A stretch of DNA of 64,000 nucleotides, taken from positions 5,649 to 69,648 of the forward strand of contig DYKN01000013.1 in the NCBI GenBank assembly GCA_020722575.1, written 5' to 3'. Below, piece after piece: positions 1 to 64,000 of this stretch. The notes beneath the pieces are model-generated. The model was not told the origin of the DNA. It did no database searches and saw nothing but the letters and a program-made list of their open reading frames with translations. The DNA is from Rikenella microfusus (GTDB taxonomy: Bacteria > Bacteroidota > Bacteroidia > Bacteroidales > VadinHA17). The translations under genes and the position numbers were made by a program. The first letter of the stretch is position 1; every line of letters begins with the position of its first letter.

Positions 1-922
1 CATTTAAAATCAAAGGTGAATAGTTTATAAATATAAGTGGTAATGAAAATAGTACGACTTGAATATATGACTTGCAAAACCAAACAAGCAGACTCACAAT
101 CATCAGAATCTGAAGGAAAGGCCAATAAAGATGACTCATTTTTGGAAAAGAAATCACTGGCAACTTGGTTTTTCCCCTGATATCCTTGATCATTGAAGGA
201 AGATCAGTCCACTGACCTGGGAGTATCAGTCTTTCAAAATATGGTATGATCAACATCGTATTTTTCCGTTCAAAAATAGCCCTTTTATATTGTGCTAGCA
301 TACGGTTATATGAGCCAATATCTGAATAAGGTTCAAAAATATTCCTAGTTGGAAAAATCCCTTGTTGGTAATTCCGAACAATATCCTGATCATAGGCAAT
401 CAAATCATTGTTCACCAATATTCCATCTATTCCTTTTTTTATATATCTTTCCTTTAAAAAAACCTGATGTATTCCAGGGATTGAAGGGCTTCTCCGGAAA
501 ATATCCTTTTTAAGCAGTTCTTGTATTGGATAAGCGTATTTTAATTCTACATATGACTTATTCGATCTCATAAGAAGGTATGGAATTTCCCAGTTCATTT
601 CATTACGCAAATAAAGAGGAACCTTCAATACAGTAGAATACATGTCAGTTGAAAGACATGAGATCTCATCTGACAAAAGCATTTCATTGATTGGGATGGG
701 CATATGGATAATGATATCTAAACCAGCAATTTTATTTTTTTTTACATATTGATACAATCTGGAATCCGATATGACAGGAGAGTCTGTTCGAAAATATTTT
801 ATCAGCGTTTCTGCAGTTATGGCAATTTCTGGTTTTATTGTCGAGTGTTCATAAATAAAACGGATAACAAGAAGGGTAATGGCTGATAAGAGAGCGATAA
901 TAATGGAAATTTTTCGAAACAT
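1..922 (-). CDS. Hypothetical exported/membrane-anchored protein, 3' end probably beyond the window start
   Basis: Not in the ORF track. ATG at 922, just after the metG stop, reads MFRKISIIIALLSAITLLVIRFIYEHS... I translated it open for >180 codons. N-terminal hydrophobic segment. Confidence 0.7.
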   Translation of the reverse strand, partial: MFRKISIIIALLSAITLLVIRFIYEHSTIKPEIAITAETLIKYFRTDSPVISDSRLYQYVKKNKIAGLDIIIHMPIPINEMLLSDEISCLSTDMYSTVLKVPLYLRNEMNWEIPYLLMRSNKSYVELKYAYPIQELLKKDIFRRSPSIPGIHQVFLKERYIKKGIDGILVNNDLIAYDQDIVRNYQQGIFPTRNIFEPYSDIGSYNRMLAQYKRAIFERKNTMLIIPYFERLILPGQWTDLPSMIKDIRGKTKLPVISFPKMSHLYWPFLQILMIVSLLVWFCKSYIQVVLFSLPLIFINYSPLILN

Positions 923-927
923 CTTTC

Positions 928-2883
928 TCAGGAAACTGAAGATCCTGGTTTAACACTCCTATCTAATGACAGTAATGATAGTTTATCCCCATCTTTTGCG
1001 GCTAAAATCATTCCTTGTGACATGATGCCTCTCAGTTTGCGAGGTGCAAGGTTTTTAACGATTATTATATTTTTATTTAGAAGCTCATCAGGGCTATAGA
1101 ATTGTGCTATTCCTGCACAGACAGTACGTATTTCCGTTCCAATATCTATTGTTAATTTTAAAAGCTTGTCCGCACCTTCAATTCGTTCAGCATTCTGTAT
1201 ACAACCTACTACAAGCTCTACCTTTTTGAAATCATCTATAGTAATAAGATTTGTTCCTGTCTCATTTTGAACGGATACTGTTTGGGATGAGGTCATAATA
1301 TTAGACTGTGGTTGGACAACGACTGGTGTTTTTTCCATAGGATAAGCTCCTTTAAATTCAATACGAGGAAAAATAGGACTGATATTGCCTATTCTTATTT
1401 TTTCTTTTGTGAATCCAAAAACGACTGCTTTTTCATACAAAATTCCTGTAACACCTTCTGAAACACCCATCTGATGCAATACTTCTTCTGTCTTCTTTGG
1501 CATAAGCGGATGAAGGATAATTGTGGCTATCCGGATTACTTCATAAAGCGTAAAAAGCAATTCTTCCAGATTTTCCCTGTTATTCCCTTTTGCCATTTCC
1601 CAAGGTTTCATATCATCAATAAGCTTGTTACATGCTGATATCACAGTAAAGACCTTTTTGACCAGATCATCAAAACGAAAAGAATCAAACATCAAAGGGA
1701 CTTCTTTTACAAGATGCGCAATATCATTACGAAGGGGTTCAAACAATGAAGTTTGTTTGGTTGGGATGACATATCCATCTGTATAACGTGTAATCATGTT
1801 CAGGATTCTGTTAACAATATTCCCGTATGAATTAGCTAAAAAGGAATTATACTGGCTTTCCAATCTCTCCATAGAAAAATCACTATCTTTCCCAAAAGGA
1901 ATATCTGAAAGAATATAGAAACGAAGAGTATCAGAACCATATTTTTTAACCAATTCAATTGGATCAATAGCATTCCCAAGTGACTTGCCTATTTTTTGTC
2001 CGTTTACCGTAAAAAAACCGTGACCAAAAACATTACGTGGTGGGGGCAAGCCTGCTGAAAGAAGCATCGCAGGCCACATGATCGTATGAAACCTGAAAAT
2101 ATCCTTTCCAACCAGATGTACCGCATGTTTCCAATAATCATTTAAAAGTTCAGATTGTTCCTTATGATAATCAAGTGCAGTCAAGTAATTAATCAGTGCG
2201 TCATACCATACATAAAATACGTGGTCTTGATCAGTAGGTAAAGGGATCCCCCATTTTACTGATGATCTGGAAATACTGACATCTTCAAGTCCATTCTTGA
2301 CAAACTGAATCATTTCATTGCAACGAAATTCAGGTAGTGCAAAATAACCGCTTTCTAGCAGATGTAAAAGCTCATTTTGATAGGAAGAGAGCCTGAAAAA
2401 ATAATTTTCTTCTTCTATAATCTGAGGTTTGATCTTATGGTCAGGGCATACGCCATCGATCAAATCAGAATCCTTGAGAAATTTCTCACAACCGACACAA
2501 TATAATCCCTCATATTTTTTCTTGTATATGTCTCCCTTATTCAAGGACTGTTGGAAAAACTTTTCAACAGTTTTTCTATGCTCAACTGATGTAGTCCTAA
2601 TAAATTTGTCAAAAGTAAGTCCCAGTTCTTTCCATGTCGTATACCATCTCGTAGCCATCCTATCGACATATTGCCTTAACGGAATTCCCTCTCTTTCCGC
2701 AACGGGTAATATCTTTTGACTATTTTCATCAGTACCAGTTACGAAAAGCACATCCTCACCAATAAGTCTGTGATAACGTGCACAAACATCAGCCATCACT
2801 GTACAATAAAAATGACCAACGTGAGGTTTATCATTCACATAATATATAGGGGTCGTTATATAATAATGTTTTTTTTCAGACAT
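928..2883 (-). CDS. metG: Methionine--tRNA ligase with C-terminal tRNA-binding (OB) domain
   Basis: YITTPIYYVN, HVGH, Zn knuckle CVGCE, YVWYDAL, KIGKS (KMSKS-like), C-terminal NLAPRKLRGIMSQGMILAA. Likely start MSEKK at 2883. Confidence 0.97.
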   Translation of the reverse strand: MSEKKHYYITTPIYYVNDKPHVGHFYCTVMADVCARYHRLIGEDVLFVTGTDENSQKILPVAEREGIPLRQYVDRMATRWYTTWKELGLTFDKFIRTTSVEHRKTVEKFFQQSLNKGDIYKKKYEGLYCVGCEKFLKDSDLIDGVCPDHKIKPQIIEEENYFFRLSSYQNELLHLLESGYFALPEFRCNEMIQFVKNGLEDVSISRSSVKWGIPLPTDQDHVFYVWYDALINYLTALDYHKEQSELLNDYWKHAVHLVGKDIFRFHTIMWPAMLLSAGLPPPRNVFGHGFFTVNGQKIGKSLGNAIDPIELVKKYGSDTLRFYILSDIPFGKDSDFSMERLESQYNSFLANSYGNIVNRILNMITRYTDGYVIPTKQTSLFEPLRNDIAHLVKEVPLMFDSFRFDDLVKKVFTVISACNKLIDDMKPWEMAKGNNRENLEELLFTLYEVIRIATIILHPLMPKKTEEVLHQMGVSEGVTGILYEKAVVFGFTKEKIRIGNISPIFPRIEFKGAYPMEKTPVVVQPQSNIMTSSQTVSVQNETGTNLITIDDFKKVELVVGCIQNAERIEGADKLLKLTIDIGTEIRTVCAGIAQFYSPDELLNKNIIIVKNLAPRKLRGIMSQGMILAAKDGDKLSLLSLDRSVKPGSSVS

Positions 2884-2891
2884 TGAAAACC

Positions 2892-3728
2892 TCATTTCTT
2901 GATTGCAGACAAAGGGATCTCCAAAAAGGAGTCAGTCTCTAATCTTACCAACACGGTTCCCTTGATGACATTAAAGTCTTTTACTATGGCCTTATATTCT
3001 GAAGGTCCGTTTTCAATTGGAAGATCCTTATCGACAAATTCAGCTGTAACACGGATCATGGATTCCACTCTGGGAAAATCCTTTATCAACAAATTATACA
3101 TCTGGTTTTCATGTGTCAAACAGCAAAGCAGACGACCACAGATTCCGGAAATCTTATTGACATTCATTGACAAATTCTGGTCTTTTGCCGCTTTCATTGT
3201 AACAGCATCAAAATTGACCCTCATCCTATGACAACAGACCTCCATTCCACAGACACCTAAACCACCTTCCATTTTGGTAGTATCTCTAGGCCCGACTTGA
3301 CGGAGTTCTATCCGTGTTCTAAACGATCCTGCAAGATCCTTCACAAGTTCCCTGAAATCAACCCTGTTTTCTGAATAAAAAAAGAACAGAAGTTTAGTCT
3401 TATCAAAAAGATAATGAGCACGAAAAACTTTCATCTGCAATTTATGCTCTTCCACTTTTTTTTTGATGATGTTCAGTGCATCGTTTTCATCTGCCTTGTA
3501 TTTCTTTAATTTGTCAAAATCTTCAGGATTTGCCAGTCGTATAAGATGATAATCTGTTTTCCTATGGCATTTTGCCTCTTCAACCGATTCTACAACGATT
3601 TTTGCCATATCGTCACCGAATTCAGTTGAAATGATCGCCCAATGATTCTTGTGCCCTATGGGTTCCTTGGTTTTTACAAATCGAATGAGCGGGTCATATT
3701 CAACTCTGACACCGACATAGTATTGCAT
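2892..3728 (-). CDS. ricT: PSP1/RicT (YaaT) family Fe-S regulatory protein
   Basis: RVDFRELVKDLA, RIELRQVG, CGMEVCC and CGRLLCCL motifs; lies between holB and metG. Confidence 0.9.
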   Translation of the reverse strand: MQYYVGVRVEYDPLIRFVKTKEPIGHKNHWAIISTEFGDDMAKIVVESVEEAKCHRKTDYHLIRLANPEDFDKLKKYKADENDALNIIKKKVEEHKLQMKVFRAHYLFDKTKLLFFFYSENRVDFRELVKDLAGSFRTRIELRQVGPRDTTKMEGGLGVCGMEVCCHRMRVNFDAVTMKAAKDQNLSMNVNKISGICGRLLCCLTHENQMYNLLIKDFPRVESMIRVTAEFVDKDLPIENGPSEYKAIVKDFNVIKGTVLVRLETDSFLEIPLSAIKK

Positions 3729-4750
3729 CAGGGATTCTCCTGTTCCTTTTCAATGATTTTCCGCATTTCCAAGATCAAATATTCGATGGCTAATCTTAAA
3801 TTGATATTGAAAACAAGGTCTTTTCTGACTGTCTCAATCAGCTCCATAATACGAAACACTGAGTTTGCTTTGATTGAAATCAGACGACCGGAAGCTACAT
3901 ACATTTTCTTCGCTTCCACTCCTGAATTCAAGACAAGGACATCACGCCAATAGAGATATAATATATCCAATAATTTCGGAAAAATCAATTTTTCCTTATC
4001 CTGTCTCTTATCGAACACTTCACACGTAGACAATAGCATTTCAGGATCCAGTTCCGAGGCTTCCAACAGTTTTATGACTGAATCAGAAATCTCTTTCAGT
4101 TCAGCATAACTGGTATCATCTGAAAGTTCAAGAGCCGTCTTAAGACTTCCTGAAGCCAGCAGAGAGACTTCAGAAGCCTTAGTCGCCTCAATGGAATGAT
4201 TTTGTTGGAGTATCAGACTGATATCTTCAGGTTGAAGAGGTTTCAATCGCACTCGTACACACCTGGATTTGATAGTTGAAAGCATCTCATTAAGATTTGA
4301 AACAATGAGGATGATATGTGTGTTTTTGGGTGGCTCTTCTAACGTCTTCAAAATGGCATTGGCAGCCTCATTCGTCATGTTTTCAGCATTATTGATGATT
4401 AAGACTTTTGATTCTGATTCAAAAGCTTTTAGGTTCAAGGTCTGAATGAGCATCCTGATTTCATCAATTTTGATGATTTTTGATCCTTCGTCCAGTATAA
4501 GGATATCAGGATGGTTTCCAACGACAGCTTTCCTGCATGAAGGACATTGCATATTTCCAAAAGTCTCTTCCTGAAAATACTTGCAGTGGAGAGCCCTGGC
4601 AAATCTTTGTGCAATTAAGAATTTTCCTACACCTTCCGGACCATAAAACATTAAGGCTGAAGGAATCATTTTTTTTGTTACAAAGTGATTCAACAAAGAA
4701 ATACAGTCTTTTTGACCTTCAATCCCTGTAAAAAAATCATTGAACAGCAT
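3728..4750 (-). CDS. holB: DNA polymerase III subunit delta'
   Basis: GPEGVGK, Cys cluster, HPD, AANAILKTLEEPP, TIKSRC. Confidence 0.93.
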   Translation of the reverse strand: MLFNDFFTGIEGQKDCISLLNHFVTKKMIPSALMFYGPEGVGKFLIAQRFARALHCKYFQEETFGNMQCPSCRKAVVGNHPDILILDEGSKIIKIDEIRMLIQTLNLKAFESESKVLIINNAENMTNEAANAILKTLEEPPKNTHIILIVSNLNEMLSTIKSRCVRVRLKPLQPEDISLILQQNHSIEATKASEVSLLASGSLKTALELSDDTSYAELKEISDSVIKLLEASELDPEMLLSTCEVFDKRQDKEKLIFPKLLDILYLYWRDVLVLNSGVEAKKMYVASGRLISIKANSVFRIMELIETVRKDLVFNINLRLAIEYLILEMRKIIEKEQENP

Positions 4751-4752
4751 AC

Positions 4753-5253
4753 TTATCCCCGCATATCCAATAAAAGTCCTCTTATTTCAGACAATCGCGC
4801 TGCCAGATTCAAAGCTTTTCCCTGCTGTTGTATGATGAGCAGTGACAACTCATTCATTTTTTTATCGATAATTTTTACCAGTTTTGTTGGAGGAAGAGAT
4901 TGCATTGTTCCTGTCTGCCTATTGCGTATGGTTCTCCCTTCCTTTTTTTCACAGGTCATTGTTTCATGAACAGCCTTATCTATGAATTGTCTGACAATCA
5001 CTTTGTATTTCACCAATTCTTCCAGTCCTGGTTTTTGCATAAACCGTTTTCCCTGTTTATCCATTTCATTGATTAGCTCGTTGAATGACGCATCCTCCAT
5101 ATTGTCCGTACCAACCCCTTGAATATTCAATTCATCAAGAAAAGAGGTTGAACGGGTAGACACTTTTTCTACAGTAAAAACACCACTTTTTTTGGGTTTC
5201 AGCTTATATTGATCCCTAATTTTAGGCTGTTCAGGTTTTCCGACTTCAATCAT
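4753..5253 (-). CDS. YaaR/DUF327 family protein
   Basis: YKVIVRQFI and EIRGLLLDM C-terminal motifs; between tmk and holB. ATG at 5253 overlaps the tmk stop. Confidence 0.8.
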   Translation of the reverse strand: MIEVGKPEQPKIRDQYKLKPKKSGVFTVEKVSTRSTSFLDELNIQGVGTDNMEDASFNELINEMDKQGKRFMQKPGLEELVKYKVIVRQFIDKAVHETMTCEKKEGRTIRNRQTGTMQSLPPTKLVKIIDKKMNELSLLIIQQQGKALNLAARLSEIRGLLLDMRG

Positions 5254-5900
5254 AATTCTAAACCTGACCAATTTGTAAATTTTTCAATAATACGTGCATG
5301 AACATCCTCTATTGTCCCATTCGCATCAACAATAAGAAAACGATCAGGTTCAGCTGACGCCAATTCCAGATAAACTTTTCTGACTCGTTCATGAAAATCC
5401 AATGTTTGTTGCTCAATCCTGTCACCATTTTCCTCATTAAACTCTTTCCTGTTCTTTCTAGCGCGGAGCAGACCGGTTGAGGCATCTATATCAAGCAGAA
5501 TAGTAATATCAGGTACAAGTTTATAACAGGCATATTCATTTAATTGTCTTAACAAATCCAGTTCAATTCCCCTTCCACCGCCTTGATACGCATAGGTTGC
5601 ATCAGAATATCTATCTGAAATAACGATAATGCCTTCTTCAAGTTTTGGCAGTATCAATTCTTCAACATGCTGGGCACGATCTGCAAAATATAGGAAAAGC
5701 TCAGCGCGAGTGACAAGCCGTTGGTTCTCTGGATTCAATATGATCTGTCTAAAATTTTGCCCCAATGCGGTTCCCCCTGGTTCACGAGTTAGACAGACTT
5801 TCTTCCCTAGTGATTCAAGATATGTGGACAAAAGTCCGGCTTGCGTAGATTTTCCAGTACCTTCACAGCCTTCAAAAGTGATAAACATTGTTTTTGGCAT
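5250..5900 (-). CDS. tmk: Thymidylate kinase
   Basis: FITFEGCEGTGKST, TREPGGT, SDRY, AYQGGGRG. Confidence 0.97.
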   Translation of the reverse strand: MPKTMFITFEGCEGTGKSTQAGLLSTYLESLGKKVCLTREPGGTALGQNFRQIILNPENQRLVTRAELFLYFADRAQHVEELILPKLEEGIIVISDRYSDATYAYQGGGRGIELDLLRQLNEYACYKLVPDITILLDIDASTGLLRARKNRKEFNEENGDRIEQQTLDFHERVRKVYLELASAEPDRFLIVDANGTIEDVHARIIEKFTNWSGLEL

Positions 5901-5975
5901 GTTATAATATACACATTTCTTGGGATTTTTCTATTTTATATTTTTAGAAAATTCAAAAGATCATTTAGAAGAAAA

Positions 5976-6956
5976 TCATTTCATCCTAATAATGTATGGC
6001 CAAGGATCAACAGCAGTCGTCCCAATCCGTATTTCATAATGCAGATGATAGCCAGTAGCGAGTCCTGTTTTGCCTACATAAGCGATAACCTGACCTTTCT
6101 TGACTCTTTGCCCGATTCCAGCTTTAAGCCGAAGACAATGACCGTATCTGGTAGAAAAACCATAAGCGTGGTTAATAATAAGATAATTGCCTAATTCTGA
6201 ATTAAATCCACCAGATTGTACAATACCATCAGCCGTTGCGACAATGGGAGCTCCCGCATAAATGGCAATATCCAATCCCAAGTGAAATTCTGGACGTTTT
6301 TTAATGGGGTGTTCCCGCCATCCGAATTCACTGGAAACATATCCACCTTCTGGAATTGGCCATAACGTAGGAAGCTTGTCCAAAATATCTTTTTGTAATG
6401 CTATATAATCATTCATTTTACTGATTACATCTTTTGTAATGGACAGATCATGTTCAATGTTCCTCAATTTCATATCTATTTCAGAATCGGGCTTCCCTGG
6501 GAAAAGAACATCATTTGATAAAGAGAGGTTCTGTACCAGAGTGGCCCCTCCCATTCCCCAAACGTCAAACCGTTTTCTTTTGTCATTTTGTGCCAAACAC
6601 ATCATTCTGGATACTTCCGGTTTTAAGGCATTGATACTTGCCTGAAACCTATATACTTGTTTTTCAAAAATCTTCTTTTCATTAATGAATTTAGACTCAT
6701 TGTCCTTGAATTTCGAATAATCTTCTGTAAATGTTGAACGATTCAATAATAAAACTGCGTTTATCGTGACAATCATCAGAACTAATGCTATAGACAGATA
6801 AATTGCTGAATATGGGATATGAAGGGTTTTAATATGCTCTTCAGTGGCTGGAACGAGTAAAACAGTGATTCGTTCCTTTCCTTTTTGATGTATTTTTGAG
6901 AAGAAAGATTTAATGGCAATGGACCACTTATATATGCTTACTACCAAGTTCTTCAT
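5976..6956 (-). CDS. M23 family metallopeptidase with N-terminal TM and coiled coil
   Basis: HLGLD, YGH and HLHYE zinc motifs; TM segment near the N-terminus. Confidence 0.92.
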   Translation of the reverse strand: MKNLVVSIYKWSIAIKSFFSKIHQKGKERITVLLVPATEEHIKTLHIPYSAIYLSIALVLMIVTINAVLLLNRSTFTEDYSKFKDNESKFINEKKIFEKQVYRFQASINALKPEVSRMMCLAQNDKRKRFDVWGMGGATLVQNLSLSNDVLFPGKPDSEIDMKLRNIEHDLSITKDVISKMNDYIALQKDILDKLPTLWPIPEGGYVSSEFGWREHPIKKRPEFHLGLDIAIYAGAPIVATADGIVQSGGFNSELGNYLIINHAYGFSTRYGHCLRLKAGIGQRVKKGQVIAYVGKTGLATGYHLHYEIRIGTTAVDPWPYIIRMK

Positions 6957-7067
6957 AAAATATCATATTCTCTTTTGAACATCTGATCAAACCTATACAA
7001 GAAATCGTCATCGGATTATAACATATATTTATATCGTCATTTATAAATAAAAAAACAAGGATGGTCA

Positions 7068-9856
<2,789 letters not shown>

Positions 9857-9883
9857 CTAAAATTTCTATTTGTATTTAATATA

Positions 9884-11098
9884 TCAATTTAAAGGTTCAT
9901 ATTCAACTATGCCAGATTTCCCTAAAAACTGATTATTTTCTAATACTAAAAGTGGACATCCAGCGCATGCTTTCTTACAATGTTTCCTATCTAAATATAG
10001 AAAACCTTGTTCCAATTGCTCTCCCATTCTTATCGTCTTTTCCAAAAAGATAGATTTCCATTTATTGACAACCCTGTTATCTTCATATCCAGGCATCTTC
10101 TTATAATAAGCCATGACATCCCTTTTCCAGATAGGGAAATATGTCATAATAACCGGAATCATCACATTCACAAGGAGAAGCCCCGCATATGCTACGGAAA
10201 ACCCAGATTCCCTGAAAGCCCCATCCATTTTTGCAAACCAACTTTCTGGAAACGCAGTTTTCCTGGAATACAAATCTTCTAATTCATACAATAAATCCAT
10301 ACATATCCCACTTTCAAACAATTCAAACGATTTCTTGAACCTATTCAAAGGATAGTTAACTGGTCTTATTCCACAGAACCTCCTTTTAACTGGTGCTTCC
10401 AATAGATACCCTTTTAATTTGATCAATCCTTGTGTTGGATTTAAAACGAATTCCTTCCAATCCACCATCTCTGAGATGTTTATGAAATCATCAAAATGAT
10501 GGGGCTTCCCTAAAAAAAGAAACAACTGCCTACAAAAAGACTCCTTAAAAGTTAACCGAAAGGAATCCAAATGTTTGATAAACTTTGCTTTTAATATCAT
10601 CCTTTTAGCACCCATAAGAAGAAGTTTGTCAGATATTCTTGAAAATTCATACACTTCCCTTGAAAAAAGCTTGTGACATGGCATAAAAGCTGACATTAAT
10701 TTACGGTCATATTCAGTCTTTTTTTTTATCTTTAATTCGCGTATTGAATCCAAAATTTCAGGATTGATAACTGAATACATAATACGTTTACCTTCAGAAT
10801 TCTCTAGTCTTAAAGGGTGATGATCCGCATATACGCAAATCTGTAAAATGACATTATTAAAGACTGGATTCTTATAATGACCATGTTTAAACCAGTTTGA
10901 GGAGTTAACATCAAATTCAATGTCACCTTCCAAAATATCCTCACCTATTTTCAATAAACAATGCGTAAAATCTGGACCAGACCGAGGATTAAAATCACCA
11001 ATTTTCAAGATTCTGATAGACCTCATGTAACTATCACTTATAATAGATGTTATATTAAACATCTTGAAAAACCTATTAATCATGCTTATTTCATCCAT
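9884..11098 (-). CDS. DUF2851 family protein
   Basis: GDFN..SGPDF, EGDIE, W..HGH..NP.FNNVIL, RP.NYP..R and C-terminal C...C..C match my recollection of DUF2851. Confidence 0.75.
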   Translation of the reverse strand: MDEISMINRFFKMFNITSIISDSYMRSIRILKIGDFNPRSGPDFTHCLLKIGEDILEGDIEFDVNSSNWFKHGHYKNPVFNNVILQICVYADHHPLRLENSEGKRIMYSVINPEILDSIRELKIKKKTEYDRKLMSAFMPCHKLFSREVYEFSRISDKLLLMGAKRMILKAKFIKHLDSFRLTFKESFCRQLFLFLGKPHHFDDFINISEMVDWKEFVLNPTQGLIKLKGYLLEAPVKRRFCGIRPVNYPLNRFKKSFELFESGICMDLLYELEDLYSRKTAFPESWFAKMDGAFRESGFSVAYAGLLLVNVMIPVIMTYFPIWKRDVMAYYKKMPGYEDNRVVNKWKSIFLEKTIRMGEQLEQGFLYLDRKHCKKACAGCPLLVLENNQFLGKSGIVEYEPLN

Positions 11099-11205
11099 TT
11101 CACAGCTCCTAAAGATATTTTTTTTTGTGGAAAAAACAGAATATGATCTATATTATAAATGCTCACTATATGTAACAAGTGGAACTCTACAAATGTTCCA
11201 TTAAT

Positions 11206-11232
11206 TAAAATATTAAGGATTTTTTCCGATAA
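11206..11232 (+). promoter_or_regulatory. Putative sigma28 (FliA) promoter upstream of the sigma factor gene
   Basis: TAAA-N15-TCCGATAA versus consensus TAAA-N15-GCCGATAA. Confidence 0.6.
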
Positions 11233-11304
11233 TTAGCATTATCTCTGGATTAAAAGAGTGTGATTTCATATTGGCATCGTAGATAAAAGACTATAACGAG
11301 TAAA

Positions 11305-12456
11305 ATGAGTGCATACAATGAGGAGCTTCATGAAATGAAAAAATCGAAAACAAAGAAAAAAGATGAAAAAATCAAAATAAAAAAAACCGGAAAAATCAAA
11401 GAGACAGATGAAAAATATGTAAAAGATGATGACCTTGACGAAGGGGAAAGCGAAGAGACCTCCTATTTTCTAGGAGAACCTACAAGTGGTGCTGAAGAAG
11501 AAACACAAGAAGAAGAATTCAAGGATGATGAGACTATAGAAAAAGATATCATGATGAATGACATGATTCATCTTGATAATCGTGCAGAAGAAGATGAGCT
11601 TCTCGATCTTTCGGAAACCCTTACAGTCAATGACAATACCTTGTCACTATATCTTTCTGAAATAAACAAGATATCCTTGCTGACACGCGAAGAAGAAAAT
11701 TATCTAGCGAGAAGATCTGCTTTGAATGATGAACGTGCAAAAGAAAGGCTTATCACGGCAAACTTGAGATTTGTTGTAAGTGTGGCAAAAAAATACCAGG
11801 TGAGTGGCGTATCACTCCTCGATCTGATCAATGAAGGAAACCTAGGGCTTATCAAAGCTGTTGAAAAATTTGATTATACAAAAGGATTCCATTTCATTTC
11901 ATACGCTGTCTGGTGGATCAAACAGTCTATTTTAAAAGCTATAGCAGAAAAATCAAGACTTGTTCGTCTTCCCCTGAACAGGGCCAATGAACTTAAAAAG
12001 ATTGAAGATAATATCTCCTCCCTTTCTTCTAACCTAAATCGCCTTCCTTCCATCGCTGAAATTGCGGAAGACCTGGACATGGAAGATGGCGACGTATCAC
12101 ATCTCCTGAACCTGGCTCAGTCGCATATATCCATAGACAGCCCTATCAGTCATGACAACAGCAAATCATTTATCGAAGTCATACGCAACTGCAATGCAGA
12201 TATTCCTGAGAAAAAGATGGAATTTAAATCCCTGCAAGATACTTTAGACAAGGTATTAGGAACACTTTCAAAAAAAGAGAAGACTATTCTTGAACATAGA
12301 TATGGTATTTCCGGGAAACCCAAGCTCTCATTAGAAAAAATAGGGAAAAAATTCAGTCTTTCAAAAGAGCGCATCAGACAAATTGAAAAAAGCGCCATAC
12401 GAAAACTGAAACGATCCACACGCAAGGAAAAACTCAAGGATTTCTTCCTTCCCTGA
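11305..12456 (+). CDS. RpoD/RpoS-family sigma70 factor with long acidic N-terminus
   Basis: Region 1.2 YLSEI, region 2 ANLRFVVSVAKKY and SYAVWWIKQSI, region 4 LSKERIRQIE. Confidence 0.93.
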   Translation: MSAYNEELHEMKKSKTKKKDEKIKIKKTGKIKETDEKYVKDDDLDEGESEETSYFLGEPTSGAEEETQEEEFKDDETIEKDIMMNDMIHLDNRAEEDELLDLSETLTVNDNTLSLYLSEINKISLLTREEENYLARRSALNDERAKERLITANLRFVVSVAKKYQVSGVSLLDLINEGNLGLIKAVEKFDYTKGFHFISYAVWWIKQSILKAIAEKSRLVRLPLNRANELKKIEDNISSLSSNLNRLPSIAEIAEDLDMEDGDVSHLLNLAQSHISIDSPISHDNSKSFIEVIRNCNADIPEKKMEFKSLQDTLDKVLGTLSKKEKTILEHRYGISGKPKLSLEKIGKKFSLSKERIRQIEKSAIRKLKRSTRKEKLKDFFLP

Positions 12457-12503
12457 TTTTTCTCTTTTTTTTCTCATCATAAAACATTCAAAAAGGAGAA
12501 AAC

Positions 12504-13307
12504 ATGTCTGATTCAGTCTTATTTATTGGTTCTGGGAATATGGGTTCTGCTATCATCAAAGGCTGTGTGAATAGCAAACTCCTGGACCCATCTGATATCA
12601 GTGTCTATGACAAAGATCCGGTGAAAACTTCAAAACTCGGCATAGAAAATCTAAATATCCTGACAGAACTTTCACTGGTAGAAACATATTCAGCCATTCT
12701 CATTGCAGTAAAACCGAAAGATATGGATTCTGTGCTCACAGAACTTTCAAAGTCAAAAACAAATCAAGGGATCATTATTTCAATAGTAGCAGGTATCACG
12801 ATTCGCCATATTTCTCAAATCCTTGGGACAGAAAAACCTATAGCCCGGGTTATGCCAAACATGAATGCGTTGATTTCTGCAGGTATGAATGTCATAGCCT
12901 ACAATAAGTCTGTCGATGAAAAAAAGCGGGAACTGACAAAAGCTATTTTCAAGTCAGTCGGTGAAATCCTTGAAACGGATGAATCTAAAATGAATGCTGT
13001 AACTGGGCTTTCAGGATCAGGTCCTGCTTTTGTCTTTATGTTCATACAAGCTCTTGCTGATGGCGGTGTCAAGGTAGGACTTTCCCGTGATGAGGCTCTT
13101 TTACTTGCGACAGAAACTGTGCTGGGGTCAGCAAAAACCGTCAAATATTCAGGTATTCATCCTGAAAAACTGAAGGATATGGTCGCTTCTCCCGGCGGGA
13201 CAACCATTGAAGGAATCCATATACTTGAACAGAATAAATTCAGAGGACTGATAATGGAAGCTGTCGAAGTTGCAAAAAACAAAGCTGATGTGCTAGGAGA
13301 AAAATAA
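12504..13307 (+). CDS. proC: Pyrroline-5-carboxylate reductase
   Basis: FIGSGNMG, RVMPN, SGSGPAF, SPGGTT. Confidence 0.97.
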   Translation: MSDSVLFIGSGNMGSAIIKGCVNSKLLDPSDISVYDKDPVKTSKLGIENLNILTELSLVETYSAILIAVKPKDMDSVLTELSKSKTNQGIIISIVAGITIRHISQILGTEKPIARVMPNMNALISAGMNVIAYNKSVDEKKRELTKAIFKSVGEILETDESKMNAVTGLSGSGPAFVFMFIQALADGGVKVGLSRDEALLLATETVLGSAKTVKYSGIHPEKLKDMVASPGGTTIEGIHILEQNKFRGLIMEAVEVAKNKADVLGEK

Positions 13308-13589
13308 ATGCCCAATTTTACTGTAATCCTCAAATTGAATCCTGTTGTAGGAATCATATATCTGGCATTATGGTTATTCAGTATTTTTATTTTTATCAGG
13401 ATTATTATTTCCTGGATTAATCCAGATCCCTATAACAAACTTGTTCTTTTTATAAGTGAGATAACAGATCCTTATCTGAATTTTTTCAGAAGATATACAC
13501 CTATCCAGATTGGTTTTTTTGACCTTTCACCAATTATTGCCATTATCGTCCTTAATATTGCAATGTGGATTGTTGTAAGATTCATCTAA
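13308..13589 (+). CDS. yggT: YggT family membrane protein
   Basis: IISWINPDPYN..ITDPYL..DLSPI; directly follows proC. Confidence 0.9.
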   Translation: MPNFTVILKLNPVVGIIYLALWLFSIFIFIRIIISWINPDPYNKLVLFISEITDPYLNFFRRYTPIQIGFFDLSPIIAIIVLNIAMWIVVRFI

Positions 13590-13594
13590 AAAGA

Positions 13595-14056
13595 CTATAA
13601 ACCGGTTTCTATCTCCCTAATAATCCCTATAATTTCATCGGCACTTTCTGAATGAAGAATTTTTTCACGGACAGAATCATTATTGACAAAAAAAGCGATT
13701 TCTTTCAGCATGGCTATATGCGGTCCAGCTAAGTCTGGAGTTGATAATAACAAGAAAATAATTTTGGCAGGTTGCCCGTCCAACGATTCAAATGGAATCC
13801 CTTCGATAGATAGTCCAATGGCCATTGTCAATTCAGTGACACCTGACGTTTTCCCATGTGGAACTGCAATACCATGTTCCAGACCTGTTGAGCCTTGTTT
13901 TTCACGTTCCCATACATCCTTAATGACAAGTCCTCTATTAATTATTACTCCGTTCTTTTCTAAAAGGATTACAAGTTCCTCAATGGCAGATTGTTTGTCT
14001 CTGGACTCCATCCTCATTTTTACAGTACGTTCATTCACATATTTCAGTAAAGACAT
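13595..14056 (-). CDS. PTS EIIA (fructose/nitrogen type) protein
   Basis: ERE..GSTG...GIAVPHGK containing the phospho-His. Confidence 0.9.
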   Translation of the reverse strand: MSLLKYVNERTVKMRMESRDKQSAIEELVILLEKNGVIINRGLVIKDVWEREKQGSTGLEHGIAVPHGKTSGVTELTMAIGLSIEGIPFESLDGQPAKIIFLLLSTPDLAGPHIAMLKEIAFFVNNDSVREKILHSESADEIIGIIREIETGL

Positions 14057-14084
14057 ATTTAGAAAATCTCCAGGATTATCCTAT

Positions 14085-14927
14085 TTATATTCTAGCAGAC
14101 TCAATGCTGGTTAACAAAATCCCTTTACAACCAAGATTAGAAAGTTTATCCATAACAAGATTCGCCTCATTTTTCTTAACCACTGCTTTGACAGCGAACC
14201 AGTCTTTCTCATGCAGGGAACTTATTGTAGGGGAAGAAAGCCCCGGAGTAATCGAACAAGCATCTTCCAATATTTCTTTGGGGACATCATATTCTATTAA
14301 CATCCACGACATGGCTACAAGCCGGCCTTCCAATCTTTTATGCAAAACATGGACTTCCGGAAGTGATGCACGGCCTGGATGAGCGAAAAGTGCTGCTTGA
14401 GAAAAAAATATGGGGTCACCAAGAATACGAAGTCCTGCCTGCTTCAAGGTAGATCCTGTTTCAACAACATCGACCACAGCATCAGCAACCCCAAGATTTA
14501 CGCTGATTTCAACCGCACCTGTCAACACGATGAGTTCAGGGGGATTATCCACGAAATGTCTTTTTACAATCTGTGGAAAACTTGTAGCGATCCTCTTGTT
14601 CTGAAGTTCTTTTATCTCTTTGTATGGGCTCTCTATCGGGACTGCAGCACAATGCTTTGATGCCCCGTATCCTAAATCAAGCACCTTTTCACAAGGGACT
14701 GCCGCTTCAACAACAAAATCAACGCCAGTCACTCCAGCATCAATAATACCCTTTCCTACATACATTGGGATATCATCAGGCCGAAGAAAAAAGAATTCGA
14801 CTGCATTTTCAATATCTAAGGAACTTAGAGATCGTGAATTTTTAGCAACCTTATATCCGCATGATTTGAAAAGATCCATTGTCGGTTCAAAAAGTTGCCC
14901 TTTATTAGGAAGTGCCACTTTTATCAT
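14085..14927 (-). CDS. hisG: ATP phosphoribosyltransferase (long form)
   Basis: ALPNKG, GAVE, DVVETGSTL, C-terminal regulatory domain PGLSSPT. Confidence 0.96.
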   Translation of the reverse strand: MIKVALPNKGQLFEPTMDLFKSCGYKVAKNSRSLSSLDIENAVEFFFLRPDDIPMYVGKGIIDAGVTGVDFVVEAAVPCEKVLDLGYGASKHCAAVPIESPYKEIKELQNKRIATSFPQIVKRHFVDNPPELIVLTGAVEISVNLGVADAVVDVVETGSTLKQAGLRILGDPIFFSQAALFAHPGRASLPEVHVLHKRLEGRLVAMSWMLIEYDVPKEILEDACSITPGLSSPTISSLHEKDWFAVKAVVKKNEANLVMDKLSNLGCKGILLTSIESARI

Positions 14928-15184
14928 AGTTTATCATAGACCTCATTAATTGATATACCCTTGTCAGCCATCATGACTGCAACATAATACAAGACTTGAG
15001 ATAGTTCCAGAGTGAGATTTTCCTTGGATTCATATCTGGCAGCCATCCAGCTTTCTGCAGCTTCTTCTACAAGTTTTTTCCCAATAGCATGAGTCCCTTG
15101 GTTGAATAAGGCAGTCGTGTTTTTTCCGGCAGGCATTTCCAGCTTTCGTTGCTGGGTTAATTTGACAATTTCTTCAAAGGTCAT
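14924..15184 (-). CDS. hisE: Phosphoribosyl-ATP pyrophosphatase
   Basis: GKKLVEEAAE..ELSQVLY; overlaps the hisG start. Confidence 0.92.
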   Translation of the reverse strand: MTFEEIVKLTQQRKLEMPAGKNTTALFNQGTHAIGKKLVEEAAESWMAARYESKENLTLELSQVLYYVAVMMADKGISINEVYDKL

Positions 15185-15201
15185 TATTCAAACCTTCCTT
15201 A

Positions 15202-15501
15202 TCATGATTTCCTAAAAAGACTTGACCATTTCTGTTTGGTCATATCCGATGTCATCGCTGTGACATGAGACAAATCAGATGATCGAAATTTGAAATACTC
15301 ACAAAAATTAGCCTTGTCTTTTTCAGTAACAAGTTCAGCTTCATCTAAGACACACTGTTTTGACCTTGCCGTGTCATAAAATTTACAATTCAAACATGCA
15401 TGTATAGGGGAATGGCATAAATAACATAAATCTTTCCTCGTTGGAGGATCAACACTTGTCCATTCACTATGACATTTATGACAAAGATACACGAATTTCA
15501 T
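15202..15501 (-). CDS. Small Cys-rich (zinc-binding?) conserved hypothetical protein
   Basis: CxxC, CxxC, CxxC(KFYD), C, ANFCEYF. Confidence 0.7.
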   Translation of the reverse strand: MKFVYLCHKCHSEWTSVDPPTRKDLCYLCHSPIHACLNCKFYDTARSKQCVLDEAELVTEKDKANFCEYFKFRSSDLSHVTAMTSDMTKQKWSSLFRKS

Positions 15502-17134
15502 ATCCTTTGATTCTTTTTGTATTCATAATTGAAACAACCTTTTTTGCATCGGTATGAGGCACATCGACTATTGAAAAATCATCAGCGATATCTATATGTC
15601 CGATACTTCTTCCAGGGATTCCCGTTTCTCCTGTAATCGCACCAACAATATCTGAAGGCCGTATCCCGCTGGATCGTCCTATACTGAACGAAAGCCGTGT
15701 CATGCCTTCCTCATGTGGTCGATTGCCCTTATTACTACTGTGAGAACGTGAAAAAGAGCGACCTCTATCACGGGAGCTGTTATTTTTGGAATTTTGATAA
15801 CGTGATGCCTTATCTTCATAACGGATTTCTTGAACAGGTGTAGGTGGAGGCATCATCATCTTTAATAATACAGCTGCAACATCAAGTGATGAAATTTTAT
15901 CATTCACTAAACGTTCAACCAAGGTAACGTATTTTTCAAGATCCTTATCATCCAAAGCCACCTTGATCTTCTCTATAAGCTGTGATACTTTTATATCTTC
16001 TACATCTTTTTGGGTCGGGGCCTGCATACGCTTGATTTCAATACGTCCATACCGCATAATATCACGGAGTCTATAGACTTCCCGTCCTGAAGCGAAGGTG
16101 AATGCTTTCCCTGCCTTACCGGCTCTTCCTGTGCGTCCTATTCTATGGACATAATACTCCTCATCATTTGGCACATCATAATTAATGACTGCATCAATAT
16201 TGTCTACATCAATTCCCCTTGCAGCGACGTCTGTTGCTACGAGGATTTCGACTGTTCCTTTTCTGAACTTGGCCATAACGCGGTCACGTTGTGTCTGGTT
16301 CATGTCCCCATGTATTCCTTCAGCAAAATATCCTCGGGCTTGGAGATGGGCCACGACTTCATCGACCATACGTTTTGTATTGCAGAAAACCAAAACAAGT
16401 TCCAAGTCATAAACATCGATAATCCGAGTCAATATTTCCATTTTGAAGAAGCTCTTCACTTCATAATAAAACTGATCAATTTTAGGAGCAGATACTTTGT
16501 CATGGACAACCTTGATGACTTGTGGATCATTTTGGAAACGTTTTGTAAGTTCCATAAATTGACGAGGCATCGTAGCTGAAAAAAAGATAGTCTGCCGAGT
16601 CTTTGGAATCGTCTTTAGGATAGTTTCTATATCCTCACGAAAACCCATATCCAGCATCTCATCTGCTTCATCAAGTACTACTTTTGTCACTGTTTCAAGT
16701 CTTAAAGTCTTTCTTTCCAGATGATCCATTACACGTCCAGGTGTTCCAATAATTATCTGCACTCCTCTTTGTAGGGCATGTATCTGTCTTTCAATGGGTT
16801 GCCCCCCATAAACAGGCAGTGTTGTTATGTCTTTCTTATATTTTGATAGGTTTATCAATTCTTCAGCAATCTGTATGGCAAGTTCCCTTGTCGGGCATAA
16901 AACAATGGCCTGTGAACTCCTGTTTTTCCTATCAATCATCTCCAATAAAGGGATACCAAAAGCAGCAGTCTTGCCAGTCCCAGTCTGTGCCTGACCAACA
17001 ACATCTTTTCCTGTCATGATAACAGGGATAGAAAGGGACTGTATTGGGGTGGCTTCTTCAAACCCCATGTCAGTCACTGCTTTCTGAATTTCAGGAGAAA
17101 GGGATAATTCATCAAATCTAAGTTTTTTCATCAT
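15476..17134 (-). CDS. deaD: DEAD-box RNA helicase with DbpA-type C-terminal RNA-binding domain
   Basis: Q motif GFEEATPIQ, AQTGTGKT, DEAD, SAT, HRIGRTGR. Confidence 0.93.
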   Translation of the reverse strand: MMKKLRFDELSLSPEIQKAVTDMGFEEATPIQSLSIPVIMTGKDVVGQAQTGTGKTAAFGIPLLEMIDRKNRSSQAIVLCPTRELAIQIAEELINLSKYKKDITTLPVYGGQPIERQIHALQRGVQIIIGTPGRVMDHLERKTLRLETVTKVVLDEADEMLDMGFREDIETILKTIPKTRQTIFFSATMPRQFMELTKRFQNDPQVIKVVHDKVSAPKIDQFYYEVKSFFKMEILTRIIDVYDLELVLVFCNTKRMVDEVVAHLQARGYFAEGIHGDMNQTQRDRVMAKFRKGTVEILVATDVAARGIDVDNIDAVINYDVPNDEEYYVHRIGRTGRAGKAGKAFTFASGREVYRLRDIMRYGRIEIKRMQAPTQKDVEDIKVSQLIEKIKVALDDKDLEKYVTLVERLVNDKISSLDVAAVLLKMMMPPPTPVQEIRYEDKASRYQNSKNNSSRDRGRSFSRSHSSNKGNRPHEEGMTRLSFSIGRSSGIRPSDIVGAITGETGIPGRSIGHIDIADDFSIVDVPHTDAKKVVSIMNTKRIKGYEIRVSLS

Positions 17135-17142
17135 TCCTCATA

Positions 17143-17811
17143 TTAAAAAACAATCAAATATGTAGATACAGCAAATAATGTCTGTGCTGAAAAATAAGTA
17201 GAAAGTATATATAAAGCATTATTAGGAATCCTTATCCTGAATTTATCTAAAGCCAGAATCATATCAGAGATATAAAACAAGCCAGCTCCAATAACAAGAA
17301 GAAGTGAAGGTATGATATCGACATGTTTTTGAAACATGACAGCGACTGCGCGGGAAACCATGAACATGACGATAAGAGAATAGACCGCAACAGGGATTCT
17401 CATTGATCCCAACCCTTTATACAAGAAAACATAAACAGCTGAAGCAATAACCAGCAAAAGGAAACTTGGAAAGATATCTGAACCAGAAAAAGGTGTCAAA
17501 GATAGAAAAGCAATGGAATAGACCATCTGTGCAATAAGAAATGAGATGAGTCCTATAATGAATGGCTTATCCCCTTTGAACATCAAAGCAATATCTCCAC
17601 CTAATGAAAACGTAAGACCTATCAATACTAAAAATACATATCCATGGTTGATGTTTGGCTGTATAAATGAAAATATGCATAATAAAACAATCAGTAAAGT
17701 AGTAAAAGGCTTATAAAAGTAAAGTTTTTGAGTGTTATTTGAGATATCAGATAAAACAGTTTTTATTGCAGAAAAAAGTATGAATGGTAGAATCAAAAAC
17801 TGGATAGGCAT
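17143..17811 (-). CDS. YhhN/lysoplasmalogenase family membrane protein
   Basis: KP, GD(IAL), FYISD, TYFSAQ; multi-TM. Likely start MPIQF at 17811. Confidence 0.88.
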   Translation of the reverse strand: MPIQFLILPFILFSAIKTVLSDISNNTQKLYFYKPFTTLLIVLLCIFSFIQPNINHGYVFLVLIGLTFSLGGDIALMFKGDKPFIIGLISFLIAQMVYSIAFLSLTPFSGSDIFPSFLLLVIASAVYVFLYKGLGSMRIPVAVYSLIVMFMVSRAVAVMFQKHVDIIPSLLLVIGAGLFYISDMILALDKFRIRIPNNALYILSTYFSAQTLFAVSTYLIVF

Positions 17812-17923
17812 AAAGACATCCTTGAAAACTTTATTTATGAAGATATTCATTTATTAGCATATTGTCAAGACAAATGAATTCTGTCAATAGTTTTGATCGA
17901 AGATCAGCTACAAGAGCCTAAAA

Positions 17924-19609
17924 TCATCTCACAAGAGGTTTATATCGGATCCGATGAGGTTGATCAGTATCTATTCCTAGTCTCTTATGCTTATCTTCCT
18001 CATAATCAGCAAAATTGCCTTCAAACCATACGACTTTGCCGTCATCTTCAAACGCAAGGATATGCGTTGCTACCCTGTCTAAAAACCACCTGTCATGACT
18101 GATTATGACCGCACATCCAGCAAAATTCTCTATGGCTTCTTCTAATGCACGCAGGGTATTGACGTCCAAGTCATTGGTCGGTTCATCGAGTAAAAGGACA
18201 TTAGCACCAGTCTTTAATATTCTTGCGAGATGCACCCTGTTCCGCTCTCCTCCTGAAAGGACTTTAACAGTCTTCTGCTGGTCTTGTCCAGAAAAGTTAA
18301 ACCTGGCAGCATACGCTCGTGCTGGGACTTCAATGTCACCAAGTTTGACAATATCCTGAGAATCAGATATGGCTTCCCATACGGTCTTATTATTATCCAA
18401 TGAATCACGTGACTGGTCAACATAAGCAAGTTTGACAGTGTCTCCTATACGAATCTCTCCGGAGTCAGGTTTTTCCTGCCCTGTTATTAGCTTGAATAAT
18501 GTCGTTTTCCCAGCTCCATTTGGGCCTATGATTCCGATAACACCACCAGGGGGAAGTTTAAATGTAAGATTCTCATACAATAATTTGTCACCAAAAGACT
18601 TGGACACATTTTTCGTTTCAATGACAATGTTACCAAGTCTTGGTCCTGGTGGAATAAAAATTTCCATTTCTTCATTGCGTTGTTCAGATTGCTGTTCAAG
18701 AAGTTTCTCATAAGCCGCTAATCTAGCTTTGCTCTTTGCTTGACGCGCTTTAGGTGAACTTCTCACCCACTCCAACTCACGTGCCAGAGTTTTTTGAAGC
18801 TTAGATTCAGTCTTAGCTTCCTGTTCTAACCTGTTCCTTTTCTGTTCCAACCAGGAGGAATAATTCCCTTCAAATGGGATTCCTTCTCCTCTATCCAGTT
18901 CAAGGATCCAGCCCGCTACATTATCAAGAAAATACCTGTCATGAGTTACAGCAATGACAGTTCCTTCATATTTCTGGAGATGCTTTTCCAACCATTGAAT
19001 TGATTCAGCATCTAAATGGTTTGTTGGTTCATCTAAAAGTAAGACATCTGGTTTCTTTAAAAGAAGCCTGCACAAAGCGACACGACGTTTTTCACCACCT
19101 GAAATGACAGATACACTGGTATCAGGATTGGGACATCGTAAAGAATCCATGGCCATATCCAATCTGCTATCAATATCCCATATTTCATATTTATCCATCT
19201 GCTCCTGAAGGTTCCCCTGCTCTTCTATTAATTTTTCCATTTCATCAGGACTGATGTCTTCTCCTAATTTTTCTCCTATTGCTTCATACCTGTGCCTGAT
19301 ATCAATCAATTCTTGTACGCCTTCTTCAACAACCTGACGCACTGTTTTTGAAGGATCGAGCTGAGGCTCTTGTTCCAAATATCCAACTGAAAACCCTTTT
19401 GTAAATTCGATTTCTCCTGTATAGCCAGTGTCGATACCAGCGAGAATCCTGAGCAGACTACTTTTCCCTGCCCCATTCAGACCAAGCACTCCAATTTTGG
19501 CTCCATAATAATAAGAAAGCCAGATATTTTTTAAGACTTGTTTTTGGGGAGGATGGACACGACTCACATCCTTCATCGTACATATAATTCTCTTTGTATC
19601 TTTGCTCAT
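17924..19609 (-). CDS. ettA: Energy-dependent translational throttle ABC-F ATPase
   Basis: Two ABC domains; GAKIGVLGLNGAGKS, ELEWVRSSPKARQAKSKARL, PHRIRYKPL. Confidence 0.96.
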   Translation of the reverse strand: MSKDTKRIICTMKDVSRVHPPQKQVLKNIWLSYYYGAKIGVLGLNGAGKSSLLRILAGIDTGYTGEIEFTKGFSVGYLEQEPQLDPSKTVRQVVEEGVQELIDIRHRYEAIGEKLGEDISPDEMEKLIEEQGNLQEQMDKYEIWDIDSRLDMAMDSLRCPNPDTSVSVISGGEKRRVALCRLLLKKPDVLLLDEPTNHLDAESIQWLEKHLQKYEGTVIAVTHDRYFLDNVAGWILELDRGEGIPFEGNYSSWLEQKRNRLEQEAKTESKLQKTLARELEWVRSSPKARQAKSKARLAAYEKLLEQQSEQRNEEMEIFIPPGPRLGNIVIETKNVSKSFGDKLLYENLTFKLPPGGVIGIIGPNGAGKTTLFKLITGQEKPDSGEIRIGDTVKLAYVDQSRDSLDNNKTVWEAISDSQDIVKLGDIEVPARAYAARFNFSGQDQQKTVKVLSGGERNRVHLARILKTGANVLLLDEPTNDLDVNTLRALEEAIENFAGCAVIISHDRWFLDRVATHILAFEDDGKVVWFEGNFADYEEDKHKRLGIDTDQPHRIRYKPLVR

Positions 19610-19693
19610 TGGTCGACATCCTCATATAAATTAGAAAGGTTTAGAAAGATAACATTAATTATGGATAAAAGCAAAAGAAAAATCTTCATTCAA

Positions 19694-20779
19694 TCAATGA
19701 TAAATATGACCCGCCAAAATACGTGCAAAAGGGTTTGTCAGTTCATATCGTTCCAAAATAATCTTAAGAATGGCAGTCATGGGAACAGCCATGAGCATAC
19801 CAGGGATTCCCCATAAAAAACCCCATAATAAAAGGGAAAGCAAAACAACAACAGGATGAAGCCCTAGTGATTCCCCCATCAAACGTGGTTCAATGAGATT
19901 ACCAATTGTAAACTGAATGGAACCAGGAATGATTAACGTGAGAAATAATTGCCAACTGGGTCCAAACTGCATAAGTGCAACAGGAAGAGGCAGGAGCACA
20001 GCTATTATGGAACCTATACTGGGAATGAAATTAAGAAGGAAAGCCAACAATCCAAATAAAAGTGCAAAATCCACTCCCATTATGAAAAGGACGAGTGCGG
20101 TCAATGCTCCAGTCGCTATAGAAACAAGGAATTTCGTAGCGAGATATTTTGCAATCTTGTCATTGATTTTATACGACATACTTTCAGGATGTTCTATGAT
20201 TTTTCGTTTTAACTTAGTGCCTGCAATTAAAAAGATAAAAAAAAGAACGACTAATATGGTTTTACCAAAAAATCCGACAATCCCTGTAGAAACACTTTTT
20301 GCCCATGAAAGAAAAGGCAGTTTCCTGTAATAATCAATGATTGTCGTAGAATCAACGACTATCCCTGCTGGTGCAAGCAATGAATTGATAAAATCTATTA
20401 CTGTACTTGTAAATTCTATCAGTTTATTTTGGTACTGATCTAAACTGCTTATGACACCCGAAAAAGAAGTTATCACCAGTAGTATGATCAAAGTCGCCAC
20501 AAGAAGAGCTGAAAAAAAAGTCAATAACAATGAAATCATCCTGGGAATACGCATAGAATGCTGGAACCAATTCACTAATGGAGCCATTGCATAATAGATG
20601 AATACAGCAATAACAAAAGGCACCAAAATATCTCTTGTTAGGTTAAAAATGAAAAGAAGCACACTGAAGGACAAGAACAGGAGACATATGACTTTGATCT
20701 TCTCCCAATCTATGATTTTAAATGATTGGGAGACTGTTGTCACATCATGTTTCTTGATTTCTTTTTTCTTAACTGCCAT
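19694..20779 (-). CDS. AI-2E family transporter
   Basis: Multi-TM; FLLNFIPSIGS, EPRLMGESLGLHP, GMLMAVP. Confidence 0.9.
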   Translation of the reverse strand: MAVKKKEIKKHDVTTVSQSFKIIDWEKIKVICLLFLSFSVLLFIFNLTRDILVPFVIAVFIYYAMAPLVNWFQHSMRIPRMISLLLTFFSALLVATLIILLVITSFSGVISSLDQYQNKLIEFTSTVIDFINSLLAPAGIVVDSTTIIDYYRKLPFLSWAKSVSTGIVGFFGKTILVVLFFIFLIAGTKLKRKIIEHPESMSYKINDKIAKYLATKFLVSIATGALTALVLFIMGVDFALLFGLLAFLLNFIPSIGSIIAVLLPLPVALMQFGPSWQLFLTLIIPGSIQFTIGNLIEPRLMGESLGLHPVVVLLSLLLWGFLWGIPGMLMAVPMTAILKIILERYELTNPFARILAGHIYH

Positions 20780-20803
20780 GATTTCTCCTATTAGATCAAA
20801 AGA

Positions 20804-23179
20804 CTATGTTTCTTGATAAACAATATTTTCACCGCTGTTTAGAAAAACAGATTTTCCCTCTTTCTCAAAACATACATCAGTACCTTTTAAAACAAGAACA
20901 GTACATCTGTTTTTCTCTAAATTGACTTGTAATAAACTTTTGTTCCTTTTTAACTTGAATGATACGGATTTCCAGTCTAAAGGCAATTTTGGAATAAAAT
21001 ATATCGATTCTCCTTTATCGACAAATCCTGCAAAACCATAAACAATAACCGCCCATACTCCAGCAGCAGACGCGACATGCACACCATCTGCCGTATTCCC
21101 GTGTAAATCCATCAAATCCAAGTATAAAGCTCGTTGAAAATATTGTGCGGCCAATTCCTTATATCCAATCTGTGCTGCAACAATGGATTGCACACAAACA
21201 GACAATGACGAATCGCCTGTCGTTATAGGATCATAAAAATCAAAATCTCGCCTTTTTTCCTCTATCGAAAACATCTCTCCATGAAGAAAAAGGGCTAAAA
21301 CAACATCTGCCTGTTTAAGGACTTGGTGTCTATATATAACCAAAGGATGGTAATGAAGTAATAATGGAAACTTTTCCTGTGGTGTATCCTTAAAATTCCA
21401 TGGTTCCAGATCGAGAAAGTTAGCATCTTGTGGATGAATTTTCCTTTTTTCGTCGTATGGCAGGTACATCAGCTCAGAAGCTTTTCTCCATTTTTCCAGC
21501 TCTTCTGAACTAAGTCCCGTTTCACGGCAGAGCGCTTCATAAATCTCAGGTTTTTTTTCTTTGATAGATTGCATGGTTTTCATTGCATAATCGAGATTGA
21601 ATCTTGCCATTACATTCGTATAAAAATTATCATTCACCACTGTCGTATATTCATCTGGACCAGTTACACGATGTATATGAAATGATGTTTTCCCCTGTTC
21701 TTCAGAGAAAAAACCAAGATCCTCCCAAAGACGGGCAGTTTCAATCAGGATATGAGCTCCTTCTTTTGATAGGAAATCAAAATCACCAGTTGCATTATAA
21801 TATTTTTTTAAAGCATAGGCTATAGCGGCGTTTATGTGATATTGGGCTGTTCCTGCGGCATAATAGGCTGATGCTTCCTGTCCATTGATTGTCCTCCAGG
21901 GATATAACGCCCCTTTTTGATTCAATTCTTTTGCACGTTCCCTGGCAGATGGTAGCATTTGCCATCTGAATCTCAATAGTTTCCTTGCCATTTCAGGATT
22001 TGTATATGCTAAAAAAGGCAACAGGTAGATTTCAGTATCCCAAAAATAATGACCTTCATAGGCAGAACTTGTGACCCCTTTTGCAGCAATCCCATTTTCC
22101 TGGGCTCTTCCTGTAGCTTGAGCAAGTTGAAACAGGTTCCACCTGATTGCTTGTTGAGACTGCAAATCCCCATCAATCTCAATATCACTGTTCTCCCAAA
22201 ACTCAGCCAACCATTGTTTTTGTCCATCGAATAGTTTCTTAGATCCATCTGCAGAGGCACATTCCAGTGTTCGTTGACAACGATCGGCAAGTTCTTCTGC
22301 AGGTACTCCTGTTGATGTATGATAGGCGACAAGTTTGACTATTTTTAAAGACTGCCCTTTTTCCAACTGGACTTTTATTACTGATTTTGCATAATCCTTG
22401 TTTACCATATTCTCAATTTTATACTCAGACGGAGCTGCTACAAGATGCCTGTAACCACAGGCTATTGTCATCTTACTATTATTACATCTATATCCTAGAA
22501 TAATATCATCTTTTTCATGTCTTTGCAGACGTGGCTCCAGGACCCTATGATCAAATCTACTGGCTTTGCGAGGATCAGTTCCTTCTCCTAAAGCAGCCGA
22601 AGGAACATAGTATTCATCCTCTCCATCCTGACGGTTTAATAGTTGTGATGATATGACAATAGAAGCCTTATGATCCAACGTTCTAACTTCATAAGTCATC
22701 ATAGCAAGATGACGGTGTTCAAAACTCACCATACGTTGGGATTTGATGGAAATACGGCGTCCTGCAGGGGTTCTCCACTCTATGTTCCTTGATAATACAC
22801 CACTTCTAAAATCCAAGACACGCTCATATTCATCTAAATCAGCATGTGACAAAAGAAAGGGTTCATCATCAACATACAATTTGATCAGTTTAGCATCAGG
22901 TACATTGACAATAGTCTGGCCGATTTTTGCATAACCAAACGCTTCTTCTGCATGTTTGATACGCCATGTCTCATGAAATCCATTGATAAAAGTACCATGT
23001 GTATGCGCTTCCCTACCTTCTTCAGGATTGGCTCGCATTCCTATATATCCATTGGCTACAGTAAAAAGTGTTTCGGTCTTGCCATAGTCTGAATTTGAAA
23101 AACTATTTTCAATGATTTTCCATGGATCCACAGGGAATCGATATGTATCCATTCCGTAATTCTTTAATGGATGGTTCAT
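20804..23179 (-). CDS. Glycoside hydrolase family 65 (trehalose/maltose/kojibiose phosphorylase-like)
   Basis: YEGHYFWDTE, YPWRTING, GPDEY, KQAD, DSSLS. Confidence 0.95.
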   Translation of the reverse strand: MNHPLKNYGMDTYRFPVDPWKIIENSFSNSDYGKTETLFTVANGYIGMRANPEEGREAHTHGTFINGFHETWRIKHAEEAFGYAKIGQTIVNVPDAKLIKLYVDDEPFLLSHADLDEYERVLDFRSGVLSRNIEWRTPAGRRISIKSQRMVSFEHRHLAMMTYEVRTLDHKASIVISSQLLNRQDGEDEYYVPSAALGEGTDPRKASRFDHRVLEPRLQRHEKDDIILGYRCNNSKMTIACGYRHLVAAPSEYKIENMVNKDYAKSVIKVQLEKGQSLKIVKLVAYHTSTGVPAEELADRCQRTLECASADGSKKLFDGQKQWLAEFWENSDIEIDGDLQSQQAIRWNLFQLAQATGRAQENGIAAKGVTSSAYEGHYFWDTEIYLLPFLAYTNPEMARKLLRFRWQMLPSARERAKELNQKGALYPWRTINGQEASAYYAAGTAQYHINAAIAYALKKYYNATGDFDFLSKEGAHILIETARLWEDLGFFSEEQGKTSFHIHRVTGPDEYTTVVNDNFYTNVMARFNLDYAMKTMQSIKEKKPEIYEALCRETGLSSEELEKWRKASELMYLPYDEKRKIHPQDANFLDLEPWNFKDTPQEKFPLLLHYHPLVIYRHQVLKQADVVLALFLHGEMFSIEEKRRDFDFYDPITTGDSSLSVCVQSIVAAQIGYKELAAQYFQRALYLDLMDLHGNTADGVHVASAAGVWAVIVYGFAGFVDKGESIYFIPKLPLDWKSVSFKLKRNKSLLQVNLEKNRCTVLVLKGTDVCFEKEGKSVFLNSGENIVYQET

Positions 23180-23212
23180 GAAAACCTCCCATTTAAACTG
23201 AATTTCATATAT

Positions 23213-23241
23213 AATATATTCATATCAGAAGACCTTGTCAA
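23213..23241 (-). promoter_or_regulatory. Putative sigma70 promoter of the GH65 gene
   Basis: TTGACA-N17-TATATT. Confidence 0.6.
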
Positions 23242-23292
23242 ATTATGTTAAACGGTTCCTATTTTGCTCAAGATAATTATTCCTTTTTACTT

Positions 23293-23556
23293 TCATCCCA
23301 ATCCCAAAAAAATTCTTTGATGTAATCCTTCTTCATCACGTGCCGGAGTCATCATCCAGACATCTTGGACAGCAGGTCCGTTTAAAGAATCATCAAAACC
23401 CAGGAAAAACCATCCTGCATTCCCATACAATAAATTGCTTAGATGACAATCCCCATGAATACAATGCAAGGGAATACCCCTTGATTCCATGGAATATAAA
23501 ATGTGTTCCATCATTTATTCTGGAATCATAGAATGAGGATGTCTGAATCTCAGGTC
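23293..23556 (-). pseudogene. Remnant of an SrkA/RdoA (APH-like) stress kinase
   Basis: IHGDCHLSNLL catalytic loop, GFDD (normally DFDD), GPAVQDVWM. About 70 aa survive, with an in-frame TAA just upstream and no N-lobe. Confidence 0.8.
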
Positions 23557-25143
23557 TCATTGCTTATCAAAATCGGATGTATGATGGAAATGCACCAAAG
23601 GATATTGTTGCTTATAATAGTTTAACATCCATTCTGATTCAGCAAAAAAGACATAATGATTGTTTTTATCAGTTCCTATACTTCCAGCTTTGAAACCGAG
23701 AAATTTTTCAAACTGCTCTTTATCATCTGATGTGATCCAACAAGCCTTATAAAAATTCAAAGGTTCAAAACGGCACTCTGCGTCATATTCATTGGCTAAC
23801 CTGTATTGTATGACATCAAATTGAAGCAATCCTACAGTTCCAACAATTTTTCTTCTGCCGTTATCCAGTTCAAAAAGTTGTGCAACCCCTTCGTCAGTGA
23901 GCTGTTTTATCCCTTTATCAAGTTGCTTTACTTTTGTTGAGGTTTTGATAAGTTCTTTGAAAACTTCAGGTGAAAAACTGGGTATACCTTGAAAAAAAAG
24001 CTTCTCTCCTTCCGTCAATGTATCACCTATCTTGAAATTCCCGCGATCATATAATCCGATGACGTCACCAGGAAAAGCTTCGTCAATGACATCTTTTTTT
24101 TGGCCTAAAAAACTTGCTGGATTCGTAAATCTTAAATCTGAATCAATTCTTGTATGCCTATAGAATTTGTTCCTTTCAAATTTTCCAGAACAGACTCTAA
24201 AAAATGCCACCCTGTCCCTATGACGCAAATCGAGATTTGCATGTATTTTAAATACAAAACCGGTAAATGATCCTTCCTCAGGATATACCATCCTCTTGTC
24301 AGTCAAACGAGGACATGGAGGTGGCGCAATTTCAACAAAAGTTTCCAACAATTCTTTCACACCAAAATTATTAAGTGCGCTACCAAAAAAAACAGGAGCT
24401 TGATGCCCTTCCAAATACTGTTTTTTATCAAAAGAACCATACACACCGTTAACAAGTTCAACATCCTGTCTGAGTCTTATTGCATTTTCCATTCCTATCC
24501 TATCATCTAGAAGCTTACTTGAAAGATCTTTGATATCAAATATGCCCATTTCCTCTAAAGGTCTATTAGCTACAAAGAGATGAAGACTTTGATGATGAAT
24601 ATTATAAACACCTTTAAAACTTGAACCACGGCTAATAGGCCAGCTTAATGGACATACTTTGATAGATAACTTGTTCTCCAATTCGTCCAACAATAGGATA
24701 GGATCATTGCCTTCTCGATCAAGCTTGTTAATAAAAATAATGACAGGAGTGTTCCGCATCCTACAGACATTCATCAGCTTTTCTGTCTGTTCTTCAACCC
24801 CTTTTACACTGTCAACGACAAGAATAACGCTATCAACAGCTGTTAAAGTACGATATGTATCTTCTGCAAAATCCTTATGTCCAGGAGTGTCCAATAGATT
24901 TATTTTTAAATCATCATATTCAAAACTCATGACTGCAGAAGCGACAGAAATACCCCTTTCTTTCTCAATTTCCATGAAATCTGAGGTTGTTGACCTTTTA
25001 ATCTTGTTTGATTTGACAGCTCCTGCAGTATGGATGGCTCCTGCAAAAAGAAGAAATTTTTCCGTTAAAGTGGTTTTTCCAGCATCAGGATGGCTAATAA
25101 TAGCGAAAGTTCTTCGTTTTTGTATCTCTTCCAATAGGCTCAT
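23557..25143 (-). CDS. prfC: Peptide chain release factor 3
   Basis: [36 protein letters not shown]. Confidence 0.98.
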
Positions 25144-25187
25144 GTGATAACCTCAAATTAAAGAAAATAGGACGGATTTATTGTAAA

Positions 25188-27452
25188 TCAATTCTGATAA
25201 AAGGCAGAAAGTATCTTTCGAACTTCTGTATAATCATGCACACGTGAACCTGCATAGGTAGGCTCATTTCCAACTTTGATAGTAATAGCTCCTTCAGGCA
25301 ATGCCTCGAAAAGATCTTCATCAGTCATATCATCTCCTATAGCGATAATAAAGGAGCTTCCCGTCTCAGCAAGAATCTTTTTGGCAGCCCGCCCTTTATC
25401 GATTTCCACATTTTTGACTTCTAAAACCTTGTTACCTTCAAGAACTTTAAGACTCATATTTGATATGGTATTCAGTATGGTTCGTTTCAATTCTCGCATA
25501 CGTGATTCAGCAATTGAAGGATGAACCATCCGATAATGCCAAACAAGTGAAAAATCCTTTTCTTCAATATATGACCCTGGGGTCCGATCAAGATAAAGCT
25601 GAAAAAGTGGACGTAGATGCTCTTTCCATCTTGAATCGAGATCAATAGGCTTCTCCCATTGAGCGCCAGGTTTTCTGATCCAGGCACCATGTTCAGCAAT
25701 AAGAAAAAATTTCCTTTTCCCGAATTTTTCCTCTAAAAACCTTCTATTCCTACCACTGATAATGACAAGCTTATTCTCATTATCACGTTCAAGCTGAAGC
25801 AGGATATCATTTAATTCTATATCATCACTAAAATCCTTGATTACTTCAAAAACGTTTAGTTTTTTGACCAAATCAAATATAAAATCAGAAGCTTTGGGTA
25901 CAAAAGTCAAGCCTTGAGGTTTCTTCTTGAAGGGAACCAGAGTTCCGTCATAATCAAGAAAAATAACCCTGTTTTTTGATTTTTTATAATAAGCAGATAT
26001 TTCCTTGATCCATTTCATATCAATAAACCGGGCGGAAGGCTTGTTTTTTGTTGTTTCCAGATTTTGCAAGTCTTCCATGAAATTTCCCGCCCATTTGAAT
26101 ACATCCTTATTCAAAAGCCTTTCCCTCATAATACGCATTCTCTGTTTTTTTTCGTTAACAGGCATTTTTAAGGCTGTAATGATGGCTGATGAGATTTCAT
26201 CGTTACTATGAGGATTAACAGTCAAAGCCTCTCCTAATTCCTCAGAAACTCCAGCCATCTCACTGAGAATCAGAACTCCATCCAAATCATGCTTGACTGC
26301 GACATATTCTTTTGCAACAAGGTTCATCCCATCACGTAATGGGGTAACCAAAGCTACATCTGCCAAATAATATAATGCACATAATTCCGGAAAATCGATG
26401 GATCGTGTCAAATAATGTATTGGTGTCCATCCGACTGTCTCATATCTTCCATTGATTTTTCCAACGAGTTCATTGACTTTGGAATGGAGATCACCATATG
26501 CTGTGACATTTGTCCTGCTTGGCACAGCAACAATAATCCATATTACTTTTTTAAGGAACTCCGCATGTTTCTCTAAAAAAACCTGGAAACTTTCCAATCT
26601 TTCAGTAATTCCTTTCGAATAATCAAGCCGATCAACGGAAAGGATAATCTTATATCCATCTGTATTCTTTTTTAATTCTTTGAGATATGACTTGAATTCT
26701 GGGATTTTCGATACGGATTCGAATTTTCTATAATCAATACCCATTGGAAATGCAGAAACCTTCACCTTGCGTTCTGAAAACCTGATAACATCAAAAACAT
26801 CCTCGTAACCAAGCAGATGGTGTACATTATCTAAAAAATGACGGACATAACTCGAAGTATGGAAGCCAATCAGATCAGCACCAAGTAAGCCTTCCAATAT
26901 AGCTTTTCTCCAAGGAAGCAATCGAAATACCTCATAAGTCGGAAATGGTATATGGAGAAAAAAGCCTATCATTGCATTTGGTTCAACATTTCTTAGCATC
27001 ATTGGTAACAGCAAAAAATGATAATCCTGTATCCAGACATAATCACCCGTCATATAGGTATCTTGCACATTTTTAAGAAATAAAAGATTTACCTTATGAT
27101 AGGTATCCCAATGCAAACTGTTAAATTTCGTATAATTCGGGAAATAGTGAAATAAAGGCCATAATGTCTCATTACTGAATCCTTCATAATATTCAGAAAC
27201 ATCAGTATTTGACAGGAAAACCGGTATGCACTGATATTTAGTCTTTAATACTTGTGTGATCTCTTTCATTTCTTTTTCATTGACAGATTCCGAAGTTATC
27301 CCTGGGAAACCAATCCAATAACAGTCAAATTTTGCAGATAAAGAAGACATTCCTGTCGCTAAACCGCCAACACTCTGTTTATAGATTAATCCGTTTTCTG
27401 TCTTTTCAACAGTAACAGGAAGCCTGTTAGCAACCAGTATAAGTTTAGACAT
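25188..27452 (-). CDS. Bifunctional trehalose-6-phosphate synthase/phosphatase (OtsA-OtsB fusion)
   Basis: [38 protein letters not shown]; HAD motifs DYDGTL and GDDMTDED. Likely start MSKLIL at 27452. Confidence 0.96.
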
Positions 27453-27472
27453 TGTCGCTCCAAGCAGTAAAT

Positions 27473-28417
27473 TCATTCATTATTGGTGATTCCCAGTTTT
27501 TTATTATTGTGCATAAAAAAATCAGAAAGCTTTTTCCTGAAGGAATTGTCAAGTTTCCTTTTTAATACGGCAATTCTTTCCAGTTTTTCAGGATCATTGA
27601 TTTTCATTTCCATGATACCTATCAGATTCTTGATATCTGAACGTTTTGGTGAAAGAATATGCGCTGCATGAAATTTTTTTAATGCCTCTTCCATTTTCCC
27701 AGAGTCGAAAAGTGATAAGCCTTCATATAGCAAATCAACCGCTTTCGTCTCCATCGCTTCGGATTCTGGGATATCTTCCCTCTTAGGTAAAAGAAATAGG
27801 CTTAATAAGAATAAAAAAGGATAAACCATAAGGGATAAAAACAATGAAATATGTTTGAGAGACTTAAGACCATGAATTGTCAAAAACACCATCCCAAACA
27901 ATATCAATCCTAGCAGAGAAAGATAAAAAGGATAGCTAAGGTTGGAATTCCTATGATAACAAAGATACAGCCAGACCATAAAAAAGCTAACTAGGACAGT
28001 AATGAATATGACAGTTCTCTGTTCACTTATTATCTGTTCATCGATTCCTGCAATTTTCCACGAAATCTTATTGTTATATATACGTTGGATGGGGAGCATC
28101 AGAGGTCCTTCATATTGATCAATACTTTTATCATTAAAAGCAAGAGTCACTTTAGAACCCTTCGTCAGCAAGAGATAAGACTTGTTATCAAGAATGAATT
28201 CCTGGTGCAAATTCAAAGGCGAAGCGCCCCCATTTTCTACCAATGAAACATCACCTGAAACCATTGTGACTTTCGCCAAAAAATTATCATATTTTTTAAG
28301 CTCATTTCTTCTGTTAATACTGTCATAAATAAGGATAGAGTCCATTGTGATTAAAGCGGATGCCGCAATAATAAAAGTAAAAAGAAACTTTCTCTTCCTT
28401 TTTCTTATGACGTCCAT
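27473..28417 (-). CDS. Membrane protein: TM, FecR-like beta region, 3 TM, C-terminal TPR
   Basis: Hydrophobicity pattern; KVTMVSGDV...GSKVTLAFND resembles a FecR N-terminal region; YEGLSLFDSGKMEEAL is TPR-like. Confidence 0.6.
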   Translation of the reverse strand: MDVIRKRKRKFLFTFIIAASALITMDSILIYDSINRRNELKKYDNFLAKVTMVSGDVSLVENGGASPLNLHQEFILDNKSYLLLTKGSKVTLAFNDKSIDQYEGPLMLPIQRIYNNKISWKIAGIDEQIISEQRTVIFITVLVSFFMVWLYLCYHRNSNLSYPFYLSLLGLILFGMVFLTIHGLKSLKHISLFLSLMVYPFLFLLSLFLLPKREDIPESEAMETKAVDLLYEGLSLFDSGKMEEALKKFHAAHILSPKRSDIKNLIGIMEMKINDPEKLERIAVLKRKLDNSFRKKLSDFFMHNNKKLGITNNE

Positions 28418-28450
28418 TCTTTTTTCATCTCCTGATATTCCTCTTATGAT

Positions 28451-29797
28451 TTATACATTGGTTTCCATGACAATCCTGTTAAATGCAGCCCTATCATCAG
28501 CATCAATGTTCCAAACATGTGAATCATCCGTATCAAGTTTTTTCTTGAGTTTTTCTGGAATGGGTGGTTCAAAACCAAGTATCCTGGAAATTTTTTCTGG
28601 GAATTTCGAAGGATCTGCCGTAAGGAATACTCCTGTCTTAACATCTCTGTATTGAGGAAAATTCTCCTGGAACTTAAGAGTTCCTGCCAAAGCGACAGCA
28701 CCATGAACATCCAAAATATACCCTTTTTCATCATATGTTTTTTTGATTATTTTTGAAGTCTCTTCATCAGTTACTGTTATGGGACTTATCATACGTTGCA
28801 TTTCTTCCATATTATTATTAAACAGATAAAGTATTCTTGGAATATTATTAGGCAACTTAACATTCATGGCATTGCTTAAACATTCAATGGTTTCATTTAC
28901 GGTAACTGCTGATTTACCTTCTTCAAGCATTCTGACAAGATAATTATTCTCATTATGAGGGGCTACAAATTTCTTTATCGGTAGGCCACCAATCATTGGC
29001 ATGGCAAGAAAATTTGAACCTATATGACCGGCATTCCCAGTTGGGATGGAAACAATAATCTCTTCCGGATAATCGGCAATCTGAGAATACAGCCAAAACG
29101 AGAAAACCGACTGAGGAATAAATCGCCCCCAATTGATAGAATTCGCGGATGTAGGATTGAATTTGTTCAGACTCTTATCATTCAAAGCATTCTTAGCGAG
29201 TTCCTGACAATCATGAAAATCACCATTTACTTCAATAGGGAAAATATTTCCTCCAAGAGTTGTCATCTGTTTTCTTTGTGTCAGCGTGACCCGGTCTTTG
29301 GGGAATAAACAATAGACCTTGATGTTTTTCTTATTATAAAAAGCCTCATTAATGGCAGGTCCAGTATCCCCACTTGTTCCTACAAAGATGGTTATGCTCT
29401 GATTCGTTTTGGCAAGATAGTATTCAATAACAGATGCCAATAACTGGGCTGCAAAATCCTTAAAAGCAAAAGTCCAATTATGGAAAAGTTCCAGAAAAAA
29501 CAACCTGGGAAAAAGTTCAACAATAGGAGCTTGAATGCCATCATAAGTCTTATTGATCAGCCCATAAAAATCATTCTTCGGAATAGAATCAAAATAAGGA
29601 TATAGAATCTCAAAAGCGATATTCTTATAGTCTTTTCCTTTTAAACCTCGAAGGACTTCCTCTGGATATCGGATGAGCTGTTCAGGGACAAACAACCCCT
29701 TTTCTGGGGCTTGTCCCATAAAAAGGACATCCTGCAATGAATAATGCAACTTCGGAATATTTTTATTGAAATAGTCATTTGTATTGATAAATTGCAT
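28451..29797 (-). CDS. thrC: Threonine synthase
   Basis: GLFVP, ELFH..T.AFKD (PLP Lys), TSGDTG, SANSINWGR, PTGN. Confidence 0.93.
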   Translation of the reverse strand: MQFINTNDYFNKNIPKLHYSLQDVLFMGQAPEKGLFVPEQLIRYPEEVLRGLKGKDYKNIAFEILYPYFDSIPKNDFYGLINKTYDGIQAPIVELFPRLFFLELFHNWTFAFKDFAAQLLASVIEYYLAKTNQSITIFVGTSGDTGPAINEAFYNKKNIKVYCLFPKDRVTLTQRKQMTTLGGNIFPIEVNGDFHDCQELAKNALNDKSLNKFNPTSANSINWGRFIPQSVFSFWLYSQIADYPEEIIVSIPTGNAGHIGSNFLAMPMIGGLPIKKFVAPHNENNYLVRMLEEGKSAVTVNETIECLSNAMNVKLPNNIPRILYLFNNNMEEMQRMISPITVTDEETSKIIKKTYDEKGYILDVHGAVALAGTLKFQENFPQYRDVKTGVFLTADPSKFPEKISRILGFEPPIPEKLKKKLDTDDSHVWNIDADDRAAFNRIVMETNV

Positions 29798-29798
29798 G

Positions 29799-30086
29799 TC
29801 AGTTCATGCTCCTATAATGTTTTGATGATGACAAATCATATTTATAATTGCGAATATATAATAAAACATCAAATAAAACCATTATCATATTTATCAAATA
29901 AAAATATAATACATAATTATTGTCATTAATCAACTTATGGATAATTCCAAACAGGTATCCAAGTAAGACTATCAATAAGAACATGAGACTTTTCCCTTTT
30001 GTTGTCTTGCTTTTCCATGATTTATATATTGATAAAGGCCATGCTGCACCAAAACACATCAACATTCCTACTTCAAAGAAAGTCAT
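29799..30086 (-). CDS. Small PQ-loop/SemiSWEET-like membrane protein
   Basis: CFGAAWPLSIYKSWKSKTTKGKS; 3 TM. Confidence 0.75.
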   Translation of the reverse strand: MTFFEVGMLMCFGAAWPLSIYKSWKSKTTKGKSLMFLLIVLLGYLFGIIHKLINDNNYVLYFYLINMIMVLFDVLLYIRNYKYDLSSSKHYRSMN

Positions 30087-30098
30087 ATTTTTCCCCTG

Positions 30099-32021
30099 CT
30101 AATGTTTCTTATATAATAGTGTATTTCGCATCTTGATTGTCTGATCATAATCTGATTGTAAACGTCCAATAGCCTCAACATCTCCAATCCGTGACGCATC
30201 TACGATATGTTTTTTAATCACATCTATCGTTTTATCAAGCTTTTTTTTTAGGATCTTATTACGGTAATCATAAAACATCTTGTTTTCAGTCTCTTCATGG
30301 CTCATCATATGATTTGTTGATTTGAACTTATCTGAAAGCATAATGGCTGTTATTTTTGAATTTACAACGGGATCCTGGGAATAATTTATAAAATCATCAA
30401 CATTAAAATGTCCTTTTTGTTCATAAATCTCAAAAGCTGTTCTAAAGGCTTTTTTGGATATATCATCTGAAAAATCCTGTTCTTTAAATATGGATAAAAT
30501 CTCCTCCATCTTTTCACTATGCATCAGCAAAAGAAGAATAAATTCACGTTCTAACCTGTTCCATGAAATGTCATCATTTTCTGTTTTAGATAAGTTTGTG
30601 ACGGGCAATGGTACTCTCACAAAACTTTCAATATCCTTCCTGTATCTTTCTAATTCAACCTTTATCCCTTCTACTGTCACATCCAATTCCTTTGCCAAGG
30701 TATTAATGACAATATCATGTTCTAAGGCATTTTTCAGTTTAATCAGATATTTAAAAATGTAGGAAAGGAGCTTAAGTTTACCTAACATCGTCTTGATATC
30801 AAATTTTTCCTTGAGATACCTGATCATATATGTGAAAACATCCGGACAAGAATTCTTAAGCTCCATAAAAGCTTCATATTCATGTGTATTAAGATAATCA
30901 AAGGGATCCATTCCAAAAGGAAGTCTCAATATCCTGATATTGTATTCATGATCTAACATCATTTCAACCGTACGCCATGTCGCTTTCTCACCCGCCACAT
31001 CAGGATCAAAAATCAGGACTGCGTTTCTTGTATAACGACGGAGCAGATTGATATGACCCTCAGTCAATGAAGTGCCCAAAGGGGCAACTACATTTTTTAC
31101 GCCTTTCTGAAACAGCATCATCACATCAAAATATCCTTCAACAATGATCACTTCGTCCAGATCACGTATGATATTTTTGGAATGATTCAATGCGAAAAGT
31201 GTCTCGCTTTTCTTGAAAACCGGTGATTCTGCTGAATTGATATATTTCGGAATATTTTTATCCTCATGCCCCTCTTTCTTGTTGTTTATTGCCTTTGAAC
31301 CTAATTTTTCAGATTCTAAGTCACTTGTATGCATGACGATTGGGATGACTCGTCCCCCAAAACCTAATACATGCCCTGCTATATCCTGTATGGGAACCAT
31401 TAATCGATTGCGAAAGGAATCATAATAATTCCCTTTCTGGTTTTTCCGTATAAGTTGGGCTTTTTCCATGATCATATCTGAATATTTCATCTGTTTCAAA
31501 TCCAGATACAACCTATTCCAACCTTCATTTTGACTGGTTGGAGCAGGTGAAAAACCAAGATTAAACTTATTGATTGTTTCTTCAGAAATGTTCCGTTTTT
31601 TAAGGTATTCCCTGGCTTTAAGACCTTCTTGCTTATTGGTTAAAAAAAAATGATAGATATAAGCCGCTTTTTCATTGACTTTAAATATTTCCTGTCTCTC
31701 AAGATCCTCTTGGGTGACAGCTTGGGATTCTTCAGGAATGGCAATCCCATATTTTGCCGCTAAAAACTTGACACTTTCCACAAAATTCATATTATTCATT
31801 TTCATTATGAAAGTGAAGACATTTCCACCTTCTCCACAACCAAAACAATGATAAAAACCTTTTTCTGTATTGACATTAAAAGAAGGTGTTTTTTCTGAAT
31901 GAAATGGGCATAAGCCCTTCAGGCTTCTTCCCATTTTCTTGAGTCGGACATATTCGCCTACAACATCTTCTATCAGTGCTGTAGATTTTATCCTCTCAAT
32001 GATTTCATCCGGGATCCTCAT
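30099..32021 (-). CDS. dnaG: DNA primase
   Basis: CPFH..KTPSF and CFGC zinc-binding domain, FRNRLM, KYINS, EGYFDV, Toprim DPD. Confidence 0.97.
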   Translation of the reverse strand: MRIPDEIIERIKSTALIEDVVGEYVRLKKMGRSLKGLCPFHSEKTPSFNVNTEKGFYHCFGCGEGGNVFTFIMKMNNMNFVESVKFLAAKYGIAIPEESQAVTQEDLERQEIFKVNEKAAYIYHFFLTNKQEGLKAREYLKKRNISEETINKFNLGFSPAPTSQNEGWNRLYLDLKQMKYSDMIMEKAQLIRKNQKGNYYDSFRNRLMVPIQDIAGHVLGFGGRVIPIVMHTSDLESEKLGSKAINNKKEGHEDKNIPKYINSAESPVFKKSETLFALNHSKNIIRDLDEVIIVEGYFDVMMLFQKGVKNVVAPLGTSLTEGHINLLRRYTRNAVLIFDPDVAGEKATWRTVEMMLDHEYNIRILRLPFGMDPFDYLNTHEYEAFMELKNSCPDVFTYMIRYLKEKFDIKTMLGKLKLLSYIFKYLIKLKNALEHDIVINTLAKELDVTVEGIKVELERYRKDIESFVRVPLPVTNLSKTENDDISWNRLEREFILLLLMHSEKMEEILSIFKEQDFSDDISKKAFRTAFEIYEQKGHFNVDDFINYSQDPVVNSKITAIMLSDKFKSTNHMMSHEETENKMFYDYRNKILKKKLDKTIDVIKKHIVDASRIGDVEAIGRLQSDYDQTIKMRNTLLYKKH

Positions 32022-32479
32022 GACGACCCTATTTCATATACAAAAGCGATTTCATCACATTTGTCACGCTTTTGACATTTATCACAATCCAGCCATATCT
32101 TTTCTGGAAAAGATTCCTTATCAGTCTCTACAAAACCTAGATGCTTGAAAAAAAGAGGGGTCACAGTCAATGCAAACAGCTTTTTAAGACCAATCTCTCT
32201 TGCCACTTTCTTAAGCTGTTCAACAAGAGCTTTTCCAATCCCTTGACCTTGGTATTGCGGGTCAACTGCCAAAGAACGGACTTCAGCTAAAGTGCCGTTA
32301 TAAACACGTAAAAAAACACAACCAATGATTTTACCGTCTTTTTCAGCAATTTGATAATTACTGATATGTTCAAATAAGAAATCATGTGTTATCGGCAACA
32401 TCAGATTTTTTTCAGCAAACGTCTCGATCAAGCTGACAATACTGTCTGCATCAGAAATTATAGCTGGGCGCAACATCAT
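32018..32479 (-). CDS. Short amino-acid N-acetyltransferase (ArgA-like GNAT)
   Basis: AEVRSLAV..QGQGIG, FALT, FPEKIWLDCDKC...CDEIA. Confidence 0.85.
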   Translation of the reverse strand: MMLRPAIISDADSIVSLIETFAEKNLMLPITHDFLFEHISNYQIAEKDGKIIGCVFLRVYNGTLAEVRSLAVDPQYQGQGIGKALVEQLKKVAREIGLKKLFALTVTPLFFKHLGFVETDKESFPEKIWLDCDKCQKRDKCDEIAFVYEIGSS

Positions 32480-32480
32480 C

Positions 32481-32789
32481 TTATTGCATATTCTCCGAAG
32501 CGTCACTGGGAATATAGGGCATGCCTGTCATGACGTTGATTTTACCGAATTTAGCTTCAAACTTATTGAGATTATCCTGCAATGCATTCAAAAAAAGTTT
32601 GCAGTTCTTAGGATTCATGATAACCCTGGAATGAACCTTGGCTTTAGGTTTCCCAGGCAACAATCTCGCAAAATCCAGTATGAACTCCGAATCTGTATGA
32701 GAGACAATCACCAGATTAGAATACACACCTTCTGCTTCATGCTCGCCAATTTCAATTTTTAATTCCTGGGACATATTTTCATTGCTCAT
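32481..32789 (-). CDS. DUF3467 family protein
   Basis: AEGVYSNL..HT.SEFILDF..PKAKVHSRVIMNP. GGAG SD before the ATG at 32789. Confidence 0.85.
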   Translation of the reverse strand: MSNENMSQELKIEIGEHEAEGVYSNLVIVSHTDSEFILDFARLLPGKPKAKVHSRVIMNPKNCKLFLNALQDNLNKFEAKFGKINVMTGMPYIPSDASENMQ

Positions 32790-32799
32790 AGAGGGACTC

Positions 32800-33909
32800 C
32801 TATGCTTTTCCAAAAAATTTTCTTATCTGATGAATCACTTCAGTTTGCTGTTCTTCTGTCATAAGTGGGAACATCGGCAAAGACATGACTTCAGTCGTAC
32901 TTTTTTCAGCTATTGGAAAACTACCTTTTTTATAACCAAGATACTTGAAGCATTCCTGCATGTGTAATGCTATCGGATAATGAATAGCCGTGGGGATACC
33001 ATGATCATTCAGAAATCGACATAACTCATCACGTTGTGTAGTGCGGATCGTGAATTGGTTATAAACATGTCTGTTATAATCCTCTTTATACGGAACCGTG
33101 ACTACATCTTTTAATTTATCAATGTATGCTTCGGCTAATCGTTCACGTGACTTGAGCTCTTCATTCAAATACTTAAGCTTGACCCTTAATATAGCGGCTT
33201 GTATTGTGTCCATCCTGCCATTGATCCCAATATATTTATGTGAATACTTTACATCTTGCCCATGATTAGCTATTTGTCGCATTTTCAAAGCAAAATCCTC
33301 ATCATTGGAAAGTATCATCCCAGCATCACCATAACAACCCAGATTCTTACTTGGAAAAAAACTGAGTGCTGAAGCTTTCCCCATTGAACAGGCTTTTTTC
33401 CCTTTATATTCCGCTCCAATAGCTTGACATGCGTCCTCAATTACTGCAATACCATGACGTTGTGTGATAGCAAGTAACTCATCCATATCTGCACATTGGC
33501 CATATAAATGAACCGGAATGACCGCTTTGGTTTTTTTCGTTATTTTAGATTCCAATTGTGACGTGTCCAAATTATAAGTCTTTTCATTAATATCAATAAA
33601 AACAGGCGTCGCTCCTAAAAGGGAAATCACTTCTGCGGTCGCGATAAATGTAAAAGGTGTGGTAATGACTTCATCCCCTGGACCTATTCCCATAGCCATA
33701 AGTGGTACTAATAGGGCATCTGTCCCTGAAGCAACCCCAATAGCATGTTTTGTTGAACAGAAAGTTGCAATCTCTTTTTCCAATGCTGATACATCAGGCC
33801 CAAGTATAAACTGGGTAGATTCAAGGACTTTGTTGATTGCTTCTTGCATTTCAACTTTCATGTTTTCATATTGTAATTTCAAGTCAATAAAGTTCATTTT
33901 CATTGCCAT
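32800..33909 (-). CDS. DegT/DnrJ/EryC1/StrS sugar aminotransferase
   Basis: SGTDAL, EDACQAIG, SFFPSKNLG (PLP Lys), NGRMD. Confidence 0.95.
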   Translation of the reverse strand: MAMKMNFIDLKLQYENMKVEMQEAINKVLESTQFILGPDVSALEKEIATFCSTKHAIGVASGTDALLVPLMAMGIGPGDEVITTPFTFIATAEVISLLGATPVFIDINEKTYNLDTSQLESKITKKTKAVIPVHLYGQCADMDELLAITQRHGIAVIEDACQAIGAEYKGKKACSMGKASALSFFPSKNLGCYGDAGMILSNDEDFALKMRQIANHGQDVKYSHKYIGINGRMDTIQAAILRVKLKYLNEELKSRERLAEAYIDKLKDVVTVPYKEDYNRHVYNQFTIRTTQRDELCRFLNDHGIPTAIHYPIALHMQECFKYLGYKKGSFPIAEKSTTEVMSLPMFPLMTEEQQTEVIHQIRKFFGKA

Positions 33910-33989
33910 TTTATGTTCCTTTACTGGTTATTTTGTTCAATAATATAATCTTTTTATACGCTTTATTCAAATTAACTGAATACATCTCA

Positions 33990-34018
33990 TTGACTTATAG
34001 ATACTTGATTTCTATCTT
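33990..34018 (+). promoter_or_regulatory. Putative sigma70 promoter of trmJ
   Basis: TTGACT-N17-TATCTT. Confidence 0.5.
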
Positions 34019-34039
34019 TTTTACAGGTATTTTCATGTT

Positions 34040-34783
34040 ATGAAAACACAGCAGTCCCTTATCATCGTACTTGTAAGACCTCAATTTGCATAAAACATAG
34101 GAGCGACAGCAAGAGCGATGGCTAATTTTGGAGCTACAGAACTAAGACTTGTCAATCCACTCCCTTTTGATATGAAACATGCGCTCGCACTGGCCTGTGA
34201 TGGAGAAAAAATAGTAAAAAAAGCAGGCATTTTTTCATCGTGCGAACAAGCGCTTTATGACTGTCATTTTTCCATTGCTACTACAAGACGCACCAGACAT
34301 ATAGGGATCAAAACTTATATACCTGCAACATGCCTAAATGATGCTATTAAACATAAAATTTCAAGGATAGCCATTGTATTTGGCAATGAAAAATCAGGAT
34401 TATCCAACACTGAACTTTACTCTTGTGATATTGTCAGCACCATATCTACTACAGACCATGGCAGCCTTAATCTTTCTCAAGCTGTATTGGTTTACCTTTA
34501 CGAATGGTACAACCTTATTTCAAGAAACATAAATCTCTCAAATGATTCAATGATGACTACCATAAAAATTCCAGAGCATCATGAAAAATCCAGATTGTTT
34601 GAACTTTTTGAAACATTGATCACGGAAGGTGGTTATCAACCAAAAGAAAAAATTTCTGGTTTTATCCGAAAAATAAGGATGATCTATGAAACCCGTCCAA
34701 TATCCCAAAGGGAATTGAGGATTATGCTTACAGCTTTACGTTGGATTGAAAAAAGGGGGCATCGGACAATCAAGCGCATCTGA
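34040..34783 (+). pseudogene. trmJ: TrmJ/LasT SPOUT tRNA methyltransferase interrupted by an in-frame TAA at 34091-34093
   Basis: Reads MKTQQSLIIVLVRPQFA*NIGATARAMANFG... then FGNEKSGL and SLNLSQAV. The stop lies inside SPOUT motif 1. Confidence 0.8.
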
Positions 34784-36658
34784 AACCGCTCTCAACATCT
34801 CACCCTCTTCCACTGTGACTCTGTTATCTGACATCACACAATAGACACACGCTTCAAGCACTTTTTTTCGAATGAAAGGGACTGATTGAGATAAATGGGT
34901 AAGACAAGAATCTAATATGCTTACATCATCGGAATCTATACTTTTCGATAAGGAAGTCTTCATAGAAGTAACACGTAGCATTCCATCTTGGAATGCTTTT
35001 TCCATCTTATCAGTATCTTTTGTACCTGATCGTGATAAATAAGAAATTAACGTTTCTACGTATGGTAAAACACTATGAATTGAATGATATTTTTCTATCG
35101 ACTGTTTTTGTTTTCTGAATACCGGATCTAATCTTCTGAGAACCATCCTGTTCATGGCATATTCGAAAAGATCAACATGATTATCAGCATGTATCAACGA
35201 ATCGATCACTTTCCTGAATTGTTCGTATTTTGTATTGGTCATCTCTTTTAAAGACCTGATGCCTATTTCTGCTAGTGGTAATTTGGCAGATCCTGGCAAA
35301 AGGTCAATCAACGCATGGCATTCATTTACAGAATCTGTTCTTTCGTTGTAATTTTTTACAATCTCCAACTGTTTTTGTCTGATCGTCTGGTTTTTCCCCA
35401 ATAAAAGAGCATAAACAACCAAATGTGCCTTATCCTTGTCCTTGGTAAACTCAATCAGTTTTTTAGGGATATTGGATATTGTTTTTTCAACATAATCGAC
35501 GTGTTTTTGTGAAGGCTTCCCTACGCCAAGTATTATGTTTTCTTGACGCAGATGAATAGGAGCGTCCGATTCATTACCAATAAAGGATGAATTCTGTACA
35601 GTGTTCAGAGAGTTCTGCCTATATGTTTTCACATTCAAATCTTGAAATGAGGGATCTAACCGTTTGATACGCTCTTTTAATGGTGGATGTGTTGCCATCA
35701 AGTCAAAAAAAACATGACTCAATCCGTTTGAAAAGAAAAAATGACTAGCTTGTTCTGCTGCTGGTGTAATCAATCTTGATCCTATTGAAAACCCACCTAT
35801 TTTTTTCAAAGCTCCAGAAATTCCTGAGGGATCCCTTGTAAACTGAACAGCTGATGCATCAGCCAAAAACTCTCTCTGTCTTGAGACAGCGCTCTTTATC
35901 AGCTTCCCAAAAAAAACACCTATATATCCAATAGCCATGACTGCAATACCAAATATGGCAATGACTGCTGCCCCCCCTCCTTTCTTATCAGATGATGACC
36001 TCGAAAACATGAGACTACGAAACATCATATATCCTATCATGGCGATTATTAAAATACCATGTAAGACTCCTGTTAATCGGATGTTTAACCTCATATCTCC
36101 ATTAAGAATATGACTGAATTCATGTGCAATGACACCTTGAAGCTCATTACGGCTTAGTTGCTCTATACAGCCTTTTGTAACACCTATAACAGCATCATTC
36201 GGTTTGAATCCGGCAGCAAAAGCGTTTATACCGCTTTCGTTTTCAAGAAGATAGACAGGTGGAATGGGAGTGCCAGAGGCAATGGACATTTCTTCTACAA
36301 CATTCAATATTTTCCTTTCATTCAAGTCTTTTGTAGATAGGCTTATCAATCTTCCCCCGAGCATCTCTGCTACAGCCTTGCCTCCCGTTGCCAGCTGTGC
36401 TGACTTATAAAGGCTTCCTAACAAGACAATCAATAAGGTTGTTATGGAAACCATTAAAAAAAGTGAAGGATCCCAGAACATTGTAAAATCCATCTGTTCT
36501 GAAGGTAAAGAAGAGGAATTTTTTGACTGCGCATACACTATAAGAAAAGTAACAACAAGATATATGGCGAGAATGATAAAAACAACAGCCAGTATAAAAT
36601 AAAAAACAAGAAGGCCTGTCTGTTTGCGGGCTTGTTCCTGATGTAAAAAAAAATCCAT
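34736..36658 (-). CDS. M48/HtpX-family Zn metalloprotease, long form
   Basis: INAFAAG, HEFSH, SRQREFLADASA, THPP; downstream of lemA. Confidence 0.93.
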   Translation of the reverse strand: MDFFLHQEQARKQTGLLVFYFILAVVFIILAIYLVVTFLIVYAQSKNSSSLPSEQMDFTMFWDPSLFLMVSITTLLIVLLGSLYKSAQLATGGKAVAEMLGGRLISLSTKDLNERKILNVVEEMSIASGTPIPPVYLLENESGINAFAAGFKPNDAVIGVTKGCIEQLSRNELQGVIAHEFSHILNGDMRLNIRLTGVLHGILIIAMIGYMMFRSLMFSRSSSDKKGGGAAVIAIFGIAVMAIGYIGVFFGKLIKSAVSRQREFLADASAVQFTRDPSGISGALKKIGGFSIGSRLITPAAEQASHFFFSNGLSHVFFDLMATHPPLKERIKRLDPSFQDLNVKTYRQNSLNTVQNSSFIGNESDAPIHLRQENIILGVGKPSQKHVDYVEKTISNIPKKLIEFTKDKDKAHLVVYALLLGKNQTIRQKQLEIVKNYNERTDSVNECHALIDLLPGSAKLPLAEIGIRSLKEMTNTKYEQFRKVIDSLIHADNHVDLFEYAMNRMVLRRLDPVFRKQKQSIEKYHSIHSVLPYVETLISYLSRSGTKDTDKMEKAFQDGMLRVTSMKTSLSKSIDSDDVSILDSCLTHLSQSVPFIRKKVLEACVYCVMSDNRVTVEEGEMLRAVSDALDCPMPPFFNPT

Positions 36659-36659
36659 C

Positions 36660-37259
36660 CTAGAACTTGACCTTGACCGCTTCCCTTTCCGCTTGGACAG
36701 TCACTTCGAAGAGTACAGCTGCTTTGAAACCAAACATTCCTGAAAATATGTTATTGGGGAAAACCTCACAGGCATTATTATATGCCATCACAGAATCATT
36801 ATAAGCTTGTCTTGAAAAGGAGATTTTATTCTCTGTTGAAGTCAACTCTTCCATCAACTGCTGTATGGTCTGGTTGGCTTTTAGATCAGGATATTGTTCC
36901 GCTAAAGCGAAAAATTTCCCGACTGCGCCAGTAAGCATAGCTTCTGCTCCCACCATCCCTTTCATGGCATTTTCATCCATGGGATTTTCTGCAGCCTTCT
37001 GATTTGCAGAAACCGCTGAATTCCTTGCTGAAATCACGGCTTCCAAAGTCTGGCGTTCATGTGAAAGATATGCTTTTGCTGATTCAACCAGATTCGGAAT
37101 CAGGTCATAACGTCTTTTAAGTTGGACATCAATCTGAGCAAATGAATTCTTAAACCTGTTTCGTAATGTGACAAGTCTGTTATAGATACCTATTAAGGTA
37201 AATATTAAAATCAGAACAATAACACCTAAAATAATCAGTGTCATATGACTACCTCCCAA
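36660..37259 (-). CDS. lemA: LemA family protein
   Basis: QIDVQLKRRYDLIPNLV, EQYPDLKAN, TENKI. The start may be the ATG about 15 nt downstream. Confidence 0.96.
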   Translation of the reverse strand: MGGSHMTLIILGVIVLILIFTLIGIYNRLVTLRNRFKNSFAQIDVQLKRRYDLIPNLVESAKAYLSHERQTLEAVISARNSAVSANQKAAENPMDENAMKGMVGAEAMLTGAVGKFFALAEQYPDLKANQTIQQLMEELTSTENKISFSRQAYNDSVMAYNNACEVFPNNIFSGMFGFKAAVLFEVTVQAEREAVKVKF

Positions 37260-37284
37260 ACACCTGAAAAGTCTCTTTTTATCC

Positions 37285-38208
37285 TTATTTGACTTGCATC
37301 CTGGAAATAGCAGTCAAGGCCGCATCACGAATATCGGCTTTCATATTTTGATTGGTCAGTTCTGTCAGATAGGGCATATATTTTACATTGTATGTCTGCC
37401 CTACTAATTCAATCAACGCAACAGGAATGTCTGTCCCTGAAAACAAGGATATGATATAATTATCCATCTCACTGTTTTTATATTTTGGGAGTGAAAAAGC
37501 GGTTCTTACACATTCAAACTTGATCTCACTATCTTGTGTTGCAGTAAAAAGGGATTCAACTTCTGCTTGAAGCTTCTTGATCTTGTTTTTTTCTATCTCA
37601 TCAAGGGCGGTCATAATCCTAACCTTGTTATCACTGTTGAGATATTCCTTAAGCACATTGACTTTTCCATTAAGGATGAACTGGCATGTCCTGTAATTAC
37701 GGATGATCCTATCTGAAACGGTTGGATCTAACTCACCTTCAATCAACATCGCAATCGTATCATAATACTTTACAAACTGGAGCAATGGTGTCTTCATAGC
37801 TCCAAGAGGGACACTTTTATCCTCATACAATGCTCTACCTAATCCAACATTGATCATTTCACCAAGAAAACCAAGTTTTAGAAGTTGCAGATCAATATCG
37901 TTTCCAGAAAATTCATCATTTATCTTATTATCATATTTTGTATAGATTGAACGCAACGAAACTGCAAAAGGAGTATCATCCTCACGCTTTATTTCCATAT
38001 CAAATCTTTCTCGTGATGACTGCATTCCTTTGCGGAAATCTTCAATAGAGGTTGATTCAAGAACCGGATAAACTGGTTCTAAAAAATGAGAAATTTTGAT
38101 AGCAAATGTCTGTGAAATGAAAAACCACATTGAAAAATAGGTCAAAGAAAGAAAAACTATCACACTACCAAAAATGATAATAGGCTTTTTCATAATGACT
38201 CCTTCCAT
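37285..38208 (-). CDS. Hypothetical membrane-anchored protein with HEAT-like helical C-terminus
   Basis: Single N-terminal TM; VRIMTALDEI and IRDAALTAI helices. Confidence 0.6.
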   Translation of the reverse strand: MEGVIMKKPIIIFGSVIVFLSLTYFSMWFFISQTFAIKISHFLEPVYPVLESTSIEDFRKGMQSSRERFDMEIKREDDTPFAVSLRSIYTKYDNKINDEFSGNDIDLQLLKLGFLGEMINVGLGRALYEDKSVPLGAMKTPLLQFVKYYDTIAMLIEGELDPTVSDRIIRNYRTCQFILNGKVNVLKEYLNSDNKVRIMTALDEIEKNKIKKLQAEVESLFTATQDSEIKFECVRTAFSLPKYKNSEMDNYIISLFSGTDIPVALIELVGQTYNVKYMPYLTELTNQNMKADIRDAALTAISRMQVK

Positions 38209-38289
38209 ATTGAATAATGCTGACCTGTCAATTTATTGGGTTAATGCTAAAAAGTCAAAAAAAACCGATTTGATCCCATATCCAAGAAA

Positions 38290-38511
38290 CTACTTCGTGG
38301 TCATGGTAAAAACGCCATCCCAATCAGCAGGAGGAGGAGTCGCAATAAGCTGGTCACACCGTTCAATATACAGTTTTGAAGGCCCATCATCAGGTATCGA
38401 TTCCAATGCTTTTTGGAAATACGTCTTAGCCTCTTGAAACTGTTTTGCCTTATAAAGCTCTAATCCTTTGTTGTAACTCTCAAGGACAGCAGTCATTTTG
38501 GGATTTGGCAT
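38290..38511 (-). CDS. Stand-alone TPR mini-protein resembling the C-terminal tail of adenylate/guanylate cyclases
   Basis: 73 aa from ATG 38511 (GGAGGG SD): YNKGLELYK..F.EA...F.KAL...PDDGPSKLYIERC...PPPADWDGVFTMTTK. Confidence 0.8.
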   Translation of the reverse strand: MPNPKMTAVLESYNKGLELYKAKQFQEAKTYFQKALESIPDDGPSKLYIERCDQLIATPPPADWDGVFTMTTK

Positions 38512-38524
38512 GAAACCCTCCTGT

Positions 38525-39034
38525 TCAATAAAAAATATATTTTTTCCATTTCTCCATATCCCGTCCAATATAACGGACAATATGAAGATAAATGATCTTA
38601 TGGGGCATCTCCGGTTTCTTAATAAGCTTCATACCGGCCTCTTTGGGAAGCTTATCTCCTTTCCGATTATTGCACCGTCTACAGCAGGTAACCACATTTT
38701 CCCAAACTGTGGGCCCTCCTGATGCTTTGGGTATGATATGATCCATTGTCAAATCCGATGTTGCGAACTCCTTGCCACAATATTGACATATATGCTTATC
38801 TCTTAAAAGGACATTCCTTCTTGTCAGATGGATCGTCTTTTTAGGGATATAGATATATTTTAACAGCCTGATGACTGTTGGAATTTGGAACTGGTTATTG
38901 ACGCTATGTATAAGTACATTTGTAGATTCCTCTACAACTGCAACTCCTTTTAATACCAATACGACAGCACGACGCAAGGAACAAATGTGCACAGCTTCGT
39001 AAGTGTTATTTAGAACCAGAACACTTTTGTCCAT
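38525..39034 (-). CDS. Small McrA-like HNH endonuclease
   Basis: VLVLNNTYEA, RD...CQYCG, DHIIP, WENVVTCCRRCNNRK. Confidence 0.93.
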   Translation of the reverse strand: MDKSVLVLNNTYEAVHICSLRRAVVLVLKGVAVVEESTNVLIHSVNNQFQIPTVIRLLKYIYIPKKTIHLTRRNVLLRDKHICQYCGKEFATSDLTMDHIIPKASGGPTVWENVVTCCRRCNNRKGDKLPKEAGMKLIKKPEMPHKIIYLHIVRYIGRDMEKWKKYIFY

Positions 39035-39151
39035 TTGATAAAGATACTAAAAGGCAAGTGGATAATCAAGTTTTGGCGTTTTCCCCCATGTTAAAATGAA
39101 GGGAAATGACGGTTCTCGTCCATCTAAAGAACAGGTGATTTATCCAACAGT

Positions 39152-40024
39152 TTAGGATTGAACCACTTTCATCTGGTTAAAAAACCTGACAAGGTCATTA
39201 ATGGGATCTCTGTCTGTCAGTAACTCACATGATTTAATGTTTTTTCTGAGAAGGGCATCCTTGTGCCTGTTAAAAAAGGAGGAAAGCGATTTTTCTTCAT
39301 TCTTAACATCCCGAAAAGGATGAAGGGAAACATCATAATCTTCCTCCAAATCAGCCAAACTTGCTGCAGAAAGATTTGACAATGTTTTTTCAGCAGGATC
39401 CGCTACAAAAAAAACAAAAACATCATGCCTTTTACTTAATAGATATAAAGCATGCTCATAATTATCAACAATCATGTCTGAAAGTATGAATATTATGGAA
39501 CGTTTCCTTTGGACTTTCTGGATGAATTCTATGGCATTTGTAAGTTTCGATTTACCAGATATAGGAGGATAAACAAGGATATCCCTGATAACCTGAAATA
39601 TATGATCCCTCTTTTTCTGAGGTCTGTAATATTTTTCAACTTTTTCAGAAAATAATGTTAGCCCCACCTTATCACCATTTTTCAAAGCTGCCAATGAAAT
39701 GAGGGCAGCCGTCTCAACAGCCAACTCCGATTTCAGCCGTCCTTTGGTACCAAATTTCAATGAATGGCTTACATCTAAAAGGATATTTATTGTAAGCTCC
39801 CGTTCTTCCATGAATTTTTTTGTATACAGATGGTTCGACCGGGCAGTAACATTCCAATCAATATTTTTTATATCATCCCCGTATTGATACTCCCGTACTT
39901 CATCAAATTCCATGCCTTGCCCACGGAATATGCTCTTATAACGTCCTGAAAAGATATTTTGAGCGGCTTTCCTGCTTCGTATCTCTATGAGCCTAACTTT
40001 TTTATCAAGAGCGCTTAAGTCCAA
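39152..40024 (-). CDS. DUF58 (VWA-like MoxR partner)
   Basis: GMEFDEVREYQYGDD..IDWNVTAR, DVSHS, SD. Confidence 0.93.
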   Translation of the reverse strand: MDLSALDKKVRLIEIRSRKAAQNIFSGRYKSIFRGQGMEFDEVREYQYGDDIKNIDWNVTARSNHLYTKKFMEERELTINILLDVSHSLKFGTKGRLKSELAVETAALISLAALKNGDKVGLTLFSEKVEKYYRPQKKRDHIFQVIRDILVYPPISGKSKLTNAIEFIQKVQRKRSIIFILSDMIVDNYEHALYLLSKRHDVFVFFVADPAEKTLSNLSAASLADLEEDYDVSLHPFRDVKNEEKSLSSFFNRHKDALLRKNIKSCELLTDRDPINDLVRFFNQMKVVQS

Positions 40025-40034
40025 AAGACACCTC

Positions 40035-41024
40035 TCAGGGGACTTCTAATGTATCAAAAATTTTCTTAATGATATCATCTGTTGTCATCCCCTCAGCATC
40101 AGCCTCGTATGTCAGGATAAGTCGATGCCGAAGAACATCTGCACCAATGGATCTTATATCTTCGGGGACAACATATCCTCTATGTTTGATGAAGGCATGG
40201 GCTTTCGAGGCAGTCGTCAATGACAGAGAAGCGCGTGGAGAACAACCAAAAGCAATATATGGCTTAAGTTCAGCAAGTCCGAAGGATTCAGGGTTTCGTG
40301 TAGCCATAACAATATCAAGTATGTACTCAATCACCTTGTCATCGATATATAATTCATTGATAGTATCACGAGCTGATAACAATACTTTGGGAGTGATTAC
40401 TGATGCTGTTTTTTTTACATTTCCCGTGGTATACATCCCAATGATTTTTTTCTCTTCATCTCTTTCAGGGTAAGTGACTTTTATCTTCATCATGAACCTA
40501 TCGAGTTGCGCTTCTGGCAAAGGATAAGTCCCCTCATGCTCAATAGGATTTTGGGTAGCTAACACAAGGAAGGGCTCATCCAATTTGAAAGTCTGATCAC
40601 CTAAAGTGACCTGTTTTTCCTGCATACATTCTAAAAGTGCACTTTGGACTTTCGCAGGTGCGCGGTTAATTTCATCTGCAAGAATGATATTTGAGAAAAT
40701 AGGGCCTCTCCTGGTCACAAATTCACTCGTTTTCGGATTATATATCAATGTCCCTAAAACATCTGCTGGAAGAAGATCCGGAGTAAACTGAATCCGTTTA
40801 AAATCAGTTTTAACGCAGGAGGCAAAAGTACGTACAGTTAATGTTTTAGCCAACCCAGGAAGCCCTTCAACAAGGATATGCCCACCTGTCAGAATTCCTA
40901 CCAACATTTTTTCAATAAATATCTTCTGCCCAACAACGGTTTGACCGATTTCCTCTAATAGTTCTTCAATAAACGCACTCTCTTTTTTTATTCGTTCATT
41001 CATAGCTTTGATGGATGGATCCAT
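40035..41024 (-). CDS. moxR: MoxR family AAA+ ATPase
   Basis: GLPGLAKT, RIQFTPDLLPAD, DEINRAPAKVQSALLE, EGTYPLPEAQLDRF. Confidence 0.96.
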   Translation of the reverse strand: MDPSIKAMNERIKKESAFIEELLEEIGQTVVGQKIFIEKMLVGILTGGHILVEGLPGLAKTLTVRTFASCVKTDFKRIQFTPDLLPADVLGTLIYNPKTSEFVTRRGPIFSNIILADEINRAPAKVQSALLECMQEKQVTLGDQTFKLDEPFLVLATQNPIEHEGTYPLPEAQLDRFMMKIKVTYPERDEEKKIIGMYTTGNVKKTASVITPKVLLSARDTINELYIDDKVIEYILDIVMATRNPESFGLAELKPYIAFGCSPRASLSLTTASKAHAFIKHRGYVVPEDIRSIGADVLRHRLILTYEADAEGMTTDDIIKKIFDTLEVP

Positions 41025-41107
41025 GTCTATCTCCTATTTACTGAAATTACTAAATATAAATATAGTATAGTGCAAAAAATGAAAAATTAATGAAAGAAAA
41101 AGAGGAA

Positions 41108-42112
41108 TTAACGAAGAAAAATAAGAAATACCACTGTTAATAACAAGGCGATTCCACCTATAAGCCATAAATAGATGGCAGAAGATGACTTACCAGAAGA
41201 AGCTGATGAAGATGTGCTGAATTTTACAGAAGAACTTGATGATGAATTTCCACCAGCCTGTTTTTTAACATTTCGAGAATCCAACAAGGGATCATATCGT
41301 TTCAATTTGACTTGTTCTTGTTCTGTGGCTTTGCCAAAAATTCCCGGACCTATTTCAACTAACAAATTATACTCTTTCGGAGAACTCGATGAGGAACGCA
41401 CTTCTTTGACAACTGCGGGAACAGGGATGACCTCTCCACTTTCGTTTCTAGCTCCCAGCAAATCAATGAAGTATTGCTCTTTTTGTGTCCTTCCTGCTAT
41501 CTTTACCACAATTTGATCACCAGGCTTGACGTCATATATTGGAATTCCACTGATTGGCCCAATGACAAGTCCTACATTTAAAACGACGCCCCCCTCATCA
41601 ACTTGAAAGGTTACGCTCTCCTGTACAGATGCTGAAGATGGAGCTGGGTCACTGGCCTTGACAGATTGGTCCCTTTCTGATTTTACAGCATCTATCGCAT
41701 CTTTTGTAACTGTCTCTTTTTCTAACTGGAGTGATATGTTCTTTTCTGACAGGATTTTTTCAATCAAAGATTGTATGGTATGTTCAGTTTTTGAAAAATT
41801 TTTTGAATCAAAATCATCTATAAACAGTTCGACGATATCTGTTAAAAATGACGATACAAAAAGCGCTTGAAAATCATTGGATAGACTTGTTGAAATCTCC
41901 CCATTAAATCTCATCTGCGCTATGATATCTTCAAACTTTTCCCAACTTTGAGCCGGATCATGATCATACATTGAACTGAAATGGGAAGCAATAATAGACA
42001 TCTTGTCTATGTTCTTCGAAGTCCTATCTATAAAAACAATGAAAATACCAAATGTATTTGTTGTCAGCGCTTTGAATCGCCCTTTTAAGATATGAATTTG
42101 ATTCGCAGCCAT
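41108..42112 (-). CDS. Hypothetical protein with Ser-rich linker and C-terminal TM anchor
   Basis: Long ORF; GPISGIPIYDVKPGDQI motif (reminiscent of DUF4899, uncertain); SSSSSS linker; terminal hydrophobic helix. Confidence 0.65.
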   Translation of the reverse strand: MAANQIHILKGRFKALTTNTFGIFIVFIDRTSKNIDKMSIIASHFSSMYDHDPAQSWEKFEDIIAQMRFNGEISTSLSNDFQALFVSSFLTDIVELFIDDFDSKNFSKTEHTIQSLIEKILSEKNISLQLEKETVTKDAIDAVKSERDQSVKASDPAPSSASVQESVTFQVDEGGVVLNVGLVIGPISGIPIYDVKPGDQIVVKIAGRTQKEQYFIDLLGARNESGEVIPVPAVVKEVRSSSSSPKEYNLLVEIGPGIFGKATEQEQVKLKRYDPLLDSRNVKKQAGGNSSSSSSVKFSTSSSASSGKSSSAIYLWLIGGIALLLTVVFLIFLR

Positions 42113-42165
42113 ACTATTATCCTTTGCTTATTACCTTATTTTACAATATATACAATATATATGAA

Positions 42166-42192
42166 ATATCGGAAAATCAAGTTCAACAATTA
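42166..42192 (-). promoter_or_regulatory. Putative sigma28 promoter for 41108-42112
   Basis: TAAT-N15-TCCGATAT on the minus strand. Confidence 0.45.
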
Positions 42193-42193
42193 A

Positions 42194-44230
42194 CTAATTT
42201 TCTGTTTTTTGTACATCAAGCTTCATTCTGCATTTATTAGCACTATTTATCAACTTGGGGTTCTGAGGGTCTATTTTTAGCCCCCTTTCCCACTCTTTTA
42301 ACGCATTTACATAGTCTCCATTCATATAAAAACTTACACCCTTCAGATAAAACTGGTTAACCTGAATCTCCTTGTCACTCATTCGTCCTTGGTCAGTGAG
42401 TACTGATGTCTCTTCTTGATATTTTTTTCTAAGGTTTATCTTATTCAGATTCATGATGGCTTTTAACCGATATGTATTACGTGGTGAATTGTCTTGTAAG
42501 ACTTTTTCCCACTCCTTTTTAGCCAAGTCGATTTTGCCTTCAGAATAATAGACAAGCCCCTTTTCATAGGCTTGACGAAGTGTTTCAAGGGGAATAACGA
42601 TAGCTGGGGGATTCAGTCTCTCTTCTATCTTTTCTAGATAATCCTCAACATTCTTATACCCCTGTCGGATCGACATGACCAACGTAAATGATTTTTTTGA
42701 ATTCGCATAATCCCGGTTATGATATTGGAGGATTCCAGTATCATAATGGCTTTGAAGAAATGATTCCACTTTTTCCGGTTCCAGCATCAGAGTATTCTTT
42801 ACAAGCAAGTCTCTTGACAATTTGTTATTTGGAAACAATAATAATATCTTCTCTAGATAAGACATTGATGTTTGATAGTCCCCTTTATTGAAAAATGCGA
42901 TTGAATCAAAGTAAAGTTTCATGACGATTTCATAATAGGGTGAATCATCATCAATCTCTTCCTGACTTCGTGAAAAGAGCACTTCTTTTGCCTTATCCAG
43001 GTATTCCTTCGCATATATGTTTTCTGGATCTAAATCAAGACACCTGCTCAATTCAAATATGGCATTCTTATACTCACCTACCTGATAAAAAGTTATACCG
43101 CTGTTCAAGTATTCAAGAATCTTGTCCTGTTGTTCCTGTATTTTTTTGGCTCGTTCCTCGTTTATCCTGTCTTGTATGAGTGTAAGATACTTGTTAACGT
43201 CCTTATAATTGCTGTTCAATGAAATAACATTCATGAAATTTTCACGGCTTTTCTGGTAATTTCTAGCATTATAACTTATGACACCTTGAGAATAAAACCC
43301 TTCCAGTTGTGCTCGGAAGATCTCCTGCTGCTTTAAAGAATCATAATGTGCCAATATTCTTGCCTTATAATCAGAAGCGATATCGTCCTGCGGATTTAAT
43401 ACAAGGATCTCATTGAATGCATCCAATGATTCCCCATACTTCTGTTCATTGAACAATCTGACAGCATTGGACATCATCAGTGTCATTTTTTGAAGCTGGA
43501 GCATTTCACTACGTAAGCGGTTTGCTTGTTGCAACAAATCACGAGCCTCCTGAAAATCCGGTGTTAATCCAAGCACATAATTCAACTCTTCAATTGCAAA
43601 ATCCGGTTTCCTCTGTTCAAGAAAAGCCCGTCCCTGTTCAAGATGACGGTCAATCTCCGCCAGCCTTTCCTGTTCATCGATCAACGCTTTGAGTTTATGG
43701 ACCTTTTCCATAACTGTAATATTGTCAGGAGCTAATACAAGCACTGTCCTATATTTTTCAAGTGCTGCAAGATATTCCTTCTGCTGATAAAGACGATCAC
43801 CTTCTTCTTCACGTTTTTGTACAAGGATTTCCTTGTTAATACGTTCAAGCTGTTTTTTCGATTTTTCTATATATTCCTTTGCTGTTGCATCATAAGGTGT
43901 TTCCTGCAAAACACTGTTAAAAATGACAATCGCTTCTGGATAATTTTTTTCTTTATAATAGTCCAGACCTTTCATAAGTAGTCTCTGTTTTGAAAGGATC
44001 CTGTCATAGGCTTTTCTATAATAGTTTTTCAGTTTTATATCTACATATCCATAGTTATCAATAAGCTGATCCCATTCCTGTACTGCCTTGATATATTCCT
44101 TGTTATTAAAATATTCCAGACCTTTAATAAAAATAGCATTGATTTGGGATCTGTCAGGTTCATTCTGCATGGCTGATAGTACAAACGCGGTTAGTATCAT
44201 AAATATGGTTAAAAGTGACTTATAGTTCAT
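42194..44230 (-). CDS. Large exported multi-TPR protein
   Basis: Signal peptide; many (Y/F)xxGxxYYxxxxYxxAxxxW/F TPR units joined by coiled segments; start overlaps the upstream stop (ATGA). Confidence 0.88.
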   Translation of the reverse strand: MNYKSLLTIFMILTAFVLSAMQNEPDRSQINAIFIKGLEYFNNKEYIKAVQEWDQLIDNYGYVDIKLKNYYRKAYDRILSKQRLLMKGLDYYKEKNYPEAIVIFNSVLQETPYDATAKEYIEKSKKQLERINKEILVQKREEEGDRLYQQKEYLAALEKYRTVLVLAPDNITVMEKVHKLKALIDEQERLAEIDRHLEQGRAFLEQRKPDFAIEELNYVLGLTPDFQEARDLLQQANRLRSEMLQLQKMTLMMSNAVRLFNEQKYGESLDAFNEILVLNPQDDIASDYKARILAHYDSLKQQEIFRAQLEGFYSQGVISYNARNYQKSRENFMNVISLNSNYKDVNKYLTLIQDRINEERAKKIQEQQDKILEYLNSGITFYQVGEYKNAIFELSRCLDLDPENIYAKEYLDKAKEVLFSRSQEEIDDDSPYYEIVMKLYFDSIAFFNKGDYQTSMSYLEKILLLFPNNKLSRDLLVKNTLMLEPEKVESFLQSHYDTGILQYHNRDYANSKKSFTLVMSIRQGYKNVEDYLEKIEERLNPPAIVIPLETLRQAYEKGLVYYSEGKIDLAKKEWEKVLQDNSPRNTYRLKAIMNLNKINLRKKYQEETSVLTDQGRMSDKEIQVNQFYLKGVSFYMNGDYVNALKEWERGLKIDPQNPKLINSANKCRMKLDVQKTEN

Positions 44231-45435
44231 TTTTTAATATTCTTGAGTATATCTTCGGCGTCTTTTACCTTTTTCTGAATAACCTTGTTTTCAGGATCAA
44301 TGGTCAAAGCTTTATTCCATTCCAGTATGGCCTTCTCAAATTCTTCCTGGACGAAATAGGACAATCCTTTATAATAATGAAGTTCTATCAACTTCTGTTG
44401 GTTTGGGTTTAATCCACTGATCGTCTCAAAGAGATCGAATTTAGTATTGACAGAGAAATTGTTTACAGAATTGAATACTGCATAAGGTGAATAGACATAA
44501 TCCACATGTGTATCAAAACCTTTAAACCGATAACGGATCCCTACTCCTGCAGTAAAAAAATTGAGATCATATCCAAGTTTAAACCCACATCGGACAAATA
44601 CAAGGTCTCTAAAAACATATTCTACTCCAGCGTTCAGCCTATAATCAAGGTCAATAACACTTCTGATATTATAGAGGTATTTGTTCAGATCCAGTGTCGC
44701 ATAAAGGCTATGATGTTGGTTTCCAGTGCCTTCCATTCCTATCAAAACAGGATAATAAAGACCTGCCTTTAATTTCAGAGGAACGATATCCGTATATGCT
44801 TTTGTTGATATGTTTTGCAGGGCTATCCCCACCTTGACATTGTTCAAAGATAACCATTTATTTGGGAAATATGGAATTTTGAGGTTCTTAACAAAAAACT
44901 GGGTTCCTAAATCAGCTGCAAAAGCATTGATCTTCAAATCATTGATTCCTAAGACACCCCATTTCAGCTGCATCCCTACTGAATACTGTTTCAACCGCAT
45001 AGCATAGGCAAGATTGATGACTGAACTTCCAAAATCCACAGTACCATCAGGGTAGCCATATTTGTCATAATTAATGAAAGGTGCTAAATGAAGGAATGTC
45101 CAACTACCTCCCATTGTACCTTTCACCCTACCAAATTTCACTGGCTGGGCATACGCCAGGTATTCTACTGAAGTATCATCAAACCAGTCGAGATGTACAA
45201 AGGCTGCCTGATTCCTGTTCAATGGAACAAGTCCTGCGGGATTGGAGGTCAGTCCCGTCACGTCTTCAGCAGCTGCACAATAAGCGCCTCCTAACCCATT
45301 CACCCTGCTATTCAATTCAAATTGGAATAGGTTCATACCGTCTGTACCGGCAAAATCCGTAAGACTGCCAGTCGCAAAAAGTTGTGGTAAACATGTTAGT
45401 AAAACGGTTATGTAGGCGAGCGTTAAAAGTCTCAT
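44227..45435 (-). CDS. PorV/PorQ-like (UPF0164/FadL-type) outer-membrane beta-barrel with C-terminal TPR
   Basis: Signal peptide; RVNGLGGAY.A.AED..L..NPAGL hatch motif; amphipathic strands (AGVEY, GVGIRY, VDYVY); terminal TPR. Confidence 0.85.
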   Translation of the reverse strand: MRLLTLAYITVLLTCLPQLFATGSLTDFAGTDGMNLFQFELNSRVNGLGGAYCAAAEDVTGLTSNPAGLVPLNRNQAAFVHLDWFDDTSVEYLAYAQPVKFGRVKGTMGGSWTFLHLAPFINYDKYGYPDGTVDFGSSVINLAYAMRLKQYSVGMQLKWGVLGINDLKINAFAADLGTQFFVKNLKIPYFPNKWLSLNNVKVGIALQNISTKAYTDIVPLKLKAGLYYPVLIGMEGTGNQHHSLYATLDLNKYLYNIRSVIDLDYRLNAGVEYVFRDLVFVRCGFKLGYDLNFFTAGVGIRYRFKGFDTHVDYVYSPYAVFNSVNNFSVNTKFDLFETISGLNPNQQKLIELHYYKGLSYFVQEEFEKAILEWNKALTIDPENKVIQKKVKDAEDILKNIKK

Positions 45436-46745
45436 TTGATGATAATCACCTTCCTAACTTGATTGACATCTTTAGCTCGAATTGTAACAAAATACATACC
45501 GACAGCAACAGTCATTCCAGCATGGTTTTTACCATCCCAAAGAATTGGTCCGTATTTACCTGGTTCTTTCACACCTTCATCATACCGTCTGACAAGATCA
45601 CCCTTGAGGTCATAGATATCAATTCGTACACGTCCTTTTTTCACAACCTCATAAAGAATATTTATGTTCTGATCAATACGCAAATCAAGAATAGTTGGGA
45701 ATACATTGAAATTTTGACCTTGGTCTGGCCGTTGTTTAATCTGGTACATGTAAGGTGTTCCAGCATTGTCATAAACAACATGATCTACTGAAACTATGAA
45801 TTTGACAGTTTCACCATCCTTGAATTCAGAATCATTGGCGGGTATCAGACCTTGCCAAGTCATACCGTTCCAAGACAGTTTAACAGCACGATCGTTCATA
45901 TTTGGTCCATAAGCACCATCTGGATTCTCTGAGACATCATAATATATCCAGACATTGTCTGCATCTTTCGGGTCTCTATCAAGTGTTACATTCACAAGAA
46001 TATCCGAAGCATTTAGGAACTGACTTCCTCCAAAATCCGTTATCAATTTCATTCCATCGTTCGCAGTTACAGCCTTCACAGCATTTGTAGGAGCATAAGT
46101 TATGATTGTGTTTGTAATCCATCGGACATAATTACTCATTACGTTCGAACGGACTGTCTTCACCTCGATAACAACCCTGTTGGTAATGCCGATGGGAGCA
46201 GAAGGCGGCACACTCACCTGGAGGAAACAGGTGAAGAGGTCGCCTTCGCCCAATGCCGGCGTATTGGTGATCCTGATATCACCAGCGTCAAAGGTTCCAT
46301 TGTCATTCGTATCACCATAGACAGCAGTCGTCATGTTCGTAACCATATTGGATACGACACGCACGCGGAATATGTCTGAATAATTGTTGGATGACTGGAT
46401 ATCAAAGGGAAGTGAAGAGACAGAACCTATGACAGCATAAGAGGTTGTCGAGGTTACGTTGAACTGAACGAAATCTGAAACGACATTGGTAGCATAGGCC
46501 GATGTCGAATACCCCGTACCAGCAAGGTTTGAATAAACCGCAGTTACGGTATTCGTCAGACCTGTTCCGGAAGGAGTCTTAGCCATTAGTGCGGAGTCCG
46601 CCATGAGTAATGCCAGAAGGAACATTACACCTGTCACACTCGGACGTAACCGTCCAAATATCCAGGACTTCACTGAGGAGCCAAGATTGAATAAACTGGT
46701 TGCAAGGGCTTCAGTGACTATGGGAATACGTTTAAGTATACCCAT
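45432..46745 (-). CDS. Secreted Ig-like protein with C-terminal FlgD-Ig/T9SS type-A-like sorting domain
   Basis: Extended signal peptide; TNTVTAVY N-terminal segment; DTNDNGTFDAGD Ca-binding-like loop; C-terminal IYDLKGDLVR..WDGKN..G.Y....KVIIIK. Confidence 0.82.
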   Translation of the reverse strand: MGILKRIPIVTEALATSLFNLGSSVKSWIFGRLRPSVTGVMFLLALLMADSALMAKTPSGTGLTNTVTAVYSNLAGTGYSTSAYATNVVSDFVQFNVTSTTSYAVIGSVSSLPFDIQSSNNYSDIFRVRVVSNMVTNMTTAVYGDTNDNGTFDAGDIRITNTPALGEGDLFTCFLQVSVPPSAPIGITNRVVIEVKTVRSNVMSNYVRWITNTIITYAPTNAVKAVTANDGMKLITDFGGSQFLNASDILVNVTLDRDPKDADNVWIYYDVSENPDGAYGPNMNDRAVKLSWNGMTWQGLIPANDSEFKDGETVKFIVSVDHVVYDNAGTPYMYQIKQRPDQGQNFNVFPTILDLRIDQNINILYEVVKKGRVRIDIYDLKGDLVRRYDEGVKEPGKYGPILWDGKNHAGMTVAVGMYFVTIRAKDVNQVRKVIIIK

Positions 46746-46942
46746 GAACTCTCACCTTTGGTTTTAGATTATGTCAGGAAAGTGCATTATCATGGGGAAA
46801 GGGAATAACACTGGTACTACTGTTATAGTAAGATTCATAAATAATAAATCTACTTATAGTCTTGGATAAAAATGCGAGTATCAAAAAATGTTATTGTGGC
46901 AGATACAAATGCAAGTAAAGTGTATGAACTCCCTTATGTTCC

Positions 46943-46962
46943 CCGGATAAACAACTATCCGG
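46943..46962 (-). terminator. Stem-loop in the 3' region of the DUF11 gene (partial terminator or stabiliser)
   Basis: CCGGATAG-TTGT-TTATCCGG hairpin without a strong U tract; small hairpins nearby. Confidence 0.45.
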
Positions 46963-46995
46963 ACAAAGTCATGAAATCTCCTAAGTTTTTAGGTA

Positions 46996-48057
46996 TTATT
47001 TCACTCGGACCTTGTACATAAGGGTGCCTTTTGCGCTTCCAGGGATATTGGAGCTATAACTGAAAACTACAGAGCCTGAATTTGCGGAACCAGTCAAACC
47101 ATAGTTTTTAGCTAAAGATTTAATTGGTGTTGAGCCATCATCAGCAAGGACTTTTCCAGCATCAAAAGCAGTCTTATATGATATGAAATAGTCAGATGTT
47201 ATCTTCACATCATTGGTATATGCGAGCGATCCGGAAACAAAGTCAAAGACTGTTGTATTGATGGGATCAGAGAAACTGAGATGCTTGACAAAACCAGATC
47301 CGGCATTGGTCCATGTGATTACATAGACAATTTCTGAACCTGGAACAACATCTTTCCAGTGGGCGCCTGCAGCCAGAGCCATGAAAGAGGCAGAGTTGGT
47401 AACTTCCGATCTCTTTGAAATCACTATGCTCGGTGCCTGAACTATAGCAATAGCAATTCCATTTGTGATGAAATCACGTCCACCAAAAATGGTTGTGCCG
47501 TTCATGCTGGTATAGGCTGTCAGACCGGAGAGAGCACCATAGACACTGTTATAGACACCTGCATTGCTGATCTGTGATCCCCAAATGTTGGTTGAAGATT
47601 CGCCATCAACTGCAGCAGCATCAGCTCTCATATAAAGATAAAAAGTCTGGAAATCATCTTCAGCAAGAGTGAAGGATTTGAAAGCTCCACCACTTGTACT
47701 GACATTTGTATAGAAATTGTAGTACCAAGAATGAGTACCAACAGTAGCAATCCTGTAGTTGGACAATGCAATGACCACAGAAGTGTTACCACGGTTGGTA
47801 ACAGACATCATAAATGTTGTTCCTGCACCAGGAGCAACATATTTTACGGCATAATTGCTATAATCTGACTTCAGACCATAGATGGCATTGACTGTATTTG
47901 TTTCATAGGCCTTATTTGAATAAGGTGTATTCCCCAAATTGGAATAAATGGCTGTTACAGTATTTGTAACACCAACTCCTGCAGCGGTTCCAGAGGCATG
48001 CAATGCCATCGGAATAAATAGAAAAAGCGCCATAAGCGCGGTAATGATTCTTTTCAT
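46996..48057 (-). CDS. Secreted DUF11-containing Ig-fold protein, candidate major fibre subunit
   Basis: AAGGAG SD before ATG 48057; Sec signal MKRIITALMALFLFIPMALHA; DUF11 signature IVISK...VVPGSEIVYVITWTNAG...FSDP; ends LMYKVRVK. Confidence 0.85.
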   Translation of the reverse strand: MKRIITALMALFLFIPMALHASGTAAGVGVTNTVTAIYSNLGNTPYSNKAYETNTVNAIYGLKSDYSNYAVKYVAPGAGTTFMMSVTNRGNTSVVIALSNYRIATVGTHSWYYNFYTNVSTSGGAFKSFTLAEDDFQTFYLYMRADAAAVDGESSTNIWGSQISNAGVYNSVYGALSGLTAYTSMNGTTIFGGRDFITNGIAIAIVQAPSIVISKRSEVTNSASFMALAAGAHWKDVVPGSEIVYVITWTNAGSGFVKHLSFSDPINTTVFDFVSGSLAYTNDVKITSDYFISYKTAFDAGKVLADDGSTPIKSLAKNYGLTGSANSGSVVFSYSSNIPGSAKGTLMYKVRVK

Positions 48058-48249
48058 GACTGACTCCTTGTTTTTATTTTTTTGTGAAATGTCGTAAATC
48101 TCGTTCCTCTTCAGATGTTTCTCTTTACTTTTCATTTTGATGTACCTCTTATTGATTTTTTTTCAGGTTCGGAATCGGTGGTCAACCTTTATGACCTTGC
48201 AACCTCCTTAGTTTCAGAATATGGCCAAGCAGAATCCTATCACCTCCTT

Positions 48250-49359
48250 TTATGGAAAAATCTTAATCTCATGTATTTGGATAAAATTCCATTTGCCGTG
48301 TTTTGAAAAATACTTGGACTTTATAGCTGTTAACCTCACATAACGGCCTTCTTTTGTTGGAAACTGGATCTCCTGCACTTTAACAGGTGTGCCGGACATG
48401 TAAGTCCGAGGGACCTTATCCGCATCAAGTTGGGAAGCAATAGTCTTCCATACCTTTAAATCCTCACTGATTTCAACATTATATTCGGTGCTATAAGCCA
48501 AAGCACGCCAGATAACAATGACTTTGGAGATCTTCGTCTTTTTACCAAGATCTATTATAATCTGTTGGTTGTTGGAACGAATATCGCCAGAAACGGACAT
48601 CCCTTTGAAATAGTCCACTCGACCATCAGTAATACGCTGAAGGGAATTCGGACTCATATCAAAAAGTCCATCTTCATAAACATAATTGGTAAAAGTCCCT
48701 GATACGGTTTTTCCCAAGGCAAGATTATCTTCCAATGTCGAAAAAGACTTGATTTCTGTATTGTTAGTAATATTGTCTTTGTTCACTATCTGGATGAAAT
48801 AGTAATATCTACTTGAAGGTTTTAATCCTGAAATAAGAAACTCACCAGAAGCCGTTTCTTCCATGGGTATCACATTACGATTAATCTCACCCTCTTTGAC
48901 ATAAATAAGTGATGATAGGACTGCTGCGTTCGCCTCCCACTTGATACGAACATATTCCTTACTTTGGCTTGATACTTCATTCTTTGTGATAACTGGAAGT
49001 GGATTCCCCGCTGTTAAAAAGGTCTTAATCCCTGATTTTACAACTACAGGCTTGTTTGCTTTATACTGGAAATTACAAGATATTTCGTAATAATAAACTG
49101 TCCCTTTTTGAAGATTATTGAGAAGAATCTGATGGTTGATTGCTTCACCAATACTAAATGCTTGGTTATGTAATCGAGCCGAATCTTCTCCATAGGCTAC
49201 ACTTCCAGTGGAAAGTTGGTCTGTTTTCCACTTGATAATAACATAATTTTCAGTGATATTGGTCACCACTGAATAAATCAACTTGTCCGCATTTAAATAT
49301 GATGCAAATACAAATGCCAGTATATATAGAATAAATGCGGTTCTTACGAGCTTGGCCAT
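48250..49359 (-). CDS. Secreted protein with two FN3-like domains and an F5/8 (discoidin) domain
   Basis: IKWKTD..STGSVAYG..H..LL.NL..GTVYYY (two copies), NLALGK, IIIDLG, GRYVRL, IHEIKIF. The GAGGTG SD favours ATG 49359. Confidence 0.85.
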   Translation of the reverse strand: MAKLVRTAFILYILAFVFASYLNADKLIYSVVTNITENYVIIKWKTDQLSTGSVAYGEDSARLHNQAFSIGEAINHQILLNNLQKGTVYYYEISCNFQYKANKPVVVKSGIKTFLTAGNPLPVITKNEVSSQSKEYVRIKWEANAAVLSSLIYVKEGEINRNVIPMEETASGEFLISGLKPSSRYYYFIQIVNKDNITNNTEIKSFSTLEDNLALGKTVSGTFTNYVYEDGLFDMSPNSLQRITDGRVDYFKGMSVSGDIRSNNQQIIIDLGKKTKISKVIVIWRALAYSTEYNVEISEDLKVWKTIASQLDADKVPRTYMSGTPVKVQEIQFPTKEGRYVRLTAIKSKYFSKHGKWNFIQIHEIKIFP

Positions 49360-49388
49360 ACTCATAATCACCTCACATAACTAAAACA

Positions 49389-49404
49389 TGCAATAATCGT
49401 TCCA
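49389..49404 (-). promoter_or_regulatory. Putative sigma54 (-24/-12) promoter
   Basis: TGGAACGATTATTGCA: exact GG-N10-GC spacing, one mismatch to TGGCACG-N4-TTGCW. Confidence 0.7.
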
Positions 49405-49528
49405 TTTTTAATAATCACTATATATATAAATATCTAATAAATAATATATTATTTAAAAAAAAAATAATTATATGTATAAAAATTACACAATCAATTTGAT
49501 CAGTTTAGCCGTTATTTAAACTGTTACG

Positions 49529-51415
49529 TTATTTGAACCAAATTGTAAGAGGGATCTTTCGGTCTACTTTCACACCAACATTTGGATACTGTTTAAAAGC
49601 GATTCCTGATCCTATAAAGTTTGGTGTCATACCCAAACGCTCTGCTAAAATGACACTCTGCTTGATATTCAATCCCGAAAAGTCAGGGATGATTTCATAA
49701 TTATCATAAATCTTTAAAGAAATTCCTTTATTTGGGAATTCAGCTTTGTTATTGACACTGACAAAATTTCCAACTGGAATGATGTTCAAATAACTGTTAA
49801 TTTTAATGGAAATTTCCCTGAAAATAGGAGCTGCAATAAGTCCACCTGTCGCATCAATCATGTTTTTAGGCATTCTGACAACAATCAGAATAATGATCTC
49901 TGGATTTTCCAAAGGATAAAAACCTAAAAAAGATAAAATGTGCTTATCAGTGTAATACCTTTTATTTTTCACATCATAAACCTGGGAAGTACCTGTCTTT
50001 CCTGCTATTTCATATTTAGGAATACTCGCTCTTTCTCCAGTTCCGCCTTTTGAGGTTACTTTAAGCATCATTGCCTTGATCTCCTTTGTAACCACAGAAG
50101 ACATCACATTTCTTATGGCAATAGGAGAATAAGATTTATAAGGGTGACCATTAGCATAAGTAATCTCTTTGACAATATGTGGATGATAGAGATTCCCGCC
50201 ATTAGCAAAAGCCGCGGCTGCCGTAATCATTTGTAGCGGTGTTACTCCAATTTCCTGTCCTATGGCTATACTTGCCCTTGAGAAGTACGTCCATTGACTT
50301 GAAGGCCTGAGAAGTCCTTTTGATTCTCCAGGCAATTCAATACCTGTCATGCTTCCAAAACCGAAATTTCTTATCACAGAAAAAAACGATCTGGGATCCA
50401 ATGAAAGGGTCCTGTCAATCAAAGCTGTATTACAGGAATACTTCAAAACATCAGAATAATTTATAACTCCATGTGTTTTCCAGCATTTTATCCGCTTGTT
50501 CCCTACTTTTATGCTGCCAGTACACTTATACACACCTTCCAATGGGAATTTTTTATCATGATATAACGCCGCTAAAGTTATCAGTTTGAATACGGATCCT
50601 GGTTCGTAATAGTCTGAAATCGCCCTGTTTTTTAACGAGCTCGCAGAAAAAAGTTTTATATTGTTCGGATCAAAATCAGGCAGGTTTGCCATTGCTAATA
50701 TTTCACCATTGCCAGGATTCATGACGATCGCTGTTATTGATTCAGGCTTGAATTCAATATAAGCTTTTCCTATCTCCTTCTCTACAATATGTTGGATATA
50801 TTTATCCAATGTCAGTATGACTCGCTTCCCTTCGGTAACCTTAAAAAAACTGTCTTTTGCAGCATCTTCCTTCTGAAAATCCTGGTCTGATACATCCCCT
50901 TTTAATTCATTATTGAAAAAAAGTTCTAGTCCTTCTAGTCCATAATTATCAACGCCAACACATCCCAAGACATGGGAAGCAAGATGTTGGTTAGGATAAT
51001 ATCTCTTATATTCAGGTATAAATTGAAGTCCAGGCAATTCCAGTTTTCTGATTTTTTCCAATGTTGAATTATCGACTTTTCTCTTAAGCCATACGAATTT
51101 GGAATCCCGTTTTGATAATTCCTTAAACTCGCCATAATCTATATTCAATAAATTACATAACGTGGAATATTCCTTCAAGCGGTCTATTTTTAACCTTTCT
51201 GGATTTATTGCGATAGATGTCTGTCGGATACTTAAAGCAAGAGCATTTCCATTCCTATCTTGAATGACGCCTCGCTCATACGACATCAAATCGGATTTTG
51301 CATAAGCCAATTTTTGGCTGTTTTTTGAGAAAAAATCAATATAAATGATACGTGTGAAAATCAATCCTAAACAAAGGACAAGGATAAGGACAAGAAGATT
51401 TAATCGGTCTTTCAT
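49529..51415 (-). CDS. ftsI: Class B penicillin-binding protein (FtsI-like) with C-terminal PASTA
   Basis: RG.IQDRNG, RYYP, GLEGLE, SVFK, SCN, KTG. Confidence 0.88.
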   Translation of the reverse strand: MKDRLNLLVLILVLCLGLIFTRIIYIDFFSKNSQKLAYAKSDLMSYERGVIQDRNGNALALSIRQTSIAINPERLKIDRLKEYSTLCNLLNIDYGEFKELSKRDSKFVWLKRKVDNSTLEKIRKLELPGLQFIPEYKRYYPNQHLASHVLGCVGVDNYGLEGLELFFNNELKGDVSDQDFQKEDAAKDSFFKVTEGKRVILTLDKYIQHIVEKEIGKAYIEFKPESITAIVMNPGNGEILAMANLPDFDPNNIKLFSASSLKNRAISDYYEPGSVFKLITLAALYHDKKFPLEGVYKCTGSIKVGNKRIKCWKTHGVINYSDVLKYSCNTALIDRTLSLDPRSFFSVIRNFGFGSMTGIELPGESKGLLRPSSQWTYFSRASIAIGQEIGVTPLQMITAAAAFANGGNLYHPHIVKEITYANGHPYKSYSPIAIRNVMSSVVTKEIKAMMLKVTSKGGTGERASIPKYEIAGKTGTSQVYDVKNKRYYTDKHILSFLGFYPLENPEIIILIVVRMPKNMIDATGGLIAAPIFREISIKINSYLNIIPVGNFVSVNNKAEFPNKGISLKIYDNYEIIPDFSGLNIKQSVILAERLGMTPNFIGSGIAFKQYPNVGVKVDRKIPLTIWFK

Positions 51416-54231
51416 CAGGTGCCCATAAGGTGTTTCTTTAAAAACACACCCGTTACAGAATTGATATTTGCAGATACCTCTTCAGGAGTTCCTTCAGCCA
51501 CCACCATTCCACCAGCATCACCACCCTCTGGACCCAAATCGATAATATGATCTGCCATTTTAATGATATCCATATTATGTTCTATGACAATCACGGTATT
51601 CCCACTGTCAACAAATCGATTTAATACGTCGATAAGCTGCATGACATCAGCAAAATGCAAACCTGTTGTAGGTTCATCTAGAAGATATAATGTTTTCCCG
51701 GTACTACGTTTCGCAAGTTCCGAAGCCAGCTTGATTCTTTGAGCTTCGCCACCAGAAAAAGTTGTTGCAGATTGACCAAGCCGTATATATCCTAATCCCA
51801 CATCATATAATGTCTGCAATTTGTTGCGTATCACTGGAATATTTGAAAAAAAAGAAAGTGATTCTTCAACAGTCATATCCAACACTTCAGAAATATCCTT
51901 CCCTTTATATTTTATCTCCAAAGTTTCCTGATTAAACCTGCGTCCTTTGCATTCTTCACATTGGACATATACATCGGGAAGAAAATGCATCTCAATTTTA
52001 ATGACTCCATCCCCTTCACATGTTTCACAACGCCCTCCGGCAACATTAAAACTGAAACGGCCTGGCTGATAACCTCTCATTTTTGAATCTGGCAGATTTG
52101 AAAAAAGGTCACGAATCGGCGTAAAAACGCCAGTATATGTTGCAGGATTTGAACGAGGTGTACGCCCTATTGGAGATTGATCAATACAGATGATTTTGTC
52201 AATATGCTCTGTCCCAGTAATACTCCTGTATTTCCCTCCATACATGATATCCCTATTGATTTTTCTTGACAACTCTGGAAATAATATATCATTTATCAAA
52301 GTACTCTTCCCAGAACCCGACACTCCTGTAATACAGATGAACTTTCCTAATGGAAAAACAACATCGATATTCTTAAGATTATGTTCAACCGCGCCTTTTA
52401 ACACAATCTCATGTCCATTACCAAGCCTTCGTTTTTTGGGAATTTGAATCCTAAGTTTTCCAGACAAATATTGTCCAGTCAATGAACTTTCACATTTTAA
52501 AATATCTTTCAAATCCCCTTGACAGACAATATGACCACCTTTTTCCCCTGCACCTGGTCCCATATCAACGATATAGTCTGCAGTTCTCATTGTTTCTTCA
52601 TCATGCTCAATGACGATCAAGGTGTTACCAAGATCCCTTAACATGACAAGACTATCAAGCAATTTCTTGTTATCTTTCTGGTGCAAACCGATACTTGGCT
52701 CGTCAAGGATATAGGTGACCCCGACAAGTCTTGACCCTATCTGTGTAGCAAGCCTGATTCTCTGGGCTTCTCCTCCAGATAACGTGCCGGCTTTACGATC
52801 CAAAGTCAGGTATGAAAGTCCGACATCATTAAGAAAGGTCAACCGTTCATTGATCTCTTTCAAAATAAGCTTTGCTATGTCCGCCTCTTTTTTCGTCAAT
52901 GTCAATGAACTAAAAAAATCAAGTGCTTTCCTCACTGACATCTGTGTAATCTGTATGATATTCAAACCTTCAATTTTTATTGCAAGAGACTCTTCCTTTA
53001 ACCTCATTCCTTTACATGCTGTACAAGGAATTTCTGACATGTATTTTTCTATTTCTTCGCGCATCATCTGGGAAGTTGTCTGCTTATATCGCCTCTCCAG
53101 GTTATGAACCAATCCCTCAAATCCTGACGAATATTCTCCTTGAAACTTGTCAGATTTATAGACAAATTTTATTTTCTCATCTGTACCAAACAAAACCATC
53201 TTTTTAAATTTATCAGGCAACTGTTTCCATGGAGTTGAAAGGCTAATCTTGAATTTTTTTGCTAATTGAGAAATAAATGAAGAATAAAATCCCCTTTCGT
53301 TGAACCCAAAAAACCTGATTGCGCCCTCATCTATTGACTTGTCAATATCTGGTACGAGAAGCTTAGGATCTATTTGCAGCTTGACTCCCAAGCCAGTGCA
53401 TTCAGGACATGCGCCATATGGATTATTAAAGGAAAACAATCGCGGAGACAGTTCTCCATAACTGATATTACATGTTGGACATGTCAAATATTGGGAAAAA
53501 AGATGGTCATGCTCATTATGATTGACGATGACCTGCCCTTCTCCAATTTTCAATGCTGTCTCAACAGAATCAGACAACCTTTTTTTAATATCCTCTCTTA
53601 CGACAAGCCTGTCAATAATAACCTCTAAAGTATGTTTCCTGTTTTTTTCAATTTTAATATCGTCCTCTTCTGAAAGATTTATCAGTTTCCCATCCAGCCG
53701 GATTCTCTGAAATCCTTCTTTACGGACTTCATCAATAATCTTCTTATATTCACCTTTACGTCCTTTTACAACAGGTGCAATCAGAATGACCTTACTGCCT
53801 TCAGGAAAAGCCATAATCTGATTAATAATCGATGAGGAACTCTGTTTTGTAATGGGCTTCCCACACTGATAACAAAAAGGTCTCCCCACTCTCGCAAAAA
53901 GAAGTCTTAAATAGTCATAGATTTCCGTTATCGTGCCGACTGTAGAACGTGGATTATTTGAGATTGTTTTCTGCTCGATTGAAATGGCAGGAGACAGACC
54001 TTCGATCGAATCAACATCTGGCTTTTGCATCTGACCGAGAAACTGACGGGCATATGCGGAAAGTGACTCTACATATCTTCTTTGTCCCTCTGCATAAACC
54101 GTATCGAAAGCTAAAGAAGATTTTCCGGAACCAGATAAACCGGTTATAACATTAAATTTATTACGTGGAAGCGCTATATTTACATTTTTTAGATTATGCT
54201 CTCTTGCACCTTTGATAGTAATAAATTCCAT
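51415..54231 (-). CDS. uvrA: Excinuclease ABC subunit A
   Basis: [18 protein letters not shown], Zn fingers, two ABC domains. Confidence 0.99.
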
Positions 54232-54275
54232 AACTTAAGATATTCATAATCATGGAATTTGTCAAATTACACCTA

Positions 54276-55136
54276 TTAAAAAAGGGTTCGAATATATTCG
54301 GCAGGATTGAATGGAAGGATATCATTGATACTTTCACCAGTAGTTTTAAAAAGTATTGGGATTTTCAGTTCTCTTATGATCCTGAGCACCATACCGGCCT
54401 TAAACCCGCTATCAACTTTGGTAAGAACAATACCATGGATTTTAAACAAGGAACTGAATTTTTGAACCTGTTGGAAACTGTTTTGTCCTGTCTGGCTGTC
54501 AATGACGAGAATCCTAAAAAACGATTTTTCATGGATTTTTTTAAGTATAGTCCTATCCATTTTTTCCAATTCCCGTATTAGGTCATCATTTGTATGCATC
54601 CTGCCAGCCGTATCAATTAGGATATAATCTGCCTTTTGAGCTTCCCCTGATGAAATAGCGTCAAAAATGACTGAAGAACTATCAGCGAACTGTTTCTGTT
54701 TGATTAAGGGGATATCAAGCCTATGACACCATTCTTGAAGCTGTTCAATAGCAGCGGCTCTAAACGTATCGCCTGCGGCAATAATCACTTTTTTCCCTTT
54801 TCGCTTAAGGATATGCGCCATTTTTGCAAGTGTTGTTGTTTTTCCGGTACCATTGACCCCTATCATCATAATGATACTCATTCCAGTCATTTCCATCATG
54901 TCAATCGGTATAGGAACATCTTGGAACAAAGCTGTGATTACGCCATTGAGATTGGTACGCAGATCTTCATAAGAAAGACTCTTCTTCTTTCTAATAATCC
55001 TAATAATTTCTTGGGAGGTTTCAAATCCGACATCTGCTGTGATGAGTGCTTCTTCAAGCTCTTCAACAATCTTGTCAATTTGGAAAGTTCCTTTTTTTTT
55101 AAAGAGTCCGGAAAAAATATTAAACATCCCCATCAA
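54276..55136 (-). CDS. ftsY: SRP receptor FtsY (short, NG domain only)
   Basis: GVNGTGKTTT, DTFRAAA, DTAGR, TKVD. Confidence 0.92.
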   Translation of the reverse strand: MMGMFNIFSGLFKKKGTFQIDKIVEELEEALITADVGFETSQEIIRIIRKKKSLSYEDLRTNLNGVITALFQDVPIPIDMMEMTGMSIIMMIGVNGTGKTTTLAKMAHILKRKGKKVIIAAGDTFRAAAIEQLQEWCHRLDIPLIKQKQFADSSSVIFDAISSGEAQKADYILIDTAGRMHTNDDLIRELEKMDRTILKKIHEKSFFRILVIDSQTGQNSFQQVQKFSSLFKIHGIVLTKVDSGFKAGMVLRIIRELKIPILFKTTGESINDILPFNPAEYIRTLF

Positions 55137-55138
55137 AC

Positions 55139-56998
55139 TCAGATCTTAATGGGATATTTGTCTTTCTTGAGTTTTTCCAATTTCACAAGTGCCTTGATTT
55201 CTTCTAAATCCAGTGTTTCCTTGTCAATGAGTGTCGTAGCAAGGATGGTTAGTTCTTTGATATGTTCTTTTAATAGGCTAAGCGCTTTCCTGTAACATCC
55301 TAAGAGGAGATTACTCACTTCCTCATCTATCAATTGTGAGGTTCTTTCTCCAAATCGTTTATGTTCAGTAATCTCACGCCCTAAAAAAATCTCCTGTTCT
55401 TTAGCACCATAATAAATAGGACCAAGCTTCATGCTCATGCCCCATTCACATATCATACGCCGTGCGATATCTGAAGCTCTCTGGATATCATTACCAGCAC
55501 CAGTATCAACACGCCCAAGCTTGATTTCTTCAGATGCACGGCCACCAAACATCATGACCAACATGTCAAGAAGATATTTCTTGTCCCTACTATGTTTATC
55601 ACCTTCAGGCAGGGATTGTGTCAAGCCAAGCGCTTGTCCACGCGGAATGATGGTCACCTTATGTATAGGATCTGCATAAGGCAAAATAAAACCTAATAGC
55701 GCATGCCCTGCTTCATGCCAAGCAACAGCCTCTTTTTCTTCAGGTTGCAATATCATACTTCTTCGTTCAGGTCCCATCAAAACCTTATCTTTCGCTTCAT
55801 CAAATTCCTTCATAGTCACTTTATCATTATTTCTTCTAGCAGCCAATAAGGCAGCCTCATTTACCAGATTTTCGAGATCTGCACCTGAAAACCCTGGGGT
55901 TCCCCTTGCTATAACACTGATATTTACATCAGCATCGACTTGAATTTTCTTTGAATGTACTTTTAAAATCCCTTCACGTCCTTTTAAATCAGGTGTAGCC
56001 ACGACGACTTGCCTGTCGAAACGACCAGGTCGTAATAACGCTGGATCCAGAACATCGGGTCGATTTGTTGCAGCTATGAGAATAACTCCTTCATTGGCTT
56101 CAAAACCGTCCATTTCAACAAGGAGCTGGTTCAACGTCTGTTCACGTTCGTCATGACCTCCCCCTAAACCTGCCCCCCTATGCCGACCTACAGCATCAAT
56201 TTCATCAATAAATAATATGCAAGGAGCATTCTTCAGCCCTTGCTGGAATAGATCACGTACACGAGAAGCACCTACACCAACAAACATTTCTACAAAATCA
56301 GATCCACTAATTGAAAAAAAAGGGACATCCGCCTCACCAGCAACAGCACGAGCAAGCAGTGTTTTCCCTGTTCCTGGAGGACCGACAAGAAGGACTCCCT
56401 TTGGGATTCGTGCGCCAATTTTAGTAAATTTTTTTGGTTCTTTTAAAAAATCAATAATTTCGTGAAGTTCCTGCTTTGCTTCATCCTCACCAGCTACATC
56501 ATCAAATGTGACTTTCATCTGGCCTTTTTTATGTATACGCGCCTTGCTTTTACCAAAAGACATGGCTTTATTTCCAGATCCTTGAATCTGCCTAAACATA
56601 AAAAACCAGAACAACCCTAAGATCAATAGCCAAGGAAGAATCTGTATCAAACCGGAAAGGAAAGGGTTTAATTCTTTTCGCGGGGAGCCTGAAACATTTA
56701 CCTTATTATTGATAAGAAGGTTTATAAGATTTGGGTCATTGTAGGGGATAAAAGTATGAAACAGTGTCCCATCAACAAGGTCTCCAGAAATGTTCTCTTC
56801 AATAATGTCAGCTTTTTTTACCTGTCCTTGACTCGCTTTTGTGATGAAATCAGAATAAATCAATTCCACAGGTTGCTTTTTTACATCCTGTCTCATCAGA
56901 TAAAAAATCGAAAATAAAATCAATACTATTATTAAAAATAAGGCGAAATTCCGCGAAGTGGGGCTATGGGGATTTTGTCCGTTGTTTTTTTTGTTCAT
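55139..56998 (-). CDS. ftsH: ATP-dependent zinc metalloprotease FtsH
   Basis: 2 [24 protein letters not shown]. Start approximate. Confidence 0.98.
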
Positions 56999-57002
56999 GT
57001 CT

Positions 57003-57575
57003 TCACTCACTTTTTTCTCCATTTATGATTTGTTTAAAAACAGATATATCATTCAATTCTCTAAAATACTCATCGTAATCCAATCCATATCCTACTAAAA
57101 AAAAATCTGATATCTTAAAACCGCAATAATCAATTTTTATGGGAACCTGCCGCTTTACCTCTTTATCTAACAAAGTGCATATTTTCACGCTTTTTGCCTT
57201 TTTCTGTTTCTTGAAATATTGGATGCTATAATCCATTGTTAGTCCACTATCTACAATATCTTCGATAATTATAACATGTCTGCCTTTTATATCAAGATCC
57301 AGATCTTTGTCAATAACAACCTTCTTACCAATACGTTTTGTACCTTTATAACTTCTAAAAGAGACAAATCCAATGCGTATAGGTACTTTTAAATGACTTA
57401 TCAAATCAGAAACAAACCTGAAACTTCCTTTTAAATTGGAAATTAATGTAACTTCTCTATTATTAAAATCATTGTTGATCTGTTTTGCAATCCGTTTTAC
57501 AGCCGTATGTATCTGTTTTCTGGAAATAATTTTGGGACCGAGTTTTTCATACAGATTAGTGACATATGACATCAA
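57003..57575 (-). CDS. hpt: Hypoxanthine phosphoribosyltransferase
   Basis: IIEDIVDSGLT, VGYGLD; tilS-hpt-ftsH order. Confidence 0.94.
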   Translation of the reverse strand: MMSYVTNLYEKLGPKIISRKQIHTAVKRIAKQINNDFNNREVTLISNLKGSFRFVSDLISHLKVPIRIGFVSFRSYKGTKRIGKKVVIDKDLDLDIKGRHVIIIEDIVDSGLTMDYSIQYFKKQKKAKSVKICTLLDKEVKRQVPIKIDYCGFKISDFFLVGYGLDYDEYFRELNDISVFKQIINGEKSE

Positions 57576-57580
57576 TTATC

Positions 57581-59008
57581 CTATCTTACCTTTTCAGTCC
57601 AGATTCTAAGCATGAACTGTGAATTTTCATCTAGAACCACATCGCTGGAAATATAATTGTTTTTTTTCGAGTCGGCAAAATTCAAAAATACCGCACACAC
57701 CCTGTTTTTATGCTCCAAAACCGGAATCAATCCTCTTTTATGTACGGATATTTTTCTGTTTATGAACATTTTTTTTAAAGATTGTCGCCCATTCATTCCT
57801 ATCATTTTGATGGAATCTCCACTTTTTCGGTTCCTTATAATACCAAATCCTGTCACTTTTGAAGCATCAAGACAGACTTCATTCTTCTTTATCAGGATAT
57901 TTTTTTTCACTTTTGGAAGGATTTCCCAAACCAACCGGCATTGTATCTGTTTTAGTAATATTTGCCCGTGTTTAGAAAAATTGATTTTTTCGGAAAATTC
58001 CATAGGCAGGGATTGAGACATGCTGGAAACAATAATATTTCCATCATCTAAATAAACACTCAATCTGTTTTGAGAAACAATATGTTTACCATCACACAAG
58101 CCGGTTTTTATCTTTCTTATGATTTCATCAATCAATCGAAATTGAGGAACAGGTAAATATTTGAAAAAAACCCTTCGTTGGATGGCTATGGGAAGATTCA
58201 TAAAAGGTTTTTGACTGATTTTAACTGTTAACCCGGTATTTTCAATATTCTTTTTAACAAATTTTTCAGTATTTTTCTTGATATATTCATTTTCATCCCT
58301 GATAATTTCAACAAGATTTGCCACGTTTTGTCTGCAATTTTTATAGGATTGTTCAATCTGAGGAATGATTGAATGTCTGAAAAAATTTCTTATTATCCCC
58401 ATATCAAAATTACTGGAATCATCCCTATAGGGGATGTTTTTTTTAACTAAGTAACTGATGATTTCATCTTTTGAAGTCCATAGTAAAGGATGTACTATTT
58501 TTTTAGAAATCGGTCTTATAGATGACAACCCTTCCAATCCGGTGCCAACACAAATCCTCATAAAAAAAGTCTCTATCAGATCATCTTGATGATGCCCTAA
58601 TACAATCCAGTCCGAATCAGATTCCTTCAATATTTCCTGAAAAAAAAGATGTCGTCTTACCCTCGCATATTCCTCCAAAGACAGCTTGCTTTTTTGATAA
58701 TCCTCTTGTATTTTCTCTTTTTTGGAGATGAATTGAACATGATATCGGTCAGCAAGCTGTTTACAAAACAACTCGTCCAGATCCGCTTCATCCCGTAATG
58801 AGTGATTGAAATGCGCCGCATAGAAAACAATGTCATAGGAATTTGAAAACTCCAAAAAAAGATGAAAAAGGAATACCGAATCTGGTCCCCCTGAAAGTCC
58901 CAATACATATCTATTCTTAGGAAAAATGATTTTTTTTGAAATAAGTAAGGTAGCAAGTCTTTTCAGATCGATGTCAGACGGATTCACTTTTAATCCTGTT
59001 GAATTCAT
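57581..59008 (-). CDS. tilS: tRNA(Ile)-lysidine synthetase
   Basis: SGGPDS, HFNHSLR, GHHQDDLIET, DSSN. Confidence 0.94.
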   Translation of the reverse strand: MNSTGLKVNPSDIDLKRLATLLISKKIIFPKNRYVLGLSGGPDSVFLFHLFLEFSNSYDIVFYAAHFNHSLRDEADLDELFCKQLADRYHVQFISKKEKIQEDYQKSKLSLEEYARVRRHLFFQEILKESDSDWIVLGHHQDDLIETFFMRICVGTGLEGLSSIRPISKKIVHPLLWTSKDEIISYLVKKNIPYRDDSSNFDMGIIRNFFRHSIIPQIEQSYKNCRQNVANLVEIIRDENEYIKKNTEKFVKKNIENTGLTVKISQKPFMNLPIAIQRRVFFKYLPVPQFRLIDEIIRKIKTGLCDGKHIVSQNRLSVYLDDGNIIVSSMSQSLPMEFSEKINFSKHGQILLKQIQCRLVWEILPKVKKNILIKKNEVCLDASKVTGFGIIRNRKSGDSIKMIGMNGRQSLKKMFINRKISVHKRGLIPVLEHKNRVCAVFLNFADSKKNNYISSDVVLDENSQFMLRIWTEKVR

Positions 59009-59558
59009 TCATCAAATCCTTGACACTTCTTCCTTCTACGACCTGTTCAATGATACTGGATACATTTTCCATCATTTCTTTTACAACCTGTTTTTTTTCA
59101 CGAGGTATATTCATAAGGACATATCGATCTAAGTCAATCTTAGGAGGAATCGGTCCACATCCCAGCCGAATCCTTTTAATCCTGTCAGTACCAAGTTTTA
59201 AAATAATATCGCGAAGGCCCTTATGCCCTCCATCTGAACCTGATTCACGGATACGGATGGAACCAAAAGGAAGACTTACATCATCCATGACTATCCATAA
59301 ATCTTCTATATCATTCTTATAGAATGATAAAAAATACTGAACCGGTTCCCCGCTTAGATTCATAAACAATGTAGGTTTCAATAGGAATAATTTATTATTG
59401 TTAAAATTTAATTCAGCATAGGAATATGATTTTTTATCTTTGAAAATCATATTTTTATGATCAGCAAAATATTCTAAAGAAAGAAAACCAAGATTATGCA
59501 AGTTATTACTGTATTGAGGACCTGGATTTCCCAAGCCCACAAATACTTTCATTGCCAC
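58974..59558 (-). CDS. pth: Peptidyl-tRNA hydrolase
   Basis: VGLGNPG, HNLGF, FMNLSG, GGHKGL. Confidence 0.96.
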   Translation of the reverse strand: MAMKVFVGLGNPGPQYSNNLHNLGFLSLEYFADHKNMIFKDKKSYSYAELNFNNNKLFLLKPTLFMNLSGEPVQYFLSFYKNDIEDLWIVMDDVSLPFGSIRIRESGSDGGHKGLRDIILKLGTDRIKRIRLGCGPIPPKIDLDRYVLMNIPREKKQVVKEMMENVSSIIEQVVEGRSVKDLMNEFNRIKSESV

Positions 59559-59560
59559 AC

Positions 59561-60298
59561 TTATTTAGCGGGTTTCTTGTCTCCACCAGCAGCGGAAGTG
59601 GCTCCCTTTGCACCTGCTGTTGGAGTAGCTACAGGAGTAGCCCCTTTAGCTCCAGCAACTGGAGCTGCCGCCGTGGCAGTCGCAGCAGTACCTTCAGCTC
59701 CAGGAACTGCAGCGGCTTCAGGTGTCGCTGCAACTTCTTCTTTCTGTGGCAACCCGACAATGACTACAACTTCATCTTTATCATCTATTATTCTCACACT
59801 ATCTTTTACTTTTATATCCTTGACAGAAATTGAATCATTGATATTAAGGTCACTGACATCAATGATAATATTATCAGGAATGTCCTTAGGAAAACTTTCA
59901 ATGGTAAGTTCACGCACAAAAAATTCCAGAACACCCCCTTCTTTGACACCAACTGCAGTTCCTTGAATTTCTACAGGGACATTGGTTCTCAATTTCTTGT
60001 CTTCACGCAATTCATAAAAATCAATATGACGGACCTTATTATCCACTGGATGCACGAGCACTTCTTTGACAAGTGTCTGGATTTTCCTGGAATCCCCTTC
60101 CATGTTCAATTCATAAAAGACATTTGAATGCTTAAACTTCACATAGAACTTGTTGAAGTCATTGTAAGGAACAGAAATATTGATGTTTTTCTCACCACCG
60201 TATATTACTGCAGGAATAAGAGATTTTTGTTTGAGTTTATGATTCTCTGATTTACCTGTTTTCTCCCGTTTGAGAGTATTTAATTGGACCGTCTGCAT
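59561..60298 (-). CDS. rplY: 50S ribosomal protein L25/Ctc with Ala-rich tail
   Basis: IPAVIYG, HP....HIDF, GVKEGG. Confidence 0.95.
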   Translation of the reverse strand: MQTVQLNTLKREKTGKSENHKLKQKSLIPAVIYGGEKNINISVPYNDFNKFYVKFKHSNVFYELNMEGDSRKIQTLVKEVLVHPVDNKVRHIDFYELREDKKLRTNVPVEIQGTAVGVKEGGVLEFFVRELTIESFPKDIPDNIIIDVSDLNINDSISVKDIKVKDSVRIIDDKDEVVVIVGLPQKEEVAATPEAAAVPGAEGTAATATAAAPVAGAKGATPVATPTAGAKGATSAAGGDKKPAK

Positions 60299-60316
60299 GG
60301 CGTATGCCTCCTTGGT

Positions 60317-61246
60317 TTAGTCTTTGAATAATTCACCAACAGATTCGCCCTTGTGAATCCGTTCTATCGCTTGGGCAAAAATTTTGGCTACTGACAATAC
60401 CTCTACTTTGGGATGAGCCAAAGTAGGTATTGTATCAGTCACAAATACCTTATTAATACCGGAATTATTGATATTTTCATAAGCATTAGCAGAAAAAACA
60501 CCATGGGTTGCAAAAGCCATAACCGACTTTGCTCCTGCTTTAAAAAGGGCTTTTACGCCTTCTGAAAGTGTTCCTGCTGTATCTATTATATCATCCACAA
60601 TAATCAGGTTTTTCCCTTCCACCTCTCCAATAATATGCATCACTTCCGCTTGTCCATGTTTTGGCCGTCTTTTGTCAATAATAGCCAGGTTCGTATGCAA
60701 GGCTCCAGACAGCCGTCGCGCCCGTACAACCCCCCCAACATCCGGTGAAACGATTACTAAATCTTCAGGTTTTATATTCTTGACATGTGATGCAAAAACA
60801 GGTATTGCTGAAAGGTGATCTACAGGAATATCGAAAAAACCCTGTATCTGAGCCGCATGTAAATCCATCACCAAAACCCTGTCAGCTCCGGCTTTTGTAA
60901 TCAGATTACTTATCAATTTTGCAGTAATCGCAACCCGCGGTTGATCCTTCCGATCCTGCCGAGCATAACCGAAATATGGTATTACAGGTGTGATTCGTTC
61001 CGCTGAAGCTCTTTTCAAGGCATCAATAATAATGAGAAGTTCCATCATGTTATAATGACCAGGTTTACATGTAGGAACAACTACAAAAACGTCTTTGCCT
61101 CGTACACTTTCCTTGATTTGGACAAATATTTCTGAATCAGAAAAATTTTTTATTGTCAACTCACCTAGCTTTAACCCTAGATGCGTTGCCACTTTTTCCG
61201 ATAAAGGAAGATTTGCAGTACCACTGAATATCCTGAGATTATTCAT
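60317..61246 (-). CDS. prs: Ribose-phosphate pyrophosphokinase
   Basis: PYFGYARQDRK, DLHAAQIQGFF, VDDIIDTAGT. Confidence 0.98.
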   Translation of the reverse strand: MNNLRIFSGTANLPLSEKVATHLGLKLGELTIKNFSDSEIFVQIKESVRGKDVFVVVPTCKPGHYNMMELLIIIDALKRASAERITPVIPYFGYARQDRKDQPRVAITAKLISNLITKAGADRVLVMDLHAAQIQGFFDIPVDHLSAIPVFASHVKNIKPEDLVIVSPDVGGVVRARRLSGALHTNLAIIDKRRPKHGQAEVMHIIGEVEGKNLIIVDDIIDTAGTLSEGVKALFKAGAKSVMAFATHGVFSANAYENINNSGINKVFVTDTIPTLAHPKVEVLSVAKIFAQAIERIHKGESVGELFKD

Positions 61247-61270
61247 AATGTCCTTTCAAATTTATAAAAT

Positions 61271-61341
61271 CAGGGGCGGAAGGATTCGAACCCACGATGC
61301 AGGGACCAAAACCCCGTGCCTTACCGCTTGGCGACGCCCCT
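61271..61341 (-). tRNA. tRNA-Gln(TTG); CCA not encoded
   Basis: Minus strand AGGGGCGTCGCCAAGCGGTAAGGCACGGGGTTTTGGTCCCTGCATCGTGGGTTCGAATCCTTCCGCCCCTG folds as a cloverleaf with a TTG anticodon. Confidence 0.95.
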
Positions 61342-61349
61342 AAGTTTAA

Positions 61350-61604
61350 CTATTGCATTTTATTGAACGCCGCAATGACTGAATCTTCGATTTTCTTGCG
61401 GAATTCCTGTTTAATCGGATGAGCCACATCCTTAAACTCTCCAGTCTTTGTCTTTCGGCTTGGCATGCCTATAAACAATCCCTTGTCACCTTCGACAATC
61501 CGAATGTTATGCACAACGAAAATGTCATCAAATGTCAATGACGCATATGCTTTTAATTTTCCTTCACCTTCAACTTTCTTGATCTGGATGTCAGTGATTT
61601 CCAT
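61350..61604 (-). CDS. spoVG: SpoVG family nucleic-acid-binding protein
   Basis: MEITDI..KLKAYAS.TFD..FVVH....GLFIGMPSRK...FKDVAHPI. Confidence 0.96.
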   Translation of the reverse strand: MEITDIQIKKVEGEGKLKAYASLTFDDIFVVHNIRIVEGDKGLFIGMPSRKTKTGEFKDVAHPIKQEFRKKIEDSVIAAFNKMQ

Positions 61605-61620
61605 GGCGCGCACCACCTTA

Positions 61621-62478
61621 TTATTGAGTTTGAGCTAAATACGACTTAGGATATTCACGGCTAAGAACATCATAAGCCAATTGAGCCTTTTTCTTATTAA
61701 CGAAAATGCCAAACATCGTCGAACCTGATCCGCTCATCAAAGCGTTTACAGCTCCTACAGATATCAGTTTTTTCTTGATCTTCTCAAGAACAGGATAATC
61801 AGCAAATGTATTTTTTTCGAATACATTATACATATTCATCGCCATTCTTACAATGTCTTTACTCCTTATTCCATCGACCAGAGCTTCAAACTGCCCTAAT
61901 CCTTGTCTATGCTGAACATTTGTTATCTTTCGATAACTTTCTACAGTACTAATGGGGAAACCAGGACTAACCAATACTACATAAAACATAGGGCTTGGTC
62001 CCATAGCCTCCAATAATTCTCCTTTTCCTCTCACGATTCTACATCCACCTAAGAGAAAAAAAGGAACATCACTTCCTATTTGTTCAGCAGTCTTTAGCCA
62101 AATCTCCTTATTCGTAACTGGAGAAAACTTATGATAGAGATATTTTAAAAAAACAGCCGCGTTGCTGCTACCTCCACCAAGCCCACCTCCCATAGGAATA
62201 TGTTTATTCAACTTCACTATGAGACCAGATATTGGACCATGCTCCTTCTGGAACAAGTCATATGTCTTTGTCAAAATGTTCTCATGATAAGGTATTTCTG
62301 AATCCAACTCTAACCCTGGAGTCTTTTTTATTCTGATAATGAGTTCATCTGACAGTTTTATCTCCCTAAAAACAGAGAGAATATTATGATATCCATCACT
62401 CCTTTTGTTTTCAATATCTAAAAACAAATTGATTTTGGCATTAGCCAACAATCTATATGATTCAGATAATAATGCCAT
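61621..62478 (-). CDS. ispE: 4-diphosphocytidyl-2-C-methyl-D-erythritol kinase
   Basis: AKINLFL, IPMGGGLGGGSSNAA, GSDVPFF, MSGSGST. Confidence 0.96.
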   Translation of the reverse strand: MALLSESYRLLANAKINLFLDIENKRSDGYHNILSVFREIKLSDELIIRIKKTPGLELDSEIPYHENILTKTYDLFQKEHGPISGLIVKLNKHIPMGGGLGGGSSNAAVFLKYLYHKFSPVTNKEIWLKTAEQIGSDVPFFLLGGCRIVRGKGELLEAMGPSPMFYVVLVSPGFPISTVESYRKITNVQHRQGLGQFEALVDGIRSKDIVRMAMNMYNVFEKNTFADYPVLEKIKKKLISVGAVNALMSGSGSTMFGIFVNKKKAQLAYDVLSREYPKSYLAQTQ

Positions 62479-62489
62479 TATAAAGCTAT

Positions 62490-62518
62490 ATTATAATGAA
62501 AATAAGGGGAATTGTCAA
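62490..62518 (-). promoter_or_regulatory. Consensus sigma70 promoter for the ispE-spoVG-tRNA-prs gene run
   Basis: TTGACA-N17-TATAAT, ending 11 nt before the ispE ATG. Confidence 0.75.
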
Positions 62519-62531
62519 ATTTTTTAATACT

Positions 62532-63143
62532 TTACTCTCCCAATTTTTCAAAAATGATGTTGTCAGAAAACCCACGTGATTTAAGAAGGGAAGCTATTTT
62601 TCTCTTTTTTTCAATATTTTTGAGGTTCCCCAGTTTTTTTTTATGCTTTTCAAGACATATTTGAGCATATTCAGCCTCTTTTTCCCCTATAAAATAGCTA
62701 TCCAATTTAGCCCTGATGATATTCTTTAAAATCCCTTTTATATAAAATTTTTGAAAAAAATAATAATAGCCATATCCAGCCTTGGCTTCTATTACTTTTT
62801 CCATGTACCTATCATCAGAATCGATATAATTATAATTTTTTAGTTTTTCAACAATCTCATCAATCACGTCCCTGCAAGCAGTCCGAGTTTCAAGCCTTTT
62901 AATGATTTCAGAAATTGTCCTGTTTTGAAAAGAAAGCAGTCTTAACGCATATGCAAAAAGATCTTTTGATAAGGATTCTTTTTGTATTTCATCAATTTTG
63001 TCTTGGTTTATAGAATCATCTTTATGAAGTGAATATCGTAAAATGATTTCTTTTGAAACATTAAACAGAAATTGATCATCAACATATACGGAATAGCGTT
63101 GATTCCTATTTTGCCTGATTTCAGTAATGACAGGCATAAGCAA
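62532..63143 (-). CDS. recX: RecX family regulator
   Basis: RYSVYVDD, ALRLLS..RT.SEI, YID.D, LKSRGFS. Confidence 0.82.
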   Translation of the reverse strand: MLMPVITEIRQNRNQRYSVYVDDQFLFNVSKEIILRYSLHKDDSINQDKIDEIQKESLSKDLFAYALRLLSFQNRTISEIIKRLETRTACRDVIDEIVEKLKNYNYIDSDDRYMEKVIEAKAGYGYYYFFQKFYIKGILKNIIRAKLDSYFIGEKEAEYAQICLEKHKKKLGNLKNIEKKRKIASLLKSRGFSDNIIFEKLGE

Positions 63144-63152
63144 ATATAAAAA

Positions 63153-63545
63153 TTATCGTTTTGAAAACTGGAACCGCTTCCTTGCCTTGGGTTGACCATA
63201 CTTCTTTCGTTCAACCATGCGGGGATCTCTTGTCAGGAGTCCAAATTGACGCAAGGACGGTTTAAACTTTTCATTGGAAACCAAGAGAGCTCTTGCTAAT
63301 CCCATTTTTACCGCATCTGCCTGTCCTGTCTCTCCACCACCTAAAGCTTTAACAAAAACATCATAAACTTTTTCGGTTGAAGTCACAGTAAGGGGTTGAG
63401 TTGCCTTAAGGATGTTTATTTCTCTATGGAAATATTTCTGTACTTCTTTGCCATTAACCATAAACTTTCCAGTTCCCTGCTTAATAGCAACCTTGGCAAC
63501 TGCATTTTTTCTTCTACCTACTGTCTGAATAATCGATGTAGCCAT
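63153..63545 (-). CDS. rpsI: 30S ribosomal protein S9
   Basis: GRRK, GGGETGQA, RDPRMVERKKYG, QFSKR. Confidence 0.99.
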   Translation of the reverse strand: MATSIIQTVGRRKNAVAKVAIKQGTGKFMVNGKEVQKYFHREINILKATQPLTVTSTEKVYDVFVKALGGGETGQADAVKMGLARALLVSNEKFKPSLRQFGLLTRDPRMVERKKYGQPKARKRFQFSKR

Positions 63546-63557
63546 TATAATCCTCCT

Positions 63558-63986
63558 TTAAACCTTGAGCTCGACAATATCTTTTACCGACATGTCGTGC
63601 TTATCACCTGCATATATGCGGACATTTTTCATCATTTTCCGACCTAATGGATTATGTGGAAGCATCCCTAATACAGCATGTTTCAAAGCATGATCAGGAT
63701 GAATCTTCATCATTACATCCATTTTTGTTTCTTTTAAGCCACCAGGGAAATTTGAATGAGAACGATAAATCATATCCTTCATTTTATTCCCTGTCACTTT
63801 GATTTTACCAGCGTTTATGACAACTATGTTATCGCCATTATTAAGTCCAGGAGCATAGGTTGCTTTCTCTTTTCCACGTATGATACTTGCAATCCGTGAT
63901 GCTAATCTTCCAAGAACCTTACCATTAGCATCAATCAGAAACCATTTCCGGACCAGATCCTTACTTTTAATGTTATATGTCAACAT
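63558..63986 (-). CDS. rplM: 50S ribosomal protein L13
   Basis: WFLIDA..LGRLAS, GDNIVVINA, GMLPHN.LGR. Confidence 0.99.
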   Translation of the reverse strand: MLTYNIKSKDLVRKWFLIDANGKVLGRLASRIASIIRGKEKATYAPGLNNGDNIVVINAGKIKVTGNKMKDMIYRSHSNFPGGLKETKMDVMMKIHPDHALKHAVLGMLPHNPLGRKMMKNVRIYAGDKHDMSVKDIVELKV

Positions 63987-64000
63987 CTCATTCTCCTTAA

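Follow-up and report, generated by a model that had tools for sequence, protein, structure and literature searches.

A translationally coupled gene trio for a putative type-A-like cargo, its predicted PorV/PorQ-family barrel and a TPR protein on a contig outside Bacteroidota by housekeeping genes

[quoted passage not shown] The genes belong to five minus-strand open reading frames (ORFs) at 42194-49371 of the window, the whole stretch of 64,000 nt that was analyzed (Table 1). Domain identities, the fold of the cargo tail, gene coupling, recurrence of the cargo-barrel pair and a predicted interface between the two proteins were obtained here.

Table 1. Features of the locus in window coordinates
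Feature	Position	Strand	Basis
Sigma70-like TTGATT-16-TATAAT, 10/12	49494-49467	-	Same spacer as sigma54-like string
Sigma54-like string TGGAACGATTATTGC upstream of gene 1	49404-49390	-	1 mismatch to TGGCAC-N5-TTGC
Gene 1, FN3-like/FN3-like/discoidin (F5/8 type C), secreted	48250-49371	-	ORF and Pfam
Gene 2, DUF11-like protein, ORF	46996-48135	-	ORF call
Gene 2 from likelier start, ATG at 48057 (353 aa)	46996-48057	-	AAGGAG before ATG
Gene 3, cargo, 437 aa, D1 + D2 + C-terminal sorting domain	45432-46745	-	ORF and AlphaFold2
Cargo C-terminal sorting/anchor domain, residues 346-437	45435-45710	-	FlgD_ig and fold
ATGA stop-start overlap, cargo/barrel genes	45432-45435	-	Sequence read
Gene 4, PorV/PorQ-family barrel (~22-340) + one TPR (351-383)	44227-45435	-	NF033709, UPF0164, TPR
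ATGA stop-start overlap, barrel/TPR genes	44227-44230	-	Sequence read
Gene 5, multi-TPR protein, 678 aa	42194-44230	-	TPR families

The original prediction placed five co-oriented genes, all with signal peptides, behind one sigma54-type promoter. All five ORFs are present, and inspection of the translations showed, at the N-terminus of each protein, basic residues at the start, a hydrophobic core and a cleavage site with small residues. Their common orientation carries little weight in a window that is almost entirely minus-strand, with only about 3 plus-strand, non-overlapping ORFs among the 53 of at least 150 aa. Coupling of the last three genes was borne out, as the minus-strand sequence of each 4-base overlap is ATGA. 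An untranslated gap of about 190 bases lies ahead of gene 2 and one of about 250 bases ahead of gene 3; therefore, a single five-gene promoter was not shown. The window contains 35 matches to the sigma54 pattern when up to 2 mismatches are allowed, against 37.2 +/- 6.8 expected, a chance-level count, and a promoter role for the string at 49404-49390 is unsupported. The sigma70-like site at 49494-49467 is a competitor of this string upstream of gene 1. The sole rpoN copy in the bin sits on a main-bin contig. The discoidin, FlgD_ig, barrel-TPR and multi-TPR domains lie in the order first described, while the second fn3 and the DUF11 repeat scored under their cut-offs. Pfam scans of the neighboring genes also agree that the window holds no sprA or porKLMN gene. 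We take the translationally coupled genes at 42194-46745, rather than all five, as the functional unit.

The cargo gene has the Shine-Dalgarno sequence AAGGTGAG 6 bases ahead of its ATG. Its product starts with a long N-terminal leader containing the signal peptide, followed by the Ig-fold domains D1 (residues ~60-217) and D2 (residues ~223-345) and the C-terminal sorting domain (CTD). Homologues are 41-70% identical, and an AlphaFold2 model from 28 sequences had three beta-sandwich domains at a mean pLDDT of 85.0, with local values of ~90-95 in the tail. The tail scored 29.2 bits against FlgD_ig (cut-off 27), with lower scores of 21.3 bits (cut-off 27, Pfam PF18962) and 20.5 bits (cut-off 23, TIGR04183) against Por_Secre_tail. 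A six-frame genome-wide scan, with the neighboring pieces of the frame included, gave 23.4 bits for Por_Secre_tail. The C-terminal end of the PorZ model was matched as well (21.3 bits, model positions 698-757 of 757). The modeled tail superposed on the PorU CTD 6za2_B (Z 10.6, rmsd 2.7, 89 aligned) and the PorZ CTD 5m11_A (Z 9.5, rmsd 3.0, 87 aligned), and it adopts in the model the compact Ig-like beta-sandwich fold of solved type A CTDs. Residues G382, W403, G416, Y418 and K432 are invariant in the 28 sequences. The FlgD-Ig tail had been said to resemble the T9SS CTD, and the family score and the PorU/PorZ fold agree with this; judged by its modeled fold, the tail is a T9SS type-A-like sorting domain. 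PorU and PorZ are the two T9SS proteins presented in the cited accounts as keeping their CTD, on PorV and PorQ, respectively (PMC12365241, PMC10202324).

The barrel encoded by gene 4 scored 113.3 bits against NF033709, the PorV/PorQ family (cut-off 90, model positions 2-326 of 326), and 112.5 bits in the genome scan. With the Pfam TPR C-terminal to the barrel, this result confirmed the PorV-like barrel-TPR that had been proposed. UPF0164 (PF03687) was also passed, with 31.4 bits against a cut-off of 21.4, over residues 43-161 only. The equivalog cut-offs for PorQ and PorV proper were not reached (PorQ 48.8 vs 220, PorV 27.7 vs 250; NF033710, NF033711), and by these scores the protein is a member of the PorV/PorQ family and an orthologue of neither. 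All six homologues have the barrel + TPR architecture, and N65-P66-A67-G68 is invariant among them. The family is rare, with 7 clusters found in 5.8 billion proteins by a word-based search. The C-terminal TPR is presumably periplasmic.

An interface between the CTD and the barrel, named in the original prediction as a point to check, emerged from complex modeling. One cognate cargo-barrel pairing reached an ipSAE of 0.86 (range over runs 0.84-0.87), and none of 3 controls exceeded 0.00; since PorV-CTD complexes are already solved, this result may come from resemblance to known structures and not from pair-specific binding. In the tool's own benchmark, 58 of 80 solved complexes and 2 of 110 mismatched pairs attained this ipSAE mark. 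Contact agreement between runs was at least 97%, with partner pLDDT of at least 87. The invariant K432 of the cargo CTD falls at the predicted barrel interface, and in the solved translocon complex, as described in PMC10994853, a conserved CTD lysine contacts PorV. These models suggest that the cargo tail is probably held by the barrel encoded directly behind the cargo gene, and we propose this barrel as the cognate carrier or anchor of the tail.

The cargo-barrel pair recurs in other genomes. In one locus (L040), a cargo homologue (45% identity) lies directly before a barrel-TPR gene (48% identity). In another (L037), the passenger differs (Malectin + CBM9) while its tail is of the same kind, and its gene precedes that of a PorV-like barrel fused to a longer TPR block, again with a 4-base overlap between the two genes. 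Circumstantially, two pairs of cargo and barrel homologues have equal longest contigs (P0012/P0005, 9037; P0011/P0006, 3612). Among the fetched loci, the gene upstream of a PorV-like barrel encoded a CTD family in 13/36, a count in which some loci duplicate each other (e.g., L033 and L058), and in 8/9 when the barrel had at least 500 aa. The other upstream neighbors included a ~330-aa protein without CTD (12/36) and LptE (3/36). A CTD gene adjoining a PorV-like barrel gene is common, not universal. Across five metagenome-assembled genomes (MAGs), at least 28 of the 149 CTD matches listed have a PorV-family match 87-286 bases downstream on the same strand, a lower bound from a comparison by eye in which 150 of 334 barrel matches were listed. 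Synteny of the kind originally sought holds for the cargo-barrel pair and not for all five families together, because a search of 99 genomes from the nearest candidate phylum recovered no full-length member of the DUF11-like family and the discoidin gene is untied to the pair.

Ten candidate-phylum MAGs with such barrels contain 20-38 PorV-family matches per genome, and the five that were scanned contain 17-41 CTD matches per genome. Collinear matches to SprA, each under the family cut-off and fragmentary, were found within open frames of 890-2170 aa in 10/10 MAGs. No C25 peptidase/sortase was found in 10/10 MAGs, whereas 2/2 FCB-labelled controls had one. Models for the GldL and GldM motor gave zero matches even in the positive controls and are thus uninformative.

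The contig is foreign to its bin, in which only ~0.24 Mb of contigs have similar composition; therefore, the canonical SprA and PorV of the bin belong to another organism. This SprA is single and sits on a main-bin contig, and the main organism has a 1174-aa CTD protein encoded directly before its canonical PorV. As a practical caution, the contig being a contaminant, the T9SS genes of the bin must not be credited to the trio locus. The closest relatives of the contig's UvrA, at only 54-63% identity, lie in a candidate phylum of 99 species that includes MAGs labelled 'uncultured Spirochaetia' and 'FCPU426'. By its housekeeping genes, the contig's organism is not a member of the Bacteroidota.

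The two upstream genes are tied less closely to the trio. The DUF11-like protein had no Pfam match, and its only match was the DUF11 repeat TIGR01451 at 22 bits, under the cut-off of 24. Of its five homologues, three (P0018, P0021 and P0022) exceed the Pfam DUF11 (PF01345) cut-off of 24.6 with 27.8-32.9 bits, so that the DUF11 label derives from these homologues, and the protein at 46996-48057 may be counted as a member by homology only. Its model had a mean pLDDT of 57.3 and was confident at residues 210-353 only, and its C-terminal domain is DUF11-type. Profile alignment of its N-terminal domain with the cargo (hhalign, probability 97.7%, E 2.2e-12, 185 columns) identifies this domain as a sequence homologue of D1. 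This D1 homology favors the idea of an anchor plus a subunit. Pfam and NCBIfam profile scans found no CTD family in the protein at E <= 0.1. Two pairs of DUF11-like and barrel homologues have equal longest contigs (P0022/P0007, 23064; P0019/P0003, 3483). The DUF11-like protein may be a subunit associated with the trio. Gene 1 matched F5/8 type C (51.7 bits, cut-off 28.2) and the FN3-like Pur_ac_phosph_N (38.5 bits, cut-off 30), with a second fn3 at 20.2 bits, under the cut-off of 25; no CTD was detected in the protein. The discoidin gene, separated from the next gene by the ~190-base gap, is a neighbor without demonstrated link to the trio.

Other explanations of the locus were weighed against these data. 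On the reading that follows the original prediction, the five genes form a compact system that works on its own, without a SprA-type translocon: a DUF11 polymer would leave the cell through or beside the PorV-like barrel and be tethered by the CTD-bearing protein. No translocon gene lies within the window, the DUF11-like and CTD proteins have homologous N-terminal domains, as would suit a subunit and its anchor, and the equal contigs of DUF11-like and barrel homologues would fit as well. We nevertheless consider this improbable. PorV-family barrels are carriers, not translocons, in the solved system as PMC10994853 presents it; the DUF11-like protein has no sorting tail, and its family was not recovered full-length from the 99 genomes, a set with abundant CTD-barrel pairs; and the single five-gene promoter is unsupported. 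Relatives with such pairs also have divergent SprA-like giants and dozens of CTD proteins; therefore, the pair looks like a plug-in of a T9SS-like pathway. Slightly less improbable, though still quite unlikely, is that the barrel imports hydrophobic nutrients in the manner of FadL and ends in a periplasmic TPR tail, its adjacency to the CTD gene being incidental. The barrel passes UPF0164 and keeps the invariant NPAG hatch-type motif, as in the FadL-like proteins of Treponema pallidum (TP0548, TP0856, TP0858, TP0859 and TP0865) with their NPA-type motif. These have a 14-strand-type barrel, with an alpha-helical, TPR-containing and presumably periplasmic C-terminal extension in 3/5; they are interpreted as nutrient importers, and the part of the account available describes no CTD cargo partner (PMC8407342). 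However, UPF0164 covers only part of the barrel, whereas the PorV/PorQ family model covers the whole barrel above cut-off. In contrast to the T. pallidum proteins, the barrel gene here overlaps a CTD gene by 4 bases, the order of CTD and then barrel recurs elsewhere, and the predicted tail-barrel interface far exceeds its controls.

It is very improbable that the pair belongs to the secretion machinery, as a counterpart of the PorZ-PorQ/PorU-PorV attachment complex that serves many cargos. The top structural matches of the tail are the PorU and PorZ CTDs, its sequence matches the C-terminal positions of the PorZ model, and the PorQ score of the barrel exceeds its PorV score, but the PorZ, PorQ and PorV equivalog scores are all far under cut-off. 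Moreover, the passenger has two plain Ig-fold domains and no propeller or peptidase, the rarity of the barrel is unlike that of a core component, and 20-38 barrels per relative genome fit one barrel per cargo. The multi-TPR protein raises a question of its own. It matched TPR_2 (120.1 bits) and 12 other families, mostly TPR types, and its signal peptide lacks a lipobox cysteine. Downstream lie genes for a LIC10486-like/DUF4899 protein, a MoxR AAA_3 ATPase and a DUF58 protein, with gaps of only 81 and 83 bases, and the TPR protein weakly resembles Leptospira BatC (31.5 bits, cut-off 175). It could hence be part of a Bat-like module with these genes and not the barrel's partner, which we regard as unlikely: the TPR gene overlaps the barrel gene at ATGA, a TPR block and a barrel form one protein in four other loci (L035, L037, L062 and L063), and residues 533-672 resemble the L037 barrel extension (28.9% over 142 aa, E 4e-6). 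A Bat-like assignment of the TPR protein is compatible with the main reading of cargo and barrel. We propose the TPR protein as a periplasmic partner of the barrel's TPR tail.

Known systems offer partial parallels to the cargo and its barrel. On our reading, the two may behave by analogy like PorZ-PorQ, PorU-PorV or SprB-SprF. In the P. gingivalis (Porphyromonas gingivalis) pairs, as outlined in PMC12365241 and PMC10202324, a type A CTD is kept and a PorV/PorQ-family barrel holds the protein; the tail here has the PorU/PorZ CTD fold in its model, and the barrel falls in the same NCBIfam family. Unlike those pairs, the passenger here is two Ig-fold domains and not a sortase or propeller protein, the barrel ends in a TPR and has the gene for a long TPR protein behind its own, and the organism lies outside Bacteroidota by housekeeping genes. 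The logic of one cargo and one dedicated barrel with linked genes is that of SprB-SprF in Flavobacterium johnsoniae, as summarized in PMC12618676 and PMC9143113, but type B CTDs and PorP/SprF barrels are used there, whereas a type-A-like tail and its own PorV/PorQ-family paralogue occur here. [quoted passage not shown] The canonical T9SS (SprA/Sov, PorV, PorU, PorKLMN) likewise combines a CTD signal with a PorV-family barrel, and relatives of this organism have SprA-like giants. In contrast to that system, the ten related MAGs yielded no C25 sortase, carry many PorV-family barrels per genome and have SprA-like matches that are fragmentary and under cut-off. In the account of PMC10202324, the T9SS with its CTD cargo occurs only in Bacteroidota.

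In the proposed mechanism of the preferred reading, a cargo with its own carrier in a T9SS-like pathway, Sec would export the 437-aa Ig-fold cargo, and its type-A-like CTD would be captured by extracellular loops of the downstream-encoded barrel. The cargo-barrel pair would then pass or leave a SprA-like outer-membrane translocon encoded elsewhere in the genome. The tail would remain on its private barrel, which would leave the Ig domains exposed at the cell surface. In the periplasm, the barrel's TPR and the 678-aa TPR protein may hold the barrel in place or link it to the machinery. We infer the dependence on the translocon, the retained tail, the surface exposure and the TPR protein's role. 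More speculatively, the DUF11-like protein might assemble onto the cargo through the common D1.

A broader possibility, which we advance only tentatively, is that the trio belongs, as one module, to a T9SS relative, so far undescribed and without a sortase, that operates outside the FCB group; there, each CTD cargo would stay permanently on its own PorV-like barrel, and TPR, OmpA or LysM extensions would tether the barrels in the periplasm. One barrel per CTD cargo would explain the 20-38 barrels and 17-41 CTD proteins in a genome of 2-4 Mb. If this is true, the anchored Ig protein would recruit its DUF11-like paralogue via the common N-terminal domain, and the TPR-tailed UPF0164 barrels of T. 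pallidum may descend from cargo anchors and not from lipid importers. Together, the locus and its relatives point to a type-A-like tail with a private, tether-fused PorV-family barrel in lineages without the PorU sortase. If correct, this arrangement would give a simple, testable model of surface display in several uncultured phyla, natural cargo-barrel pairs for studies of CTD recognition and specificity, and a new view of the spirochaetal UPF0164 outer-membrane proteins, which are under study as vaccine targets.

Three minus-strand genes of the window encode a putative cargo protein with a C-terminal sorting-like domain (the tail, or CTD), a PorV/PorQ-family barrel carrying a TPR, and a 678-aa TPR protein. 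They are the last three of five genes that the original prediction read as a self-contained operon for export and tethering of a DUF11 protein. All five open reading frames were found where predicted, and both ATGA overlaps within the trio were confirmed by reading the sequence. Co-orientation of the five genes carries no weight because nearly all genes of the window lie on the minus strand. Gene 2 begins after a gap of ~190 bases and gene 3 after one of ~250. The proposed sigma54-type promoter exists as the string TGGAACGATTATTGC, but its pattern is no more frequent than chance (35 matches in the window versus 37.2 ± 6.8 expected). A sigma70-like site lies in the same spacer. The predicted FN3/FN3/discoidin order of gene 1 held for the discoidin domain and one FN3-like domain, but the second fn3 stayed below threshold (20.2 versus 25). 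Position is the sole tie of this gene to the trio.

Coordinates of the features at the locus and on two contigs of similar composition, with profile scores in bits and cut-offs in brackets
Feature	Position	Strand	Matches and remarks
HNH endonuclease	38525-39034		after the MoxR/DUF58 stretch
LIC10486-like/DUF4899 protein, MoxR AAA_3 ATPase, DUF58/VWA protein	39152-42112	-	downstream of gene 5; LIC10486-like and DUF4899 matches both far below cut-off
Gene 5, TPR protein	42194-44230	-	long TPR run (Pfam/NCBIfam)
ATGA overlap, genes 4 and 5	44227-44230	-	
Gene 4, barrel-TPR	44227-45435	-	PorV/PorQ family 113.3 (90), whole model; UPF0164 31.4 (21.4); one TPR, residues 351-383
ATGA overlap, genes 3 and 4	45432-45435	-	
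Gene 3, cargo	45432-46745	-	FlgD_ig 29.2 (27); just under cut-off: Por_Secre_tail 21.3 (27), TIGR04183 20.5 (23)
Cargo N-terminal extension	46580-46745	-	helical, family-conserved
Gene 2, DUF11-like	46996-48135	-	no Pfam family; sole match sub-threshold DUF11 repeat TIGR01451, 22 (24)
Gene 1, discoidin	48250-49371	-	FN3-like Pur_ac_phosph_N 38.5 (30); discoidin F5/8 type C 51.7 (28.2)
Sigma54-type string	49404-49390		
Contig C162, 875-aa protein	G000:C162:27083-29710 (L070:7083-9710)	-	PorV-like barrel, FlgD_ig, C-terminal OmpA
Contig C190, tail-bearing ORF	L072:34-699		FN3, Por_Secre_tail
Contig C190, barrel	L072:711-1595		294 aa, PorV family, no TPR

The bin containing the window (G000) is 97.8% complete and 7.4% contaminated. 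When synteny in related genomes was checked, the bin was the one genome of 61 with the barrel-TPR protein, and none of the 36 genomes from its genus had it. Based on this absence, contamination was tested. The window UvrA was just 53-55% identical to the UvrAs of the bin's genus, and the bin holds two more UvrA copies. Ten more single-copy markers of the window (FtsY, FtsH, Hpt, TilS, Pth, L25, PrsA, IspE, DnaG, and ThrC) had second copies on other bin contigs at 25-50% identity. With UvrA, eleven single-copy markers were duplicated elsewhere in the bin at 25-54% identity. Tetranucleotide composition placed the window's contig, C69, in a group of ~0.24 Mb that also takes in C162, C190 and some 15 small contigs. 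The contig is foreign to its bin. The genome search recovered a canonical SprA (2697 bits, C26), a canonical PorV (414.8 bits, C51) and rpoN (C207), which are uninformative for this locus because they lie on main-bin contigs. The T9SS genes of the bin are a property of the other organism. The window UvrA was 60-63% identical to those of MAGs labelled 'uncultured Spirochaetia'. These MAGs belong to a candidate phylum with 99 species representatives, an 'FCPU426' MAG among them, and the probable spirochaete of the original prediction is neither upheld nor refuted. UvrA identity was uniform (54-63%) across all full-length matches in this phylum; the window organism therefore falls inside no sampled clade and is unplaced.

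The cargo model (28 sequences, mean pLDDT 85.0, pTM 0.61) contains three beta-sandwich domains. The last, residues 341-437, superposed on the CTDs of PorU (6za2_B: Z 10.6, rmsd 2.7, 89 aligned) and PorZ (5m11_A: Z 9.5, rmsd 3.0, 87 aligned). The first domain gave merely generic PapD/ASH/MSP-type Ig matches, and the first two domains gave structure-based matches in the ESM Atlas at TM 0.5-0.6, which are leads only. A Foldseek search of the whole model against the PDB returned generic tandem-Ig matches only. Five full-length homologues share 41-70% identity with the cargo, and a profile search of 1.84 billion representatives found ~20 clusters of similar length. In total, the profile gave 37,930 matches at E ≤ 0.001, 919 at E ≤ 1e-10 and 44 at E ≤ 1e-30. 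The majority covered the tail alone or, C-terminally in larger proteins, the tail together with the Ig domain before it. At the other end of the cargo, the conserved extension places ~30-40 residues before the hydrophobic signal-peptide core. In the model, residues 9-32 and 35-48 are helical. With a good Shine-Dalgarno sequence ahead of the upstream ATG, the extension may form an extended signal peptide.

The barrel-TPR protein is rare. Among 5.8 billion proteins, a word-based search turned up seven clusters, the window's own included, at 45-100% identity, each with the barrel followed by a C-terminal TPR. At a metagenomic locus (L040), a cargo homologue (45% identity) directly precedes a barrel-TPR homologue (48%). 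Two further cargo and barrel homologue pairs had longest contigs of the same size within the pair (9037 and 3612), a circumstantial link. In a MAG labelled Spirochaetia (L037), a Malectin and CBM9 passenger with the same kind of tail overlaps a 520-aa PorV-like barrel by 4 bases, and this barrel bears a longer TPR block. A complex of barrel-TPR residues 22-402 with tail residues 340-437 was predicted in three runs alongside three controls. The ipSAE was 0.86 (runs 0.84-0.87) and that of the best control 0.00, with contact agreement of at least 97% and partner pLDDT of at least 87. Among solved complexes, 58 of 80 attain the mark applied to such scores, against 2 of 110 mismatched pairs. The CTD-barrel interface sought by the original prediction was thus obtained, but because PorV-CTD complexes have already been solved, the score shows likeness to known structures and is no proof of binding. 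Residue K432 of the cargo is invariant and located at the predicted interface. A conserved lysine of type A CTDs touches PorV in the solved translocon complex, according to excerpts of PMC10994853.

The last 140 residues of the separate TPR protein matched the TPR block fused to the L037 barrel. PorV-like barrels at three other loci (L035, L062, and L063) likewise carry fused TPR blocks, and the barrel of L060 has a LysM domain in place of the TPR. On contig C162, a single 875-aa protein joins a PorV-like barrel to FlgD_ig and OmpA domains; downstream of it come two giant ORFs, 3789 aa (a stop-to-stop frame) and 4153 aa long, with T9SS-type tails at their ends. Such TPR, LysM and OmpA fusions speak for joint action of barrel and TPR protein on the periplasmic side.

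The DUF11 label of gene 2 fell below cut-off in the window protein, but its C-terminal domain is DUF11-type and passes Pfam in three of five homologues (37-58% identity). Its N-terminal domain is homologous to that of the cargo (hhalign probability 97.7%, E 2.2e-12, 185 columns), and no sorting tail was detected with Pfam or NCBIfam. The structure model was poor (mean pLDDT 57.3), and the ESM Atlas returned DUF11-type clusters as leads only. Two homologues had longest contigs of the same size as those of barrel homologues (23064 and 3483). The full-length family was not found in the 99 genomes of the nearest candidate phylum, where its profile matched just 45-70-residue DUF11-repeat stretches in 6 genomes. 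Judged from sequence, the DUF11-like protein and the cargo possibly form a subunit and its anchor.

We consider it reasonably probable that the cargo works with a cognate PorV-like barrel and an SprA-like translocon encoded elsewhere, keeping its tail, with the TPRs in the periplasm. The analysis established the domains, the fold, the gene coupling, the recurrence and a predicted interface. That the cargo depends on a translocon, keeps its tail and lies at the surface, and what the TPRs do, we infer along the following route. Sec would export the cargo, and the barrel would recognize its tail at or near the translocon. The tail, with no sortase to remove it, would remain bound to the barrel, and the Ig domains would be presented at the surface. 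In the periplasm, the barrel would be anchored or coupled by its own TPR and by the long TPR protein. Such cargo-on-barrel working is proposed to be like that of PorZ on PorQ and PorU on PorV (excerpts of PMC12365241 and PMC10202324), and also like the pairing of type B cargo with its linked PorP/SprF-like shuttles (abstract of PMC12618676).

Other roles for these proteins were weighed against the same evidence. The TPR protein could serve the downstream MoxR-DUF58 genes, which has a small chance of being right and would be compatible with the cargo-barrel reading. Alternatively, the barrel could be an importer of the FadL type, a role proposed for the UPF0164 proteins of T. pallidum, which have the same Pfam family and barrel-plus-TPR architecture (PMC8407342); with a tail-bearing cargo gene overlapping its own, we regard this as unlikely. 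The self-contained exporter of the original prediction is slightly less likely still. That the pair, with its PorU- and PorZ-like tail, belongs to the machinery itself, as an equivalent of the attachment complex, seems the least probable of all.

The cargo-barrel reading was then set in a wider sample. Of 47 loci with a PorV-like barrel, some of them duplicates present in two collections, 36 had a same-strand ORF ahead of the barrel. This neighbor carried a C-terminal FlgD_ig, Por_Secre_tail or CHU_C domain in 13 of the 36. It was a ~1180-aa protein of PorU-like size with no Pfam matches in 5 (two from Marinimicrobia-labelled records), a conserved ~330-aa protein with no Pfam matches in 12, LptE in 3, and a PD-(D/E)XK nuclease or a short ORF with no Pfam matches (two cases) in the remaining 3. 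For barrels of at least 500 aa, a CTD protein preceded 8 of 9, with gaps of -4 to 109 bases. On contig C190, whose composition resembles that of C69, the tail-bearing ORF directly precedes the barrel and makes a second cargo-barrel pair. The ~330-aa protein, which has no confident Pfam match, precedes barrels of 301-316 aa by 76-290 bases (L018-L021, L023, L024, L027, L028, L041, L043, L045, and L049) and may be another barrel partner family; these barrels are the best matches to the window's barrel in genome collections. An ABC-ATPase-like stretch lies ~400-850 bases after the PorV-like barrels of L019, L048, L051, L054, and L055, with 31-32% identity to UvrA residues 459-577 over ~100-120 aa.

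Twelve barrel-bearing MAGs were searched. Ten (G061-G070; loci L018-L029 and L037) are labelled Spirochaetia, FCPU426, Dependentiae or Elusimicrobia, and the other two, labelled Zixibacteria and Marinimicrobia, served as FCB controls. PorV-family matches numbered 20-38 per genome in the ten MAGs, 12 in Zixibacteria and 6 in Marinimicrobia, and Por_Secre_tail matches numbered 17-41 in the five of the ten scanned. The SprA model TIGR04189 gave only collinear sub-threshold pieces in the ten MAGs (best 54-104 bits, in open frames of 890-2170 aa), and both controls scored over its cut-off. These divergent SprA-like proteins were visible only with this longer model; SprA_N (PF14349) passed its cut-off in 0 of 5 genomes. 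The PorU model matched with its CTD end alone in the ten MAGs, over its whole length in Zixibacteria, and from the catalytic region to the C-terminus in Marinimicrobia (297.5 bits, below cut-off). Peptidase_C25 was found in 0 of the ten MAGs and in both controls. GldM (TIGR03517) and GldL (TIGR03513) gave no match in the 12 genomes and are uninformative, since both controls were equally blank. In five MAGs, at least 28 of the 149 listed CTD matches had a same-strand PorV-family match 87-286 bases downstream; the coordinates were compared by eye, and this is a lower bound since the comparison took in 150 of 334 barrel matches. About one-third of the barrel matches listed in G061-G070 fall in open frames of at least 500 aa.

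In the literature searched, mostly without subscription journals and hence no proof of absence, we found no description of type-A-like CTD cargo with private PorV-family barrels. Nor did that literature, searched for Spirochaetes, Elusimicrobia and FCPU426, yield any account of T9SS-like sets from these candidate phyla. Of more interest than the locus, a single rare module on a contaminant contig, is the broader CTD-barrel pattern to which it points.

Follow-up and report, generated by a model that had tools for sequence, protein, structure and literature searches.

A predicted donor-hairpin fibre subunit and donor-only anchor, possibly isopeptide-locked, encoded beside a PorV/PorQ-family barrel in Rikenella microfusus

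On the minus strand of a 64,000-nucleotide stretch of a Rikenella microfusus genome (GenBank assembly GCA_020722575.1, contig DYKN01000013.1, positions 5,649 to 69,648; here, the window) lie the genes for two related proteins, called ProtA and ProtB here, followed by those for an outer-membrane barrel and a TPR-repeat protein. The features are as follows (window coordinates):

46996..48057, minus strand: ProtA, proposed shaft subunit (353 aa; ORF call, the longest ORF form beginning at 48135)
47995..48057, minus strand: ProtA signal peptide (residues 1-21, ending ALHA before SG, without a lipobox Cys; read from sequence)
47884..47991, minus strand: ProtA putative donor beta-hairpin (residues 23-58; N32 codon at 47962-47964)
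47434..47883, minus strand: ProtA domain 1, an Ig-like sandwich, with connector (residues 59-208; from structural matches)
46999..47433, minus strand: ProtA C-terminal truncated DUF11/CLIPPER domain, putative acceptor (residues 209-353; from TIGR01451 and hhalign)
45432..46745, minus strand: ProtB, proposed donor-only terminator/anchor subunit (437 aa; ORF call)
46476..46580, minus strand: ProtB putative donor hairpin (residues 56-90; N65 codon at 46551-46553)
45969..46475, minus strand: ProtB domain 1 with connector (residues 91-259; homologous to ProtA 59-209)
45711..45968, minus strand: ProtB middle domain (residues 260-345; no confident family)
45435..45710, minus strand: ProtB C-terminal FlgD_ig/T9SS-type sorting-like domain (residues 346-437)
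44227..45435, minus strand: PorV/PorQ-family outer-membrane barrel with C-terminal TPR (NF033709, 113.3 bits)
42194..44230, minus strand: TPR-repeat protein (TPR_2, E 5.8e-36; start overlapping the end of the PorV/PorQ-like gene by 4 nt)

The ProtA start codon was chosen by its AGGAG-N7-ATG context and by the point where homologues begin. The protein has the order signal peptide, 35-aa hairpin, Ig domain and divergent DUF11 ("CLIPPER") domain. Neither ProtA nor ProtB has a lipobox Cys at or near its cleavage site, and ProtA, with a Sec signal alone, has no T9SS C-terminal domain (CTD) and no obvious means of crossing the outer membrane. The first 4 nt of the PorV/PorQ-family gene are shared with the end of the ProtB ORF, and the product of the barrel gene lies above the NF033709 cut-off of 90 bits (residues 32-333) and under both equivalog cut-offs for PorQ (E 5e-13) and PorV (E 1.4e-6). 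The three-gene order of A-like, B-like and PorV/PorQ-like plus TPR genes recurs in L014 (41%, 41%, and 37% identity, respectively; E 6e-95 for the last, next to the A-B pair), and A-like then B-like order recurs in L015. Membership of the TPR-repeat protein in the system is uncertain, and it has no counterpart at the same position in L014. The host genome (97.8% complete) encodes a T9SS (SprA, 2697 bits; 20 type-A CTD matches), and Pfam and NCBIfam scans of five genes (42194 to 49371) found no PapD-like chaperone or usher. Five ProtA relatives (37 to 58% identity) were available; comparative depth is small, because searches of 400 further genomes from the phylum and of species-representative genomes found no orthologue.

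ProtB residues 49-259 aligned with ProtA residues 15-209 (hhalign; probability 98.1, E 8e-14), the match ending where the CLIPPER domain begins, and the A1 HMM also hit ProtB (profile positions 13-198, E 2e-7). By homology, ProtB is a paralogue of the N-terminal half of ProtA (about 200 residues) that lacks the CLIPPER acceptor, in keeping with the initial annotation, which had read the second protein as a donor without an acceptor. Its middle domain, kept among its relatives (P0008-P0012), gave a weak LIC10729_fam match alone (E 0.058). Residues 372-425 passed PF13860 (FlgD_ig; 29.2 bits, cut-off 27), with scores below the cut-off for PF18962 (21.3 bits versus 27, E 3.3e-4) and TIGR04183 (20.5 bits versus 23) and a match to the PorZ C-terminus NF052228 (E 7.6e-5); ProtB is not among the 20 type-A CTD matches of the genome. 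Within its own genome, the ProtA-family HMM matched ProtA and ProtB only, as did an HMM of the hairpin (E <= 10; 21,242 ORFs of at least 50 aa), and on these searches the genome holds one acceptor (ProtA) and two donors (ProtA and ProtB).

The mature N-termini of ProtA (47890-47988) and ProtB (46479-46577) form gapless 33-residue stretches with 21 of 33 residues identical, the same count and coordinates as those first proposed. BLASTP of the whole proteins returned this segment as the sole significant match (28/58 identical, E 6e-9), all other segments having an E value above 6, and the 21 invariant columns of the hairpin alignment all fall within positions 3-35 of 47 aligned. The hairpin is kept in all five ProtA relatives and all five ProtB relatives. 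As judged from these alignments, the likeness is more than chance; hairpins of cognate A/B pairs (21, 15, and 12 of 35 identical) show no clear excess of identity over non-cognate ones (11 to 19 of 35; n = 3). Structurally, the ProtA model (residues 58..208, VIA-align) matched WxLIP 9i1y_B (Z 9.8, rmsd 2.9 over 112 aa) as well as PapD-like/ASH domains and Caf1M (Z 8.0); in these model comparisons the PapD-like resemblance (Z 8-9) is of the kind shared by Ig folds in general.

The shared segment could stem from recent duplication or gene conversion of adjacent paralogues, as an ordinary domain-1 extension next to a naturally shorter DUF11 variant, and the paralogy over about 200 residues fits such an origin. 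Against it, the hairpin is 64% identical between ProtA and ProtB versus 26% over 184 aligned columns in the remaining paralogous region, it persists in both families even where overall identity falls to 24%, and the domain-1 structural matches begin past it, at residues 58-61, leaving it outside them. With the evidence from the C-terminal domain and the complex prediction given below, we consider an explanation without strand complementation very unlikely.

ProtA had no match to PF01345 or other Pfam families, PF01345 matched nothing in the genome, and TIGR01451 scored below its threshold on ProtA (22 bits versus a cut-off of 24, E 1.2e-4). The DUF11 assignment was made because relatives P0002 (29.3 bits), P0005 (27.8 bits), and P0006 (32.9 bits) pass PF01345 (cut-off 24.6) and because the family profile matches 2582 proteins, mostly tandem DUF11 proteins. 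With ProtA under both cut-offs and these relatives above, ProtA is therefore a divergent DUF11 homologue and not a threshold-level member; its place under the Pfam thresholds would also suit a naturally shorter variant.

The initial annotation held that the DUF11 domain of ProtA stops at LMYKVRVK and lacks its closing strands, which the N-termini resemble. The protein does end in GTLMYKVRVK, and relatives agree with the rest. In giant tandem DUF11 proteins, a core match (profile 217-276) has, 26-53 aa further on, a second match that begins at the hairpin (profile 22-34), at about 27 of 73 junctions among the matches listed (hand count). For P0077, a relative with two modules, the PF01345 match extends over profile positions 2-105 of 114 if the hairpin that follows is counted in, versus 2-84 of 114 for its natural C-terminal domain. 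Over its full length (1-353), ProtA aligned with module 1 of eight relatives that have two modules (hhalign; probability 99.7, E 2e-26), its last residue falling just ahead of their internal hairpin. Among 147 representative proteins with profile matches, 28 carry the hairpin within the first 80 residues, and 24 of those no longer than 620 aa stop at the same truncated strand (by inspection). On this comparative evidence, the CLIPPER domain of ProtA is incomplete, its Asn-bearing closing strands being absent from the contiguous stretch.

In the DUF11/CLIPPER crystal structure 9IFR, Lys715 and Asn806 form an isopeptide bond with catalytic Asp748 (PMC12617251); the Lys-Asn bond that the initial annotation cited as a prediction for DUF11 domains is thereby experimental. 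The spacing in the canonical repeat P0060 (K to D, +34; K to N, +91) matches that of those residues, which places the reactive Asn in the "TN" motif. ProtA shares with PF01345 domains a homologous core and, as a putative triad, the Lys of strand A, the Asp of the "xxD-P" strand, and the Asn of the "TN" strand. The available text of that survey places CLIPPER domains in Gram-negative cell-surface proteins, and the bonds it covers are intramolecular, in tandem stalk domains. Unlike in an intact domain, the putative triad of ProtA is split: K215 and D264 lie in the C-terminal domain, whereas N32 lies in the N-terminal hairpin, and the Asn strand is also found on a second protein. The Lys of IVISK and the Asp of FSDP, first placed near 47414 and 47267, were located as residues 215 (47413-47415) and 264 (47266-47268).

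Across an alignment of 23 relatives with 24 to 58% identity to ProtA, in which positions nearby take up to 11 different residues, K215 is kept in 22/22 sequences, D264 is D in 20 and E in 2 of 22, and N32 is present in 18/21, with 3 more shifted by one column; in ProtB, N65 is invariant (6/6 sequences). Retention of K215 and D264 without an Asn partner inside the C-terminal domain speaks against a naturally shorter variant. Triad conservation and covariation fit closure in cis and in trans alike.

The AlphaFold2 (AF2) monomer of ProtA (alignment of 23 sequences; pTM 0.68) placed a signal peptide helix at 2-13, hairpin strands at 29-39 and 45-55 (pLDDT 72-83), and a C-terminal domain at pLDDT about 90-97. 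The hairpin is thus placed somewhere with moderate confidence. Because the C-terminal domain has about eight strands at pLDDT >90 in sequence order without the hairpin, it might be stable alone, which also suits an explanation without complementation. The monomer can be read as closure in cis, the hairpin folding into its own CLIPPER domain, where an intramolecular K215-N32 isopeptide might form and staple the chain ends together; ProtA would then be a compact, stable, monomeric surface protein that forms no fibre, and the ProtB hairpin would have another use, e.g., packing on ProtB itself. The pTM and hairpin pLDDT values fit this, domain 1 and the CLIPPER domain packed side by side would make fold-back geometrically possible, and the ProtA connector between them, which exceeds that of the two-module relatives by about 26 aa, could allow it; pilins such as TafA have been modelled "closed" as monomers (PMC11821415). 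Three observations weigh against it: ProtB keeps a hairpin so similar, with its Asn invariant, on a protein without an acceptor, that of ProtA being the only one in the genome; in the two-module relatives the hairpin and following domain 1 complete the preceding CLIPPER domain in an open-chain geometry; and the ProtB hairpin docks on the ProtA acceptor, as described next. We regard closure in cis as unlikely.

The heterodimer check proposed in the initial annotation was run with the ProtB hairpin (55-95) and the ProtA C-terminal domain (205-353) and gave ipSAE values of 0.71, 0.67, and 0.71, versus 0.00 for the best of 3 controls, from a cut-out acceptor without the competing cis hairpin and from shallow alignments (22 and 6 rows). 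The ipSAE mark of this pair was reached by 58/80 solved complexes and 2/110 mismatched pairs. The partner had a pLDDT of 70-76, and at least 81% of contacts agreed between runs. The predicted interface comprises ProtA 208-219 (K215 strand), 255-267 (D264 strand), 350, and 352 and ProtB 61-90; K215 contacts V67 and A83, D264 contacts V67 and T68, and the K215-N65 pair is missing from the 25 lowest-error contacts. The score may reflect likeness to intact CnaA-like domains known to the model. The controls at 0.00 are a further point against an explanation without complementation.

The contact tested, that of the ProtB hairpin with the ProtA acceptor, would also suit a 1:1 pair in which ProtB captures one ProtA, covalently or not, for T9SS export and surface display of the CTD-less protein, the hairpin of ProtA being left free or removed. 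ProtA has no export signal beyond Sec and ProtB has a CTD-like domain, and the genes are adjacent with conserved synteny, all as expected of such a pair. We nonetheless think it improbable: the ProtA hairpin is as conserved as that of ProtB, Asn included, which goes unexplained without a partner, and the fused-module relatives show repeated chaining as the natural geometry of the family.

Our preferred reading, held with moderate confidence, is that ProtA and ProtB form a donor-hairpin fibre of shaft subunit and donor-only anchor, possibly isopeptide-locked. Homology, architecture, conservation, synteny, and the controlled prediction of the ProtB hairpin with the ProtA acceptor support it.

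Its logic resembles that of chaperone-usher pili (PapA/PapH, FimA/FimI), whose shaft subunits combine a donor at the N-terminus with an Ig acceptor that is incomplete and whose terminator donates, cannot be extended, and anchors the fibre. The scheme for ProtA and ProtB differs in its hairpin donor in place of one strand, in the covalent lock proposed, and in anchoring by a T9SS-type CTD and a PorV/PorQ-like barrel. Type V pili of Bacteroidota (FimA/Mfa1, anchored by FimB/Mfa2) are strand-exchange fibres with a dedicated anchor/terminator in T9SS-bearing bacteria, as proposed here. Their pilins are protease-processed lipoproteins with a C-terminal donor strand, whereas ProtA has a plain signal peptide and an N-terminal donor, and neither ProtA nor ProtB matched FimA/Mfa families in Pfam or NCBIfam. 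In SpyTag/SpyCatcher and DogTag/DogCatcher, a peptide or hairpin with one reactive residue restores an isopeptide domain in trans and ends up covalently attached to it; these are man-made CnaB-type splits, versus the natural CnaA-like split proposed for ProtA. DogTag/DogCatcher is described as an engineered split isopeptide domain in PMC8878318.

[quoted passage not shown] N-terminal insertion, Asn-Lys lock, and second paralogue as possible anchor are shared with the scheme proposed here, but BsaA has an unrelated fold, is Gram-positive and SipW-associated, and donates a single disordered strand and not a preformed two-strand CnaA-like hairpin; neither ProtA nor ProtB matched Peptidase_M73/TasA/camelysin in Pfam or NCBIfam (E <= 0.1). 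The archaeal thread Saci_0406 combines head-to-tail donor-strand complementation with inter-subunit isopeptide bonds, from the N-terminal amine of Asp24 to Asn57 of subunits n and n+2 (PMC9715654). It resembles the ProtA scheme in that complementation and covalent reinforcement but is archaeal, with no Pfam domain and no Lys-Asp-Asn triad. By analogy, BsaA and the archaeal threads set a precedent for fibres in which an isopeptide locks the exchanged strand, and the proposed fibre with its donor-only anchor is probably a variant of such known fibres.

In the donor-hairpin fibre, ProtA would end in a CnaA-like Ig domain of the DUF11/CLIPPER type that lacks its last two strands; these would be encoded as the 35-aa hairpin at the mature N-terminus of the same protein. 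The hairpin of one ProtA would enter the open C-terminal domain of another and complete its fold, building head-to-tail chains with the junction geometry found in cis at the internal junction of the two-module relatives. Once inserted, the hairpin would bring N32 up to the acceptor residues K215 and D264. In intact CLIPPER domains this triad yields a Lys-Asn isopeptide autocatalytically, and each link would then probably be covalently locked. We infer this ProtA-to-ProtA insertion in trans and its covalent bond, along with polymer length, growth direction, and export route. ProtB would keep the hairpin and domain 1, with the acceptor replaced by another domain and a T9SS-type C-terminal domain; since it could plug the ProtA acceptor yet offers none for extension, it would act as chain terminator. 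Its C-terminal domain would hold the chain at the cell surface, probably by way of the PorV/PorQ-family barrel, whose gene is adjacent and translationally coupled. If true, ProtA would represent a CnaA-like isopeptide domain split in nature and serving self-polymerisation.

The cluster consists of four minus-strand genes arranged head to tail.

46996-48057 (-), ProtA, the proposed shaft subunit, 353 aa from the ATG that follows AGGAG
45432-46745 (-), ProtB, the proposed donor-only anchor, 437 aa
44227-45435 (-), barrel of the PorV/PorQ family carrying a TPR at its C-terminus (NF033709, 113 bits; cut-off, 90)
42194-44230 (-), TPR protein

The ProtB, PorV/PorQ-like, and TPR genes overlap consecutively by 4 nt and are therefore probably translationally coupled; ProtA and ProtB are separated by 250 nt. 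An inverted repeat (CCGGATA-N6-TATCCGG, window 46943-46962, minus strand) lies in this gap, 34 to 53 nt past the ProtA stop, and could be an attenuating terminator setting a high shaft-to-anchor ratio. It is absent from the consensus terminator scan because it has no T-run, and the promoter/terminator scan was not above shuffles (16 sites versus 19.6 expected; 4 versus 3.6). In the public annotation, ProtA (P0001, 379 aa) starts at an upstream ATG at 48135, which adds window 48058-48135 (minus strand); the ATG at 48057 has the Shine-Dalgarno sequence and agrees with the start points of homologues. The gene directly upstream of ProtA (window 48250-49371, minus strand) codes for a secreted protein in which two fn3/purple-acid-phosphatase-N-like domains are accompanied by an F5/8 type C (discoidin) domain (E 1.2e-13). 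Neither the hairpin described below nor a DUF11 domain (now renamed CLIPPER; PMC12617251) is present in this protein, which is a possible member of the system, for example an adhesin. The cluster neighbors are chromosomal housekeeping genes (metG, ligA, uvrA, ftsH, and a PBP), and the genome has a gene for the T9SS translocon SprA (2697 bits; entry C26:69624-76853) and 20 type-A CTD matches.

ProtA and ProtB share an N-terminal beta-hairpin, the putative donor (residues 23-58 and 56-90, respectively). The initial annotation, whose coordinates and residues were all correct on checking, had put the ungapped identity of the two post-signal-peptide segments at 21/33, and alignment returned the same count. 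With BLASTP, the hairpin segment was the sole significant similarity between the two proteins (28/58 identical, E 6e-9), and it is kept in 5/5 ProtA relatives (37-58% identity) and in 5/5 ProtB relatives having the body of ProtB in common. Within the source genome (3.45 Mb, 97.8% complete; 21,242 ORFs), a hairpin HMM matched ProtA and ProtB only, the ProtA-family HMM picked up nothing beyond ProtA and the N-terminal half of ProtB, and the PF01345 profile had no match; the genome therefore has a total of two hairpins and a single DUF11-like domain. The two hairpins alone had no match in Pfam. Cognate A/B hairpin pairs were identical at 21, 15, and 12 of 35 positions versus 11-19 for non-cognate pairs (three pairs only).

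ProtB 49-259 was aligned by hhalign with ProtA 15-209, which covers the hairpin, the Ig-like sandwich after it (domain 1), and the connector (probability 98.1, E 8e-14). The match halts at ProtA 209, where the CLIPPER domain begins; ProtB therefore has a donor hairpin and no acceptor, as had been claimed. The remainder of ProtB is an unassigned domain followed by a C-terminal FlgD_ig/T9SS-like domain (PF13860, 29.2 bits versus a cut-off of 27; TIGR04183, 20.5 bits versus a cut-off of 23), which weakly resembles the C-terminus of PorZ (E 7.6e-5), itself a retained CTD.

The last domain of ProtA is a divergent DUF11 scoring under the Pfam and TIGR cut-offs; relatives P0002, P0005, and P0006 exceed the PF01345 cut-off. 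A ProtA-family profile search retrieved 2582 proteins, most of them giants with tandem DUF11 domains, in which a core match (profile 217-276) is followed, 26-53 residues on, by a match beginning at the hairpin (profile 22-34), a pattern seen in about 27/73 junctions (hand count, matches listed). In a family of eight sequences (550-620 aa), the unit of hairpin, domain 1, and DUF11 occurs twice, with the first hairpin directly after the signal peptide and the internal hairpin directly after the first DUF11; members of this family terminate, as ProtA does, right after the '...F-V-V' strand of the second DUF11. In a two-module relative, the internal domain plus hairpin covers PF01345 profile positions 2-105/114 and the natural C-terminal domain 2-84/114, with canonical repeats covering 4-105/114. 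Aligned with hhalign, ProtA 1-353 falls on module 1 of two-module relatives and ends immediately ahead of the internal hairpin (probability 99.7, E 2e-26). The tandem junctions, the profile coverage, and this end point bear out the proposal that the hairpin matches the closing strands missing from ProtA.

Among 147 representative proteins with profile matches, 28 have the hairpin in their first 80 residues, and 24 of these, with a length of <=620 aa, finish at the truncated strand (by inspection); thus, the arrangement with the hairpin first and the truncated domain last is a recurring one. In public databases, these proteins are called nothing more specific than 'DUF11 domain-containing protein' or 'uncharacterized repeat protein'. 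In P0092, a giant DUF11 protein of 2105 aa (Candidatus Poribacteria, according to a source name), the hairpin likewise follows immediately on the signal peptide and the final strand is '...GIVTYRVR'; the split architecture may therefore reach very long subunits.

The ProtA hairpin might fold back to complete its own C-terminal domain rather than that of another ProtA, which we consider unlikely: the donor is conserved in ProtB, yet ProtB has no acceptor; the genome has one acceptor only; and in fused relatives, the module that the homologous hairpin plus domain 1 completes is the preceding one and not the one it belongs to.

The premise that DUF11 domains form Asp-catalyzed Lys-Asn isopeptides is borne out by crystal structure 9IFR, in which an autocatalytic isopeptide joins Lys715 to Asn806 and Asp748 is the catalytic residue (PMC12617251); the accessible part of that CLIPPER survey treats intramolecular bonds only. 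The equivalents in canonical repeat P0060 (K172; D206, +34; N263, +91) have the 9IFR spacings, which places the reactive Asn in the 'TN' motif opening the hairpin. Conservation was read from a 23-sequence ProtA alignment (24-58% identity to ProtA). The Lys and Asp named in the initial annotation were correctly positioned and are conserved: K215 in 22/22 aligned sequences, and the D264 column with 20 D and 2 E of 22. For the hairpin Asn (N32), the count is 18/21, with 3 more shifted by one alignment column, and its ProtB equivalent, N65, is invariant in 6/6; positions adjacent to triad residues vary, with up to 11 different residues. No conserved Asn partner was found within the ProtA C-terminal domain itself in the 23-sequence alignment. 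Judged from these alignments, the putative isopeptide triad is split between the C-terminal domain (Lys, Asp) and the hairpin (Asn).

An AF2 model of ProtA from a deeper alignment (pLDDT 85, pTM 0.68) comprised the hairpin (strands 29-39 and 45-55, pLDDT 72-83), domain 1 (residues about 58-208), and the C-terminal domain (residues 210-353, pLDDT 90-97); an earlier model on a 6-row alignment (pLDDT 57, residues 1-75 below 50) was set aside. VIA-align matched domain 1 to WxLIP (Z 9.8, rmsd 2.9 over 112 aa), PapD-like/ASH domains, and MG-type Ig domains, and these structural matches start only after the hairpin. Foldseek and VIA-align searches with the ProtA model returned matches of a generic multi-Ig kind; the matches listed did not include 9IFR, an absence with no bearing on the ProtA fold. 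The family profile matched no PDB sequence at E <= 1.

The ProtA/ProtB heterodimer was predicted with cut-out domains, ProtA 205-353 (ProtA/CLIPPER alignment) and ProtB 55-95 (ProtB-family alignment), because a pass could then mean hairpin on acceptor only. As anticipated, the hairpin docked on the acceptor, with ipSAE of 0.71, 0.67, and 0.71 (best of three controls, 0.00) from shallow alignments and an acceptor free of a competing cis hairpin; the same mark was attained by 58/80 solved complexes and 2/110 mismatched pairs. Partner pLDDT for ProtB 55-95 was 70-76, and contact agreement between runs was >= 81%. The predicted interface comprises ProtA 208-219 (strand A, K215), 255-267 (the D264 strand), 350, and 352 and ProtB 61-90, with ProtB 67-72 antiparallel to the D264 strand. 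Predicted contacts are K215 with V67 and A83 and D264 with V67 and T68; K215-N65 is absent from the 25 lowest-error pairs. The model supports binding of the ProtB hairpin to the ProtA acceptor, and the pass may be due to likeness to intact CnaA-like domains.

A metagenome contig (L014) has the same gene order: A-like (41% identity), B-like (41%, E 1e-105; with hairpin and CTD), and PorV/PorQ-like plus TPR (37%, E 6e-95). The barrel-TPR fusion of 44227-45435 is thus also conserved there, and the TPR protein (42194-44230) is not conserved at the equivalent position. At a second locus (L015), an A-like gene is followed by a B-like gene. The species-representative genomes searched for related loci yielded no relative, and a phylum scan of 400 other genomes found no orthologue, only distant N-terminal or core matches. 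In two of these genomes (G028 and G108), proteins of about 2400 aa match profile 5-111. In G369, two adjacent paralogous two-module genes (L005:4-1476 and L005:1483-3177) both end in a truncated CLIPPER domain; the second has Ser in place of the Asn in its N-terminal hairpin, which suggests heteropolymers with some non-covalent links. Genome G180, of the same phylum, has a possible second tip/shaft/anchor set.

L016:3747-4232, 161-aa secreted single DUF11-like domain without hairpin, Lys, or Asp (hhalign to the ProtA/CLIPPER alignment, probability 87.5)
L016:4245-6929, 894 aa, hairpin at the start and truncated CLIPPER at the end with Lys and Asp
L017:91-7284, 2397 aa, hairpin-like N-terminus, DUF11, SdrD_B, and OmpA peptidoglycan-binding domain (E 4.4e-22)

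A narrow hairpin HMM had no match at domain E < 0.1 among G180 and G369 proteins.

The homology, architecture, conserved split triad, and synteny established here, with the predicted fit of the ProtB hairpin to the ProtA acceptor, would suit a split CnaA-like domain. We tentatively propose, as a real possibility short of even odds, that secreted ProtA monomers assemble by themselves into head-to-tail chains and ligate covalently, with no sortase, chaperone, or usher involved, and that ProtB terminates the chain and moors it via an uncleaved T9SS-type CTD to the PorQ-like barrel. The hairpin of one ProtA would enter the C-terminal domain of another, forming in trans the junction that two-module relatives have in cis, and K215 and N32 would ligate with D264 assisting. 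ProtB would fill the last free acceptor, block extension, and hold the chain by its CTD, plausibly to the adjacent barrel by analogy with the pairing of PorQ and PorZ. ProtA has a Sec signal only and would therefore be exported by riding on ProtB or by another route.

By analogy, ProtA and ProtB would follow the same logic as PapA and PapH in their roles in chaperone-usher pili. The proposed pilus can be likened to SpyTag/DogTag but would be natural and in a Gram-negative, T9SS-bearing bacterium. To our knowledge, isopeptide-bonded Ig domains have so far been described as intramolecular staples, and covalent pili are thought to be sortase dependent, a Gram-positive feature. [quoted passage not shown] Literature on DUF11, donor strands, isopeptide/autocatalytic pili, and T9SS yielded no description of split DUF11/CLIPPER polymerization; the supplementary member tables of PMC12617251, outside this search, might list such terminal domains. 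'DUF11' text matches in the accessible part of the tafi paper were to DUF1102, not DUF11.

If true, Gram-negative and FCB-type bacteria would make covalently linked fibers by strand complementation alone, and such fibers would be tied to type IX secretion and attachment machinery. The at least 24 other representative proteins with the hairpin first and a truncated CLIPPER domain last would then form a widespread, undescribed class of covalent fibers, giving a function to a set of proteins now called only 'DUF11 domain-containing protein', and their hairpins and acceptors would be natural tag/catcher pairs for protein ligation.

Follow-up and report, generated by a model that had tools for sequence, protein, structure and literature searches.

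Proteins A and B, encoded side by side in a Rikenella microfusus genome assembly (contig DYKN01000013.1, within a stretch of 64,000 nucleotides that was analysed as a whole and is here called the window), contain a strong excess of Asn directly preceded by Ser or Thr ([S/T]-N). This excess is real and selected at the protein level, because it is asymmetric, Asn-Ser/Thr not being enriched, and makes use of several Thr codons. It marks a single small set of beta-sandwich "fibre" modules, i.e. the N-module common to A and B, the DUF11-like C-domain of A, and the ~140-aa repeats of two giant type IX secretion system (T9SS) cargo proteins. The most likely reading, for which belief and doubt are about evenly balanced, is that the pair acts as an unmodified structural and assembly code of a surface fibre. 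No known motif explains a dipeptide that is ~3-fold enriched and about four times better conserved than the average dipeptide.

Genes, modules and the conserved cassette

The coordinates of A and B agree with the gene calls, and the features of the locus are collected in Table 1. Homologues of A begin near Met27 of the called ORF. In B, residues 91-220 form a PapD/MG/FixG-like sandwich, the motif PTNAV (residue 223) closes the N-module beside base 46080, and residues 342-437 make up a FlgD_ig / T9SS CTD-like domain (CTD, C-terminal domain).

Table 1. Genes and modules of the A-B-C locus, in coordinates of the window.
Feature	Coordinates	Strand	Description
Protein A	46996..48135	-	379 aa as ORF called; secreted, DUF11-like; proposed fibre subunit
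Mature part of A	from residue 48 = base 47994	-	15/24 Asn in [S/T]-N
N-module of A	47428..47994	-	residues 48-236; hairpin and CARDB/NEW3-like sandwich; 11/17 Asn in [S/T]-N
N-terminal hairpin of A	47878..47991	-	about residues 49-86; four [S/T]-N (N58, N66, N74, N80)
C-domain of A	46999..47427	-	residues 237-379; DUF11-like; 4/7 Asn in [S/T]-N
Protein B	45432..46745	-	437 aa; A-type N-module followed by Ig-like domains, with a T9SS-type CTD at the end
N-module of B	46077..46580	-	residues 56-223; 13/16 Asn in [S/T]-N; hairpin 56-93 and sandwich 91-220
N-terminal hairpin of B	46467..46580	-	residues 56-93; holds N65, N73, N87; interface with A C-domain in the complex model
C-module of B	45435..46076	-	residues 224-437; 0/16 Asn in [S/T]-N
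Protein C	44227..45435	-	PorV/PorQ-family outer-membrane barrel with C-terminal TPR; 1/29 Asn in [S/T]-N
Protein D	42194..44230	-	678-aa TPR protein; overlaps the end of C

Genes for A, B and the PorV-like barrel form a conserved cassette. Metagenome loci with 41-44% identity show the same order, and protein C is a conserved neighbour of the A and B homologues. Membership of D is uncertain because another gene comes after C in one locus (L080). Protein C matched the PorV/PorQ family model NF033709 over residues 32-333 with 113.3 bits (cut-off 90), and scored far below the cut-offs of the equivalog models for PorV (27.7 bits, cut-off 250) and PorQ (48.8 bits, cut-off 220).

The genome encodes a T9SS translocon (SprA, TIGR04189, 2697 bits). 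For B, the T9SS type A CTD model TIGR04183 gave 20.5-20.6 bits, or 23.4 bits with neighbouring in-frame matches (cut-off 23), FlgD_ig (PF13860) gave 29.2 bits (cut-off 27), and the C-terminal domain aligned with the CTD of PorZ (Z 9.6, rmsd 2.8, 86 residues). Protein A was not among the 22 matches for the CTD in the genome, and no CTD was detected in it. B resembles T9SS cargo that is shuttled or held by PorV-family barrels, as it ends in a FlgD_ig / Por_Secre_tail-like domain close to that of PorZ, next to a PorV/PorQ-family barrel gene in a genome with SprA; it departs from such cargo in that barrel C, dedicated to the cassette, bears a TPR at its C-terminus, and in that its partner A has no detected CTD.

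The preliminary description had labelled A a DUF11 protein, a label that is sub-threshold here: TIGR01451 reached 22 bits in the C-domain (cut-off 24) and no Pfam family matched at E≤0.1, although PF01345 was found in three of six A homologues. Likeness to the DUF11/NEW3/CARDB repeats found in surface proteins of bacteria and archaea extends to the T-N-x-G hairpins of A at T113-N114 and T276-N277, with the motifs VTNRGN and WTNAGSG conserved, and to the N-module of B, which superposed with TM 0.71-0.83 on Atlas clusters labelled DUF11/NPCBM_assoc, although the search output says that these clusters "name no family". In contrast to true DUF11 repeats, A carries an additional hairpin at its N-terminus, and both A and B fall short of the curated cut-offs. 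A six-frame search of the same genome with PF01345 returned no matches. Foldseek queries against the PDB gave generic tandem Ig-like matches only, as did VIA (generic Ig-like folds, Z 10-11), and a PDB profile search with the A family produced nothing at E≤1 and no sequence-related chain. No Pfam or NCBIfam match to a pilin, chaperone or usher was obtained for A, B, C, D or the upstream gene, and no description of the pair or the cassette was found in the literature on DUF11, T9SS, Thr-Asn strands, TMEM260 and donor strands.

The excess against chance and in control proteins

In mature A, 15 of 24 Asn are preceded by Ser or Thr, as had been counted by hand in the preliminary description; the shuffle mean was 5.4 (sd 2.0), and about one in 20,000 shuffles gave 15. 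The 13 of 16 reported for the N-module of B (residues 56-223) was likewise recovered, with a shuffle mean of 4.1 (sd 1.7) and no such count in 20,000 shuffles. Residues 224-437 of B hold none among 16 Asn (expected 1.1), and the sharp split between the two halves is thus real. It had also been supposed that Ser and Thr content alone would be insufficient, which was borne out by block shuffles over 10, 20 and 40 residues, where the observed count appeared in 0 of 3000 runs each. The signal is mainly TN, which occurs at 3.6 times the expected number in A and 2.9 times in B.

An artefact of composition, of local S/T/N-rich patches, of a repeated DNA hexamer or of common ancestry of a few repeats is extremely improbable, and is already contradicted by the controls. 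The modules are indeed S/T/N-rich (S+T fraction 0.23-0.26), and because the N-modules of A and B are paralogous and the giants internally repetitive, the counts are not independent events. However, the observed counts were essentially beyond both the global and the local shuffles, and the reverse dipeptide N-[ST] was not in excess (8 vs 5.4 expected in A, 3 vs 4.1 in the N-module of B). Moreover, the giants are only ~23% identical to each other and their repeats ~20%. The Thr codons of the TN pairs were of two kinds in A, three in B and all four in each giant, approximately in the proportions of overall usage, and Thr and Asn codons pair as predicted by their overall use, which rules out a DNA hexamer or codon-pair cause.

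Genome-wide, the dipeptides are slightly depleted (odds 0.83 for SN and 0.85 for TN in 2680 ORF proteins). In a ranking of 2294 proteins, A and B were third and fourth, preceded by the two giant T9SS cargo proteins on another contig. Contrary to what had been claimed, the enrichment is thus not confined to the putative fibre modules of the locus, since these giants show it more strongly. Comparison of dipeptide odds between secreted and cytoplasmic proteins, proposed earlier as a check, gave TN ratios of 0.77-0.78 alike in the signal-peptide-like, membrane and cytoplasm-like classes of a crude classifier, and no difference between secreted and cytoplasmic proteins was found.

Related architectures did not carry the excess. 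The 19 other T9SS CTD proteins of the genome had 69 [S/T]-N (109 expected), and 85 large proteins having a B-type C-module had 619 TN (817 expected), so a trait of all big Ig-like T9SS cargo is unsupported. Across 30 loci with true DUF11 repeats from this phylum, 260 TN were counted where 268 were expected; the pair is therefore not merely the T-N-x-G hallmark of DUF11, and in the giants the Asn of N-x-G almost never follows Thr. The type 1 pilins of E. coli K-12 contained 10 TN (6.8 expected) and 12 [S/T]-N (12.2 expected), on which ground a property of donor-strand pilins in general was rejected. As other beta-sandwich surface proteins lack the excess, a purely fold-driven rule would have to be special to this lineage.

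Conservation and the glycosylation alternative

Among the seven sequences of the A family, 106 of 226 Asn are in [S/T]-N (42.9 expected), and 79% of the pairs fall in columns common to at least half of the sequences. S65-N66, T224-N225 and T276-N277 of A, as well as N58, are invariant in 10 of 10 sequences; K241 and D290 are invariant too. In the B family (23 sequences, 20-70% identity) the pair accounts for 230 of 443 Asn of the N-module (93.7 expected) and for 40 of the 328 C-module Asn (40.3 expected). The sites are under purifying selection. Homology between the N-module of A and that of B, hairpins included, is supported by hhalign (probability 98.6%, E 8e-16) and by 48% identity over 58 aa. 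When 400 genomes of the phylum were searched with the N-module of B, weak matches only were returned, in six genomes. A locus search with a reduced B alignment gave 33 loci, nearly all matching the CTD alone, and these were set aside.

The giants, of 3786 and 4153 aa, are strings of 22-23 Ig-like domains (19-23 tandem domains) with a T9SS-type CTD at the end. They contain 112 and 111 TN (35.0 and 30.3 expected), while VN (12 vs 26.4 and 7 vs 22.9 expected) and IN (17 vs 30.9 and 7 vs 23.2 expected) are depleted. In this arrangement they resemble, by description, the grappling-hook protein GhpA, for which a TN excess is not described in the available text of the literature found (bioRxiv 10.1101/2025.08.19.671072). 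Alignment of their repeat by hhalign gave probabilities of 30% with the B family and 1.4% with the A family, and no homology is claimed.

Between giant orthologues of ~35% identity TN was the best-conserved dipeptide, kept in 52 of 100 and 48 of 100 cases (all dipeptides 12.7% and 11.8%), which again speaks against an artefact, and SN was its commonest substitute. Asn was kept in 59-69% of cases within TN and in 32-36% elsewhere. Thr within TN was replaced by Ser in 10-15% and by Val or Ile in no more than ~5%, and where Asn was kept, Thr or Ser was kept in 59 of 65. Across 83 repeats, 409 TN were spread over 65 of 141 match columns, ~4.9 per domain, with 31% in the top five columns. The commonest position, column 37 (31 of 83 domains), opens a strand whose hydrophobic row finishes in the canonical N-x-G Asn. 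This Asn itself follows K, Q, R or E, and Thr stands before it in just 2 of the 83 domains. A single CTD subtype, matched by no other ORF of the genome at E<1e-3, is common to the three TN-rich proteins that bear a CTD.

Several of these features could also be produced by a periplasmic enzyme that reads hydrophobic-T/S-N and modifies either the hydroxyl (O-glycosylation) or the Asn, giving a densely decorated fibre surface, an explanation that we consider possible but on the unlikely side. Hydroxyl-specific conservation, with Thr passing to Ser and rarely to Val or Ile, and the joint retention or loss of T and N are equally expected for a sequon. The sites move among paralogous domains and stay between orthologues, which is often so for glycan sites, the structurally fixed N-x-G Asn of the giants avoids a preceding Thr, and the common CTD subtype may point to one export route. 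Two TMEM260-like GT-C genes were detected in the genome (PF11028, 261 and 244 bits; ORFs of 1088 and 1043 aa). Mammalian TMEM260 O-mannosylates Thr on the B-strands of Ig-like IPT domains (PMC10214176). The resemblance to the TMEM260/TMTC1-4 GT-C pathways lies in the targeting of conserved Thr/Ser on beta-sandwich strands; those pathways are eukaryotic, however, and no T-N determinant is reported in the available text of PMC10214176. TMEM260-like genes are also common (Bacteroides thetaiotaomicron, the search control, has one), whereas the excess is rare.

The glycosylation sequon suggested in the preliminary description gained no direct support. A search for an oligosaccharyltransferase of the STT3/PglB type, which that description had proposed, gave no PF02516 match in the 97.8% complete genome, four archaeal controls being matched; no GT41 gene was found in the genome, and no glycosyltransferase lies beside the A/B locus or that of the giants. 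For the phylum, O-linked D(S/T)(A/I/L/V/M/T) and, in Cytophaga hutchinsonii CTDs, N-X-S/T have been described (PMC11611037). These motifs are comparable in being short, S/T- or N-based and placed on exported and T9SS proteins, but here T/S stands directly before N with a hydrophobic residue, not Asp, in front, and the published motifs found for the phylum in the available text of PMC11611037 and PMC8550257 do not include T/S-N. Neither known motif was enriched: N-x-S/T had z values of -0.7 to +0.5 in A, the N-module of B and the giants, and D[ST][AILVMT] was absent from mature A and the N-module of B and numbered 9-11 in the giants (11-15 expected). Exported proteins showed no extra avoidance of TN (0.77 in the signal-like as in the cytoplasm-like class). 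In addition, the canonical DUF11 hairpin Asn of the A family are themselves T/S-N and nearly invariant, and the Asn stands in register with hydrophobic residues, as described below.

The more specific proposal is unlikely, namely that a GT-C enzyme, with the TMEM260-like pair as candidate, glycosylates strand hydroxyls at a new bacterial sequon, decorating a previously undescribed T9SS-linked hairpin-donation fibre of A on a B base held by the PorV-like barrel.

Strand pattern and modelled assembly

Two positions before the pair's Asn, the proportion of hydrophobic residues is 0.76 for the A family (baseline 0.34) and 0.58 for the B family (baseline 0.38); at +2 it is 0.45-0.49. The pairs thus follow a hydrophobic-T/S-N-x-hydrophobic strand pattern, in which Asn is in register with the hydrophobic row. 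In the model of B (mean pLDDT 82.3), 8 of the 13 [S/T]-N Asn lie at most two residues from a strand end, as read by eye from the DSSP string; by the same reading, so do 10 of the 16 Asn of the C-module. Position alone can therefore not account for the preceding Thr.

The monomer model of A was poor (mean pLDDT 58.9), falling below 50 over residues 40-98, exactly the hairpin region. When A 48-379 and B 56-235 were modelled as a complex, the score was 0.80, the best of three controls scoring 0.00; 116 of 157 solved complexes attain this score, as do 2 of 215 mismatched pairs, a calibration that is rough here, where own alignments were used. Three runs had at least 92% of contacts in common, with a partner pLDDT of at least 82. 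In the model the hairpin of B (56-93) is predicted to insert into the C-domain of A, against the acceptor strands 237-243 and 281-293, and the interface includes 4 of the 13 [S/T]-N Asn of B and 1 of the 15 of A. By analogy with this complex, the hairpin of A is a putative donor element. A Lys-Asn isopeptide cross-link was considered, as the invariant K241 and D290 touch the hairpin in the model; it would cover one or two Asn at most, and the modelled contacts of K241 are residues 67, 83 and 85, none of which is Asn.

Of the two readings in the preliminary description, a structural code for exposed modules is thus the better supported, by positional conservation, the strand pattern and the hairpin-joined modules of the complex model. 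In such an unmodified code, the hydroxyl residue would lie on one face of the strand and the Asn on the other, in the hydrophobic row and often near the strand end. The Thr/Ser hydroxyl and the Asn amide may bond to backbone groups, and such bonds would hold the strands in register, cap the rows of hydrophobic residues and maintain the solubility of strand edges ahead of docking. Subunits would dock through the N-terminal hairpin, with three pairs in B and four in A, into the C-domain of A, and a head-to-tail fibre of A could start on B, provided that A also polymerises with A. B would be held at the surface by its T9SS-type CTD and the PorV-like barrel C, the putative anchoring site. The spread of the pairs over 65 of 141 repeat columns in the giants, not bound to one fold position, counts against a structural code, as do the lack of the excess in other beta-sandwich surface proteins, the rarity of Thr before the N-x-G Asn of the giants and the small share of the pairs that falls in the modelled interface.

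The modelled assembly recalls the chaperone-usher (Fim) and type V (FimA/Mfa1) pili, in which an N-terminal extension likewise completes or augments the beta-sandwich of the next subunit and a separate basal subunit is found. It differs in that the predicted donor is a two-stranded hairpin of ~35 residues, the cassette has no chaperone, usher or Fimbrial-family match, and Fim pilins of E. coli show no [S/T]-N excess. Type V pilus subunits are made as lipoprotein precursors, which A and B probably are not. Their anchor is FimB/Mfa2 (PMC8512630).

Rows of Thr hydroxyls and Asn amides might instead form a surface that binds polysaccharide, LPS, water/ice, mineral or an ion, or that zips neighbouring chains of a bundle. 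T-x-T-type strand faces are abundant, e.g. on the first hairpin strand of A and B, the giants resemble rod-like multi-domain T9SS cargo, and some pairs lie inside the modelled A-B interface. We nevertheless hold this very unlikely: most pairs are outside that interface, the Asn sits in a hydrophobic and not a polar row, N-T and T-x-N are not enriched in the TN-rich proteins, and no ligand-binding family matches over these modules.

If the pair is a structural code, it would provide a simple sequence rule with which to find or engineer a class of self-assembling beta-sandwich fibres, and would point to a new fibre-building mode that uses the T9SS/PorV platform. A sequon would instead represent a new protein glycosylation system in Bacteroidota-related lineages and provide a substrate for the widespread bacterial TMEM260-like enzymes; in the GT-C form of that proposal, bacteria would have an equivalent of the domain-specific O-mannosylation known from IPT and cadherin domains in animals.

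Two adjoining genes and their Ser/Thr-Asn pairs

The interval of the preliminary description corresponded to two adjoining minus-strand genes, encoding a secreted DUF11-like protein proposed as a fibre subunit (protein A) and its neighbour with a homologous N-terminal module followed by a C-terminal module carrying the C-terminal domain, CTD (protein B). Asn directly preceded by Ser or Thr ([ST]N) made up 15 of the 24 Asn in mature A (residues 48-379), 13 of 16 in the N-module of B (56-223) and 0 of 16 in its C-module (224-437), exactly as first counted by hand. Composition shuffles gave means of 5.4 (mature A) and 4.1 (B N-module). Out of 20000 such shuffles about 1 attained the observed count of A and 0 that of the B N-module; when blocks of 10, 20 or 40 residues were shuffled, 0 of 3000 runs each did so. 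The enrichment thus stands against a composition-shuffled null, and Ser/Thr content is not enough to explain it, as had been proposed. The effect was directional, the reverse dipeptide N-[ST] being at expectation, and mainly due to Thr-Asn (in A, TN 9 vs 2.5 expected; SN 6 vs 3.1 expected). Thr codons within the pairs were of 2 kinds in A, 3 in B and all four in each of two giant, TN-rich type IX secretion system (T9SS) cargo proteins encoded on another contig, in proportions close to overall use, which places the cause at the protein level.

Features at the proposed fibre locus (window coordinates) and elsewhere in the same genome assembly (contig handle before the colon)
Feature	Location	Strand	Properties
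Protein A	46996..48135	-	379 aa; signal peptide; sole family signal a near-threshold DUF11 repeat match
Protein B	45432..46745	-	437 aa; C-terminal FlgD_ig domain, 29.2 bits (cut-off 27)
Protein C	44227..45435	-	PorV/PorQ-family barrel, 113.3 bits (cut-off 90); TPR at C-terminus
Protein D	directly after C		TPR protein
Gene upstream of A	48250-49371	-	secreted; fn3-like/purple-acid-phosphatase-N-like and F5/8 type C (discoidin) sugar-binding domains
Giant protein	C162:15713-27073 (= L002:713-12073)	-	3786 aa; adjacent to the next
Giant protein	C162:3239-15700 (= L001:3239-15700)	-	4153 aa
TMEM260-like (PF11028, GT-C) gene	C195:4592-5122		261 bits; ORF 1088 aa
TMEM260-like (PF11028, GT-C) gene	C44:27092-27622		244 bits; ORF 1043 aa
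495-aa ORF	C26 (= L076:7540-9027)	-	two genes downstream of sprA

Protein A scored 22 bits against TIGR01451 (cut-off 24) and returned no match in the Pfam search; PF01345 was present in 3 of 6 database homologues. The FlgD_ig domain of B was also similar to the T9SS C-terminal sorting domain, and the T9SS translocon SprA is encoded in the genome (2697 bits). Homologues of A begin near its Met27, so that the called start is probably too early, or residues 1-26 (window 48058-48135) form an unusual leader. The start of B (residues 1-53, window 46587-46745) is likewise probably too early or an unusual leader; about 50 predicted-helical residues precede its signal-peptide-like stretch, also in a 70%-identical homologue. 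The block 46001-48000 was the only one with positive GC skew and had a G+C of 0.424, the rest of the window lying at about 0.35-0.40; this agrees with A and B being rich in Thr, Ala, Gly and Val. Residues 145-156 of B (window 46278-46313) form a conserved family loop, consensus Y-x-D-x-N-x-N-G-x-x-D, which we take to resemble a calcium-binding loop. Downstream of the TPR gene, 36660-42112 encodes in order a 334-aa ORF with no annotation, a MoxR-type AAA ATPase, a DUF58/VWA protein, an HNH endonuclease, a 307-aa ORF with no annotation and LemA; MoxR, DUF58/VWA and TPR presumably resemble a Bat-like (aerotolerance) cluster, and protein D matched the Leptospira BatC TPR model under its cut-off.

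Distribution in the genome and conservation

Across the 2680 ORF proteins of the genome both dipeptides were slightly depleted (odds SN 0.83, TN 0.85), and no general difference between secreted and cytoplasmic proteins was seen, the TN ratio being 0.77-0.78 in the signal-peptide-like, membrane and cytoplasm-like classes of a crude home-made classifier. When 2294 proteins were ranked by binomial test, A and B came 3rd and 4th, after the two giants, so the enrichment is not limited to the putative fibre genes as had been thought. The giants had the largest excess in the genome (TN 111 vs 30.3 expected in the 3786-aa protein, 112 vs 35.0 in the 4153-aa protein), with SN at expectation and VN and IN depleted. 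Both are built from 22-23 tandem domains, each about 140 aa long and opening with P-D-[LIV], and end in a T9SS-type CTD; the CTD of B was closest to these, and no further ORF of the genome had a similar one. Just upstream of the giants lies a gene for an 875-aa protein with FlgD_ig and OmpA domains.

The excess was absent from 19 other T9SS CTD proteins of the genome ([ST]N 69 vs 109 expected, among 722 Asn), from those of the best 150 relatives of B that measure 600 aa or more (85 proteins, aligning to it mostly via the C-module; TN 619 vs 817 expected), from genuine DUF11 repeats (30 loci in 80 same-phylum genomes; TN 260 vs 268 expected) and from the five E. coli K-12 fim operon pilins ([ST]N 12 vs 12.2 expected). 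It was also absent from the neighbours C (1/29 Asn), D (2/48) and the upstream F5/8-type-C protein (4/25). The pairs are therefore not a general trait of exported, Ig-like surface, DUF11 or donor-strand pilin proteins.

Among the 7 A-family sequences (39-59% identity) [ST]N accounted for 106 of 226 Asn (42.9 expected), and 79% of the pairs fell in columns common to at least half of the sequences; S65-N66, T224-N225 and T276-N277 were invariant in all 10 sequences when three metagenome homologues were included. The sharp split between the halves of B was borne out and is family-wide: in 23 full-length members (20-70% identical), [ST]N made up 230 of 443 N-module Asn (93.7 expected) vs 40 of 328 C-module Asn (40.3 expected). 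Orthologues of the giants at about 35% identity retained the excess (TN 113 vs 31.8 expected, 105 vs 31.4); a 23%-identical relative showed none (7 vs 10.9). TN was the best-conserved dipeptide between giant orthologues, with 52/100 and 48/100 unchanged (all dipeptides: 12.7% and 11.8%); where it was replaced, SN was the most frequent substitute. Asn was retained in 59-69% of cases inside TN and in 32-36% elsewhere, and Thr inside TN was replaced by Ser in 10-15% and by Val or Ile in no more than about 5%, a pattern which indicates that hydroxyl and amide act as one selected unit. The observation is thus real, strong and wider than first reported.

Position of the pairs and a proposed fibre

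Hydrophobic residues were frequent at position -2 of the pairs (share 0.76 in the A family, baseline 0.34; 0.58 in the B family, baseline 0.38) and moderately so at +2, not at +1 or +3, which places the Asn in the hydrophobic row of a strand and the hydroxyl residue on the opposite face. On the model of B, which has a mean pLDDT of 82.3 and whose strand ends come from our own reading of the DSSP string, 8 of 13 [ST]N Asn and likewise 10 of 16 C-module Asn lay at most 2 residues from a strand end; the two sets, as modelled, differ in the preceding residue and not in position. The 83 giant repeats held 409 TN (4.9 per domain) over 65 of 141 match columns, each preferred column being filled in just 20-37% of repeats and the top five holding 31% of the pairs. 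The commonest column was the start of a strand ending in a canonical N-x-G hairpin; directly before the Asn of that hairpin stood K, Q, R or E, with T there in just 2 of 83 domains.

The first ~200 residues are common to A and B (hhalign probability 98.6%, E 8e-16) and include a two-stranded N-terminal hairpin outside the Ig-like sandwich; VIA structure matches begin at residue 90-95, and the hairpin region was poorly predicted in the monomer model of A. Modelling of A 48-379 with B 56-235 gave complex scores of 0.80, 0.78 and 0.80 (best of three controls 0.00), at least 92% of contacts in common and partner pLDDT of at least 82, and supports predicted A-B binding; 116 of 157 solved complexes attain the mark for this score, as do 2 of 215 mismatched pairs, counts that are only rough here, own alignments having been used. 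A sequence search of the PDB found no chain related to A, which makes it unlikely, though less so at the level of fold, that the model repeats a solved complex. In the modelled interface the B hairpin (56-93) lies against C-domain strands 237-243 and 281-293 of A, with A 286-290 pairing B 71-67, and K241 and D290 of A touch the partner's hairpin. Both residues (window about 47413-47415 and 47266-47268) are invariant in 10/10 A-family sequences and may lock the hairpin through a salt bridge or a covalent bond. A metagenome contig at 41% identity has the genes A, B and PorV-like+TPR in this order again, and a second has A followed by B. A subunits would form a head-to-tail fibre starting on B, which has the hairpin and no A-type acceptor domain and would be held at the cell surface via its CTD and barrel C.

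Glycosylation and the meaning of the pairs

The other part of the original proposal was that [ST]N is a sequon. Pairs change place from one paralogous domain to another while the hydroxyl-amide unit persists, which makes this a serious rival. The genome has two TMEM260-like genes, and the mammalian enzyme of this family attaches O-mannose to Thr on B-strands in Ig-like IPT domains (PMC10214176). However, such genes are common, one being present also in the search control Bacteroides thetaiotaomicron, and no GT41 or STT3 gene was found in the genome. N-x-S/T, [ST]-x-N and the Bacteroidota O-glycosylation motif were at or below expectation, and no glycosyltransferase adjoins either locus; the motifs given for the phylum in PMC11611037 are D(S/T)(A/I/L/V/M/T...) and N-X-S/T. 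PMT_2 matches were sub-threshold only, and Wzy_C matched at three places elsewhere in the genome; a Wzy_C/O-antigen-ligase-like ORF (C44:29706-30521) is situated some 2 kb from the C44 TMEM260-like copy. The sole match of the 495-aa ORF near sprA (order ruvA, sprA, gcvH, 495-aa ORF) was PMT_2 (GT-C mannosyltransferase-like; 20-23 bits, cut-off 26.1), with no NCBIfam match and no sequence relative in the PDB. On balance we consider a new sequon the less likely reading. The likeliest meaning, which we hold with about even confidence, is that [ST]N, left unmodified, serves one lineage of DUF11/NEW3-like fibre modules as a structural and assembly code.
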